Below, in pieces: positions 1 through 64,000 of a stretch of 64,000 nt of DNA. The position numbers and the translations under genes are program-made. The stretch lies in the NCBI GenBank assembly GCA_965113315.1, contig OZ220367.1, one strand, 5' to 3'. The stretch comes from Podarcis vaucheri (taxonomy: Eukaryota). Positions within the stretch are counted from its first letter, which is position 1. Every line of letters begins with the position of its first letter. Under the pieces are notes generated by a model. It was not told where the DNA came from. It ran no database searches and was given only the letters and a program-made list of their open reading frames with translations.

Positions 1-727
1 GCAGTTTACAACTATAACATCAATCCATAATTAAAACCCACAGTATCATTAAAACATCCTTAATTAAAATGTACAATAAGACAGTATACAGGAAGAAGCC
101 GAACAACCCACAATGCTGTCAGCATCCCCAAAGATGTCTTTTCCTAGAAGAGAGTTGATCAAATAAACCCTGGGCTGAGGCCAGCTTGTCTGGGACAACA
201 GGAGATCGGTCTCAGAACTGGAATGGCTTGCCATTGCCGATACCAAAAAAAAGAGAGTGAAGTGCCATCTGTGCGAGTGATGCAGTTACAAAGCATCACA
301 GCAACAGTGTGCTTAATGTAACTGTTTTGCCTGTTCTGCTCCTGGCATTGTGAATTATGGTGATTGTGCCTAGGCTGCTTGATTTGCAAAAAGAGGGAGA
401 GGGAGCAAACAACCTGTGCAGGCCATAGCTTATAAATTACTACAATGAGATTTGCTCCAACAAAATTTTATCTTGTTATTTTTACAGGAGCTTTTCATTT
501 TCTAAAACATGTTCTCCATTGAGGAAACTTTCACAGGAGCTTGCTATTTTACAAAACTTGCTTCACGGATAGATAATAAGGATTTCCAATATTTATCTGC
601 CTTGCATTATTTGCTTCTTCGGTTATACATCTGCAAATATATTTATACATAACAGCTCCCATCAATTACCGGTTTTCCTCTCTGATAAACCCCTAGCCTT
701 ATTGCTGACCCAATCAGGTAGACTATA

Positions 728-907
728 CAGTGGTGCCCCGCAAGACGAATGCCTCGCAAGATGGAAAACCCGCTAGACGAAAGGGTTTTCCATTTTTGAG
801 CTGCTTTGCAAGACGATTTCCCCCATGGGCTTGCTTCGCAAGATGAAAAAACCGCTAGACGAAGAGAATCACAGAACGGATTAATTTCGTCTTGCGAGGC
901 ACCACTG
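728..907. mobile_element. Tc1/mariner-pogo-type MITE, family B (short copy)
   Basis: TIR CAGTGGTGCC(C/T)CGCAAGACG, TA on both sides; related to 52634-52956. Confidence 0.85.
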
Positions 908-1484
908 TATAAACATGTAGTCAAAGTGCTCAGATTAAATTAATTAAAGTTGATACAAACCTCTTTTTATTCTCCTTCATACAAACAACACTAGCATTCA
1001 AATTATATTACATAGGATTAATACAAACCTTTTTCTGTTGGTGACTGATGTATCCTCCCCACTGGTGCCCAAATCACTCCGACTAAGTTTGATGCTATGC
1101 TATTAAAGTTCTTCCCTACTCTTGTATAGATATAGTGTAATCACAGTCACATGCTAGAAGTTAGGCTTATTGAGTTCAGGCTCCCAAATTCCCAAGTCTT
1201 TCTTAAAGTCACCACAGTCTCACTGGGCAATTTTGCAAGAAACACAAGAGGTCCATTGAAGTGTTCAATTCATGTGGCACTTGGGTTCAAAGTTTACAGG
1301 TGAATATTTCCTCAACAAGATCCAGTCAAGGTCCGCTTTATTATAGGAATGTTCTTACGCCTCAGAAAATTCTCACAGATGTGATAATCAGACAAATAAG
1401 CTGCATATAAACTTATATTTTATGTACGTTAATGACACATTTTTGGTGTGTTTAAAAACCAGTGGGATCAGTTAGATCTTTAAT

Positions 1485-1705
1485 TTTTATTTATTTATTA
1501 AATTTGTATTCTGCCCTTCATCTGAAGATATCAGGGTGGTTCACAGCATAAAAATACAAGACAAAAACACAAAATACATAATAAAAACAAGAACAAAAAT
1601 AAACCAAACCAATAACCCCCTCTCCCACAAATACATTTAAAAGCATATAGGATGCTAATCAGTCAAAGTAATGTTTTTGCCTGGTGCCTAAAGGTGTATA
1701 ATGAT
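1485..1705 (-). mobile_element. L2-type LINE 3' end fragment
   Basis: (TTTA)n tail followed by degenerate antisense L2 3'UTR. Confidence 0.5.
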
Positions 1706-3022
1706 CACATATTGTTTGTGTAGGTTTTTGTGCTTTACATTGGGGTATTGTGGACCCCAACAACTCAATATTGTTATATTGAGACCCCTTTTCTAGTAAA
1801 GATATCGTTTTCTAACCTGCTAATGGTTTTGTGCTTAATTACTTCCGCCAGGTATTTTATTTGTATGGATTTCTTGGGGTAGATTTGAACTGGAGTCAAA
1901 TGACAATGGATTGGTACAGCCATGTTGTTTTTAATCAACTGAGATTAAATCTTGCCCTTTCAAATTAAGCAGACTGATAAGAGTTTTAAGTTAGGCCGAG
2001 TTGGGCCCAATATTTTATACAAAATTTAATCTCCTAGAGCTAGTTATAAAACTTTCCCACTGACATTTTTTTTCCTCTTCAAATTAATAAATGCACAGGA
2101 GACAGAACTGTCTGCCTACTTCAGTTGTCATTATGAATGGGGCTTGGCAGCAGCAAGGCATATTAAAATCTCAGATGTATTTTTCTTGGTGCTTTTAAAG
2201 GGACCAGCCCTTCTAGAATATATCTTTTTTTAAAAAAACCTTCCAAAGACAGAGCCTAGGGATAAAATCTTCCTCGTCATATGTTTTAGACTATGCAGTG
2301 AAGACAGTTTCATGTCACTGCATTATCAGATCTGAGAACTCTATTTGCATAATTAAACATCCATCCACTTCTTATATCTGCCATCCCTTTCTATGAAAGA
2401 TGCCAATTCTACCTCCGCTTTGTGCACTGTATTCATTTCCTGCCAACAGAAAATGTAACGCTAACTGGCCTCCTGGAATTGTATTTATTTAGCTAGCGAT
2501 AGAAAATGCAGAGGTAAATGGATGCTCACTATAGGGTACAGGAGGGGTGGGGGACTTGTGACACTCTAAATGTTGCAGGAGTATAACAACCATCATCCCT
2601 GAACACTACCTATGGTGGCAGTGACTAAGGATGGGGAAGAAATACTGTGCAATGTGCATTTAAAGGTGATTCTAGTGCACAATTTTAAAACAAAGTGCAA
2701 ACTGAAAAGCAGCCGTCCTTTGAAACTGGCACTTCCCTGAATTTTTCAATGCCATTCTGCATCCAAGTGAAGCGTACAAAATGTGCAGTAAATTGCATAT
2801 GTTCAAGAAAATAACATAGAAAAATGCGTAGGGAAAGCTGCATACAAAAATGTGCATATTAGGGGAAATTGCACTAAAATGCTGAAGAATTTGTATGAGG
2901 ACTCCCCCCACCACTAATGTGGAAAACTGAATTTAAGCTTGAAAAAATGAGAAGTTGAGAGAGACTTCCCTGGTAACTGGTGTTAAGTAGCATACTGCTT
3001 CTGATACAGGCGGTAGGACACA

Positions 3023-3184
3023 GGCTGGATCTACATTGATCTTATAGAATGTTATATTTAATAATGTTCAAAACCTTTAAGGCAGTTTCCCATTGCTGGT
3101 GGTTTGCTGTTCTGCAGCACCCTCTGGTTTTATACATTTTAATAATGTCTTTTAACGCAATAAATGACGCATGTAGATCTGCCC
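3023..3184. mobile_element. PIF/Harbinger-like MITE
   Basis: Ends ggctggatctaca ... tgtagatctgccc; similar ends at 21305 and 21758. Confidence 0.5.
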
Positions 3185-3194
3185 ACAGTCATCG

Positions 3195-4051
3195 TGATTA
3201 GTAGTCATTGGTAGCCTTATTCTCCATGAATTTATCTAACCCCCTTTAAAGCCATCCAAGTTGGTGGCCTTCACAACATCCTGTATCAATGAACTCCACA
3301 GTTAAACAATGCACTATGTGAATAAGTACTTCCTTTTACATGTTCTAAATCTTTCAACTTTCCACTTCATTGTCCCCAAGTTCTAGTATTATGAAAGGGG
3401 GAGAAGAGCTTTGATTTACTTCCTCCACACCATCCATTTTTATACACCTCTACCATGTTCCCACTTGTGTGCCATTTTTCTAATCTAAATCCCATGACGT
3501 TTCCTCTTAGGAGAGTCTCTGATTATTTTGGTTGTAGTTTACTGCACCCTTTCTACCTCTATGATGTCTTTTTTGAGGTATGGCAATTAGAACTGCACAC
3601 ATTATTTCAAGTGCATTGTCTCATAGATTTGTATAATGGAATTAGGATCTTGGCAGTTTTATTTTCAGTTCATTTCCTGATGATCCCTAGATTGGAGTTC
3701 ACCTTTTTCACAGCTGCTGCATGCTGGGTCAACATTTTCGTTGAACTATCCCATCATGGCCCAATATCTCTTCCCTGGCTAGTCACTGCATAAGGTAATT
3801 AGGATTTATTTATTGCCCCAATGTGCATCACTTTTACACTTGCTTATTTTGAATCCCATTTGCCATTTGAACACTCGTTCACCTAGCTTGGAGAGATCTT
3901 TTTAGAGCTCCTCACAATCCCTTTTTGCATTTACCAAACTCAGCAATTTGGTGTCATTGGTAGACATGACTACCTAACTCATCCCCAAACTCCAACTCAT
4001 CTATGAATCAGTTAAAAAGCACAGGTCCCGTATCAATCTTTGGGAATTACT
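3195..4051 (-). mobile_element. Old CR1 LINE, 3' part (interrupted by BovB)
   Basis: Degenerate antisense CR1 ORF2/3' sequence that resumes on the other side of BovB. Confidence 0.7.
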
Positions 4052-4057
4052 ATTTCC

Positions 4058-7000
4058 CCTTCATGGATCACTGCCTTGCCGTGGCGAAGGGGCTTGAAGA
4101 ACTCAGAGAAGCTATGAACTACGCCGAGCAGGGCACACAAGATGAACAGGTCATAGTGGAGAGTTTTGACCAAACGTGATCCACCTGGAGTAGGAATCGG
4201 CAAGCCACTCCAGTATCCCTGCCAAGAAAACTCCATGGACAAAGACAACAGGCATATAAAAGTTATGACACTGGAAGATGAGCCCCTCAGGTCGGAAGGT
4301 GTCCAACATGCTACTGGGGAAGAGCGGAGGACAAGTACAAGTAGATCCAGAGCTGATGAAGCGGCTGGGCCAAAGCCGAAAGGACGCTCAGTTGTGGATA
4401 TGCATGGAAGCGAAAGGAAAGTCCAATGCTGTAAAGAAAAATATTGCATAGGAACCTGGAATGTAAGAACCATGAACCTGGGTAAGTTGGATGTGGTCAA
4501 AAATGAGATGGCAAGAATAAATATTGACATCCTGGGCATCAGTGAGCTAAAATGGACGGGAATGGGCGAATTCAGTTCGGATGACTACCATATCTACTAC
4601 TGTGGGCAAGAAACCCGTAAGAGAAATGGAGTGGCCCTCATAGTCAACAAAAGAGTGGCGAAAGCTGTACTGGGATGCAGTCTCAAAAATGATAGAATGA
4701 TCTCGATACGAATCCAAGGCAGACCTTTTAACATCACAGTAATCCAAGTTTATGCACCAACTACTGGTGCTGAAGAAACTGAAATTGACCAGTTCTATGA
4801 AGACTTACAAAACCTTATCGAAGTGACACCAAAGAAGGATGTTCTGCTCATTATAGGGGATTGGAATGCTAAAGTAGGGAATCAAGAGATAAAAGGAACA
4901 ACTGGCAAGTTTGGCCTTGGAGATCAAAACGAAGCAGGGCAAAGGCTAATAGAGTTCTGTCAAGAGAACAAGCTGGTCATCACAAACACGCTTTTCCAAC
5001 ACCACAAGAGACGACTCTACACATGGACATCCCCAGATGGGCAACATCGAAATCAGATTGATTATATTCTCTGCAGCCAAAGATGGAGAAGCTCTATACA
5101 GTCAGCAAAAACAAGACCTGGAGCTGACTGTGGCTCAGATCATCAGCTCCTTATAGCAAAATTCAAGCTTAAACTGAAGAAAGTAGGAAAAACCACTGGA
5201 CAGGTAAGATACAATCTAAACCAAATCCCTTATGAATACACAGTGGAAGTGAGGAACAGGTTTAAGGATTTAGATTTGCTGGACAGAGTGCCTGAAGAAC
5301 TATGGATGGAGGCTCGCAACATTATACAGGAGGCAGCAACTAAAACCATCCCAATGAAAAAGAAATGCAAGAAAGCAAAGTGGCTGTCCAACGAGGCCTT
5401 ACAAATAGCGGAGGAGAGAAGGCAAGCAAAATGCGAGGGAGATAGTGAAAGATACAGGAAATTGAATGCAGATTTCCAAAGAACAGCAAGGAGAGACAAG
5501 AAGGCCTTCTTAAACGAGCAATGCAAAGAAATAGAGGAAAGCAACAGAATGGGAAGAACCAGAGATCTGTTCAAGAAAATCGGAAATATGAAAGGAACAT
5601 TTCGTACAAAGATTACCATAATAAAGGACAAAAGTGGTAAAGATCTAACTGAAGCAGAAGACATCAAGAAGAGGTGGCAAGAATACACAGAGGAATTATA
5701 CCAGAAAGATATGGATGTCTCGTACACCCCAGGTAGTGTGGTTGCTGACCTTGAGCCAGACATCCTGGAGAGTGAAGTCAAATGGGCCTTAGAAAGCACT
5801 GCAAATAACAAGGCCAGTGGAAGTGATGGTATTCCAGCTGAACTGTTTAAAATTTTAAAAGATGATGCTGTTAAGGTGCTACACTCAATATGCCAGCAAG
5901 TTTGGAAAACTCAGCAGTGGCCAGAGGATTGGAGAAGATCAGTCTACATTCCAATCCCAAAGAAAGGCAGTGCCAAAGAATGCTCCAACTACCGCACAAT
6001 TTCACTCATTTCACATGCTAGCAAGGTTATGCTTAAAATTCTACAAGGAAGGCTCAAGCAGTATGTGGACCGAGAACTCCCAGAAGTGCAAGCTGGATTT
6101 AGAAGAGGCAGAGGAACCAGAGACCAAATTGCAAACATGCGCTGGATTATGGAGAAAGCCAGAGAGTTCCAGAAAGACATCTACTTCTGCTTCATTGACT
6201 ATGCAAAAGCCTTTGACTGTGTTGACCACAGCAAACTATGGCAAGTTCTTAAAGAAATGGGAGTGCCTGATCACCTCATCTGTCTCCTGCGAAATCTCTA
6301 TGTGGGACAAGAAGCTACAGTTAGAACTGGATATGGAACAACTGATTGGTTCCAAATTGGGAAAGGAGTACGGCAAGGCTGTATATTGTCTCCCTGCTTA
6401 TTTAACTTATATGCAGAATTCATCATGCGAAAGGCTGGGCTGGATGAATCCCAAGCCGGAATTAAGATTGCCGGAAGAAATATCAACAACCTCAGATATG
6501 CAGATGACACAACCTTGATGGCAGAAAGTGAAGAGGAATTAAAGAACCTTTTAATGAGGGTGAAAGAGGAGAGTGCAAAATATGGTCTGAAGCTCAACAT
6601 CAAAAAAAACGAAGATCATGGCCACTGGGCCCATCACCTCCTGGCAAATAGATGGGGAAGAAATGGAGGCAGTGAGAGATTTTACTTTCTTGGGCTCCAT
6701 GATCAGTGCAGATGGTGACAGCAGTCACGAAATTAAAAGACGCCTGCTCCTTGGGAGAAAGGCGATGGCAAACCTAGACAACATCTTAAAAAGCAGAGAC
6801 ATCACCTTGCCAACAAAGGTCCGTATAGTAAAAGCCATGGTTTTCCCAGTAGTGATGTATGGAAGTGAGAGCTGGACCATAAAGAAGGCTGATCGCCGAA
6901 GAATTGATGCTTTTGAATTATGGTGCTGGAGGAGACTCTTGAGAGTCCCATGGACTGCAAGAAGATCAAACCTCTCCATTCTGAAGGAAATCAGCCCTGA

Positions 7001-7279
7001 GTGCTCACTGGAAGGACAGATCGTGAAGCTGAGGCTCCAATACTTTGGCCACCTCATGAGAAGAGAGGACTCCCTGGAAAAGACCCTGATGTTGGGAAAG
7101 ATGGAGGGCACAAGGAGAAGGGGACGACAGAGAATGAGATGGTTGGATGGTGTTCTTGAAGCTACTAGCATGAGTTTGATCAAACTGCGGGAGGCAGTGG
7201 AGGACAGAAGTGCCTGGCGTGCTCTGGTCCATGGGGTCACGAAGAGTCGGACACGACTAAACGACTAAACAACAACAAC
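4058..7279 (+). mobile_element. Full-length BovB (RTE-clade) LINE
   Basis: APE endonuclease (GTWNVRT, GDWNAKVG, SDH) plus RT (FIDYAKAFD, LRYADD) in ORFs 4166-6718 and 6618-7268; (CAA)n tail; candidate TSD atttcc at 4052-4057 and 7280-7285. Confidence 0.95.
4235..7268 (+). pseudogene. BovB APE-RT ORF with a single +1 frameshift in the A8 run at 6602-6609
   Basis: Removing one A gives ...LNIKKTKIMATGPITSW..., joining the 850-aa and 216-aa ORFs with no other stop. Confidence 0.85.
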
Positions 7280-7690
7280 ATTTCCTTCCATTGGGAGAAG
7301 TCCATTCATTTCTCCTTTCTGTTTCTTGCTCTTTAAACAGTTACTGATCCATAGGAGGATTTGTGCCCTTATTCCATGACTACCAAGGTTCTTCAGGAAT
7401 CTTAAGGATTGCATCAAAAGCTTTTTGAAAGTCCAAGTGCATAATGTAAGCTGGATCACTTGCTGATCCTCTCTAAGAACTCTAAAGGGTTACTGAGCCA
7501 GAGAACTGGCCTTTGCAAACATGCTAGTTCCCCTTCAGAAACACTTGTTCTTCTATATGCTTGGTTGTTTTATTTTTTACATTGCTTTGCACCGGTTTCA
7601 CTGGAGCAGACATTAAGCTACCTGACCTGTAGTTTTCCAGATCCTTTTTTAAAAAATTGGTGTTACTATGAACTCCTTGCCATGATACAG
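7280..7690 (-). mobile_element. Old CR1 LINE, RT part (continuation)
   Basis: Minus-strand translation LGSHGIRAQILLWISNCLKSKKQK and a DFQKAFD-like motif typical of CR1 RT. Confidence 0.75.
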
Positions 7691-10547
7691 GAGGCACCAA
7701 CAGCAATTTGTTTCTCTTGCTAAAAATGTATGTTTACACAGGCTTTTCCAAATCACAGGGTGCCAGCTTTTAATTAACCTGCCTGCTGCGGAGGCTTTTT
7801 TAAAATGATGTTTCATAGTATTGTTGCTTTTGTTTTGTTTTTACTGTAGGGCACACTGAGATTTGGAATGAAAAGTGGCCCCGAAATATTTAAATGAAAT
7901 GAAATCAGTTTACAGCCTCTCGAGCCCTTCTGTGTGCCTCTCACAGTTCATCCAAACATCTCCACTTTTCTGCCCTCGTCATAATCTAACAATTTCACAT
8001 CGTGTCTGCTTTCCCCAGCATATTTGGGAAGGAGCTCTGGCTGCTGCTCCTCACGGTTGGCTGGGCATCTTCCTCATGAATGAATGACATTAGTGGGGAA
8101 GGCTTCGCCTGCCACAAAGCTGCTCCACCTGGACGGCATACTGGTCGCCTGTTGTGTTTTCCTTTCCTCCTCCCATGCGTTGGAAAGAGGCAATCATTAG
8201 AATATAGATTTGTTGCTGTTGCCTACTCCTGGAATGTTGAAGGATTTTGTGAATCAGGCTTTGCTCTGAGGGTTGTTGTTTTTATTAAGAAAATGGCTCA
8301 TTTGAATATGCATTTTCTGCTCCAAATCTATTTTTCCTGCAAGATTACAGCTAGAGGACTAGATCAAGCCCTGAATCAACTGTTTTCACTGAGAGGAGAC
8401 ACTTCATCAGATTATCAACCCAGCTACTAGCAATTTATTATTACAAGATGGGTTCAGGCAGAGAAGTCCTCTTTATGTTTTGCTATTTTAATGATGTGGA
8501 CATTTTTGCTACCAGATATACGATGATTTAAACATATTTCTAGCATTCAGAATGCTTTAATATCCCTGTGTTCACTCTGACATCCTTCTTAGGTGGGTTA
8601 CCAGTTTAGGGACCGAGCATTCAAACTGGAGAGAACTGAGTCCCCAACGAAGCAGAGAAACCTCATGGATCCAATTCTAATGCTCAGACTATTCAACCAC
8701 ACCGACTCTTAATTACTAAATACATGTAATATTTAGCTACTGTAGGTAAGGCAGCTTGGGCAGCTGCTGTTTGACAAATGCCAGGTCAAACCCCACTTGG
8801 GAACATGGAACTAGTTGTAAGGGTCTTTGGATCATGGCTAGATTGGGAAAGTGCAAACTTGTCATTATTTTTTTTACAAAACCCATTAAATGCCAGTCGC
8901 CAACAAATATTAAAACTGCAACTAATAGCAAATATGCTGAGATTCATAAAGTTGCCATTTCGTTTCAGTTTATAGCCTTTCAAAACCTTTACGTAAATTA
9001 CAAAACAGAGCTAAACTGGTGAGGCATGCAGATTTCATATATATGAGACAACAAAAAGAAGAAAAGATCAGCCTGAAGTCTTTTCATTTTGTTCAAGATG
9101 CAAATACATAATTTCCACCACCATGAGTTGCATTTATTGTGAGCTATATGTTATTGTGGAACTTCATTTTATAGTTAATTTCTTTTTAGTGGAAATTGTT
9201 GACTTGTTATTTTTACTCTAGTTAATTAAATTATTGTTTGAGCACACAAGAGCTTTTGCTAGGTATAATTGCCATTTACATTCATTTGCCACTGTGTGCA
9301 TACTCAACAAGGACCCCTTCCCAATCAGAAGCTCTTTGGCAGGTTTAACTGCATAATACCCACATTTGCTACTCGTACACTTTGCTATTTACACTGAAAA
9401 CACTTTAGATGCACATGTTTCAAAGGGATGGCTTGTGTTTTCAGGGCTCATTCTGTTCTCTAGACAGTGGTCCAGAAGCTCAAAATGTGCTTTGTCTAGA
9501 CTCCTTCACAAATGGGCAGACTCCCTAATAAAATTGGCACCATCAAGCAGTAAAGGCTTCCCAGTTATGCAGTCTGTCATAAAATTATACACAAATATGC
9601 ATATTTACACAGTATGTCCAAAATCCTAGAGGGAGAACTAATTATGGGTGGGGTTTCTGTATGTTTTGCTGCAGGAACTTTTCTTTTCCTTGCAAGTGAA
9701 GCTGAGAACTTTTGATCACGCCTTGATTAAAATTCATCAGGACTGCCAGGGACCAGACAATATTGCTGTGAGGGCCAGATGTGCCCTGCACACTGCCACT
9801 TGCCCATCCCTTCTCTAGCCTGTGGCCACAAAGCACCGATTTGTACCTGCTGACGTGAATAACTTCTCACATTGCTGAAGAAAACCCCGTGTGAAACCTT
9901 ACGCAAGAAATATGCTCCACCTAATCAACTCTATTAATTTCATTCCAACACATGCAAATTATTTTTGACATATACATGAGGTGCTCTAGGGAGTGCACCA
10001 AAATTGCTTCCATTAACTGGATGAGCTGACAAGAACAAAACGACACTGCTTGAAGCAACATCTGGCAGCCCGCTACTATTTCAGACAAGAATTTTCCCGA
10101 GGCCCAGTCCCTCAAATGGGCAACTATTTATCATTTTCATTTGAATATTGGAACAGCAAAGCATCAATATGTCAGTGCAATGCTTGGGCATGTCACTTGA
10201 AGAGACTACTAGTTCTTGCCAACAACTTCTTTTTCCAGGCAATTTTGAAATGCTCTACAACAGTGCAGCCAAACTTCTGAGTACTTTACTGCAATCTTCT
10301 CTTGCTGCCCTCATCACTGCCTTCACCTCCACAAGAATGGAGAATGTCTATCTCAACAAATCAGTGATACCCAATGTCTCCATGTCTACCTTTCTTTTAA
10401 CCTTCTTTTAACTAGATCCTGGAATCAAGTGGATCCACTTTCCTACATAAAAGCCAAGGTTGGGGAACTAGCGTCCTATGGCTGTCCCAAGAAGTATTCC
10501 CAATTGGCTTTGTAGCCTCTCAGCCTCTTCTTTGCCCACTGCTTCTA

Positions 10548-11168
10548 GTCATCTAGTCCAACCCCCTGCAATGCAGGAATCTCAGCTAGAGCATCCATGA
10601 TAGATGATCATCCAACTTCTTCTTTAAAACCTTCAAGGAAGGAGAGTCCACAACCTTCCAAAGAAGACAGATCCACGGTTGAACAGTTCTTCCTGTCAGA
10701 AATTTCTTCCTGATGTTTAGTCGCAATCTCCTTTATTGTAATTTGAAGGCATTGGCTCGAGTCCTACCCTCCAGAGCAGGAGAAAACAAGCTTGCTGCAT
10801 CTTTCATGTGACAGCCCTTCAGATATTTAAAGATGGCTATCATATCTCATCACTCTCCTCTTTTCCAGGCTAAACAGCTCCTTCAACCGTTCTTCATAAG
10901 GCTTGGTTTCCTTGATCATCTTGGTTGCCCTCCTCTGCACATGATCCAGCTTGTCAACATCCTTCTTAAGTTGTGGTGCTCATAACTGAATACAGTATTC
11001 CTGGTGTGGTCTGACCAAGGCAGAATAGAGTGGTGCTATTACTTCCCTTGATCGGGACACGATGCTTCTGTTGATGCAGCCTAGAATAGCATTCCTTTTT
11101 TTTTTTTTTTTTTGCTGCTGCACCACACTGTTGACTCATGTTAAGCTTGTGGTCCACTAAGACCCCAA
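10548..11168 (-). mobile_element. CR1 LINE 3' fragment
   Basis: Minus translation [20 protein letters not shown] (CR1 ORF2) and CR1 3'UTR tagtccaaccccctgcaatgcagg. Confidence 0.85.
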
Positions 11169-11189
11169 ATTGATTGGCTCCTGCGCTCT

Positions 11190-11690
11190 GCAGTGAGAAA
11201 GGGACTCTTAACTTTTGCCAGCCACGACACAGCACAGCAACTCTCTCGCTCACACACACATCCCTTTACCTCCCTCTCTTTCCTCCCTCTCAACTGTCAT
11301 GGTATTGCCAGAGAATGCATGGGAGGAGCAGAGACAGACAGAGGGAGGGGGGCAGGAAGTGGCGATTGAGGAAAGAGCGGGATGGCTCACAGATGTTGAA
11401 CCAGAGCCTCAACACTGCACAGGAAGTTCTGGCACAGACAGTGAAACAATGCCTATTCCGTCTGCCAGGGAAAGGAGAGTGTGTTAAAGAGGAGAGGGGA
11501 GAGGCATCACATGAAACTTCCCCGCCTTTTCTGTTGGAGAAGGAGCTGGCATAAGCCACTCCCAGAATCTAAGCCGGAGGATTCGGATGCATGATTGTAA
11601 TGCGCTGCTTGTACATATGTAAAATAAAGACTGTATATATGTATCTCTGAGTGAGCAGAGGCATTTCTTGCGAAGAGCATTCACAAGCCA
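11190..11690 (+). mobile_element. Possible solo LTR
   Basis: About 500 bp with purine-rich U3-like body and AATAAA near 11623; termini and TSD not resolved. Confidence 0.3.
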
Positions 11691-12788
11691 TCACATCAAC
11701 TTGCTGTGTGTGTGTACACTTGTGCATGTGTGAAGCATGTCTGTGTACATTAAGAGTGTGTGATTGTGGCCACTTATGCAGCTTCTGCTGCTCCCACCCA
11801 GTTTTCCACAGAGGTAACATGGCCCATTGTCAGAAAAAGATTCCCTGTTTCTGATTTAAGAGAGCTAGAAGAGGTGCAAGTAACCAAAAGACAGATTAAA
11901 GGAAAAGGCTCTATAGGAAAAATCTGATTCCAGAACTGGCAATATAGGTTGCTCCGTGATTTGACTGTCACACAGCGAAGCTTGGAGGGCATAGTCTACT
12001 CCGACCACTTAGCTATTGCCAGTCCACTTGAATTGCTGATTTCCTTTCATATTGCTCCTTTATCAGAGAGTCCAGGAGTCAGCATTTTACTGTTCTGTAT
12101 TGCTACCTAGCGTTTGCCTTCCTATGGCCATCTCTTTGAGTTGTTTGCTTGTACATTTGTTGCTCTCGTTCACTTTAGCCTCTTAATGAGATTATATTTC
12201 CCCTGCACTTTAACTCAGTTCTTTCATCTTTCAGAATACCTCTCAAGACCTCACCTTTTCTTGTAGATTGTCGGATAGCCAGCACCAAACAATGATTCCT
12301 AAGGTAAACATGCACTCTCCAGCTCATTCATTCTCTCTCTAAAACTATTTCTAGTTTGCAGTCTCCTCTCTGACTAGAAAGGAGAGGATAAGGATGAAGA
12401 ATCTTCTCCAACCATGTCCACACCTAGGCATTTGACCTATAATTCTCCTAACAGAAGGTGTTCCTGGAAACTATATAGTTCCAAGTAGTCCTTCTGGCTC
12501 CATTAATCCATTCCTGTGCTAACCCCACAAACTTACAATACATTACATATTTTTGCATAGCCGTATGTCCCTTCTCCATATTTCTCCTTGCTCTTTCCTG
12601 ATGCTTTGCCCTTAGCATTTATTTATTTAGATTCATTTTCTGCCTATCATCAGTTTTATGACCCCAGAGTTAATAATAGCTTGATTGTAAGCCTTCAAGC
12701 TGGCATGAGGTTTCAGTTATGATGGTGATATCTGTGGTTACGGTATCAGTTTAAGCGTTATAGAAACAAGCAAACAAATAAAGGACTA

Positions 12789-13089
12789 AAAAATAGTCCA
12801 GTAGCACCTTAGAGACCAACTAAGTTTGTTCTAGGTGTAAGCTTTCACGTGCATGCACACTTCTTCAGATACACTGAAACAGAAGTCACCAGACCCTTAT
12901 ATATAGTGGGAGGGTGGGGTGGGTCTATATATAAGGGTCTGGTGACTTCTGTTTCAGTGTATCTGAAGAAGTGTGCATGCACGTGAAAGCTTACACCTAG
13001 AACAAACTTAGCTGGTTTCTAAGGTGCTACTGGACTATTTTTTAATTTTTAATTTCAACTGCGTCAGACCAACACGGCTACCTACCTGA
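12789..13089. mobile_element. Penelope-like element remnant: inverted pseudo-LTR fold-back
   Basis: About 119-bp inverted arms (12788-12906 and 12925-13043, 2 mismatches); sequence resembles reptile Penelope pLTRs; 13-bp TSD aaataaaggacta at 12776-12788 and 13090-13102. Confidence 0.8.
12955..12997 (+). ncRNA. Minimal hammerhead ribozyme-like motif (mirror copy on the minus strand in the left arm)
   Basis: CTGAAGA (12963-12969), palindromic stem GTGTGC-AT-GCACGT, GAAA (12985-12988), then GCTT; matches the minimal type I hammerhead layout of Penelope-like elements. Confidence 0.6.
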
Positions 13090-14279
13090 AAATAAAGGAC
13101 TACTTGCTAGACTATAGGCTGTATTCTTGCCAGGATGGTTTTAGAAGAATGAACCACTATCAAATCCAGGCCCCTGTCAGCTTAGGAGGAAGAAAATAAG
13201 AGAATTAGAAAAGCAAACAGAAGGAACAACTCTGTGACTCAGAGGAAAGCCACAGATTGAAGAAACAGCAATTTCTCAGCAAAGAGAGAGAACAGGAGGG
13301 ACACAGCAGAGCTTAATAAAAACAACAACAACCCCAAAACAGTTTGTTCTCTTGCAGAAGGAACTACAAACTAATAGAATATTAGGGTTTGGCGAAAGCA
13401 ATAGGATTGGCAGAAAGAGCAGACTGGTTGAAGAAGAATAACTGACTGTAAGGAGCTGTGAGTTAGGTAGAAAGTAGTTAAGAAAGTAGCTATTTAAAAA
13501 ATGTAAATTGGCAAGGTGCCCAAAAAACCCACCCAACAACCCCGAAAACACACATGATGATGTGCTATCATCAACAGACGCTCATCCAATATAACAGATC
13601 ACTGTTCTCACTTTGCAGCCTTTTTTGTATGTCATCTTGGCTAAGAAATCAAAGTTTTGCTTAGGAGTATATACTTTCCTTTTTGCTGTAAAGGTCAGTG
13701 AGCATCAAACTTCATCTGACATCTAATTATGCCAGTAAAAGTGTGTGAACAAAGAAATGCCAACTTACTTAAATAGCATATAACAAACACTTGTCCCCAG
13801 TGTTAATGAACCGGATAACAAAGGCAAAACTATGCAAACACTATAATTTACAGACAAGATGACACAGATTTACTTCAATTTACTTTTCCTTGCAATGCAC
13901 TTGGTTTTGAAAGGCCATTCCATTTTTCAAAAAGGCCATATTTGCTCACAACTTTCCCGAAAGCTTCCCTGGAACATATTTTAATCAACATATTTTAAAA
14001 CAGAAGGCATGTTAATTTGGGATTTTCTATGCTCTTGTCCCACAGTACCAATATTAGTAGTGAATTGCTTGTGAAACTGCTCCCCTAAAGAGGCCCACCA
14101 GGTCTGGTCTTTGATAAGTTTTAGGAAACTGGCAAAGGTATTTCTGTTGCATCTGGTTGTCAAACAAATTGCTTTTAATTGTCTATTGTCTAATTGACTA
14201 TTCTGTTATCTTTATGCAGCTTTCTTTTTAACTATCATTTTCCCTACTTGATGGATGTTATTTTAAGTTGTATATAGCT

Positions 14280-14400
14280 CACCACCTCATTGATTTTAAA
14301 TAGCATATAGGCAGCCAGTGCAAGCTTTTGAACACAGGAGTGGTGTGTTGATGGTACCCTGTACCCATCAACACTCTAGCCGCAATATTTTGCAGGGGCA
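14280..14400 (-). mobile_element. L2 LINE ORF2 C-terminal fragment
   Basis: Translation QNIAARVLMG...HTTPVFKSLHWLPI, homologous to the end of the L2 at 53960-55716. Confidence 0.65.
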
Positions 14401-16242
14401 GTGACATTTGGGACAAGATTCGACTTCTCACCATCTCTCTGAATGTACAGATTCTGATTTCTGAAGGGCTTTTAGTTACACGATTTTGAAAGAAATTAAA
14501 CAATTTAAACTATGCATACCAGTGCAGGACTGAAAGAATGAGCTCCTCCATTACCTGTCATGTGGAGAGGTAGATGAAACAGGTGCCCTCAGCGTTCTAA
14601 GGCAACTTGAGCAGCAGATGTTATTTAGAAGTAGCAAACTGGTAAGAAATATGCAAATAATCAGTGAGCAGTTTTCGGAGGTGAGGCAAGAGAAGCACTT
14701 CCCGCAAAATACCATGCCATTATACCCTCAAGAAAAGCTGTGAATTTGAGAGTCTCCAGCTTCCATGCCCCTGGTACTCCACCCTGCAACTGACAGCTGA
14801 ATTTCAACTTCTTTCTTTTGAAAAACCTTCTGAATTATTTGGCACGTACAAAAGGCTATGCATTTCAATTACTCAAGAAACTCGAGAATCTGGGGCACTG
14901 TGGACAATTAATTTCACCCTAGCTCCCAACTTCAGCCTGTCCCAGATAATTAACAAAAAGCTAAATAAAAATGTATTAACATTATATATAGTGTTAGAAT
15001 ACTCACCTGTGATCAGCATCGACAGAGATTTGCTTCAGTATCCAGTGAATTTAATATGGATTACTTTACTTTTGTGGAATCAAGCCTGACTTGAGAGTTG
15101 TGAAATGGAGCTTAATCATGGAGATTATCTTTTAAACATCTGAAGGTATTTTCTTTCTTAATATGCAAAAAAAAAAGAAAAAAGAAAATTCATCTAAATT
15201 ATAAAAAATACAGAGATTTTATAAAAATTGTGGTCAAAAACATAGGAAAAAAAGAAGTAGGTCAAGAAGTACAGAAATTGTAATGCTACACATATAAAAA
15301 AATCAATGACTATATTTCAGAAAGACTATACTTTCAGAGGTAATTTCTATAGAGTCAAACTGATGGTAGCTTTCTTAGCATTGGTCTCATTGGCTTTCCT
15401 CAACATTTTGCTAATAGAAAAGTCTACTGTCTTTGCTTTCTGCAATCCACATTTTCTAAAAGTGTTCCAAAAATGCTGAATGCCATCTGACAAGTCAGGC
15501 ATGAGATGAGCATTTTCTAAGACCTCTTCTCCTGAAGCCAGGAACATCTTGTCGTCCTTAATGCTCTTTTGCCCCTGGCAGCCAGCAATTGAGAAATCAT
15601 CCCTGCTGTTATGATACATTTAGTTGCCATTTGAGCCATGAGGCTGAATGACTGCTGCTGCCCTTCTGAAGGCGGCTTTGTTAAAGAGGATGGCATGGTC
15701 TCATTCTCCATAATAAGGTAGTTTGCCACAGGGGACTAAATGCAGCTCTCCGGGCCTTTCCGGCTGACCCACTGAATTCTGCTCAGGCCACACAACTCTC
15801 CCTGGATGCTTTGCACCATCCATGAGAGTTTTTGCCTGGCTGGAATGTGTTGTTGAACTGTGAGAAAATGCCTCTTGCTTGCCTGCATTGAGGAGAGAGA
15901 GATGGGCCTATGGGGTTTTTGACTTTCATATGGCTGGGATGTAACCTACTGTATAAAGGAAAGAATCATCTCTGTTGCTACACCCCAGGTCTCTGGCCCT
16001 GCCCACCTCTGGTATGAGGGAATATGGCCATTGGACTGAGAAAGGTCCTCTACCCCTAGTTTACTGGATATGTAAAAAGTCCTGCCAACAAAATGTTATG
16101 GATTTTTTTTATTTATTTATTTTTTTGGACGCCGTTAGAACCTGCCTTTAAGGGCATCTCCCACTGTGTTTCAGTCACACACCAGAAACATCTGAAAATG
16201 AGTGGGGGTATATTTCACTCTGGCATTATCTAAAAAATAATA

Positions 16243-16587
16243 AAGGTAAAGGTGAAGGGACCCCTGACCATTAGGTCCAGTCGTGACCGACTCTGGGGTT
16301 GCAGCGCTCATCTCGCTTTATTGGCTGAGGGAGCTTCCAGGTCATGTGGCCAGCATGACTAAGCCGCTTCTGGCGAACCAGAGCAGCACACGGAAATGCC
16401 GTTTACCTTCCCATCAGAGCGGTACCTATTTATCTACTTGCACTTTGATGTGCTTTCGAACTTCTAGTTTGGCAGGAGCAGGGACCGAGCAATGGGAGCT
16501 CACCCCGTCATGGGGATTCGAACCACCGCCCTTCTGAACGGCAAGTCCTAGGCTCTGTGGTTTAACCCACAGCACCACCCACATCCC
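16243..16587 (-). mobile_element. Sauria SINE
   Basis: tRNA-like head with B box, (TTTACC)n tail, TSD taaaaaataata. Confidence 0.9.
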
Positions 16588-16635
16588 TAAAAAATAATAC
16601 TTTACATTAATTAGTAACTAGCATTCAAGTCAACA

Positions 16636-16636
16636 C

Positions 16637-16675
<39 letters not shown>

Positions 16676-16862
16676 CCCCAATCTGACTGATTTGCCCCAG
16701 CCACCATGGGTGGCTTCCAACATATATAAAAACATAACAAAATGTTACATTAAAAAGCTTACCTATGCAGGGCTGCTTTCAGATGTCTTCTAAAGGTTAT
16801 ATAGTTACTCATCTCCTTGACATCTGATGGGAGGGTGCCACTACCAAGAAGGCCCTCTGCCT
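16636..16862 (-). mobile_element. L2 3' end fragment with (AAT)n tail
   Basis: Reverse complement of the 55440-55716 region. Confidence 0.75.
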
Positions 16863-18329
16863 TATCATTTTATGTTATCATTATCACTTGAGGGGTTTTC
16901 CCCTATCCAAAGACCCTTGAAATATTGATTTGAAGAAGAACCTGGTGAATAGGTGGGACTATACTCACAGTTCAGCAGGCAAGAAAATAATGCTCCGGAT
17001 CACAATCAGAGACATGGCCAGGCTGCAATGCCGCCTGACCATTTGAAGGTAGGCGGACTTTCCCAACTGCCTACCCTCTCTGCCCTTCCTTTCTGATGGA
17101 ACAACACTGTCTGGTTTAAACGATGCCTTTACATCGTATCAGTGGGGCAGCGGGGGTGGGGGGCAGTGTCACTGTTTTTTCATGTGCAGGCAAAGCTGCA
17201 GGCACTTCTGTCTCTTACACTGTTTCCCTTCACAACCACCTCCCATTTTCTGTTCCATCCTTTACTCATTGCATGCAGCCCTGTTTCCATTCCACAGCAG
17301 TTCCCCCTCCACACACAAAAACAATTGTTCATCTCACTGCTGCAGCGAAACTATGTAACTTCCATTATTGCCATTATGTTATTCCAGCTGGTTTATTTTA
17401 TTGCAAAGAAAACACAATGCAAATTTGGGTAGGTGAGCAAGCATGGGAGAACCTAATCGACTACATACCATTTGTGGACTGAAGGCAACAGTAGCAGCAA
17501 ATGTCAATAATATTCACTGGATTGATTACTGTTCTGGACATGTGACATGCAAGCGATCACTGGGAATTTCCACTTCCATTTTCACCAGAATTCTCTGATA
17601 TCCCTACTCAGTCAGTAAATCTGACTGTGCACACTTAAATCTTCTTCAATGATCTTGCGGATTCCCTTGTACTCTTCTGCAAAACTCTTAGGATTCCCTC
17701 ACTTTCAATCACTGAGGGATTGATGGTTAACTCTTCAAAATTTCTTGTTTCATAAGCAGCCTAATTCCAAATCTTCTACCTCAAGAGACCTACTCTTCCT
17801 TCACTGCTGGCAGCTCTGCCATATCCCTCATTGTCAAAATTAAGACTTTAAGCTCCAGTACCTATAAAGCAAAGCACCATGTGCTTTGATGCATAATCCA
17901 TGCAATGAATAAGTTGGGACATAGAAAGAGTGTAGAACATGGTATTGGCTGCAAAATCCAACTTCCTGAGAACCTTAGCTTTCATTTGAATGAAGCAAGT
18001 TTTAGCCCTCATTGGTAAACAAATACATGTTTGAAATTGAGTGGGCAATGCCTGCTGAAATCTTAGAAGCCAGATAAGATGAGATTACAAGGTAAGATAG
18101 CCAGTGATCCATAATAGAGGCACAGTGATCTACATAGCTTTAATGCCCTTTACCATAACTAACAAAATAAGAAATGTGCGCAGGATAAGCTGCAGATGAA
18201 TGTAGGGGAAACTACACAAAATTATCTGATTTGTATCATATATAAAGGTCACAGAATTCAACTTTCCCAGCACAGAGTTTGAATGGTCATCTAACACCCA
18301 CACTATTTTTAATACATAAAGCTCTATTG

Positions 18330-18800
18330 GCAAGGCAGCTACAGCAATAGCTCACCTCTCCAAAAGGGTATGGAGAGGTGAGCCATGCTAGCTTGGACAT
18401 GTCCAGAGAATGGAAGATGGCAGGATCCCCAGGGATATGCTCTATAGATGGCTGACGTCAGGCACCAGGCTCATTGGCAGACCAACTCTGAGTTACAAAG
18501 ATGTCTGCAGATGTGACTTGAAGGCTGGCAACGTAATCCTACCATATGAGAATCCCTTGCAGATGACCACAGTGGCCAGAGACAGTCAGATTTTGCATCC
18601 ATAGCAGTGACCAGAGGAGGAACATAGAGAGAAGAAAAGCCACATCGGCACAGCCAGACGCTTTCATCTGCCCCAGGTGCAACAAAACATGTCTCTCTTG
18701 TATCGGTCTCTACAGCCACAGCAGGTGCTGCAACCTTCCAGCAGTTTGACTTCACCCCCAAAAGTGCACTCCTCCATTGTCTCCCAAGACAGACAGATGT
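18330..18800 (+). mobile_element. Degenerate RTE-clade LINE 3' fragment
   Basis: DGRIPRDMLY...GRPTLSYKDVC and a C-terminal CxxC...H-like zinc knuckle. Confidence 0.65.
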
Positions 18801-20058
18801 CAACAGCAAAGCTCTGATCACATCCTGCAGTGCTCACACATCAAATTTCAAAGGGAGAAGAGACTGCAAAACCTTATGCAAGGAGGGCTTTTAGCTCACC
18901 TTTAGGAATCAACCATGTTTTTTATTTCATTGATCCACCAAATTTGGTAGTGAGGATTCATAAGCAAGACCTCGGAAGACGAACATACATTCCAGAGCAC
19001 TTCAAATGCATAGCAACAACAGTTTCAAAACCCACTGATGAGCCAGATTGGAATCCAGCCTATCTGCAGCCACTTTAAATGCCTCTGAAAAATGGCAAAC
19101 AAATGCAATTAGTGTTCAATAAGTATTTAATGCTAAGCAATGCATTTAAGTACTTTTATATGGCATTTTAATTGGAAAACACTCTTCCAATTACATTTAT
19201 TGCACATTTCTGAACCTACCTGAATAAAATATTAAACGTAGCACCTTGAATGCTGCTGTTCTACCAAAATGCCAAAAAACTGAGGGTCAGAAAGTTTGCC
19301 ATAAGCCACCAGAAAAATGGTACCATCTGAGGGATATCAGCCCATAAGTTTCTGCTATGTTCTGGAACTGCATCATATGTTGGGTGGCCTGTAGATTTTA
19401 ATAGATTTTCCTTTCCTTTTGCAGTTAGCTCCAACTCATCCTATCCACCCCAAAACAGGGCATAATATTCTAAGAGCACCATCAGGGCTTTAAAGGAACT
19501 GTAGGCAGTTTAACCAAATGCCCTGTGTACCATGACCCAGTATCCTCCTTGCCTGGATCATTAGGTGACAGCCAGAAGGCAAGTCTGATATAAATCCCCT
19601 AGTTCATCCGCATCCCCCCAGTCCATACCCATATGACAGACCCAAACCTGTGTTTATACCACAGGAACCCAAGTTTCCTCACCACTTAGAAATGACAAGG
19701 TGTTTTTTTCTTTGCTCATACCAATACTGAAGTCATGATACAGGCAAAGCTAGATGTACTGTCACGTTAAGACTAATGCACCAGCCCAACTGGGGCCCCT
19801 GCTGTGGTTCAGTTGCACGGCATTTCCAAGTGGTTAAAAGTGTGTTTCTACCCATTTTCAGGTTTCTTTAAAATTCTCTGCAGCTTAGAAATATTAATAT
19901 AAACCACGGAAGGAGCAACCATGTTCTAGGCTTGAGAGAAATTAGAGTAATGGCAGGCTGGCCAACATTTATTATTGCTGCTTTACTCTTCAGCAATTTA
20001 AAATTCAGTATTAAAAAAAGATGGAACAATTACAGTAGCATGAATATAAACTAGAATA

Positions 20059-20408
20059 AAGGTAAAGGGACCCCTGACCATTAGGTCCAGTCATGACCGA
20101 CTCTGGGGTTGCGGCGCTCATCTCACTTTATTGGCCAAGGGAGCCGGCTTACAGCTTCAAGGTCATGTGGCCAGCATGACTAAGCCGCTTCTGGCGAACC
20201 AGAGCAGCGCACAGAAACGCCGTTTACCTTCCCGCCAGAGCGGTACCTATTTATCTACTTGCACTTTGACATGCTTTCGAACTGCTAGGTTGGCAGGAGC
20301 AGGGACCGAGCAACGGGCGCTCACCCCATTGCGGGGATTCGAACCACCGACCTTCTGATTGGCAAGTCCTGGGCTCTGTGGATTAACCCACAGCGCCACC
20401 CATGTCCC
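20059..20408 (-). mobile_element. Sauria SINE
   Basis: Full length; TSD ataaactagaata at 20046-20058 and 20409-20421. Confidence 0.92.
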
Positions 20409-23114
20409 ATAAACTAGAATAGTCACTCCAAATAGCAAGCAGGCCCACTGAGAAGCGAGAGGAAACGTTGGCATGCAAATCCTGAGGTTTGCAGAAGCTG
20501 TTTAAAAGAAAAACTGAGAGCCACCACCCCCCACCAAAAGCAACAACAAAATACCCTCCAATGTTTCTAGGATGAGGGATCCAGAAAATGCTAAGGGCTT
20601 TATCGTTTAATCTTATACAAGTCTGTAGACCCAATTTTAAGTCCCACTGAGTTCAGTAGGGGCTTATTCTCAGGTAAGGGGGCATAGGGCTTTGCAGCCT
20701 TAATCTGAGCTACAAGTCCTGTTTTGGATTAGAGTGCCTTCTCCTTTGGAATGTAATAGTTTTGGGCTCTGTGCGTGTGTGTGTGTTTTAGAGGTTACCA
20801 ACAGCAAACCTAGTCAGAGCAGAAAATTCAAGCCGTTTATAATGCTCAAATCCCTCAATACAACACAGCCAGCCACAGGTAGTGTGACTGAGAAACATAT
20901 CACCTCTTCAGTAATACAAAGGCGTGATAGCAATCAATGATGCAGCCTCGGGGTGCATTTCAGATCATGACATTCCATTCTGTTTCATACAAAGGGATGC
21001 CTTCCTTTATGCAGACTGCAAAATACACACACTTCTTCCTGCATTCTGATTTTAAAAACTATTTGTTACCAAGTCTTTCCTGTGCTATTCTTATTATAAT
21101 TGCATTGTTCCTTCTTTCTGCCTAGGGCTCTGATGAGAATCCCTGTGCATCAGTCTAGAATATATAGTCTTTTATTGATCATAACAGTGTAACTATAAGA
21201 ACATAAGAAGAACGTGCTTGGACAGGCCACGGACCCACCTAGTCCAGCACCCTGTTTTTGTCAACCCGATGCCTGCGGGCAGCTCACAATATATGCATCT
21301 CTAAGGCTGGATCTACAATGACCTGTTTAATGTTATTTCCTATTAGAACAATATTGGATATGTCATTCTAAAACGTCGCAGGGCATGCTTGTTACTCAAA
21401 ATGTTCTTTACCTTGGTTTTTTCTGTCAGTTGTAAGTAATACCTGGCCACACCATTTTCTAGTACGCTGTTTCTATCTGTGCTGTTGGTTGTTCTTGTGT
21501 CCCATTTTAATTCTTCCTTGCTCCCATTGGAGGGGGGATGGGTCACAGTTTGAATGCAGTTTTAAAAAAAAGGTAAAACACTACATAGGGACATATGAGC
21601 AGTGTTTCACCGATATAGCAGCATAAAACAATTAAAAATTAAGCGATAAAAAAGACAAGGTAATAACACGTCATGAACGTAAAAGTAAGGACATCATGTG
21701 TCCATCTACATTATCAAAACCATTCCTGAATGTTAAAAACCTTAAGTGTAGACTGCCCCAAGTCTGCAATCCTATGCACACTTACCTAAAAGTGAGTCCC
21801 ATTGAACTCAGGTACAGGACAACAGCTATGATATTATATGGTAAAAATGTCAACTCCTAATAATGTTTGCTCAGAAGGAAGGTCCAATGTGTTCAGTGGG
21901 GTTGGTTTCCTAGTAACTGTGATTAGGATGGCATTTTAAGACTGCAATTATGTGCATACTTACCTGAGAATAAGTTCCATTTCAGTCACAGGACTTATTG
22001 TTGAGGAGACATGCATAGGGTTGGGCTGTAAATCTAATTCACTGTTTTTCTTCTTCTTAAACCTTTGAAGTAGCCCTGCATTAAAAAAAAATAAAAAAAT
22101 TCAGATGGCCATGATGATTTTGACTTGGAGATGATTTCCCCATTTTTGTTTGCATCTGCCCAGTGGTAAAATGATGTGACCGTGTTCAATAAATGCTGTT
22201 GACACATTATGCTAAAAGCATAACCCTGATGAAAATAAAAAGCCTGAGAGAAAATCTCACTGTGTAAGTGAGCAATAGCATTGGGAAGTCATTCACATTA
22301 TTGGGAATATGTTACTCCGTTCCTAACAAGAGATGCCAAGTCTTTTAAAAAACAAACAAACATGGGTGTTAGCCTGGCTAAAAGAAAGTTGCATGCAGCG
22401 ATTACAAATTTTGCAGCCAGGCAGCCCATTGAAACAAAGAGCCAGAATTACATTAAGAATATTTTCCTGTAGTTTATCTCTTACTGCCATCTGCAGGTCG
22501 TATACAAACATTGTTTGTTCATTTTTGCATTTTAGAGCATTTTTCTTTAGCTGTCCAGTGCTTCACATAATTATTTGAGGAGTGGGTGGGAATGGGATGG
22601 GGGGGGGTCCGCCACTAATGCTAGCTGCTAGTTTTTAAAAATTGAGGTGTATGTGTAATGGAAGCTCCTGACAAGCAGGTCCCCCAAGACAACAGGGCAC
22701 AATTAATTGGGCATTTCTTCTGCAGAGGCCCCAAAAGAATACATTTAATTGGAGCTTCTTCAAGAAAACTTCCCAGTGGACCGTAGTCATAATTCTTACT
22801 GCGTTTCTGTGGTATTAGAATGGGAAGCCATAGCCCTCTGAGACCACTCCAAAATAAGTGATCTGAGGCTCAGAGCCAGAAACGCTCTCAGATGTGTATT
22901 ACCATCAACATTCACTTAGAGCATGAACACTCCACTTCATGAACGCCTTACATCTTGCCTGCTGCCAATAAAAGCACCATTATCAGTCCCACAGTAAATA
23001 ACTCTATTACTTGACAGGTTTTCATTTCATAACATGGCCCTCTGTTTTTAACCTATCTGAAGCTTGTAACTTTGCATGCTATTTTCTGCCTCATGTGCTT
23101 TCTTCAGCCCGTGC

Positions 23115-23395
23115 TGTAGATGTGGGCCTGATCCCAGACTCTCCACGTGTCCCTGTTTTCCAGGGACAGAAGCCGTCTCAGTTTCTGAATTGATTCCAGA
23201 ATGTCTGGCTTTTCCTTCAGACACCCGTTTTCATTGGAGAAATGTTGGGAGGTTATGGAGTTATTCGAACCCCGAGCCATCTTAAAACAGCCCTGTATAG
23301 GGAAGTCTTTTAATGTTTAATGTTTTATTATGTTTTTATATATGTTGAAAGCCGCCCAGAGTGGCTGGGACAGTACAGTCAGATGGGTGGGTTAC
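23115..23395 (+). mobile_element. Non-autonomous element with L2 3' tail
   Basis: Head shared with 25225-25390 and 34722-34875, fused to the L2 tail gccgcccagagtggctggg. Confidence 0.6.
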
Positions 23396-23396
23396 T

Positions 23397-23442
<46 letters not shown>
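23397..23442. repeat. (CAA)n microsatellite
   Basis: Seen directly. Confidence 0.95.
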
Positions 23443-23926
23443 CGGTAGAATAGGACATCAGATAAATATTGGAGGGTTTGTGATCCTAGTCTTATCACTT
23501 TCAGCAGTCTTGATTTCCCCTAAATAATTCTGGGAGCTGTAGTTTGTTACAGGTGCTGAAAGTTTTGGGAAGACCCCATTCCCTTCCCAAAGCTACAATT
23601 CCCAGAGTTGTCTGTGAAGAGGGATTGGTTGTTAATTTGCTCTTGGAAGAAGGGTTTCCCAATCACTCTCATCATCCTTAACAAACTAGGGCTCCTGGAA
23701 TTCTTTGAAGAAAGCCATGACTGTTGAAAGTGGTATCATAGCAATTTAAATGTGTGGTATGAATGTGGTCTTAGACTTGTCCAACAGTAATGCAGTAATG
23801 AAAGAGAAGAAGATGTTTAGTTGCAAGAAACGGAGTCAGTAGGAGAGAAGGGCAGGCATCTCTAGATGATCACAGAACTCTTTTGATTTCAGCCATTATT
23901 CAATGCTTTTATCACAAGTGGAGAGG

Positions 23927-23929
<3 letters not shown>

Positions 23930-23969
<40 letters not shown>

Positions 23970-23991
23970 AGGGAGGGAGGGAGGGAGGGAG
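23930..23991. repeat. (GA)n(GGGA)n compound microsatellite
   Basis: Seen directly. Confidence 0.95.
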
Positions 23992-25032
23992 CGCTTGTTT
24001 GGTAACTTTAGAATATGAACATCTGCAGATGATGAAAGGCAAATGTTATGGTAGCACTGACATCAATTCTAAGGTAATAGCAGGCATGGAATTCTAATCA
24101 CTGGAGTTTAACCCACAAAACAGCAGCAGAAGACAACTAGAACCATCAACAGTGCATTTAGATTTTCCCATTGTGTATTCGTATTTTACAGTTTTTGTGA
24201 GAGAAAGTTAACCTTGCAAGTTGAAAGAGTAGTGGGTTTTTAGATATTTTCTGCCATCTAGAGCATTGAAATTGACACTGCATACATATGCAATAGAGAT
24301 GTTACTTGGGTGGGCAGATCTCCTCCAAGCAGTCCTGAATTTTATGTTGTGATTGTGACAAGTGCTTTCAAATGAGTTTATTACGGCATCAGTGCTGCTT
24401 ATGCATGCATGTTTTTCAAAGCATTTACATGGCACTGTTAGCATCAAAATGCCAGCCTGTATTTTTATTTTTAAAAAACATTTTATCCAGATTCACCCTA
24501 CAACAGAAAATCCAAAAAGTAAATAACCCATTATACAGCCACAGTCATTGCTGGTGTGGATTTAGTGCATTTTTCTCTTTTTTATGGGTGGTTTTTCCAC
24601 ATATGTGATGACATTTTGGTTGTTAGTCTTTAATGCCATATATTGACTTCCTGTTCCTGACTTTTGTTCCTGGTGGCCCAAACAATTTGAAGAAGGGACT
24701 TCTCATTTGCCCTAACATTAACACAACCACATTTTCTATGGCAAGAGTTACAAAACAGTCACTATGCTCATTTTCCAATAGCAATTTAATGTAGCTCTTT
24801 GAATGCTTGTAAACAACGATTCTGCCACATTCTGAGGTAATGGTAAATGAATGCAATGACAAGCAAACAAATATTTATTTGCTGACTGAGACCCAAATCC
24901 CAATCAAGAAACTTTGGTGGTTGCATCCTATTCTAGCCTATCTCTTTGGCAATACTGGTTCAAGTGCAACTTTTATCACCATTATAGCATGCCCTCCAAC
25001 AATTCTCCTCCAACATGAAAGAAGGAACATCC

Positions 25033-25034
<2 letters not shown>

Positions 25035-25082
<48 letters not shown>

Positions 25083-25390
25083 ACCCCACCCATCTGACTG
25101 GGTTGCCCCAGCCACTCTGGGTGGCTTTCAACATATATAAAAACATAATAAAACATTAAACATAAAAAATTTCCATATCCAGGGCTGCCTTCAAATGTCT
25201 TCTAAAGGTTGCAATTTATTTATCTCCTTGGCTGAGGGGTCACATAACTCCATATCTTCCTACATTTCTCCAATGAAAATAGGAACATCCTAAGGAAAAG
25301 CGGGACATTCCAAGATAAAATCAGAAACCAGGATGGTTTCTGTAAATCCAGGACTGTCCCTGGAAAATAGGGATACTTGGAGGGGCTGTT
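25035..25390 (-). mobile_element. Non-autonomous element with L2 3' tail and (ATT)n
   Basis: Inverted relative of 23115-23395. Confidence 0.65.
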
Positions 25391-25689
25391 ATAGTACTTT
25401 TAACAATACCAGTAACAGTAAATTTTGTTTTCCTTCTGGCTAAAAGTCCCAAGTCAGAGATCAGCATGGATTGGACTCATGACCTGACTGCAGATTCGGA
25501 AGCTAGCTATCTCTGTCACAAAGGAAACAAAGGTATTCAATTAAATATACAAGGAGGATTGCCTTGGTCGACAGCTCTGCATATCATTCAGATCCCACAG
25601 AGACAAGTGCAAATGAATGCATCATAACTCCTTGCCAATTCCACAGCCTTCCTAGCACTAATAAAACAGAATGATTCGGCTCCTCCATA

Positions 25690-27030
25690 ATAATATGACA
25701 GCAACAATCACAGATAACAATGGCCGTCAAAGTGAACCATTCACAGTGGGATCAGGTGTTAAACAGGGTTGTGTTATTGCCCCAACTCTATTCATTATTT
25801 TCATTGCCATGATCCTACACTTTGTCGAAGGGAAACTCCCACTGGAGTAGAAATCATATATTGAACAGATTGAAAGCTCTTCAATCTGAGCAGGCTGAAA
25901 GCAAAGAGCAAGGTTACCGTAACTACCATCATAGAGCTTCAGTATGCTGATGACAACGTAGTGTGTGCATGCTCAGAGGATGACCTCCAAACCATCCTAA
26001 ATATCTTTGCAGAAGCTTACGAAAATCTTGGCCTATCGCTCAACATCCAAAAACCCAAAGTGCTGCACCAACAAGCACAAAATAACCCTTCTGCAGAGCC
26101 ACAAATCCAACTCAATGGTGTAACATTGGAAAATGTTGATCACTTCTCCTACCTGGGCAGTTATCTTTCCAAAAGGCAAAATCCAGCATCGCCTGAGCTC
26201 TACAAGCTCTACATTGATGGCAAAATCCAGCATCGCCTGAGCTCTACAAGAGCGGCTTTTTCCCGATTGAAGTGCAGAGTGTTGAGGACCAGGACATTCA
26301 CAAGGAAACCAAAATGCTTGTTTACAAAGCTATTGTACTACCAACCTTACTGTATGCTTGTGAAACATGGACCACTGATAAACACCATCTCCAACTCCTC
26401 AAAAGATTTCATCAACGCTGTCTCTGAAAAATTGTACACATCACTTGGGAAGACAGGGGAACTAATACCAGTGTACTGGAAGAAGCAAAGATCACCAATG
26501 TTGAAGCAATGATTCTTCAACATCAACATCATTGGACTGGTCATGTTGTACAGATGCCTGATTATCATCTTCCAAAACAACTACTCTATTCTGAACTTTA
26601 AAATGGAAAGCATAATGTTGCTGGTCAACAAAAGAGATTTAAAGACTGTCTCAAGGCAATTTTTAAAAAAAATATAGTATAAACACTATATAAAATACTA
26701 TAAAATACTATAAAAATATAGTATAAACAAATATAGTATAAAAATTGGGAAACACTTGCCTGCGAGCGCTCCAATTGGAGAACAACCTTACCAAAGGTGT
26801 CATGGGCTTTGATGACACTCAGATTCAGGACACAAGGGAGAAACGTGCTAGAAGGAATGCATGCTTGGCAAATCCACACCACTATCAACTCCCGCCTGAA
26901 AACCAATGTCCCCACTGTGGAAGGATGTGTGGATCCAGAATTGGCCTCCACAATCACTTACGGACTCATGGTTAAAACCGTGTTTATGGAAGACAATCTT
27001 ACTTGCCTACAAGTGATCACCAAAAAAAAA
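25690..27030 (+). mobile_element. 5'-truncated RTE-clade LINE (not BovB)
   Basis: RT motifs GVKQGCVIAPTLF and QYADD; C-terminal CPHCGRMCGSRIGLHNHLRTH; several frameshifts and stops. Confidence 0.85.
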
Positions 27031-29249
27031 GAAACAGAATAACATCAAATAACTTTCTAGAGCACTCAACTGAACTATCAAGATTGCTTAAAGATCAGGC
27101 ATTCCATTTCACTCTGCTCCCCGCACCATTGTCAAACCAAAACATAAACCAAAATTTAAGTCTACCATATAACACTTTATTCTAATGACCACCATCGCTA
27201 CTATTCTAATGACTTCTGAAAAGTTCCTCCCAACGTGCCAGGTTTGCAGGTCTGTGGAGTATTTTACATGGGAGATCCCTTTATTTACAGTTTCAAATGG
27301 TACAGCCCAGGGTCAGACATGGGTCCTTTGTACATCTGGCTTAGATTCTGGTTCTCCCATATTTCTTCACTTACATTTTATGCATCTAAGTTCACATTTT
27401 CACTGATTGCAGCTAGAAGTGCTTTCCATCACTACTAAGAACTGAACAAGAAGCAGGGGTGAGTGCTTCTCCAGGTGCAGGCCTGCTCCTCACTCCGCGG
27501 TAGTGGCACGAGCGGTAGCAAATTCAGTCCAGAGAGTGATCCACATCAGGAAGCCAGGTCTCCAGCATGATTTGGCTTCTATGCCTCTTCGTGGCTAGCT
27601 TACATCTCAGGAGAGAACTCTGCCAACAAAAGAACTGATTGGTCCATGGTGAGTGAAAGGAGATCTGTTCGTTCTTCTATATAGCCCAGGGAAGACTCTT
27701 ACAGAGCAGCTCTAGAATCCTTGCAGCTGCCAATAATTGTTCTCTGACATCATTATGACATAATGAAAAGACAATACCACCCAGGGTATCCCACAGTACC
27801 CTCTTCCCTGTCATCAGCTGGCACTGGAGAAACCTAGACTTGTTGACACTGTAAAATGAAAAGACACAATGACTAAACAGAGATGCTAGTGCTTCCTTCC
27901 TCTGACACAACATGATTTCTGCCATCACAAGCCAAAGTGTGATGGGCTCAGCTCTTGGGTGAACCTGGTACGGGTTGCTTCCTCAACCTTTGGTCAGCAT
28001 GTAGAGGCACAGGACCTCTGTCTTCACACCACCACAGTCTTACTCATCGAACTAATGGGCCATCAGTTTGCATATAATAAGCATTAGTTCTGACAAAGAT
28101 CTCATAGCACACTGAATTACAGAGAAGTAGATATAAGATGAAAGATGCCACTTGTCTTTATGGAAATTTAAGAGAGAGAAAGAAATCCATCCATCATAAG
28201 ACAATGTTGATAACTATAATTGCACATATGACCCATGAGCTGAACTAATGAAGAACAGTCCTTTGAGTAATGTCTTCAGCTTCATGGAAGCCATTTGTTA
28301 TTTAATAGAGAATCAATCCCGATGACTGGCAAAATGGGTCCTCACTTTTTTTGGCTCAAGATTTTGATGAAGGAGTTATTAATGTGTTTGAGATGAGCTC
28401 CATTTTTTAAATTCTGCTGTCACTCATGTGCCGGACATAAAGTGCTGAGGTTATCTATCGGTACAAAACTTTTAATATTCTTATATCAATAAATTTATTC
28501 AGACAAAAATCTGAACTGGGCCAGAATAAATTGACTCTGGGTGTGCCATTAGGGACCTTTCTATATGCACAGAGTGGCATGTACTGTCAAAACATTCAGC
28601 TATATGTGCAGCTATATGTAACTCTGCCCAGTTATGACTCACAAACTGGCCTTTGTATTTGGAGTTCTAAGGCCATGCAGTGTAGAAGACAGTTGACCTG
28701 TCAGACATGGACCCACCATTTGCTGGTATTTCAGCACAACCAGTGTGATCAACAGAGTGTCCCAACAGAACATCAGTTTTACTGCTGAGTGTCTGGGGAA
28801 ACCCAGCCAGATGGGTGGGGTATAAATAATAAATTATTATTATTGTTATTCCAGTAGTCAGGCTTCTCCAGAGTTCCAAGTTAAGAAAACTCCTTCCCCA
28901 CTCAGTTGAGATTAAAGTATAAAGTGTTTGTTCTTGTCTCAAGACACAAGACAGATCTAAACACACTAACTTCAATAATAAATTTCTTCTGATCCAAGGG
29001 TGCCAACTTGAATAAAATATTTGGGGGGGGTGGGCAGGTAAGCCCCATCCCGCATAATGGAGCTGGTGGTTCTGGAGAGGCCAGCGACTCCAGGGTGCCT
29101 TGCCATGCGGTGCCCCGGCTGATGTGCTCCACTTGTGGCAGCACCACCTGTCCCCATCAGGAAGAGGCAGAAGATATGCACAGTGACACTAATCATCTCC
29201 TTTCTGACACTGTAATATACTGCCATATCACAAAGTTTAGTTGGCAATA

Positions 29250-29469
29250 CAGTGGTACCTCGGGTTAAGAACTTAATTAATTCTGGAGGTCCGGTTCTTA
29301 ACCTGAAACTGTTCTTAACCTGAGGTACCACTTTAGCTAATGGGGCCTCCCGCTGCCGCGCCCCGCGCAATTTCTGTTCTCATCCTGAAGCAAAGTTCTT
29401 AACCCGAGGTACTATTTCTGGGTTAGCGGAGCCTGTAACCTGAAGCATCTGTAACCCGAGGTACCACTG
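29250..29469. mobile_element. Tc1/mariner-pogo-type MITE, family A
   Basis: TIR CAGTGGTACCTCGGGTT; TA TSD. Confidence 0.88.
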
Positions 29470-30942
29470 TATATTATGATGTTGGAAAGCAGGTATCGCC
29501 CAACCCTATTGGTGACATTAGTAGCCCCACCTGTGCCAGAGTCGCTGACCCGGCAATGGCAACTGCAGACTTGCAAAATGCTGAGGCGTAATTTGCTGCC
29601 ACCTCTTGGTATTTACAAGTGGGTGCTCCTCTCCTCCATCACCCAGCCACCATCACCATTGATTTGTGGTACCTGCGGCACCTGCCCTTGTTAGCTCCCT
29701 GAACTAACCTGTACAGTTTATCTATATCTGCTTGCCTTGACAGGTCTCTTCTGAGTATTCCTTTCCCAAGCCTGTTGTTGTTGTTTGCTTTGAATCCTGC
29801 TCAACCCTGTCTGATCTGAGTTTGCCTGTTGATAATGCTCCCCAAATGTCATCTTTCTTCAGATGATGCTAATCGAGTTTGCCTTCAAAGGATGTGCCGA
29901 TATTGCTCCCCTGGTGCAAAGCTGCCATATCTGTTTGGAAGATGGCAAGGAATAAATATTACAGTCATTAAAAGGCTCCGCTATGCCCGACTCTGTTTTC
30001 TAAAGGGTATGCTGAAGCTGTTACTTGGCAATCTGCCAAGAATGAGCAGAAATCTGCCTCTAACATAAATGTCCTCATGGGTTTCCACTGAAACATCGTA
30101 AAAGCAAAACAATAATCTCTCTGTGAATTCCTGTCTATGCTGCTGCTACTCAACACCCTCTTAGTAGGCCCAGATCCACCAAAACAATCAGGAGTTGGCA
30201 ATCTAAGGCCCGCCAGATGTTGTTGGACTACAACTCCCATCATCCTTGGGACAGTTTGGGGCAGATGAGAGTTGGAGTCCAGCAACACCTGGATAACTTC
30301 TGCGTGCTAGTTCCAGATCTAGATAAATCTAATAGGGGCTATTCATGGACACTAAGTGAAGTATGTGGTGATGTTAGCGATTGTTGTTGTTTTTGCAAAA
30401 TTAGCATTATTTGTGGATTATATTTTATCCCCTTTCAGTTCTAAATTTTGCGTCCCATTTTGCAGAACAGAGGATATGGTAGGTTAAAACAGCTCTGCGG
30501 AAGTGGCAGGGAACTGACGATACAAGATAAATTAGATAATGAATCACTAGCAGATCTTTGTGAATTTATCAAGGTGCCTAATACTGAAACAGACTGCAGG
30601 TCCATCTATCCCAGATTGTTTGTTCTGACTGGCAGAGGATGTCAGGCAAGGTCCCAGACCTGCAGCTCACAGATTCATTCAAGTACAAAGCACATGCCAG
30701 GAGTAAGCAACACGGTGACCTCTGGATGTTGTGGGATTGCAACTCCCATCTGCCCCAGAAATTATAGCTGTCAAGAATGATGAGAATCAGAGTCCAGGAG
30801 CCTCTGGAGGGCTTCCCCTGTACTGTATTGCTGATATGAGTCCTCCCTAGCTATTTATGTAGTCTATTTTCTATATTTCTTACTTTCCCCCCAAACATAC
30901 TCAGCATTCTAACCTACATCCCAGTTGGTACTTTTGACAATA

Positions 30943-31160
30943 CAGTGGTATCTCAGGCTAAATACTTAATTCGTTCTGGAGGTCCGTTCTTAACCTGAAA
31001 CTGTTCTTAACCTGAAGCACCACTTTAGCTAATGGGGCTTCCTGCTGCTGCCAGAGCACGATTTCTGTTCTCATCCTGAAGCAAAGTTCTTAACCTGAAG
31101 CACTATTTCTGGGTTAGCGGAGTCTGTAACCTGAAGCGTATGTAACCTGAGGTACCACTG
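30943..31160. mobile_element. MITE family A
   Basis: Same TIR and internal sequence; TA TSD. Confidence 0.88.
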
Positions 31161-31529
31161 TATTAGATAGCCGTCTAGTCTCTGCCCAAGTTGTCTGCCA
31201 CGGGAAAGCCTACTATTCCTCTAAGCAATTGGTTCCATTGTGAAGGTGGTCTTAATAAGTTTCTTCTAATGCTCAGCCATTGAATCTAATCCTTCTCCCT
31301 GAGACAGCAGAGAATAGTTTTACCCTCTTCTATGCTATAGGTCAGGGCTGCCCAACTGTCAAGAGACTGCGATCTACAACCACTATAAAAAAAAACTGGC
31401 AGTGATCTACCCATTGGATTGACCAGAGTTGTTGAGCTTTTTTTGGGAAAGCGTCATTATTATTATTATTATTTTTTGGGGGGAGCAATCGACCAGTAGA
31501 TCGTGATCGACCTTTGAAGAGTGCTTTCA

Positions 31530-31830
31530 TTACTCCTCCCCTCAATCTTCTCCAGCCTTAACTTTTCCTCAAAAGACCTTTTTTTTTTTTTAGATTGTTC
31601 TTAAGGTGCCACACCCGTCACTAGATACAGTCTTCCAGATGAGGTCTGACAAGCGCAGAATTAAGTGGGTTTTTGACTTCGTGTGTCTTGGAAACCACGG
31701 TTCTAGTGTAACGCAACCTAAAATTGTATTAGACTTTATTGTAGCAGCATCACACTGCAAACTCATGTTTCAGGTTGTGTGCAAGTACAGCCCTAACATC
31801 CTTTTCACATGTACTACTGCCAATTAATGT
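31530..31830 (-). mobile_element. Old CR1 fragment
   Basis: Antisense CR1 ORF2-like sequence (gcagcatcacactgcaaactcatgtt). Confidence 0.55.
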
Positions 31831-32574
31831 GTCTTCATCTTGCGACCTTGTTTATTATCCTCCATTCTGCCCTTCCTAGGTGTGTACTGGAATATCAGAG
31901 GTCCAAAAGCAAGCTAATGCTCCATTTTCTAGGTTAAGTGAAGTCTCTTTGTTCCTTCAATGTGCTCCTCAGAGAACTTATGAAAACTCTCTGGTTTTAT
32001 TTAAGGAATTAAAACTGATTAACTATTCGAAATCCTCCTGCATTAGTTTTCAAACAGTGTTCCAGGGACCCTCAGGGTTCTGGTGTAACCTTTTAAGGGT
32101 TCTTCAATGAGAAGATCAGGACCAGCAAATGGACCTCCCTTACATAACAGCTTGATTATCAGTACTCCCATTTAACCCTGGCTAATATGTTTTTTGTTCT
32201 GGGTGTCCATTACCTCAAGTTACAATTTCCTTTTGATTCTCCTGATAGATGCCAATGATTTGTTTTGTTTTGTTTTGTTATGGCCAGGATCCAAAGGATC
32301 ATGCTCCTTTCTCCACATGGGCAACAGTTCAGGGCTTTCTGAAAACAGAACCTTTCAGAGTGCCATTGGTGTAGCACAAGAGGCTGCAGCTGGTAAGGGA
32401 AAATTTGTTAACCCCCTACGCTTGTATGGAAGTGATTTCCACTCCATGCATGGATCTTTGGACTTCAGCCTATGCATCTCTCACCTCATCCTATGCTCAG
32501 TATGGCTTACATAACACAATGTGATCAAATGTCAAGGCATTTAGTATTAGGTCTACTCCATTTAACACAATGTT

Positions 32575-32790
32575 GAGGACCCATTTAGTAGATAGCATGT
32601 CTGACTTGGGCAAGGGAGATCCAGATTTAAAATCTCACTCAGCTATGAAGTTCACTAAGTGACTTTGGGCTGCCATGATACTTTAGCCTCCTCCCATGTC
32701 AAGGAATTGTTTTGAGGACAAAAGGGAGCAGGGACCACGACTGTCACCAGTGGCTCCTTGGAGAAAGGGAATGGAATAAATAAATAACAC
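32575..32790 (+). mobile_element. Old MIR/Squam3-type CORE SINE
   Basis: Degenerate core (gtgactttgggc) and (TAAA)n tail. Confidence 0.5.
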
Positions 32791-34054
32791 ATTTGCTTAG
32801 CAACTCTAAATGACTGCACTCACACCAAATTCTGAAAGGTACCTCCCCCAGATTTCAATTATTTAGCTTAATATTTTAGAAATGCGATCAAATACTGCTC
32901 TAATCAAAGTTATAGAACTGTCTCAAACAGTTGATCACTGCTGTCAATTTCCTGTCAAATTTGGAATGGGATTCCGTTCTCCTAAGCAACCAGCAACCAA
33001 TTTACAACGCAGAACAGAACAGCTTAATCAATTACACAAGTAATTAGCTTCATTGCATTTTTTATGTTATGATATATCAATTTTCATGCTTCCTGGATTC
33101 ATCTATTTCAGGATTCCAATTTGTAAGTTGTACAAACTTGATTAACTACAAAATGCTTGGCTTCATAGGGGTACATTATTGTAAATAAAAGGTGGTTTGC
33201 TCACTTGGGAAGCAATTTTAAAATGGTAAGTACTTGATGATGTATGGCCTATAAGCTGCTAAAAGATAATTGCATATAGTCAGCTGTCTGTAAATTCAAC
33301 ATTATTTAATTACACGTAATTAGATTCTTTGTAAATGTAACATTGATAGTTGAATGTTGTCCTATTAAACTGATTGAAAGCACCTGCAATGTGTAATTAG
33401 CTTTTCCAACACCAAACTTTTACATACATACATATATATATATATCCACACACACACAAAATCCATGTCAATTATATTACCTTCCTAGCTGATTGCTAAT
33501 ATGTTTGATAATTTAAAAGTACATTTATAAGTATGTATATGAATTACATTCATGAAAGGAGAGGCAATGATGAACTGGAAAGTATATGTAGGGGAAGAGT
33601 TGCTCTTTTTAAATTGGCCTGGAGGTTTCCAAGAGCAGTGCCTTCGATGGACCAGTACCATCAAGCTTTGGTACTTTATTATTGGTGGCCACGACAATCT
33701 TGGAGCTTCCTTTTAGAAATCAGAAACAGCACATGGCCTGTCTAACTGAACAAGTACTCAGTGATCAGGGAGTCTAGAGGGTTATATTTTGGCTCATGTA
33801 GTTCAGCACGCTGTTTCCACAGTGGCTATCCCAACACCTCTGAGAAAACTTCCAAGCAGCACACAAGGGCAATATCCATCTGCTGCTAGTATCCTCAGCA
33901 ACATGTATGCCACATCTGAACCTGCAGATAGTGTGCGGGTATGTCTTATGTTTTGTGCTTGGGTTGAGGGAAGTGACTTCTGTTGGTGTCAGAATGTAAC
34001 AGTCAAAGTTCAAGGCCTTGTGCTGTGACAGGTTGTGAAAGGGAGATCATGTAA

Positions 34055-34275
34055 TCACAGAATTATAGAGTTGGAAGGGACCGAAAGAGAGACATCAAGC
34101 CACAATTCCTACAATGCAAGAATCACAACTAAAGAATCCATGACAGATGGTCATCCAACCTCTGCTTAGAAACCTCCAATATGGAGGGTCTACCACCTTC
34201 CAAGGGAGTCCATTCCCCTGGCAAACAGCTTCTTACCGTCAGAAAGTTCTTTTTGAAGTTGGAATCTCCTTTCTC
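34055..34275 (-). mobile_element. CR1 3' end fragment
   Basis: Similar to the 10548-10730 CR1 3'UTR. Confidence 0.7.
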
Positions 34276-34278
34276 ATA

Positions 34279-34537
34279 CTGTATTTTTTGCTCTATAAGA
34301 CTCACTTTTTCCCTCCTGAAAAGTAAGGGGAAATGTGTGTGCGTCTTATGGAGCAAATGCAGGCTGCACAGCTATCCCAGAAGCCAGAACAGCAAGAGGG
34401 ATTGCTGCTTTCACTGCGTAGCGATCCCTCTTGCTGTTCTGGCTTCTGTGATTCAGAATATTTTTTTTCTTGTTTTCTTCCTCCAAAAACTAGGTGCGTC
34501 TTGTGGTCTGGTGCATCTTATAGAGCGAAAAATACAG
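34279..34537. mobile_element. Tigger/pogo-like MITE, family C (complete copy)
   Basis: TIR ctgtattttttgctctataaga ... tcttatagagcgaaaaatacag; TA TSD. Confidence 0.8.
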
Positions 34538-34589
34538 TAATTTGAATCCATTGGCATGAAGCAGCAGGAAACAAGCTTTCCATCTTCCA

Positions 34590-34720
34590 TGTAAAAGGAC
34601 CCCTGGATGGTTAAGTCCAGTCAAAGGCGACTATGGGGTTGCGGCACTCATCTTGCTTTCAGGCTGAGGGAGCCAGCGTTTGTCCACAGACAGCTTTCTG
34701 GGTCATGTGGCCAACATGAA
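34590..34720 (-). mobile_element. Sauria SINE 3' fragment
   Basis: Matches the tail half of the other copies. Confidence 0.7.
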
Positions 34721-35086
34721 ACTAGGGACATCCTACCATACCCCTCCAACTTTTCTCCAATAAAAATAGGGGCATCCTAGGGAAAAGCAGGACATTCTGG
34801 GATGAAATCAGAAACCGGGACAGCTTCTCTATATCACGGATGTCCCTGGAAAATAGGGACACTTGGAGGGGCTGCTGTACCAGCACTGCATTGCTGGCTT
34901 TTGAGCGGATTCCCTGAAAGAGCTTGCAAGATCTTACCCAAATCTCATGAGATCTTTTGCTCTCCTTGATATCTTGCAAGACTTTGATGAAATCCCGCAA
35001 GATCTTGCAGGAAATCAGCACCTACACTGGCACCGCTTCTCTGGCAGAGGTGGGGGCACGAAAAGAGGCACTCATGAGGGTGCTCT

Positions 35087-36160
35087 TGTAAGAAAAACAC
35101 TGGAACCTAATTTGAATAGTAGACTGCTTGGTATCCAGTGGGACATTCAGTTTGCTGAATGTGCCAACCCTGACCAAGTGTAAATGTAAATTAATGTAAA
35201 TTTTAATCGCAACAAATGTGCACTCACCAAAGATGCAGTTTTGCCTGCACAAGGTTTTGAAAATAATGGAATCTCTGTGCTGGATACCAGTCAAGAAAGA
35301 GTGAATATGGTCAAGAAGAATTCAAGCGCAACCTGTGTTCATCTGTGGCACAAAAGGCTTGGACATAGAGACTTCAGGATTATAGCAGACCTGCCAAAGA
35401 AAGGTTTGGTGAGAGTAATGGAAATTAAACCTTGTGAAGTTGACCTGAATAGTGGGGAAGGGAACAAGACCTTCTATCTCGAAGCAAAACCAGGAAAAAA
35501 ATGCTGAATGTTTATATAAGAAAGTTTTGACAATTTACATGCTAAATTAATATTAATTCAAATTAGGCACATTCAGAAGGGGATTGTAAGAAAAACATCA
35601 GGGCCTAATTTGAATAGTAGAGTGCTTGGTATCTGGTGGGTGGGGCTTGTGTGCTTTGCTCTGGAATCAGCCCCTCCCTTCAGTATGTGTTCAGTTCTGT
35701 TCAGTTAGTTAAGAATGTCCATTAAGAGGGACCAACTGTCTCTTCTTGTTTCTTGCGTCAGACTTGCCTCCTGTTGCTGTACAGTGGTACCTCTGGTTAC
35801 GAACTTAATTCATTCCAGGGGTCTGTTCTTAACCTGAAACCGTTCTTAACCTGGTACCACTTTAGCTAATGGGGCCTCCTGCTGCCTTTGCACCGCAGTT
35901 TCTGTTCTCATCCTAAGGTAAAGTTCTTAACCCAATGTACTACTTCTGGGTTAGCGTAGTCTGTAACCTGAAGTGTTTGTAACCCGAGGTACCACTGTAT
36001 TTAGTTTCTCTCATGATGTTATTTTGTTACAATTTTCTGTATTATTAAAGCTTAGTTTACATTTACGTGAGCCACTTATTTTTCTCAAAGAAAAATTTAT
36101 GGGTGGGCTGGCCATGCCTGAGGTCATTATGGGCATGCACACTGTTATCTGCTTAACTGT
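35087..36160 (+). mobile_element. Internally deleted Ty1/Copia-like LTR element
   Basis: Two direct LTR starts TGTAAGAAAAAC at 35087 and 35585; PPT AGAAGGGGAT before the second; GAG-pre-integrase motif HLWHKRLGH in ORF 35241-35507; 3' end approximate. Confidence 0.65.
35782..35997. mobile_element. MITE family A inserted in the putative Copia 3' LTR
   Basis: TIR CAGTGGTACCTC; TA TSD. Confidence 0.88.
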
Positions 36161-37057
36161 AAGCACACACCTTTAGTTAAAATAACATAAAATTCTCAAT
36201 CTACCAGCTTTGCACAAAACAGCAGCCATATGTATGTTTGTGTGTGTGTTGCTCCAAGCCAGGAAACCTGAGATCCATGGGTATTTGCTCCCATGTGCAC
36301 ATACACCTTTTGTGATTTACCATGCTTGCACAAAAAAGCAGTCCAAACATAAAAATAAGTGATGCCTCACTCCAAACTAGCTAAGGATTTGGAGTTGTTC
36401 ACACGAAAGGCTGCCTGTTGCTTCCTTTCCATGCCCTTTCCTCCCCATCTCCTCTACCCATGGGTGTAGCCAAGGGAGGGCAGGGGGGTCCACAAATCTT
36501 GTGGGAAAGGGCAGATTGCAGCCTTTTCCCACAAGAGAGACAGCACCCAGCAAAACATCACTACTGGCAGGGATTTTTTCATTGGAGACCCTGGGCGGAG
36601 TAGTAGGGGCAATCTCATTCTTTATTTCCACACTGTGGCTCCAGACCAAATCATCTGTCAGGAGAGCTACGGCCTAGCCAGGACGGCTTTCCTGTTATAC
36701 TTTCTGGGCTTGACGAGGCATGTGATCCCCACCTATCCTGAGTCTACTCACTCCCCAAACTAGCGAGCTCCACCTAGGCTGTGGGTCCTTGCCTGCCCTC
36801 CCTCAGAATTGCCTGCCCTCAGATTGTTTGATCCATTTTGTAGGTACTCTCTTGACATGATTTCACCTTTTTGAATGTTTGAGATACCATAGTTGTTTAT
36901 CAGCCTAAACAAGAGGTTCCAGTGATTCCATCAGCTTACTGCAGGGAGGGCTAACCCTTTTCAGACCAAGTGCCACAATGACCCATGGTCAACCCCCTGG
37001 AGACTGCATACTGAACTAGCAAGGATGCTACAGCGTCCAGGCTGCCTTCCAATAGTC

Positions 37058-37193
37058 CAGGCATGGCCAAACTTGGCCCTCCAGCTGTTTGGGGACTACA
37101 ACTCCCATCATCCCTGACCACTGGTCCTGTTAGCTAGGGATGATGGGAGTTGTAGTCCCCAAACAGCTGGAGGGCCAAGTTTGGCCATGCCTG
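37058..37193. mobile_element. Palindromic hAT-type MITE
   Basis: Near-perfect 136-bp hairpin; 8-bp TSD caatagtc. Confidence 0.9.
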
Positions 37194-38591
37194 CAATAGT
37201 CCATGCCCTAGCCATCCCTGGTTTAGTGTTTCTAATAAAGATCAATGCTAAGGAAAATGAAGAATAATGGGATTTCACCCAAAAATATATGCAGGCTCTA
37301 CAAACGTGTGTAGACCATGTGATACCAAGGAGGCTTGGCTGTGTTCTTGACTTAAATAACTGCAGCAATGTGTATTTGAGATGGAAAAGCAACGCTGCAA
37401 GAATTCAAACCACAGAAAGGTGCCAACTATTATGAGACACCTCTGAAGTCAAAATCACAAGGTCATTCAATCTAGCAAAATTGGTGAGCTACATACTTCA
37501 TGTTTCAGGGTAAGTCAGCCTACTAATTCTTCTCTATTGTCCAGAGGCTACTTCTGTTTCTGCCAGTAATGCTTTACATGGTATCCTGTATACAGTATAC
37601 TTGCCCTTCCCTTTGCCAAAGGATTTATATGATTCTGCTCCTTCCTGTGCACAGAAAGACATAGGCAGAATGTTAGCCTGTCTTCAGACAGATTTACAAA
37701 ATTTTAATACAAATGTAAGAGAATAGTTTTAACAGTAAAGAATAGAAACCACAGCATTTAAAAGGTGTTTTTATTAGCCATTTGAAACATCATTGGAATA
37801 AAACAGCCTCATTAAAGATACATTATTATTTATCTGACATGAGAACTATTTCATTATGTGTCAGTAAGTTGGTGGAAAATTATCTTAGCAACTCACTTCT
37901 GCTTCCACAGGAGCTATATTTTCTCTTACAAAAATATAGATTTATAAAGCTTTCCATAATTATAAGCAAAACCCCACATAAAAATGGGTCTTCTATCTTT
38001 TTTCTGTTGTTTGGACATGAACACCAACATAAATTAATGAATTACCCAATGACATGGACAAAAAGTTCTGGCTGCTATGTTTTGGAACTTTAAAAAATGA
38101 AATATGCAGAAGTATATATAAAAAAAGCCCCACAAACCCAATAGTTCGTCAAGTGCTGAAGCAGGGTGTTTAAATAAATAATAGATATTTAAAGAATTGT
38201 AAGCCAGGTATCGTAAGGGTGTTTTATCATTATTATTTTGCTATGCTTACTTTAATAGTTGGACACTGAAATCATAAACTGTAAATGTAGATCGTTGTCA
38301 GCTGAGTCTTTGCCAGACACCAAAATGATTTGACAGCTGACAGCAGTCTGCTTGAATGCTATAAACTGTGGGCCTTGTTTCCAGCAGGCTATCAAAACAC
38401 CATTTTAACCTTCAATTTCCCCTTATATCAAAGGGCAAAATGAAAAGAAATCCCTTTGGTATGATGTCATATTGTGAAAACTCTTGTTAGGATTGGATTC
38501 AAAGAACCGTAAGGAAAAGAAGTGGCAATGCAATATTGCAAAGGGCTTGCAGCTCACTGCAATGCTATAGTGTAGTAGGGAGGGTCTATGG

Positions 38592-38727
38592 CAGGCATAG
38601 GCAAACTAAGCCCTCCAGATGTTTTGGGACTACAACTCCCATCATCCCTGACCACTGGTCCTGTAAGCTAGGGATGATGGGAGTTGTAGTCCCAAAACAT
38701 CTGGAGGGCCGAGTTTGCCTATGCCTG
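38592..38727. mobile_element. Palindromic hAT-type MITE (same family)
   Basis: 136-bp hairpin; 8-bp TSD gtctatgg. Confidence 0.9.
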
Positions 38728-40066
38728 GTCTATGGTGTTTCTCATGATTATGCAAAAAGCTCTTGTGCAAAAAGATGAACAGTTTTGGATTTACTTTCAC
38801 TTTTATACTTTACGCCACTGATGTGGGCTATATAACAGCCCTTCTGAGTGGAAGAATCTTTCTGCAGATGGATGGGCACATTTGTATCCAATCCATAATC
38901 ATAAATAACACTTTCTGCCATGATACATGGAAAGTCACTGATAACTTGCTTCACACAAATCCTGCATTTCCTAATTGATCATTTAACTGTTTCTAACAGC
39001 AGGTTTGTACTGCAATAAATTAATTCTTACTACAGACAAGTCATATTGCAGCGACAGTTTGAAAAAGGCATCTTTGGTCTTTATAAATATTGTGGAGTAT
39101 TCATTTTAAAACATAAATACAAAAATATTGGCATCATGAAGAGTGTAAAAAGTAACAACGCCTAAATATTCCAGGCTGACCTGTAACCCTCCATTCTGAA
39201 GGTGCTTTAAGAAGACTGTGCTAAGGATATCCTGAGCCTATTTAAATAAGTCAGATGCACCAATTAAATACCTTCCTCTTGCTTGCATGTTTAGGATTAC
39301 TGTAAAAATCCTCAGTATAATTACCACTTACACAGTTAAGTCATCTAATCAATATAGGACTGGTCCTTTTGTTACCAAAGACATAAATCACCAGGTAATT
39401 CTGAATGTCCTAGAATGTTTATAGAGTGTGGCAGTTTAAGATAGATATTTCACTCCTTCATTGTTCCTCGTGAGTTTGTATAACCCCTTCCCGCCATTCA
39501 CAATTTAAGTTCACATTATTGAGAGTACTGGCATTCCCAAAATACTTTTAGAGTTGAATCTTGATGGCACCACACCTCAACAGTGGAAGTACTGTTGTCA
39601 TTTCCAACCAAGATATGGTTATTGCACACTAATTGCTTTCTTCTAACTGATTTACCTGTTAAGCAGATGGAAAATAAATTATTAGAATGTGTTGTTGTTT
39701 TTTCTACTGTTATCTAATATTATTATTAGTCACTAGTATTATTAATCACATATAATACCTAACATTTTCTAAGCGCTATACAGGGATTAAAAGAGAAGAC
39801 AGTATCTGCCTGAAGTCTCACAATCTTAGCAAGACACAAAAGGAAAGGGGCAAGAAAAGAAAAACAAGTAAATTACGGTACCAAATCTTGGATCTCAGCA
39901 ATATTATCTATATTGGTAGGTCTCCTGCCTTCAAGAGGTCATTACACACAGAATCCAGTAGCCCTGACAGATAACATGGCAGGGAGCAAAGCATGTTTCC
40001 CATTGGGTATGTTGTCCTAGAACAATTGGAGCAGTGTGACAAATTATAAATAACTCTGCTTCTATA

Positions 40067-40417
40067 AAAAGGTAAAGGGACCCCTGACCATTAGGTCCAG
40101 TCGTGGCCGACTCTGGGGTTGCGGTGCTCATCTCACTTTATTGGCCGAGGGAGCCGGTGTACAGCTTCTGGGTCATGTGGCCAGCATGACTAAGTCACTT
40201 CTGGCAAACCAGAGCAGCGAACGAAAACGCCATTTACCTTACCGCTGGAGCGATACCTATTTATCTACTTGCACTTTGACGTGCTTTCAAACTGCTAGGT
40301 TGGCAGGAGCAGGGACTGAGCAACGGGAGCTCACCCCGTCACGGGGATTCAAACCGCCAACCTTCTGATCGGCAAGTCCTAGGCTCTGTGGTTTAACCCA
40401 GAGCGCCACCCGCGTCC
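40067..40417 (-). mobile_element. Sauria SINE
   Basis: Full length; TSD ctctgcttctata at 40054-40066 and 40418-40430. Confidence 0.92.
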
Positions 40418-40562
40418 CTCTGCTTCTATAGGGCTACGTAAAGTGATTTTTAATTGTGTTTTTTACAAATGCCTTTGCAAAAAATAATATGCTAAATGCT
40501 CCAACAAAATTTCAATTGAATCTAACTATTTCAAGTGTTTCAGTTACATGAGCATTTAAATA

Positions 40563-40808
40563 CAGTTGTACCTTGGATCCCGAACACCTTGCAAGTCAAA
40601 CATTTCGGCTCCCGAGCGCCACAAACCCAAAAGTGTTTCAGTTTGAGACTGTTCTTTGGAATCCAAACATCTGGCACAGCTCACGCGGCTTCCGATTGGC
40701 TGCAGCAGCTTCGTGCTGCCAACCAAAAGCCATGCTTTGGTTTCCAAACGTTTTGGAAGTCGAACAGTCTTCTGGAATGGATTCCGTTTGACTTCCAAGG
40801 TACGACTG
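40563..40808. mobile_element. Tc1/mariner-pogo-type MITE, family D
   Basis: TIR cagttgtaccttgga ... tccaaggtacgactg; TA TSD. Confidence 0.8.
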
Positions 40809-41588
40809 TACTGAAAAAGTTACCTGACAAATTTTGCCACAGCTAATAGCTACATATGTCAAATAGAAATAATTTACTTATTCAATGCATGTTCTTTAAG
40901 AATTAGCAACTGTATATTTTACATCAACCAAATAATTTTTAAATATCTTCACAAAAATGTTCATTTCCTCTGAAATGACAAACTTTTATCTCATCTGAAT
41001 ACCTTGACTGAAGACTTTGAAATGTTCTATAGATTTAAAGAGTTTACATTAAATAACTGTAATCCCCAAATGCCACTGCTATTATGGAATCAGAATTACA
41101 TTTCTTTTTAAAGTGGCCATGGCAATTTTGCTGAAACTTATCCATGACAACCACTAAAACAGACAAAACTAAGACAACCATTTCCATAGTTTTATTTGCC
41201 ATATGTCTGTTGCTATAGGAAAACATTCCAGATGGCTTCCATAATGGTGGAATGAGAAATATGAAACCAGGAGCTCTTCCTGATACCACACATTAAATAG
41301 CCAATCAGTAACAGCACGACTAAGTAAAAGCAAGCAAGGAGAGGAGTGAATGAGATAACACAGAAACTCTGCTAAGAACATCATTTCCTATACACAAATA
41401 AAAAACAGATTACACCCAATGTTTGGAGAATTCTTTCTCATTAGACATTGAAAAAGATATTAAGTATGTACATTTGAAATATAAGGAGAAAGGGGGGGGG
41501 AATACTCTCGGATTTCAAATAAATTAGAGACTTCCTAGATTCTAATAGGGACAGAGGTTACTTCAGAATTTTTTTAAAAAAATCATTT

Positions 41589-41756
41589 TTACTCTGCCTT
41601 TTTGTTTTTAAGTATTTGGTAGGTAGGTGTCTGCAAATCATCAATGGTCTCCGCAATGGGTTTATTCACAGTTTCTGGTAGTAGAAGAGTAAGGAAGCCA
41701 GCTGACAATCCACTGATTCCAAAGACCACAAATGGTACAGATGGGCCAAGGGATTT
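41589..41756 (-). CDS. SLC22A15: SLC22A15-like exon 11 (KSLGPSVPF...LLLPETVNK...KNKKAE*)
   Basis: ttctag|AAA; LLLPET motif; in-frame TAA at 41591-41589. Splicing to a further exon just before the stop cannot be excluded. Confidence 0.85.
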
Positions 41757-41936
41757 CTAGAAGAAATTAGTAATAAATTCATAATTGATACACACACACA
41801 CTTACACAAGTTACTGAAGAACAAATACCAACAAATCTATTACCCACTCAGTTCATATGCATATTCCCAAGAAAGACGTTTGAAAAAATAAAATTGTATA
41901 TATACAGATCCCCATAGATTATACAGTAATTAATTA

Positions 41937-41980
<44 letters not shown>

Positions 41981-44900
41981 ATGACAGCTCACTTTAAGTC
42001 CTGTTATCAACGGGTTTTATCCAATGCTATTCCTACTCGAAGAGTAGACCTACTAAAATTTAGAGCTGTGGTTAAAATGGTTTCTTAATGTCAACTGATC
42101 TACAGTGTGTATAATTTAGTTGGATACAACTCAATACCTTTTTGACGTGCTAAAGTACTGTTGCTGAAGACATTTATATTCTACTTCTGCTGAAGAAAAT
42201 GGACTGTGCTAAAATATTTTTAGTCCATAGAAGGCAACCTACCATTTACTAGGAAAGTGCAAGAGTATGGTCACATCAGCTATGGCCATGGATAACTATA
42301 GCACATGTATCCCTGCTTCATTTAGTGTTAAATATCCTGTGTGTAATGCAATACAATGGAGGGAAGTAAAGTCGTATTACTTACCAGGGAAGGGACAAAT
42401 GGAGCCAAAATACCACCAAATCTACAAGTCATTGAACATACACCTAAGCCAGCATTTCTGTTTTAAAAAGAGAATTTGTGTTAAATATCTGCAAAATATT
42501 TGCCTGAGAAGAGAGGGTCACCACTGAAACCTTTAACTTTGTTAAACAGTTTGTGCATAACAAGATTGTTGTGCTGAAATAATCATGTAATCTTTACCCC
42601 ATCCAAAAAATTTACAATGTATTACAATACTGGATATCTTGTTATATTAGTTTCCATACAATTGACTTCCTAATCATCATACTGTGTAACCTGGAAGAAA
42701 GCAAGGTGAATTTTGGAAAATGGCATCTTACCACTAGGTGGTGATAAAACACCATTTTTGAATTTCTCCATAGTTTGTAAAGCATATTTTTACTAAATGA
42801 TACTGTTAGATGTTTGGGGTGGGACCAACCTAAAAGATAACGGTACCCCTGCCCGTATGGGCCAGTCATATCCGACTCTAGGGTTGTGCGCCCATTTCAC
42901 TTAAGAGGCCGGGGGCCAGCGCTGTCCGGAGACACTTCCGGGTCATGTGGCCAGCGTGACGAAGCTGCTCTGGCGAGCCAGCACCAGCACAGCACACGGA
43001 AACGCCGTTTACCTTCCCGCTATAAAGCGGTATCTATTTATCTACTTGCACCTAAGGGTGCTTTCGAACTGCTAGGTGGGCAGGAGCTGGGACTGAAAGA
43101 CGGGAGCTCACCCCGCCGTGGGGATTCGAACCGCCGACCATACAATCGGCGCCATTTTGATTATTGGGGGTATGAATGAAAATAACAAGCTGCAGAACTG
43201 TGCCAGACAAGGAATCCCTGGGTTGGCTTATGCCAGGGGTTGGCAAGGTTTACCTTGCCTGAGCTGGTTCACTCCAGCAGAGATCCCTCTGTGGGCCGGA
43301 TCTCGCACGGCTGCGATTTCTGGCGCCCGCGTGGGGACTCACCGAGCAGGTGGCTTGGTTCGGGGGGGGGGGCGGCGGCTCATGGGCCAGTTAAAGAACC
43401 CCCGTGGGCCACTTGTGGCCCACTGGCTTTAGGCTGCTGATCCCTGGCTTATGCAAACCAGCCTGTCCCTGCTAGTGAAGAACAAATCCATTAACATGAC
43501 AAAAGGTGTTGATAGCCCATCTAAGAGGAATCCTTGGTCCTGGGCAGACAGAGATTGCTAAAGTATACTGGAAAGAGGAAGGGAGAGAACAAGGACAGAG
43601 ATCCGCCTTGGTCAAGCAGGCTAAAGGGAGGCTGGGAGAGATGTCTTGGATTCCAGGGCTGCACTGTTGTGGGGAACAAGTCCCTCTTGAGATGACAATG
43701 CTATAAGATCTGGACTCCCTCCATCCAAACTCAGGTGTAAATACATGAATAAATCATACGTCTTAAAGCTCTGACAACCTCCACCACATCTTCAATTCTC
43801 TAAAGGAGCACAGACCCTGGAATCCCAGGCATGCCTTGGCAGGGACTGGGGTGGCCGGTAACAATACAAATGTTTAAGCAGAGAAGTGTATTCAAGCATG
43901 CAATACAGTGGTACCTCGGGTTAAGTACTTAATTCGTTCCGGAGGTCCGTACTTAACCTGAAACTGTTCTTAACCTGAAGCACCACTTTAGATAATGGGG
44001 CCTCCCGCTGCCGCCGCGCTGCCAGAGCACAATTTCTGTTCTCATCCTGAAGCAAAGTTCTTAACCCGGGGTACTATTTCTGGGTTAGTGGAGTCTGTAA
44101 CCTGAAGCGTATGTAACCCGAGGTACCACTGTATTGTTTCAAATGCAATTAGCTGATCACATATGGGATCCTCTTCCTTAAAAAGCAGTATATATGAATC
44201 ATTTTGTCCCAGAAAGACTTGAAATGTGGAGAAATCTCCATGATTTAAAACATTCAAGCATCTAAACATGTAACTCAGGAACAGCAATGCTAATGCTGGC
44301 ACACCTGTAGCTTGTAAGCTGAATGCACTTGCCAATGAGGTTTCATTTCTATGCATATTATTGCTCTTGGTATATGAGAATCGTATGGGATTTGAAGCTA
44401 ACTTTAAAAAAAAAAATACAAAAAGAAAATTGTTTACCTCACTACTGTTGGGTAGAGTTCTGAAGTGTAAATATATACGATGTTGAAAGCAGCACTTACA
44501 GTCAATTTCCCATATAAAGCTAAGATGCTGGGACTGAATAAAAATCCTAAAACAGAGTTTGAAAGAAATGTGTTACCATTATCAGCTCCACCTTCCCCCA
44601 TTAAGTAAAATGACACACAAAGGCAAAGTTCTGATTTGGCCACATTTGGAGACGATTCCACTGAAAACAAGGAAATTGTTTCAAGGACATTTGTATTTAA
44701 GTTCAAGTGGCAGCTTCTAGCTTGTGTCAGAAGTTCTCTTCTACAAAAGTTCTTTGGCATTAAAACACTACATGCACTTGCTTTCATGCCTTTTGATGAG
44801 ATGAATTATGTGTGTGTAATGTTTACTTAGAAAAGGACATATACTCACCAGCTCTATTTTCTGGTAGGAACATAGTGAATATACAGGCAAGGCCTGAAAA

Positions 44901-47900
44901 TATCAAAAAAGCAGTTGTACTTTTACGTCTTCCTGACCTAAAGAGAAAATGCAGAAGAAGCTCAGGCTGAAATCTCTGCAAAAATGTATTTTACAATTTG
45001 ATTATTTGAAATGATATTATATTTTCTATTAAGGGCCAACTATACAAGTAAAGGAAAGCCAAAGATGCCAAAGGGCGGAAATAAATAAATAAATCTTACC
45101 ATGATTTTTCAATGAAGAACATGCAGAGTGGAAATGCTGGAACTTCTACCAGGCCAGAAAGAGCCACATTTAGATATAGGTTTCCTCCCCATTCTCCAGC
45201 GTTCAGCGTTAAGCCGTAATAGACAAGGCTGCACACATACCTAAATGTATCAATTAAAGGTTGATCAGCTAATGCAGATCCTCAAAGGTCAGTGATGTAT
45301 GCAACAGTAACCTTTATCTTTGTACCATATAAAGAATATGTACACAACAGAAGAAAGAATACAACAGTGCTACATGTACAAGTTATAACAGCAAGGACCA
45401 AAACAGAACTCCACCTGAGATTTTGCTAGTTGTCTGATTACGTTATTTTATGTTATTTTACCATTTGTGGTGCAATTCCTGTTCAGGTTCATTTCAAATA
45501 CACCAATAAGGTAATTGTGCCATAAACAACAAATTTAGACAATTGGATTAAGATTCTGTTGAAACCATCAAAACCTCAATCACACCAATCTTCATTTCAA
45601 CTAGATACAGAAAGATCAAAATCAAATTAGAATACAGGCAGCTCAACTTCTTTTCTTTTTCAATCCCTAAAAGAACCAGAGAAAGAAAATTTCTCTGCAT
45701 GTCCACTGCAAGTGATTATTTTGCACCTGGTTCTGACTGCAACATCCAGTATAATCTTTAGTACAAAAGACTTTAGGGAGACCCCAAACCTACAGTCATA
45801 AAACAAAGCCAACTCATATGAAACAGTCCATCAAGAAATAATGAATACCATTAAAAAATAAATTTGATACCCTTAAAAAATAAATTTGCTTTTTTTTAAA
45901 AATGGACCTTGTGCTCTTAAATCCCCCTAGACACACATTCATACACACTTCTAAATGGAATTCATAATAATAGTTCTGTTATTATACTTCTCATAATGAT
46001 TATCTCTTTAAGCATTATACCACAGAAGGTATGAAACTTAGAAAAAGAAAGAAACAAAAACTTCAACTCTGCTCTGGGGGCAGAAGAGGCAGAATCAAAA
46101 AAATAATGCCTCGTGACTCAGAAAAACTCATAGCTCTTTCCAAATATTTATCTACTTTTGGAAATGTCAGGTAATTTTGAAGTTGTTCCAATGAGGCATC
46201 AGCAGAATAACATTTTTCCAAACAGCCCAAAGTTTGCTATTTTTTGTGTGCAACTAATTCATGTACTCTGAGAAGCTCTTTTTATTAATTACCAAATATA
46301 CATCAAGATGACAGTGCGCCACCGAAGAACTGGATGCTTAATGAGGCTTCGGACACCAGAAGCTGAATCATCCTTTTTTACTGCTCCTGTGCATTGCTTC
46401 AGTTTCACAGACAGTCTTTCTTTCCCATTACCAAGGGCTATGTATTGTAGCACATTCTCTGCTTCTGTTGTCTTCCCTTGGGAGTATAACCATCTTGGTG
46501 ATTCTGGAAGCATGCTGTAAAGAGAAACATTCAAATCGAGATGCCATGGATAATTATTTTGGGTTTTTTTTTAATCTGTATATTAACACAACTGTCTTTT
46601 CATTAGATCACCATATATTACTAGCCTTTCAAAGCTTGACAAAATCTATTAGAAAGCAGGTAAAGCAGGTAAAAATACTTAGTGTATGCTAGCGATCTGC
46701 AGTCTTTTAAAATTATGAATCTGCAAACCACTGTGAGATTAGCCAAATTTATCAAAATATTTTAACCATCCTGGTACAGAATGACAACAAACAAGATTAC
46801 CGTAGTTTTCGCCCTATAGGACGCACTTTTTCCCCTCCAAAAATGAAGCGGAAATGTGTGTGCGTCCTATGGGGCGAATACAGGCTTTCGCTGAAGCCTG
46901 GAGAGCGAGAGGGGTCGGAGCCAGTGTGGTGCAGTGGTTAAGAGTGGTAGTCACGTAATCTGGGAAACCGGGTTCGTGTTTCCGCTCCTCCACATGCAGC
47001 TGCTGGGTGACCTTGGGCCAGTTACACTTCTGTGAAGTCTCTCAGCCCCACTCACCTCACAGAGTGTTTGTTGTGGGGAAGGAAGGGAAAGGAGAATGTT
47101 AGCCACTTTGAGACTCCTGAAGGGGAGTGAAAGGCGGGATATCAAATCCAAACTCTTCTTCTTCTTCTTCTTCTTCTTCTTCTCTGGCTCCCAAATTAGC
47201 AAAGCCACAACCCCACATTATTTATATATCCACCCATTATGGTCATATTCCATAGACATAAATTATTTTCATGAATATGTAAAAGTACAAAAACTGTTCA
47301 ATCATTTAATTCTAATAAAGCTATACTGCATGTGCAAACACTGCCCACCTTGACTTCCATGCATACAAAGGGGTGTTTGTGAGAATTACAACCAACTGGA
47401 TTTTTCTTCTGATTACACTGTTCCATAAGCAATATGTAAGCATTTGATTACGGACAGCAAAACAAAAATCCCCCAAGTTCCTCTAAGTTATTTTACTTAG
47501 AACACAAGTCATTTCAAAATTCTACCTTTACTAGTCTGCTCTCAAGTAATAATACTTTATTTCTGGTTTGCAAGTTACAAAACATACACAAAACATTACT
47601 TACAAAGAGAGGAGGAGAAAGAAAAGTCCTGGAGAATTGGATACGAAGGCAAGTAAACGCCACTCTCTTATGTAATAACCCAATAATGCATAAATTGCTA
47701 TGCCAACCGCAAATGTCAAATTTGTTAATGAGCCTGAAAATAGAAAAAAAGCAAGAGGTTTCATTAACTATGGCTATAACTCTCTCCACACAGAAAGTAT
47801 AAATATAGGGTGACCCAAAAGTAGGTATACAGTTGAATCAATGAAATTCATCCCAACGGATTTTATGGGTACACATAACTGAGATACAACAAAGTGGCAG

Positions 47901-50900
47901 TTTAATTTCAGGCTGGCAGTTGGAAAGAATAGTGGAGTCAGATAAAAGGATTATTGTGAATGATAACAGCGAATTTGAGTCAAGAACAAAGAAAGTGGAT
48001 ACTAAAGCAGTATACCTCCTTTTGGGCCACCCTGTTGCTATAAGAATTTAAGGTCTCACATATATAAATTAAATGTTCATAAATTCACAAGGCAAACACA
48101 TACATAAGTATATAAAGCACATGTCTGAAATAGTACAGGAGAGCAATCCTGAAACCATTTTGACTCTCCCAAATTGACCTCAAATGTTTCTCTGCAAGGA
48201 GGAAGGAAATGGGAAAGCCTCTCCATTGTCTTCTGCTTACCTGTCTTTAGGGCATCTTTGTGTATTAATAGGGTGAGCCTATTAGTTCAGGAATTAAAGT
48301 ATTTACCATCACAAAAGAATGGTCCGGCTGCCCAAGTAAGCAAACAATCGCTGGCCATTGTTAAGTATCCTGCCAGACAGGATTTCTGTTGTAGACTGTC
48401 TCCTTCTGTGATGTATGTATGATGTTTTTTGGGGTGGTCTTGAGCTACAGGGTGGGCAATTTCAAAAGTCTATATAAGGGCTTGCACACCATTGTTCTGG
48501 GTTCCTCCTCCCTCCTGCATGTGGTGAGTGAGCACCCTGTTGCAACATTTTAAGAAAGATCAGGCTTACTAGCTGCTTTGCTTCTCAATATTCTCTGGTT
48601 GGCCTCTGTTATTTTCTCCTACCAATAGGGAACCCACTTAAGGACTCTGTGCGGGCTCTTAGATGCCCCATAACGGAAAAGGAGCAGATTTTTTCTACAT
48701 GACTGTATAGTATGACCATAATTCATAAATCCTTACTCATGAGAAGTCCAACACTGTTTAGTTACTTTATGCATGTTTGAGCCTGTAAGCTAAAAGACCT
48801 GAAACACCTTTATGGACTTTGCCAATTGGAAACCAACTCAAACATTTAGGAAATAAAATTTAGTATTTGAATCAAGTACAATAAAACTATCTTAACTACA
48901 TACTCTAACCTTCTTGAATCTTAGGCAAGCTAGCAAGCCACAGCAAACTTACTTTAAGAAATTAGATCCCAATTGTTTAAGAATACTTTTTGAAATTCAA
49001 GGATCTAAAGTGAGTAAAATGAAAAACAAACAGCAGACATGAACTGAAAAAAGATGAAGAGGAGAAGAGTTTGGATTTGATATCCCGCTTTATCACTACC
49101 CGAAGGAGTCTCAAAGCGGCTAATATTCTCCTTTCCCTTCCTCTCCCACAACAAACACTCTGTAAGGTGAGTGGGGCTGAGAGACTTCAGAGAAGTGACT
49201 AGCCCAAGGTCACCCAGCAGCTGCATGTGGAGGAGCGGGGAAGCGAACCCCGTTCACCAGATTATGAGTCCATTGCTCCTAACCACTATACCACACTGGC
49301 AAGAAAATGTTGTAATTGATGTATCTCAGCATAATCTAAAATATAATCCAGAATAGAGATGGGCACTACATAAATTATGTAGGCAATGGGCCGAAAGCCA
49401 TTTTCAAAAGTATTAACATTTCAAACTGAACTATTTATTTATTTACTTATTTGGGAGGGGGAAGGGAGAATCCCACCAATTTCAATACACTTTACTCGAA
49501 GACTGCAACCTTATGCACCCTTACATTAAACACCTCTAAAGACAGTGGAACCTTGTTCCAAGTAAACATCCTTAAGATTGTGCAGCAAGTCGCAACATTA
49601 CTATGACTGCAACCTTAATTTATATGCTACTTGGACTTTCAGAATTTTCTTAACGATCTGTCAGTCAAGGGAATTATGGATTAACAAAAAGCTTGGCGAT
49701 CTATTTTGTGTATTATTAATTGCACTAGTTACCAATAAGATCAGTTCACAACTGCAGTTCAAAACCTGTAGCTTACAGAGTCTCAGATGCTGCTGTCATG
49801 ACAACACACACATCATCAACACTGTTGTGAAAGGCAATGGTCAACAGCAGGGAGGTGTGAAGTGGGAAGCATTCTCTACACATGTACGCTTGCTGCACCA
49901 TTCAGAATTCTGATCCTGAAGGGTTTATAATGACATGGGGAGGCCTAAACATGTAGAGCAAGCTCCCGTCTTCAGACTCCTGCTGAAGTTGATGCCGGGT
50001 GGAAATGAGGATGTAACAGCAGGCTTGGGGCAAGTGAATGGTGTTTCCTCCATGTGATGGTAATGGGACAAGGACAGAATGCCTATAGGGGCTGGAGGGT
50101 TTGGGCAAATTTCACTGGAAAGAGAAATACACAGAGAAAAGCACTGAAGTCTAGCTGCTGTGTTGGATCTATGAAAGCCCATTCTTCGCAAAGGACAAGT
50201 TATCATTTGTCCTCAGTGATAAACTAGCCTTCTGACATACGGTTAGTTCAGTGGTGCTAAACAAGAGTGTTTGGATTATGATCCTGCCTGAGGACAGCAT
50301 TTTAAAATAATTCTATGCAGTGCCTAACTGTCACAGGCAGGACAACATTCAAGAAAGAAAATGAAAAGGTCATAAAGGCTTCCCTGACTGCTCTAAGGTT
50401 CCTGCTGAAAACCAAAATGGGGGTGTGAGGAACTCTCCCCCAAGACACAAATTTAACGTCATGTGTGGTTTAAGGGGCAGGAAAGTCTCATTCAAACACT
50501 AAGAATCATTACTTGAAGAAGGAGGACTGGGTGGAGGGAGAGAAAAGAAAAAGAAACCCACAGCAGAAATTTATGGGGGGTGGAGTGGAAATGTGCTTCT
50601 GCCAGTGCTTAAGTTTTTGAGCAATAGAATTAGGAGTATTGAAAGCAAAGAAGCAAAATATCTATCGTAAAGAAAAAAGGTCTGTCATAAAAAACAATTA
50701 TTGACTGAACAAATTCAGTGTTGTATCCACCTAAATAGATGCACTGAAATTAATGAATCTAAGCTAGTCATAGCCATTATTTCCAATGGGTTTACTCTGA
50801 GTAGGACACAACTGGCAGAAAGCCCCAAACACAAAGTCTTAAAATTTTACAGTTTTTAGTAACTGGTTCTACAGAATCACAGAATCAAATTCCCATCAGA

Positions 50901-50913
50901 AATAAAGACCTAC

Positions 50914-50949
<36 letters not shown>

Positions 50950-53410
50950 CCAGAATTTTAGGAACTGCATTTTTTTTTTTTTAGCAGACTGAATCAAATT
51001 CTCATCTCTTACCTGTCAGTGCCCAAAAGGATTTTCCTACATATTCTTGTGTCAAAACAAAAGACACTAGAGACATACCACCATTTGTAATTCCAACGAA
51101 AAAGCGCGACATTGCAAAAATGTCATAGTTTGGAGCAAATGCTGAAACATACCCAAAAATGACATCTAAGAAAAGACCTGCACAAAACATATAATGGGTA
51201 AAAGAAATATTAGTTTTGTGGTGCAATCCTACATATGTCTACTAAGAAGTAAGTCCCATTGAGTATGTATAGGATTGCAGTTTTCAATGAAGAAAAAATA
51301 AGGTGAAAGGAGAACTAATAAGTTCCCCCTCACCTTAGGTGAAAACTTAGCTCCATTGAAATAGATCATACCGTATCTTCTAGTATCTTAAAACATCAAG
51401 AGACAAATTATGCATACACACATAAGTTGACAGTACCCCAAATTAAGATTTATTGTTTAGAAATAATCAAATATGCTATATTTATAAGAGGTTGTAGCTA
51501 CCACTTAACACCAAAGTCTTCCTACTAAGTTATTTTCGTATGGACATAAATGTATGTTACTTGCAAATGTGTTAGCAATATCTAAAATGTCAAAGGTGTC
51601 CAAATGGAAATCTGCGGATGCTCCTTCTACAAGACAACACTGCAATCCTGTGCATGTTTACTTGGAGCAGAGGGTTGCCAATCTGGCACCTGACTGAGCA
51701 TTCATTAAAAAAATAGAAGTTTCTAGCCCTCATTCCCCCTGAAAGAAAATTAGGAAGCCTGGCTGCTCCTTCCTGTGAAATCAGAGTTGTGATTGATGAG
51801 TGAGTTGTTTGGATACCAGGCAGCAGGAATCCCATGTGTCCCACAGAGCTATACTTTCCCTTTAATGCACTTTGCCTGTTTCTTATTTTCTAGTCCTTAG
51901 AACCACACACTTGCTGCTCTATTTTTCTATTTGTTTGTTTTGCTGCCTCACAACTATGTGAAGCATTCAACAGGCAGCTACTTCAGAGGCTTTCAAATCT
52001 GTGCTGAAGTAGAGGAAGTGTGGAAATCACCTGCCACTTGTTTTGATGCCTGTTGGTCCCATGGATCAGGCAGCTGCAGGAGAGGGGCCTCAGCTGAATA
52101 TTGGGAGACAGGATACGGCAACCCTTTATTTTTCTGTTCCATAGTTATTGTTGGGAGGGTTTCCTCACAAGCTGGAGGCACAGCAGAACTTTGCTGAGGC
52201 TCTTCAACCTCCTGTTTAACAGCTGATGTACCGGAAAGCAGCAGCTACTGAGGCTTGAGGCTGCTCAGCTGATGCATGGGGAAACATCCCCGCACATCAG
52301 CTGAGTAAGTCCCACTTCCCCTCCATTTCACATGAGCTGGAGCAGCAGCAGGGCTTTCTTGAGCTGCTCAGCTGATGTTTTATGTTTCCATCTCATTTTT
52401 ATTTCTATACTTTTGGAGCTGGCAGTCATTTTGTGAGTGGTGCCCTTGGCAGCTTCTGGAAATTCCAAGTGTGCTCCAGACCCAAAAAAGCTGGCGACTG
52501 CTGGCTTAGAGGTTAAGCCCCATAGCATCCAATGGGGATTTCTCCCTAGTTAAGCGCATTTAGCATTACAGTGTAATTTTATTTTGTAATTTCATAATTT
52601 TGTGTACTGATTCTGAAACAATTCTGAAATATACAGTGGTGCCCCGCAAGACAAATGCCTCGCAAGACGAAAAACCCGCTAGACGAAAGGGTTTTCCGAT
52701 GTGCTTCACAAGACGAATTTCCCTATGGGCTTGCTTCGCAAAACGAAAAAGTCTTGTGAGTCTTGCGATTTCCCCCCCTTTTTCTAATCCGCTAATAGCC
52801 TTTTAGCCGCTAAGCCTTTAATAGCCGCTAAGCCTTTAATAGCCGCTAAACCGCTAATAGCGCTAATCCGCTAATAGGGTTGCTTCGCAAGACAAAAAAA
52901 CTGCTAGACGAAGAGACTCGCGGAACGGATTAATTTCGTCTTGCGAGGCACCACGGTAATGTGTGTGTGCATAAATGTATACACACACAAATAAGGCACT
53001 CACACACCATCAGTATGAATCACTTAAATCTAAAAAAAAACACCACCTAGTTGATATTAACTCGCAAATTTGAAACAACCAAAAGACTGTGCCAGATACA
53101 CAGTTTTCCATATCATCTTACCTGTTAGATACACAGGCTTCCTGCCCAGTTTATCTGACAGTTGACCAAACAATATATTTCCAATAAGCAACCCAGCAAA
53201 GTACAAGGATGCTGCCAGGCTCACCTTATATGCTTCATGTCTGATTAAATACCACTGTTAAAAACAAAAAAGGACTCTTTTCAGTTAAAACATAGTAACA
53301 AACCAGTGATAAATTATCTAATCTCAACAGGCCCACTAGTCAGAAACTAGTTGCTGCTATTTCCAATGTAGCCAGGAGATTGGTTAAGAAGTGACTGCTG
53401 AATCCTTTCT

Positions 53411-53446
<36 letters not shown>

Positions 53447-55672
53447 ATACATACTTGCTTACATACTCCTGAAACTGCTGCTCCCGATTCATTAAACTCC
53501 CAGTCAGGCTAAAGTAACATCTACCAAATCAAAGAGGCAGGAACCCTCCTGCCAACCTAAACTGCACTTCAAAAATTTCTCCCACTTTACAGGAAACAGA
53601 CAAGACCCATATTCTGGCACATGGAACATAAATTTATTCTACCTTCCCACATCAGATTTGAAGTTTAAAGGTAAAGTTTAAATGCATCTGTTTACAATGC
53701 ATTTCCTATTCTACGTTGGTTTTCTACAAGAGGCTACTTAATACCCACATGGCATGCAAAACTGCCTGGCTGTGAATGAAAAAGGACTATGGTAGAATTG
53801 CACAATTGCACAGGGACTGCTGTGCTCTGCTGCCCAGGAGGACTCTCCTGTGTGAGTGTCTGAGGGCCCTGCTCCTTCCTGCTACTTACCATCCGGCCCA
53901 GGGCGGGGCCTGAAGCCTCACAAGGACTGCTATGCTCTGCTGCCCAGGAGGACTCACAGGGTCAGGGCCAGGGCGGGAGAGTGCTAGAGTCCTGTCTAGT
54001 CAAGTTGCGTGGGATCAATTCCAACCTGTTACCTCCGAGAATGTGAACAGGCTGCTTGGACGAGTGAAGCCAACCACCTATCTTCTGGATCCTTGCCCAT
54101 CCTGGCTTATAAAAGCTAGCCGGGAAGGACTGGGCGATGGGCTTCGTGGGGTGGTGAATGCTTCCCTCCGTGAGGGAGCCTTCCCAGACCCGCTGAAAGA
54201 GGCGGTTATTAAACCGCTTCTTAAGAAACCATCTTTAGATGCGGCCACGATGGCCAATTATCGCCCAGTCTCAAATCTTCCATTCTTGGGCAAGGTGATT
54301 GAGCGAGTGGTTGCTGAACAACTTCAGGCACGCCTGGAAGAAGCGGACCATTTGGATCCCTTCCAGTCGGGATTCAGGCCTCATCATGGGACTGAAACTG
54401 CCTTGGTCGCACTGGTTGATGATCTCCGGCGGGCTAGGGACAAAGGTGAGAGCTGTTTCCTAGTTCTGCTGGATCTCTCAGCGGCTTTTGATACCATCGA
54501 CCATAACATCCTTCTGGACCGTCTTGAGGGGCTGGGAGCTGGGGGCACTGTCATACAGTGGTTCCGCTCCTTCCTCCTGGGCCGTGTTCAGAAAGTGGTG
54601 GTGGGGGATGAGTGTTCAGACCCCTGGGCTCTCACTTGTGGGGTGCCTCAGGGTTCTGTCCTCTCCCCCATGCTTTTCAACATTTACATGCGGCCACTGG
54701 GAGAGATCATCAGGAGGTTTGGGCTTGGTGTTCATCAGTATGCGGATGATACCCAGCTCTACCTCTCTTTTAAATCAGAACCAGTGAAGGCGGTGAAGGT
54801 CCTGTGTGAGTGTCTGGAGGCGGTTGGAGGATGGATGGCGGCTAACAGATTGAGGTTGAATCCTGACAAGACAGAAGTACTGTTTTTGGGGGACAGGAGG
54901 CGGGCAGGTGTGGAGGATTACCTGGTCCTGAATGGGGTAACTGTGCCCCTGAAGGACCAGGTGCGCAGCCTGGGAGTCATTTTGGACTCACAGCTGTCCA
55001 TGGAGGCACAGGTCAAATCTGTATCCAGGGCAGCTGTTTACCAGCTCCATCTGGTACGTAGGCTGAGACCCTATCTGCCTACAGACTGTCTCGCCAGAGT
55101 GGTGCATGCTCTGGTTATCTCCCGCTTAGACTACTGCAATGCGCTCTACGTGGGGCTACCTTTGAAGGTGACTGGGAAACTACAACTAATCCAGAATGCG
55201 GCAGCTAGACTGGTGACTGGGAGCGGCCGCTGAGACCATATAACACCAGTCTTGAAAGACCTACATTGGCTCCCAGTACGTTTCCAAACACAATTCAAAG
55301 TGTTGGTGCTGACCTTTAAAGCCCTAAATGGCCTCGGTCCAGTGTATCTGAAGGTGCGTCTCCACCCCCATCGTTCTGCCCGGACACTGAGGTCCAGCGC
55401 TGAGGGCCTTCTGGCGGTTCCCTCACTGCGAGAGGCCAAGTTACAGGGAACCAGGCAGAGGGCCTTTTCGGTAGTGGCACCCGCCCTGTGGAATGCCCTC
55501 CCATCAGATATCAAAGCGATAAACAACTAACTGACATTCAGAAGACATCTGAAGGTAGTCCTGTTCAGGGAAGTTTTTAATATGTGACACTTTAGTGTAT
55601 TTTTCATCTTTGTTGGAAGCCGCCCAGAGTGGCTGGGGAAACCCAGCCAGATGGGCGGGGTACAAATAATAA

Positions 55673-55717
<45 letters not shown>

Positions 55718-58700
55718 GGAACAGTAAAATGCCTTCTACAACCCCCAAGTTCAGAAGCCATCTCAAGAAGAGAGCACAGAAGCATATCCATCTCAGACCA
55801 TTAGAGACATAGAAGAGCTCCCTGGTCTGGAATACATTTTGGAGTTTTGCGTAGGAAAGAACTGCAATGTGACATTGGTTACTATGGTAACTAGCAAAAT
55901 ATCAAGCTGAATTCATAACGGCTCCTTGTTTAAACAGCTGGCCCTCATATTTCAATGTAATTCTAGGAAGCTACAGATTTAGAGCTTCTGATGAAGTCCT
56001 TGATATGTAGGTTAGTGATCAGTACAAGTACAAAAACAAACAACACCATACAATTGGGTGTTAATCCAAGCGGGAAGGTGAGATGAGCTACAGGAACCAC
56101 CATAATAAGAAATGAAAATGCAGTTGGATAAAATATTGAAATTAAGAGTGATGCTAAGAACATGTCCAGATATTATTAATCTACATTGACATTTCTTAAA
56201 AGTTTGGTTTCTGTAACTCATTTTTTTCTTTTCTTATTACATCTGTAGTTCTTACCTACATGTTTGGCTCTCACTCAGTTTATAAATGCACAAAATTCAA
56301 ATACAGATCTTAAGCGTGAAACACACACACCCAAACACTAAAGCATTTAAACTTTTACCAAACCAATACAAGAGCCAGTTGTCAAAAACTGACATAATAT
56401 TACATTTATCAAGCTTTATCATGCCTATTTTTATAATAGTTTTGAAATGAGAAAAACATACACCAATATAATTTTAATACGCTTTGTGAGCCCATCATAC
56501 CTTCAAGCTTTTGGCAAGTTCTTGAATCATAGAATTGGAAGGGACCATGAGGGTCATGCAGTCCAACCCCCTGCAATGCAGGAAACTTTTGCCCAACGTG
56601 GGGCTTGAAGTCATGACCCTGAAATTAAGAGTCTCATGCTCTACCAACTAAGCCATCTGGCTAAGATGTAACAGAAGTTTTGACATGACCAAGAACATCT
56701 AGTTTATGAAGAATGGACGTTTAACCATCAGGATTTATGTGCAGAATATTATATGATTATTCCAGCAGTGATTTTAACCAGAACACAGAGGTACACCGCT
56801 CAAAATAATCATAAGCAGTTCCACACATACCTCTGCAAAAGCAGGAATTTTATGATGTTATAAATCACTGAGCAACTTCTCGCTCCCACCATTTCAATTC
56901 TCCAGAATGCAACGTAGTGTAGCTAGTGTGGTTCCATCCAGATGTTGTTAGACTGCAACTCCCATCATCCCTGGCCATTGGTCATGCTGGCTGGGGCTGA
57001 TGGAAACTAGAGTCCAACAACATCTGGAAGGCACTACGCTGGCTACTGTTTAAGGCTAGAGAGCACAAACACTTGAGTGTACTGCAGTAAAAAGGAAAGC
57101 AGAAAATGTATCCATGTTTGCATGTGCTTACAAATCAATTTAAATACTAAGAACACCAACATGAGGCTACTTGGAAGATACTAATTGTGTGACATCTCTT
57201 TCAATGATGGGCCCAAATTTAAACAAAATGCTGGTTCCCATAAGAGCAGTCACCTTCAAAGGGTTTCAAGCTGCCTAGTTCCATGTTTAAAGGGTTCATA
57301 ACCTGCGCAGCGGGTGGCGCTGTGGGCTAAAGCCTCAACGCCTAGGGCTTGCCGATCGAAAGGTCGGCGGTTCGAATCCCCGCGGCGGGGTGCGCTCCCG
57401 CTGCTCGGTCCCAGCGCCTGCCCACCTAGCAGTTCGAAAGCACCCCCGGGGGCAAGTAGATAAATAGGTACCGCTTACCAGCGGGAAGGTAAACGGCGTT
57501 CTGTGTGCGGCTCTGGCTCGCCAGAGCAGCATTGTCACGCTGGCCACGTGACCCGGAAGTGTCCCCGGACAGCGCTGGCCCCCGGCCAATAGATGTGAGA
57601 TGGGCGCACAAACCCCAGAGTCTGTCAAGACTGGCCCGTTCGGGCAGGGGTACCTTTACCTTTACCTAACCTGCGCAGCACCCTTTATGTAAGCAGCTAG
57701 TACATATGTGTACATCTTCCCTGATGGACACAAATCAGTAGCACGCAAGTGCCACATGGATAAGGGCTAGAAAATAATTTAAATGATTCTTAAACATTGA
57801 AATCAGGCTAGGCACATGGAACTCTGGATGAGCAAATGCTTTGCACACACCCAATCTCATGCTTTATATAAGCCCTTTCAAATATGTAAATGCTGCCTCA
57901 AACAATGTTTGAAAGAGATGCACATAGAGGCAGGGAAGCATGGCTAACAAGTGGCAAGAGAAATAATAAGTTTAAAAATAATCTAAAGGTGCACTAGAGA
58001 GCACCAAGCCAGGGCCACAGAAACTATCTGACAATATCACTTTCTCACATATGATTCCGAGGTGATAAAAATGCAACCTTATAGCCATAGCTTTTCATCA
58101 CTGCTTTATTAATTTTATTTCCTTACATTTATTTCCTGCCTCTCTTCTGCCACGGAACTCAAGGCAGCGAACATGTGGTCCTGAGGTGGTCCCCCATCTA
58201 GGCACTGACCAGACCTAGACCTGCTTAGCTTCAGCAAGGTGGTAGACTTATGTGCCTTCAGACCACACCTTGAGACACAAAAAGAGCACAGACATAGGAG
58301 GCTGCCTTATACCAAGTCAGACTTTTAGTCCACGTAGCTCTGAATTGCCTACTACACTGCCTGGCAGCGGTTCCCAGGGGTTTTTGTAATAATCCTTATT
58401 GCATTTGCCCTAAAAACAATGATAATTATCAGTGGTGAAGCACATTGGTAATGCTGGTAATAGAACCAGAGCTAAAAGAATTGCATGTTGTAGAAACAGC
58501 TTGCAGACTTCCAAGAAAGCTTAATACAGACTCCGCTTATTAACCAATCTACTAATTTCCTGCTGGGCAAACAGACTAGATTGTTCCTAAGGGAGAAGCA
58601 GTATGCATGTTTCAACTTTTGTTTAACTTTCTATGTTATCAACATGATGATTCTAGCAAAAGCCCCTCCCCTCCTTCTTGTTCTTTTGTAAAATCAAGTG

Positions 58701-61601
58701 ATTACTACTAACCTTCTTTTAATGGGCAGCAGAAGTGGTTCAAAAAGTCTAATTTGTATTCAGCAAATATTTGTATTCAGGCTCCCTCTGCTTGCGGAGA
58801 GTTGCCTGCATGCTGAAGCCTGCTCGCGCTGAGCTCAGCGCGTCCAGACCTCTCTGCAAGCAGCGGGAGCCAGCGCTGGGCTCCCACAGCTTGCAGAGAG
58901 CTGCCTGTTTGGGGGCTGGGGTCGGGGGAAGCTCGGGCTTCCCCCGCCCCAGCCCCACGCCTGGGGGGGAAAATATTTTTTCCCCCTTTATTTCCCCCCC
59001 AAAAAACTAGGTGCGCCTTATGGGACGGTGTGTCCTATAGGGCGAAAAATACGGTAGGTTTGTGAGACTTTTAAAATATATAAACGTAAATATGTGGTGT
59101 TACACTATGACACTTTCATTATAAAAGGATTCAGATCATACTGTAGTAAATTCTAAGCCTTGAAGAATTAGAATTAACAAATTATTTTTACTCAGGGGAG
59201 TAGTACTCACACGTGGAACGGCATAAGGAGAAATGTTAGAACTATGTGTTGGGTTGAAATAATCTCTTCACTATGAAACACTAAAGATTAGAGTACTAGT
59301 TCAAGTGACTTTTTCTTTAGCAGTAAATTCCATGTTCTCATTTAAAAAAGAATTGCAACATACACACAAGCCTAACCTGTTCTTTTCTTCCAAGGTTTTA
59401 AGAGGCAGCATCCTATATTGAAGCCATGTGGGCAAAATAAGAAACCTAAAAAATAGAAAAGAATGCTAAGAAACAGCAGCAAAATATACTTGCCTCTGTT
59501 GCTATGGATGTGAAGTTGCTAGTAAACCTGACGTGTTTTGCAAGAGCCTCCCTACTTGTATGAATCTCCTCCAGGTCAAGATGATATTCCGGCACTGCTC
59601 CCACTAGCACAATAAGCATAGATTGAAAGGCCACAAACACCTTAAAAGCAAAACAAGGAGAGTTTATTTAGAGCGATCAGTCAGATAAATAAATACACAT
59701 GCCAGGTCCCAACACTCAGTCATGCTCTGGTGTGACCAAGAAACAGAACCCAGTATAGAGTTGTACAGACAGAAAAAAATTGAATTTAGCTTCTACACCT
59801 ATTGCATCTAGGCCTTTTTACTGCCTGCCATACATATGATTGGTTGCTATTTCATTTTTATGGAACCAAGTAAAGCACTGTACTTGAGACCACTGTTTCT
59901 GTAAAGGCAAGATCTGATGCTTGCTGGACTTTCTCTCACTGACAAGAATCCTGCAATGGGTTTTATTGTGTAGCTGACCACACAGACAGTATGCAATAAT
60001 CTTCTACTTCACAAACAAACTGGCCATCAAAACAATTAGCACCTTCCAAATGTTCGTACAAAGGCATTCCAACAACAAAAAAGAGAAGACTAATTATTTG
60101 CCACTGAGTGAATCTACAGCCCCATGCACATGGAGTTTGTCCCACTGGACTTAGCTTATGCCTAAGATCACACAGTTTGAAATGCCTGGCAATTTAAAAC
60201 CAGTAGGGTATGGTAAAATCTCCTGTTCTATCTATTCTTAAGGACGGGGTGGGATTTGGGGGTCTTGAAAATCTTCCTTAGTAATATACTTTTTATTATA
60301 TTCAATGGTGTGAATTTTCCATTATCATATTCAACAGCTCTTTAATCAGTGTTTAAATCACATCTCCTTTTCCACATATTATTTTTTGTGGCCTTTAACA
60401 ACAGTGGAACTCAAAGCAATCATACAGCAAGCCCACAACTTACACTCTTTCCTAAATTACGTAGTTAAAACCCATTGGGTTCCAATGGTGGATGGGATTG
60501 CCAAAGTCATTTTCCTGGAACCTCGTCTCCCTCTGCTCCTTTTAATTTTTTTTGCCACATGCCTGAAGCTGAATGCACACAAGTTAAATGAATGTAAATT
60601 GTGGGCTTACTGTATCTAGAGTAGCCCAGCATACATCCACTAATCAGAACCAGAACATAACATTTGTGCCAAGGTAATAACCATGTTATTAATATTACCT
60701 TGAACACCATTACAACTTGGGAATGATAAACTAGAAATGCCATCTTCAAAAGATTTTATTTTTAAATCTGTATACCACCCTTCATACACATATTTCAGGG
60801 AAGTTCACAACATAAAAACACAAGATACAAACAATAAGTGACTTCAAAATCTTAAGGAGCACTTTTCAGGGGGTGGGGAGTGAGTTGGTCCATTAGGGGG
60901 GGGGATAGGTCATCAGCCATTTCTTCTCCGCAAGATATCTCTCATGGCTGCGGAGGTTTAGGACCAATGCTTTCCTTCTCCAAACGGGCTACTTTCTCAG
61001 GCTGAGAAGCCTCTCCGCAGCATGTGCAGAGCATGAGAATCTGAACCTCAGGGTTGTGGGTCGGAGCCCCACGTGGGGCAGGAGGTTGGACTAGATGTCC
61101 CTCATGGTCCCCTCTACAATTCTATGGAATATTCCACAGGGGGGTCTCTCCCCTCTCCACACACCCAGCGCCCCGGAGGGCGAGTCTCGCTGGTGAGGTG
61201 CTTCCAAAGGAAGCAGCATCCTTCTCACCAACAGCTGCGTTGCAGGAACAAGCGACGTCGCTCCCCTCAAAGCCTCCCCCCCCAACTCAGCATCCTCCCT
61301 CGGGAGGCGCCACCAACCTCCACGAGGCAGCGCAGCCGCTTCCTGCCTGCCCCGCGCCCAGGTCCACGTAGCGCCCCGGCTGTTGCCTTGGCAACGCGCG
61401 CCGCGCGCCACCGCGTGACAAAGGGGCTGAGGCGGAGGGAATTATGGGGGCAACTGCCATCTGGCCGGGCGGGGAGGGGGGAGGAGGAGCCGGGCGGGCC
61501 CCGCGCGTCGCCCCCACCTGCAGCAGCACCAGGAACGCGGTGAGGCGCCTCTGCCTGGGGCCGAACTCCCCCACCAAGCCGAAGGCCTCGTCCAAGTCCA
61601 T
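41589..61601 (-). CDS. SLC22A15: SLC22A15-like solute carrier (MFS/SLC22 organic cation-zwitterion transporter), 11 coding exons, 486 aa
   Basis: Exons joined by hand: 61518-61601, 59494-59640, 53122-53254, 51013-51177, 47604-47733, 46293-46514, 45100-45240, 44849-44937, 44438-44546, 42385-42457, 41589-41756. Total 1461 nt with all phases compatible. SLC22 motifs [31 protein letters not shown] are present, and the sequence is collinear with human SLC22A15 as I recall it. Divergence suggests a paralog rather than the 1:1 ortholog. Confidence 0.9.
41937..41978. repeat. (ATT)n microsatellite
   Basis: Seen directly. Confidence 0.95.
42385..42457 (-). CDS. SLC22A15: SLC22A15-like exon 10 ([25 protein letters not shown])
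   Basis: aaacag|A ... CTG|gtaagt; 73 nt; not in the ORF track, translated by hand. Confidence 0.92.
42832..43152 (-). mobile_element. Sauria SINE (second subfamily, 5' end truncated)
   Basis: Shares diagnostic sequence (cggtacccctgcccgta, gcgctgtccgg) with the copy at 57312. Confidence 0.85.
43234..43446. mobile_element. hAT-type non-autonomous transposon
   Basis: CAGGG...CCCTG ends; 8-bp TSD gcttatgc at 43226-43233 and 43447-43454. Confidence 0.85.
43906..44131. mobile_element. MITE family A
   Basis: TIR CAGTGGTACCTCGGGTT; TA TSD. Confidence 0.9.
44438..44546 (-). CDS. SLC22A15: SLC22A15-like exon 9 (GFLFSPS...ELYPTVV)
   Basis: ttttag|GA ... GAG|gtaaac; 109 nt; ELYPT motif. Confidence 0.93.
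44849..44937 (-). CDS. SLC22A15: SLC22A15-like exon 8 (WSGRRKSTT...LPENRA)
   Basis: ctttag|G ... CTG|gtgagt; 89 nt; GRR motif. Confidence 0.92.
45100..45240 (-). CDS. SLC22A15: SLC22A15-like exon 7 ([13 protein letters not shown]...EKS)
   Basis: atttag|G ... TG|gtaag; 141 nt. Confidence 0.93.
46293..46514 (-). CDS. SLC22A15: SLC22A15-like exon 6 ([10 protein letters not shown]...ILMYI)
   Basis: ttacag|C ... TG|gtaatt; 222 nt; PESPRWL motif. Confidence 0.93.
46800..46917 (+). mobile_element. Family C transposon, left end only
   Basis: TA followed by ccgtagttttcgccctataggacgcac; collinear with the left half of 34279-34537. Confidence 0.75.
46918..47183 (+). mobile_element. Squam3-type (MIR/Ther1-derived) SINE
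   Basis: tRNA head with A and B boxes, core gtgaccttgggc, (CTT)n tail. Confidence 0.85.
47604..47733 (-). CDS. SLC22A15: SLC22A15-like exon 5 ([11 protein letters not shown]...REWRLL...LLLS)
   Basis: ttttcag|GC ... TT|gtaagt; 130 nt. Confidence 0.92.
47806..48034. mobile_element. Mariner-like MITE
   Basis: Imperfect ~27-bp TIR agggtgacccaaaagtaggtatac / gtatacctccttttgggccaccctg. Confidence 0.65.
48285..48699 (+). mobile_element. Probable solo LTR
   Basis: About 415 bp; TATATAAG at 48471; ends ...CTACA; TSD not resolved. Confidence 0.45.
49051..49300 (-). mobile_element. Squam3-type SINE
   Basis: Reverse-complement relative of 46918-47183. Confidence 0.85.
49794..50237 (-). mobile_element. 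Possible solo LTR
   Basis: TGTCA...TGACA termini; TATAAA on the minus strand near 49924; no clean TSD. Confidence 0.35.
51013..51177 (-). CDS. SLC22A15: SLC22A15-like exon 4 (GLFLDVIFG...[11 protein letters not shown])
   Basis: tgtgcag|GT ... ACAG|gtaag; 165 nt. Confidence 0.93.
52634..52956. mobile_element. MITE family B (long copy with internal AGCCGCTAA tandem repeats)
   Basis: Same TIRs as 728-907; TA flanks. Confidence 0.85.
53122..53254 (-). CDS. SLC22A15: SLC22A15-like exon 3 ([10 protein letters not shown]...[12 protein letters not shown])
   Basis: taacag|TGG ... ACAG|gtaag; 133 nt; MFS motif A ([10 protein letters not shown]). Confidence 0.93.
53413..53446. repeat. (TTGC)n microsatellite
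   Basis: Seen directly. Confidence 0.9.
53960..55716 (+). mobile_element. 5'-truncated young L2-clade LINE, antisense in intron 2
   Basis: 433-aa RT ORF ([33 protein letters not shown]); TGA at 55231-55233 with the frame continuing to 55530; 3'UTR and (ATT)n tail. Confidence 0.92.
56526..56660 (-). mobile_element. tRNA-Lys(CTT)-derived short SINE with CR1 tail (POMSINE-like)
   Basis: Minus strand reads ggcttagttggtagagcatgagactcttaatttcagggtc...ccccacgttgggc, then a CR1 3' end. Confidence 0.75.
57312..57666 (+). mobile_element. Sauria SINE (young, CpG-rich)
   Basis: A box tggcgctgtgg, B box ggttcgaatcc, (TTTACC)n tail; TSD taacctgcgcagc at 57299-57311 and 57667-57679. Confidence 0.93.
58105..58275 (-). 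mobile_element. 5S rRNA-derived SINE-like element
   Basis: ggtggtcccccatctaggcactgaccagacctagacctgcttagcttc aligns by eye with antisense 5S rRNA (internal control region); (TAAA)-type tail. Confidence 0.6.
58770..59054 (+). mobile_element. Family C transposon, right end only
   Basis: ...gtgtgtcctatagggcgaaaaatacgg followed by TA; collinear with the right half of 34279-34537. Confidence 0.75.
59494..59640 (-). CDS. SLC22A15: SLC22A15-like exon 2 (VFVAFQSM...FTSIATE)
   Basis: Acceptor ttttaag|GTG; 147 nt; ends at non-canonical donor GAG|gcaagt. Confidence 0.85.
61027..61130 (+). mobile_element. Degenerate tRNA-Lys/CR1-tail SINE
   Basis: agagcatgaga...ctcagggttgtgggtcggagccccacgt followed by ggttggactagatg. 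Confidence 0.6.
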
Positions 61602-62010
61602 GGCTCCGCCGGGCCTCTCCGAAGCATCCCCGTCAGAGAGAGCGAGCGAGCGCCGCAGGGCCTCGAGCGCTCCTGCGCTAGGCGGTCGCCGCCGCCGCCG
61701 TCCAAAGGTGGTGAGGTGGCCGAAGTGTGGGGGAGGGAGGGAAGAGGGAAGCGGTTCCTAAGCGACCTCTAGCGGCGGTTGCTGACAGGACAATGGCGAG
61801 GCGTTTGGGGGGCGGGGCTAGGACGCCGCCACTCTCAGCCCCACCCCGCCCCTTTTCTCCCCGATTCAGCCGTAAGGATCAAAGTAGGCAGGAGCGAGGG
61901 GGAGTGGCCTGAGTGCGCAAGGGTTTCTGGGACAAAAGGGTGCTAATGGGACGGCGCCTGCGCGGAATTCGTTTCTCTTGTCAGCCTCTTCCTGAAGCGT
62001 GTTCATTCGA
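61250..62010. promoter_or_regulatory. CpG island / promoter of the SLC22A15-like gene
   Basis: Sharp rise in GC and CpG around exon 1; GC box GGGGCGGGGC at 61809-61818; NRF1-like GCGCCTGCGC at 61954-61963; RFX X-box-like GTTGCCTTGGCAAC at 61382-61395. Confidence 0.8.
61518..61601 (-). CDS. SLC22A15: SLC22A15-like exon 1 ([28 protein letters not shown])
   Basis: Kozak gccATGg; SLC22 N-terminal VGEFG motif; donor CAG|gtgggg; 84 nt, phase 0. Confidence 0.9.
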
Positions 62011-62383
62011 AGCGGGTCCCATGGAGTTCACGTGTTCATTTGTAAAGTGCGCACACAAAAGAGGACCTGGCTTATAGCTTTAACATCTATTTTGAATAAA
62101 TCCTAAAGGAAAAATAATAAGACTTAGTTCTAGGAACTCCCATGTATAGATGCAAAATTAGAAATATTATCACTCCATATGGATGTACACATGCATTTGC
62201 TGCTCTGGGGAACATGCTGTTTAATTTTCAATTTGGAAAATTAATCTAAGAGCAAATGAACTCCCATGCAAAAGACACTAGAAGCCATAGGAAGCAGCTG
62301 CTGGGCAGGGAACAGGGGGCCAATCACTAGACTGCAGTTGTTGTCATCCCCCTCTCTCATGCACAATTTGAAGTGAAACAATA

Positions 62384-62591
62384 CAGTGGTACCTCGGGTT
62401 ACATATGCTTCAGGTTACAGATTCTGCAAACCCAGAAATATTACCTCGGGTTAAGAACTTTGCTTCAGGATGAGAACAGAAATCGTGCAGCATCGGCCCC
62501 ATTAGCTAAAGTGATGCTTAAGGTTAAAAAAAGTTTCAGGTTAAGAACAGACCTCCAGAACGAATTAAGTTCTTAATCCGAGGTACCACTG
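62384..62591. mobile_element. MITE family A (opposite orientation)
   Basis: TIR CAGTGGTACCTCGG; TA TSD. Confidence 0.88.
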
Positions 62592-62683
62592 TATTTCATT
62601 GTAACCATTTTACTAGTAAGTGTGCATAAGGATAGTAGTATAAGGCAACCTAACATATAGCTGTTTTCGTGTACGCTCTAAAT

Positions 62684-62994
62684 CAGGAGTCAGCAAACTT
62701 TTTCAGCAGGGGGCCGGTCCACTGTCCTTCAGACCTTGTGGGGGGCCGGACTATATTTTTTTGGGGGGTGAACAAATTCCTGTGCCCCACAAATAACCCA
62801 GAGATGCATTTTAAATAAAAGGACACATTCTACTTATGTAAAAACACCAGGCAGGCCCCACAAATAACCCAGAGATGCATTTTAAAGAAAAAGACACATT
62901 CTACTCATGTAAAAACACGCTGACTGTCCGTGGGCCGGATTTAGAAGGCAATTGGGCCAGATCCAGCGCCCGGGTCTTAGTTTGCCTACCCATG
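62684..62994. mobile_element. hAT-type non-autonomous transposon with an internal ~70-bp tandem duplication
   Basis: Ends caggagtcagcaaact ... agtttgcctacccatg; gccccacaaataacccagagatgcatttt occurs twice. Confidence 0.65.
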
Positions 62995-64000
62995 CCTAGA
63001 TACTTCTGTTCCAGGTGAATAAATATGGAGAGAAACTGGAAGGTTGTGACATTCATCACACTAGCCCCACACAGACCCCTGATGCAATGTATGGGAAAAG
63101 GAGCAAGTATAGTAGGAACCAGTGGGGGAGACTGGCAAGGGGGAATGTACACAGGATATGCCTACTGGCAAAGCAACCTTCAGTGTGCAGGCAGGTTCTC
63201 TACAAAAACTCTGCTACCCACTTCTTCCACAGGTTTCTTATTGCATTCTTATACTGAGTCACTTACTGGAGCTTTTAAACAAACATACAAACAAACAAAC
63301 AAACAGACCAGGAACATCTCATTCTTGGAATTTACATTTCTGCATCATAAAAACTGATTTAAGACCAAAACAGCAAATAATGGGCCCTCTCAGAATTCAT
63401 ATTATGCTGTTCACAAAAATAAGGAGACTAAATATTTTCTCTGTTGGGAGTATGTGTGCTTTGAAGATTATGGTTTAATCCCTTCCCAATCCTCTTTGGA
63501 GCACTGTTGTAGATTTTGTTGTTATTTTTACACACAAGTTCTGATCATGAATCAGGATCATGCCTTATGGGAGAGAGAATAACTGCTATAAAAGAACCAG
63601 CCAAGGATGTCATCTGACTGAGAAGCACTGGTACTTGATTAGGCTAAGCAAAGATAATATACACAGCTTTCCCAGCTCAGAAATTCCTTTTAATGTAAAA
63701 ATAAGCCTATAATCATTTATGAACAGAGCGGGTCATCTGTGTGCTACCTGTTTTTTCCCTCTTCATGCAAACTTACCTTTTCATACCTAATATAGACAAG
63801 ACTGAATAGGATGGGGAGGGAGGAGGGGGAACAGGATGAACCCACAAACACAATAGCTTATGTAGACATACCCACAAGCAAATAACTAACTGTGACAAAT
63901 GTCTGGCTTACACTAACAGAAGTCAGGAAATGGCTGGATAGCACTAAAGCTGTTTTTAATTTAGCCTAGCATGCCTATGTCTCAAGGCACATATGGTAGG

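Follow-up and report, generated by a model that had tools for sequence, protein, structure and literature searches.

A head-to-head Penelope-like stub in Podarcis vaucheri, probably twin-primed, with a G-quadruplex motif at its hairpin tip

The insertion between positions 12776 and 13102 of the window (the whole stretch of 64,000 nt of contig OZ220367.1 that was analysed) is a dead, 5'-truncated, head-to-head stub of a Penelope-like retrotransposon (PLE) of the Neptune clade, with the architecture typical of such elements. It was probably made by the element's own enzyme nicking both target strands 13 bp apart, with one cDNA primed at each nick; the G-quadruplex (G4) motif at its tip would have had little or no role in this and the hammerhead would be a passenger. 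The insertion is real and ordinary, one dead stub among thousands, and has little weight as a locus. Data from the family as a whole help modestly with the question of how Penelope-like elements insert.

Architecture and family of the insertion

The architecture, the family membership, the one-sided tail and the target site duplication (TSD) are seen directly. Re-measurement returned the inverted arms of the initial annotation, 12788-12906 and 12925-13043, 119 nt apiece with two mismatches (12814/13017 and 12819/13012), a hairpin far beyond chance expectation. The 13-bp TSD was also borne out, with copies at 12776-12788 and 13090-13102 (plus strand); base 12788 is common to the left TSD and the left arm. 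The 18 nt in between (12907-12924) had been described as a spacer forming a G4 with 1-nt loops. The coordinates, the letters and the motif stand, but the third G-tract has four Gs, giving loops of 1, 1 and 1-2 nt, and the stretch is no spacer. It is the left arm continuing, on the minus strand, into upstream sequence that belongs to the element itself; the true extent of the left arm is 12789-12923. This inverted, tail-less, 5'-truncated pLTR arm runs from the inner site, at a T-tract, to the G-tract and, on the minus strand, aligns with reference positions 1-148. The G4 motif (12908-12923, plus strand) is the antisense of a C-rich tract upstream of the TATA box, which in family copies lies directly upstream of CTATATATAAG; the motif is fixed in subfamily B1. 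A single junction T (12924, gap 1) separates the arms, which have no microhomology. The direct arm (12925-13089, plus strand), likewise a 5'-truncated pLTR, ends at the outer site and has 89-93% identity to the other best family copies; its 5' end lies at the edge of the TATA-like, self-complementary TATATATAAG (12926-12935, plus strand). Absent from the initial annotation were 46 extra nucleotides found on the right arm only (13044-13089, plus strand), a one-sided tail between two putative reverse-transcription start sites.

The Penelope-like origin proposed earlier is supported by the inverted pLTR, the one-sided tail, the TSD and a GIY-YIG domain in longer copies of the family; an inverted 5'-truncated copy with a one-sided tail and a TSD is a typical Penelope-like insertion (PMC8557442, PMC3846280). 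About 2,770 candidate relatives of the right arm were counted in the genome (1.6 Gb), and the window contains no second copy of the family. Three subfamilies were distinguished, B1, to which this copy belongs and whose consensus has a canonical G4, and B2 and A, in which the first G-tract is broken. The GIY-YIG domain (PF01541), known from longer family copies and not from this stub, is C-terminal and upstream of the pLTR; it scored 27.0 bits at locus L208 (cut-off 22.6) and 21.7 bits (E=2.5e-4), slightly below the cut-off, at L151 of subfamily B1. A CNKPRCQLC linker (CX4CX2C) precedes the domain in 8 of 14 segments among those listed; it was seen in copies of A and of B2 and at a single B1-anchored locus, L031. 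A CX2-5CxxC linker between reverse transcriptase (RT) and endonuclease (EN) is assigned to Neptune and Nematis in PMC8557442, and the placement in Neptune, made by linker type and not by a tree, is probable on that basis. The YxDD matches in the family loci examined belong to an unrelated LINE, and the loci stop short of the RT core. Tandem-type copies (L135 and L033) run past the tail into an ORF start, MEG..KKLAQ, that is absent at this locus; from L135:1724 onward the tail is followed by the open ORF start (MEGTTLSRMKWK...).

Several further observations concern the surroundings and the family at large. The eight ORFs scanned for a host gene gave LINE domains and one sub-threshold DUF only. 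At 4157-6718 (plus strand) an open frame of 853 aa that encodes an AP endonuclease and an RT domain is a well-preserved LINE piece. At 12235-12303 (plus strand) a 69-nt open stretch from a CAG acceptor to a GT donor is, by eye, a possible exon; its depth is zero in the RNA runs described below. The TATA box of the family has been hit repeatedly, always at one position, by a different element whose end reads GGTACCACTG or a close variant (L221, L223, L255, L280, L310, L346, L096, L402 and L411). One fold-back insertion recurs in at least 11 copies (L003, L014-L017, L019 and L025-L029) that have their right flank in common; they lie in a segmentally amplified region, G000:C29:72.7-75.8 Mb.

The hammerhead motifs and expression of the locus

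One hammerhead motif per strand was confirmed, CTGAAGA...GAAAGCTT beginning at 12963 (plus) and 12868 (minus). The right-arm motif occupies 12959-12996 (plus strand) and the identical left-arm motif 12835-12872 (minus strand). The minimal form (CUGAAGA, GAAA, AGCU, N17=U) was recognised by hand against the description in PMC4209133. In the right arm, stem I (12959-62/12993-96) has one mismatch; the core at 12963-69 is followed by an extra A, then by stem II (12971-84) with two G-U pairs at its base, GAAA and the AGCU palindrome, and the predicted cut falls after 12992. The G-U wobbles of stem II and the mismatch of stem I, both noted previously, are found in both arms. The CUGANGA / GAAA / UH core with a palindromic stem III is accompanied in both arms by a stem I with one mismatch and by the lack of a G10.1-C11.1 pair; this stem and this pair are intact in all three consensus sequences. 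Stems I and II together reach -1.0 kcal/mol here against -6.8 in the consensus; the full hairpin reaches -217 kcal/mol. The hammerhead-model check gave no hammerhead match in Rfam at the gathering score or among 11 matches at E<=10, a result to be expected of a minimal form without helix III. Sub-threshold Rfam matches to miRNA hairpins were discarded, being caused by the perfect stem.

Because the two hammerheads are on opposite strands no intramolecular dimer can form. Whichever way the locus is transcribed, the RNA contains a single sense hammerhead that follows its antisense partner; a dimer in cis is therefore impossible and folding is unlikely. The hammerhead is predicted to be a silent passenger here.

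The initial annotation had a transcript in either direction folding as a ribozyme, as long dsRNA for Dicer or ADAR, or as a G4. The near-perfect hairpin is indeed predicted. The G4 is carried by the plus strand transcript only. That the locus acts as an RNA element, be it ribozyme, dsRNA substrate or G4 switch, is nevertheless exceedingly improbable. In its favour, a transcript would fold into a near-perfect hairpin of 118 bp, and the insertion is apparently present in runs that bear other organism names: under three such labels, contigs pass from the left flank into the element (28 nt), and contigs from all four runs do so from the right flank (about 25 nt), both overlaps being below the 31-nt rule. 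Since these contigs enter the element, the insertion appears older than the splits concerned. Against it stand the mutated hammerhead, which comes after its antisense arm in a transcript of either orientation, and the RNA reads. Depth was zero on the unique flanks (12074-12775 and 13244-14179) in three raw RNA runs from a related organism, of which 6-12% of each was covered, and the Dicer/ADAR idea found no support there. In the two bulk runs among them every read over 12848 has the letter of the family and not that of this copy; the reads on the element come from other copies. No RNA dataset was listed for the locus.

Turning points of the fold-backs and the G-tract

Fold-back is the routine outcome of insertion in this family, and long-armed fold-backs such as this copy are a minority. 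At least 3,127 head-to-head fold-backs were found genome-wide with an exact two-arm pattern (100-330 nt between cores), most of them of subfamily A and without a canonical G4, and 272 with a B1-type pattern (0-260 nt between cores). Of the 50 listed of these 272, 2 span 200 nt or more; this copy spans about 240 nt. The first 100 core matches, out of 2,586, included 16 head-to-head pairs and no tail-to-tail pair within 2 kb.

The dominant turning point is the front edge of the hammerhead. In 86 fold-backs, 92 ends lie between anchor positions 1 and 81. Of these, 23 fall at positions 16-19, where stem I has its first base, 28-31 nt below a TATA box (TATATAAG; window equivalent of the positions 12956-12959, plus strand), and 3 at positions 1-15. 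Another 3 lie at the ribozyme cut (52-54), with no peak. What the arm ends mark is likely a capped RNA start, at the hammerhead's first base, and not ribozyme cleavage. An extra G is present in 14 of 17 arms starting at G19, as would be expected from copying a cap. An extra T is present in 11 of 13 G17 starts. In four DNA runs all 15 listed joints (of 269) end at 12956-12965 and 14 start at 12871-12877; none of the 15 is at the G-tract and none is an empty-site joint. A 3' splice site at the same edge is a possible alternative to an RNA start, by analogy with D. virilis, where an intron end maps to helix I (PMC4209133). The D. virilis Penelope has an internal, TATA-less promoter (PMC2377424), from which a TATA-driven start of the present family would depart in its details. 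In this copy the putative RNA start is read through on both arms. A larger cluster of ends, 14 with 112 at risk, was seen 97-107 nt upstream of the anchor of the B1 consensus, where there is a short direct repeat and no G4.

The G4 had been proposed as a possible cause of stalled reverse transcription and thereby of the fold-back, with clustering of inversion breakpoints at the G-tract as a check. The loop does have four G3 tracts with short loops, its G4Hunter score is 2.4, a G4 is predicted for B1 only and not for B2 or A, and the two ends of this copy bracket the motif exactly. Stalling is mostly unsupported all the same, and the sister subfamilies without a G4 fold back abundantly. The G4 is on the cDNA strand and the sense RNA template has none, so first-strand synthesis could not be stalled in the usual way; the product is the G-rich strand, and the only routes open to a G4 would be to fold within the new cDNA or to block its trimming.

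Upstream ends were mapped for arms reaching the TATA region, 189 of B1 (own locus excluded), 120 of B2 and 79 of A. The arms were taken as 100 of 749 matches, 49 among those listed of 3,851, 100 of 141, 66 of 87 (11 segmental duplicates and the last 10 left out), 50 of 50, 30 of 38 and 30 of 140. The count of ends leaves aside later insertions (15 of 187 in the first B1 set), internal deletions (2 of 187) and arms exceeding 294 nt (25 of 187). Also removed were 3 arms of no clear class and the ends at 9-12, which often reflect a different element that landed in the TATA box afterwards. Alignment places an end to within a few nucleotides, and a TSD was detectable in only 15 of 75 B1 ends of the flank type.

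No peak at the G-tract was found within the family. The G4 zone of B1 (13-41) holds 28 ends, 1.09-fold the background (p=0.38), and 0 of the 38 ends of 19 B1 fold-backs not chosen for long arms. Starts at C-rich sequence are depleted outside the G4 zone too (2.3 against 5.2 per 1000 nt, p=0.0006). Ends 13-22 nt upstream of the anchor are found in 12 of 177 B1, 6 of 111 B2 and 0 of 78 A arms, the TATATATA palindrome being broken in A. A B1-specific excess there was rejected, as the B2 rate is the same and the ends follow the palindrome, which explains the end of the right arm without a G4. As the main hotspot the G4 is rejected and for fold-back it is not needed; its causal role is mostly unsupported, with a weak bias possible.

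Such a bias would take the form of a twin-primed insertion in which a G4 in the nascent G-rich cDNA, or one blocking 3' trimming, ends the longer cDNA after the fourth G-tract. This is unlikely, though some of the evidence points its way. In the window just past the tract (31-41), which was picked after a pilot, ends numbered 15/160 in B1 against 3/177 in the sisters B2 and A together (p=0.003), a contrast that also appears as a share of all ends (p=0.012) and among fold-back ends only (5 of 160 against 0 of 177, p=0.02). The RTs of Penelope-like elements are relatives of telomerase. In telomerase, G4 folding of the nascent product modulates dissociation (10.1101/435545). On the other hand, the initial contrast of 15/156 against 0/94 weakened when fresh controls gave 3/83, and the fresh controls alone give p=0.13. 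The 15 B1 ends amount to 1.5-fold the B1 background (p=0.07), and in a scan within B1 the window does not stand out (P=0.99). Eight of them lie in or after a B1-specific A5 run (37-41), which confounds the contrast with the sisters, leaving 7 at the tract edge (p=0.32); over 23-41 the B1 ends are at background (5.4 against 5.8 per 1000), and the larger peak at 97-107 has no G4. The cDNA would moreover be paired with RNA during synthesis. Literature titles on Penelope and G4-linked truncation showed nothing on the topic. If true, a cDNA G4 would make a telomerase-related RT let go just past the G-tract, as for telomerase, and the weak bias would link PLE truncation to telomerase-like product folding. 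In that case the three sister subfamilies, whose first G-tracts differ by 1-2 bases, would amount to a natural experiment on G4-driven termination, and a one-base control could test the link.

Origin of the fold-back and comparison with known systems

Twin priming is suggested by the patterns of ends. The 86 fold-backs scored come in part from unselected sets and in part from sets that required either one long arm or a gap of minimum size. Exactly one arm has the tail in 77 of the 86, and an exact TSD of at least 7 bp was present in 61 of 77, its length being 12-13 bp, the peak, in 31 of these 61. The tail arm is the longer arm in 34 of 75 fold-backs (34 against 41, p=0.49). This independence of tail side and loop side favours two cDNAs on both nicked strands over self-priming of a hairpin, and because the loop belongs to the tail-less arm neither arm is a plain copy of the other.

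In the proposed sequence of events, the enzyme would nick the two target strands with a 13-bp stagger and each nick would prime a cDNA. The template would likely be a read-through RNA from an upstream copy, because both arms extend past the putative RNA start. The top-strand cDNA would begin at the inner start site and stop after the G-tract, and the bottom-strand cDNA would begin at the outer site, adding the tail, and stop at the TATATATA palindrome. The two ends would then be joined almost blunt. The G4 would form the loop because one cDNA outran the other by that stretch.

The variants shared by the arms count against the twin-primed explanation. The arms share 4 departures from the consensus and have 2 private ones, the highest ratio among 26 B1 fold-backs, which together have 16 shared and 133 private departures. 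The shared variants of this copy sit at 12983-12994 and, mirrored, at 12837-12848. No source copy with them was found elsewhere in the genome. One mutated template or later copying from arm to arm both fit; general arm-to-arm conversion was not seen, as CpG sites read TG/TG in 4 of 24 B1 pairs, with about 3 expected. The shared variants, together with a loop that consists of the G4 and one T per side, would suit a self-primed fold-back, in which one strand ends at the G4, the G4 caps the hairpin and the strand primes its own copying, as the initial annotation had it; an antisense-template variant has been inferred from palindromes at inverted junctions (PMC3846280). This origin is very improbable, as 46 nt of the right arm are missing from the loop-bearing arm, most fold-backs have no G4 at the junction, and self-priming on either cDNA or antisense RNA predicts the fixed link between tail side and loop side that the counts of 34 and 41 do not show.

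Two priming sites on both strands have a parallel in an element of the anole. In vitro, both strands are cleaved and extended and two start sites bound the tail (PMC11167929). This element, PAc, a Poseidon of Anolis, also agrees in that hammerhead cleavage is unneeded; it differs in belonging to another clade, and the account of it consulted (PMC11167929) describes no joining of two cDNAs into a fold-back. Literature titles on Penelope twin priming of inverted copies showed nothing on the topic, and such hairpins are not treated in the available portion of 10.64898/2026.07.22.740005.

Dual hammerhead motifs 100-700 bp apart on opposite strands have already been noted in PLEs (PMC4209133). The motif described here shares with the minimal hammerheads of metazoan PLEs the core boxes, the extra base between 9 and 10.1, the long stem II, the short stem I and the palindromic 15-16; unlike in these, the conserved G10.1-C11.1 pair is G-U and the mismatch of stem I adjoins the core (PMC4209133). 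With the insertions of EN+ PLEs (PMC8557442, Fig. 2 legend; Pen2a_Av of Adineta, PMC3846280) this copy has in common the head-to-head inverted pLTR, the tail at one end, the TSD, TATATATA in the pLTR and arm ends a short distance apart. It differs from them in having no ORF, in a tail of 46 nt where theirs are 30-40, and in an overhang that happens to be a G4 motif.
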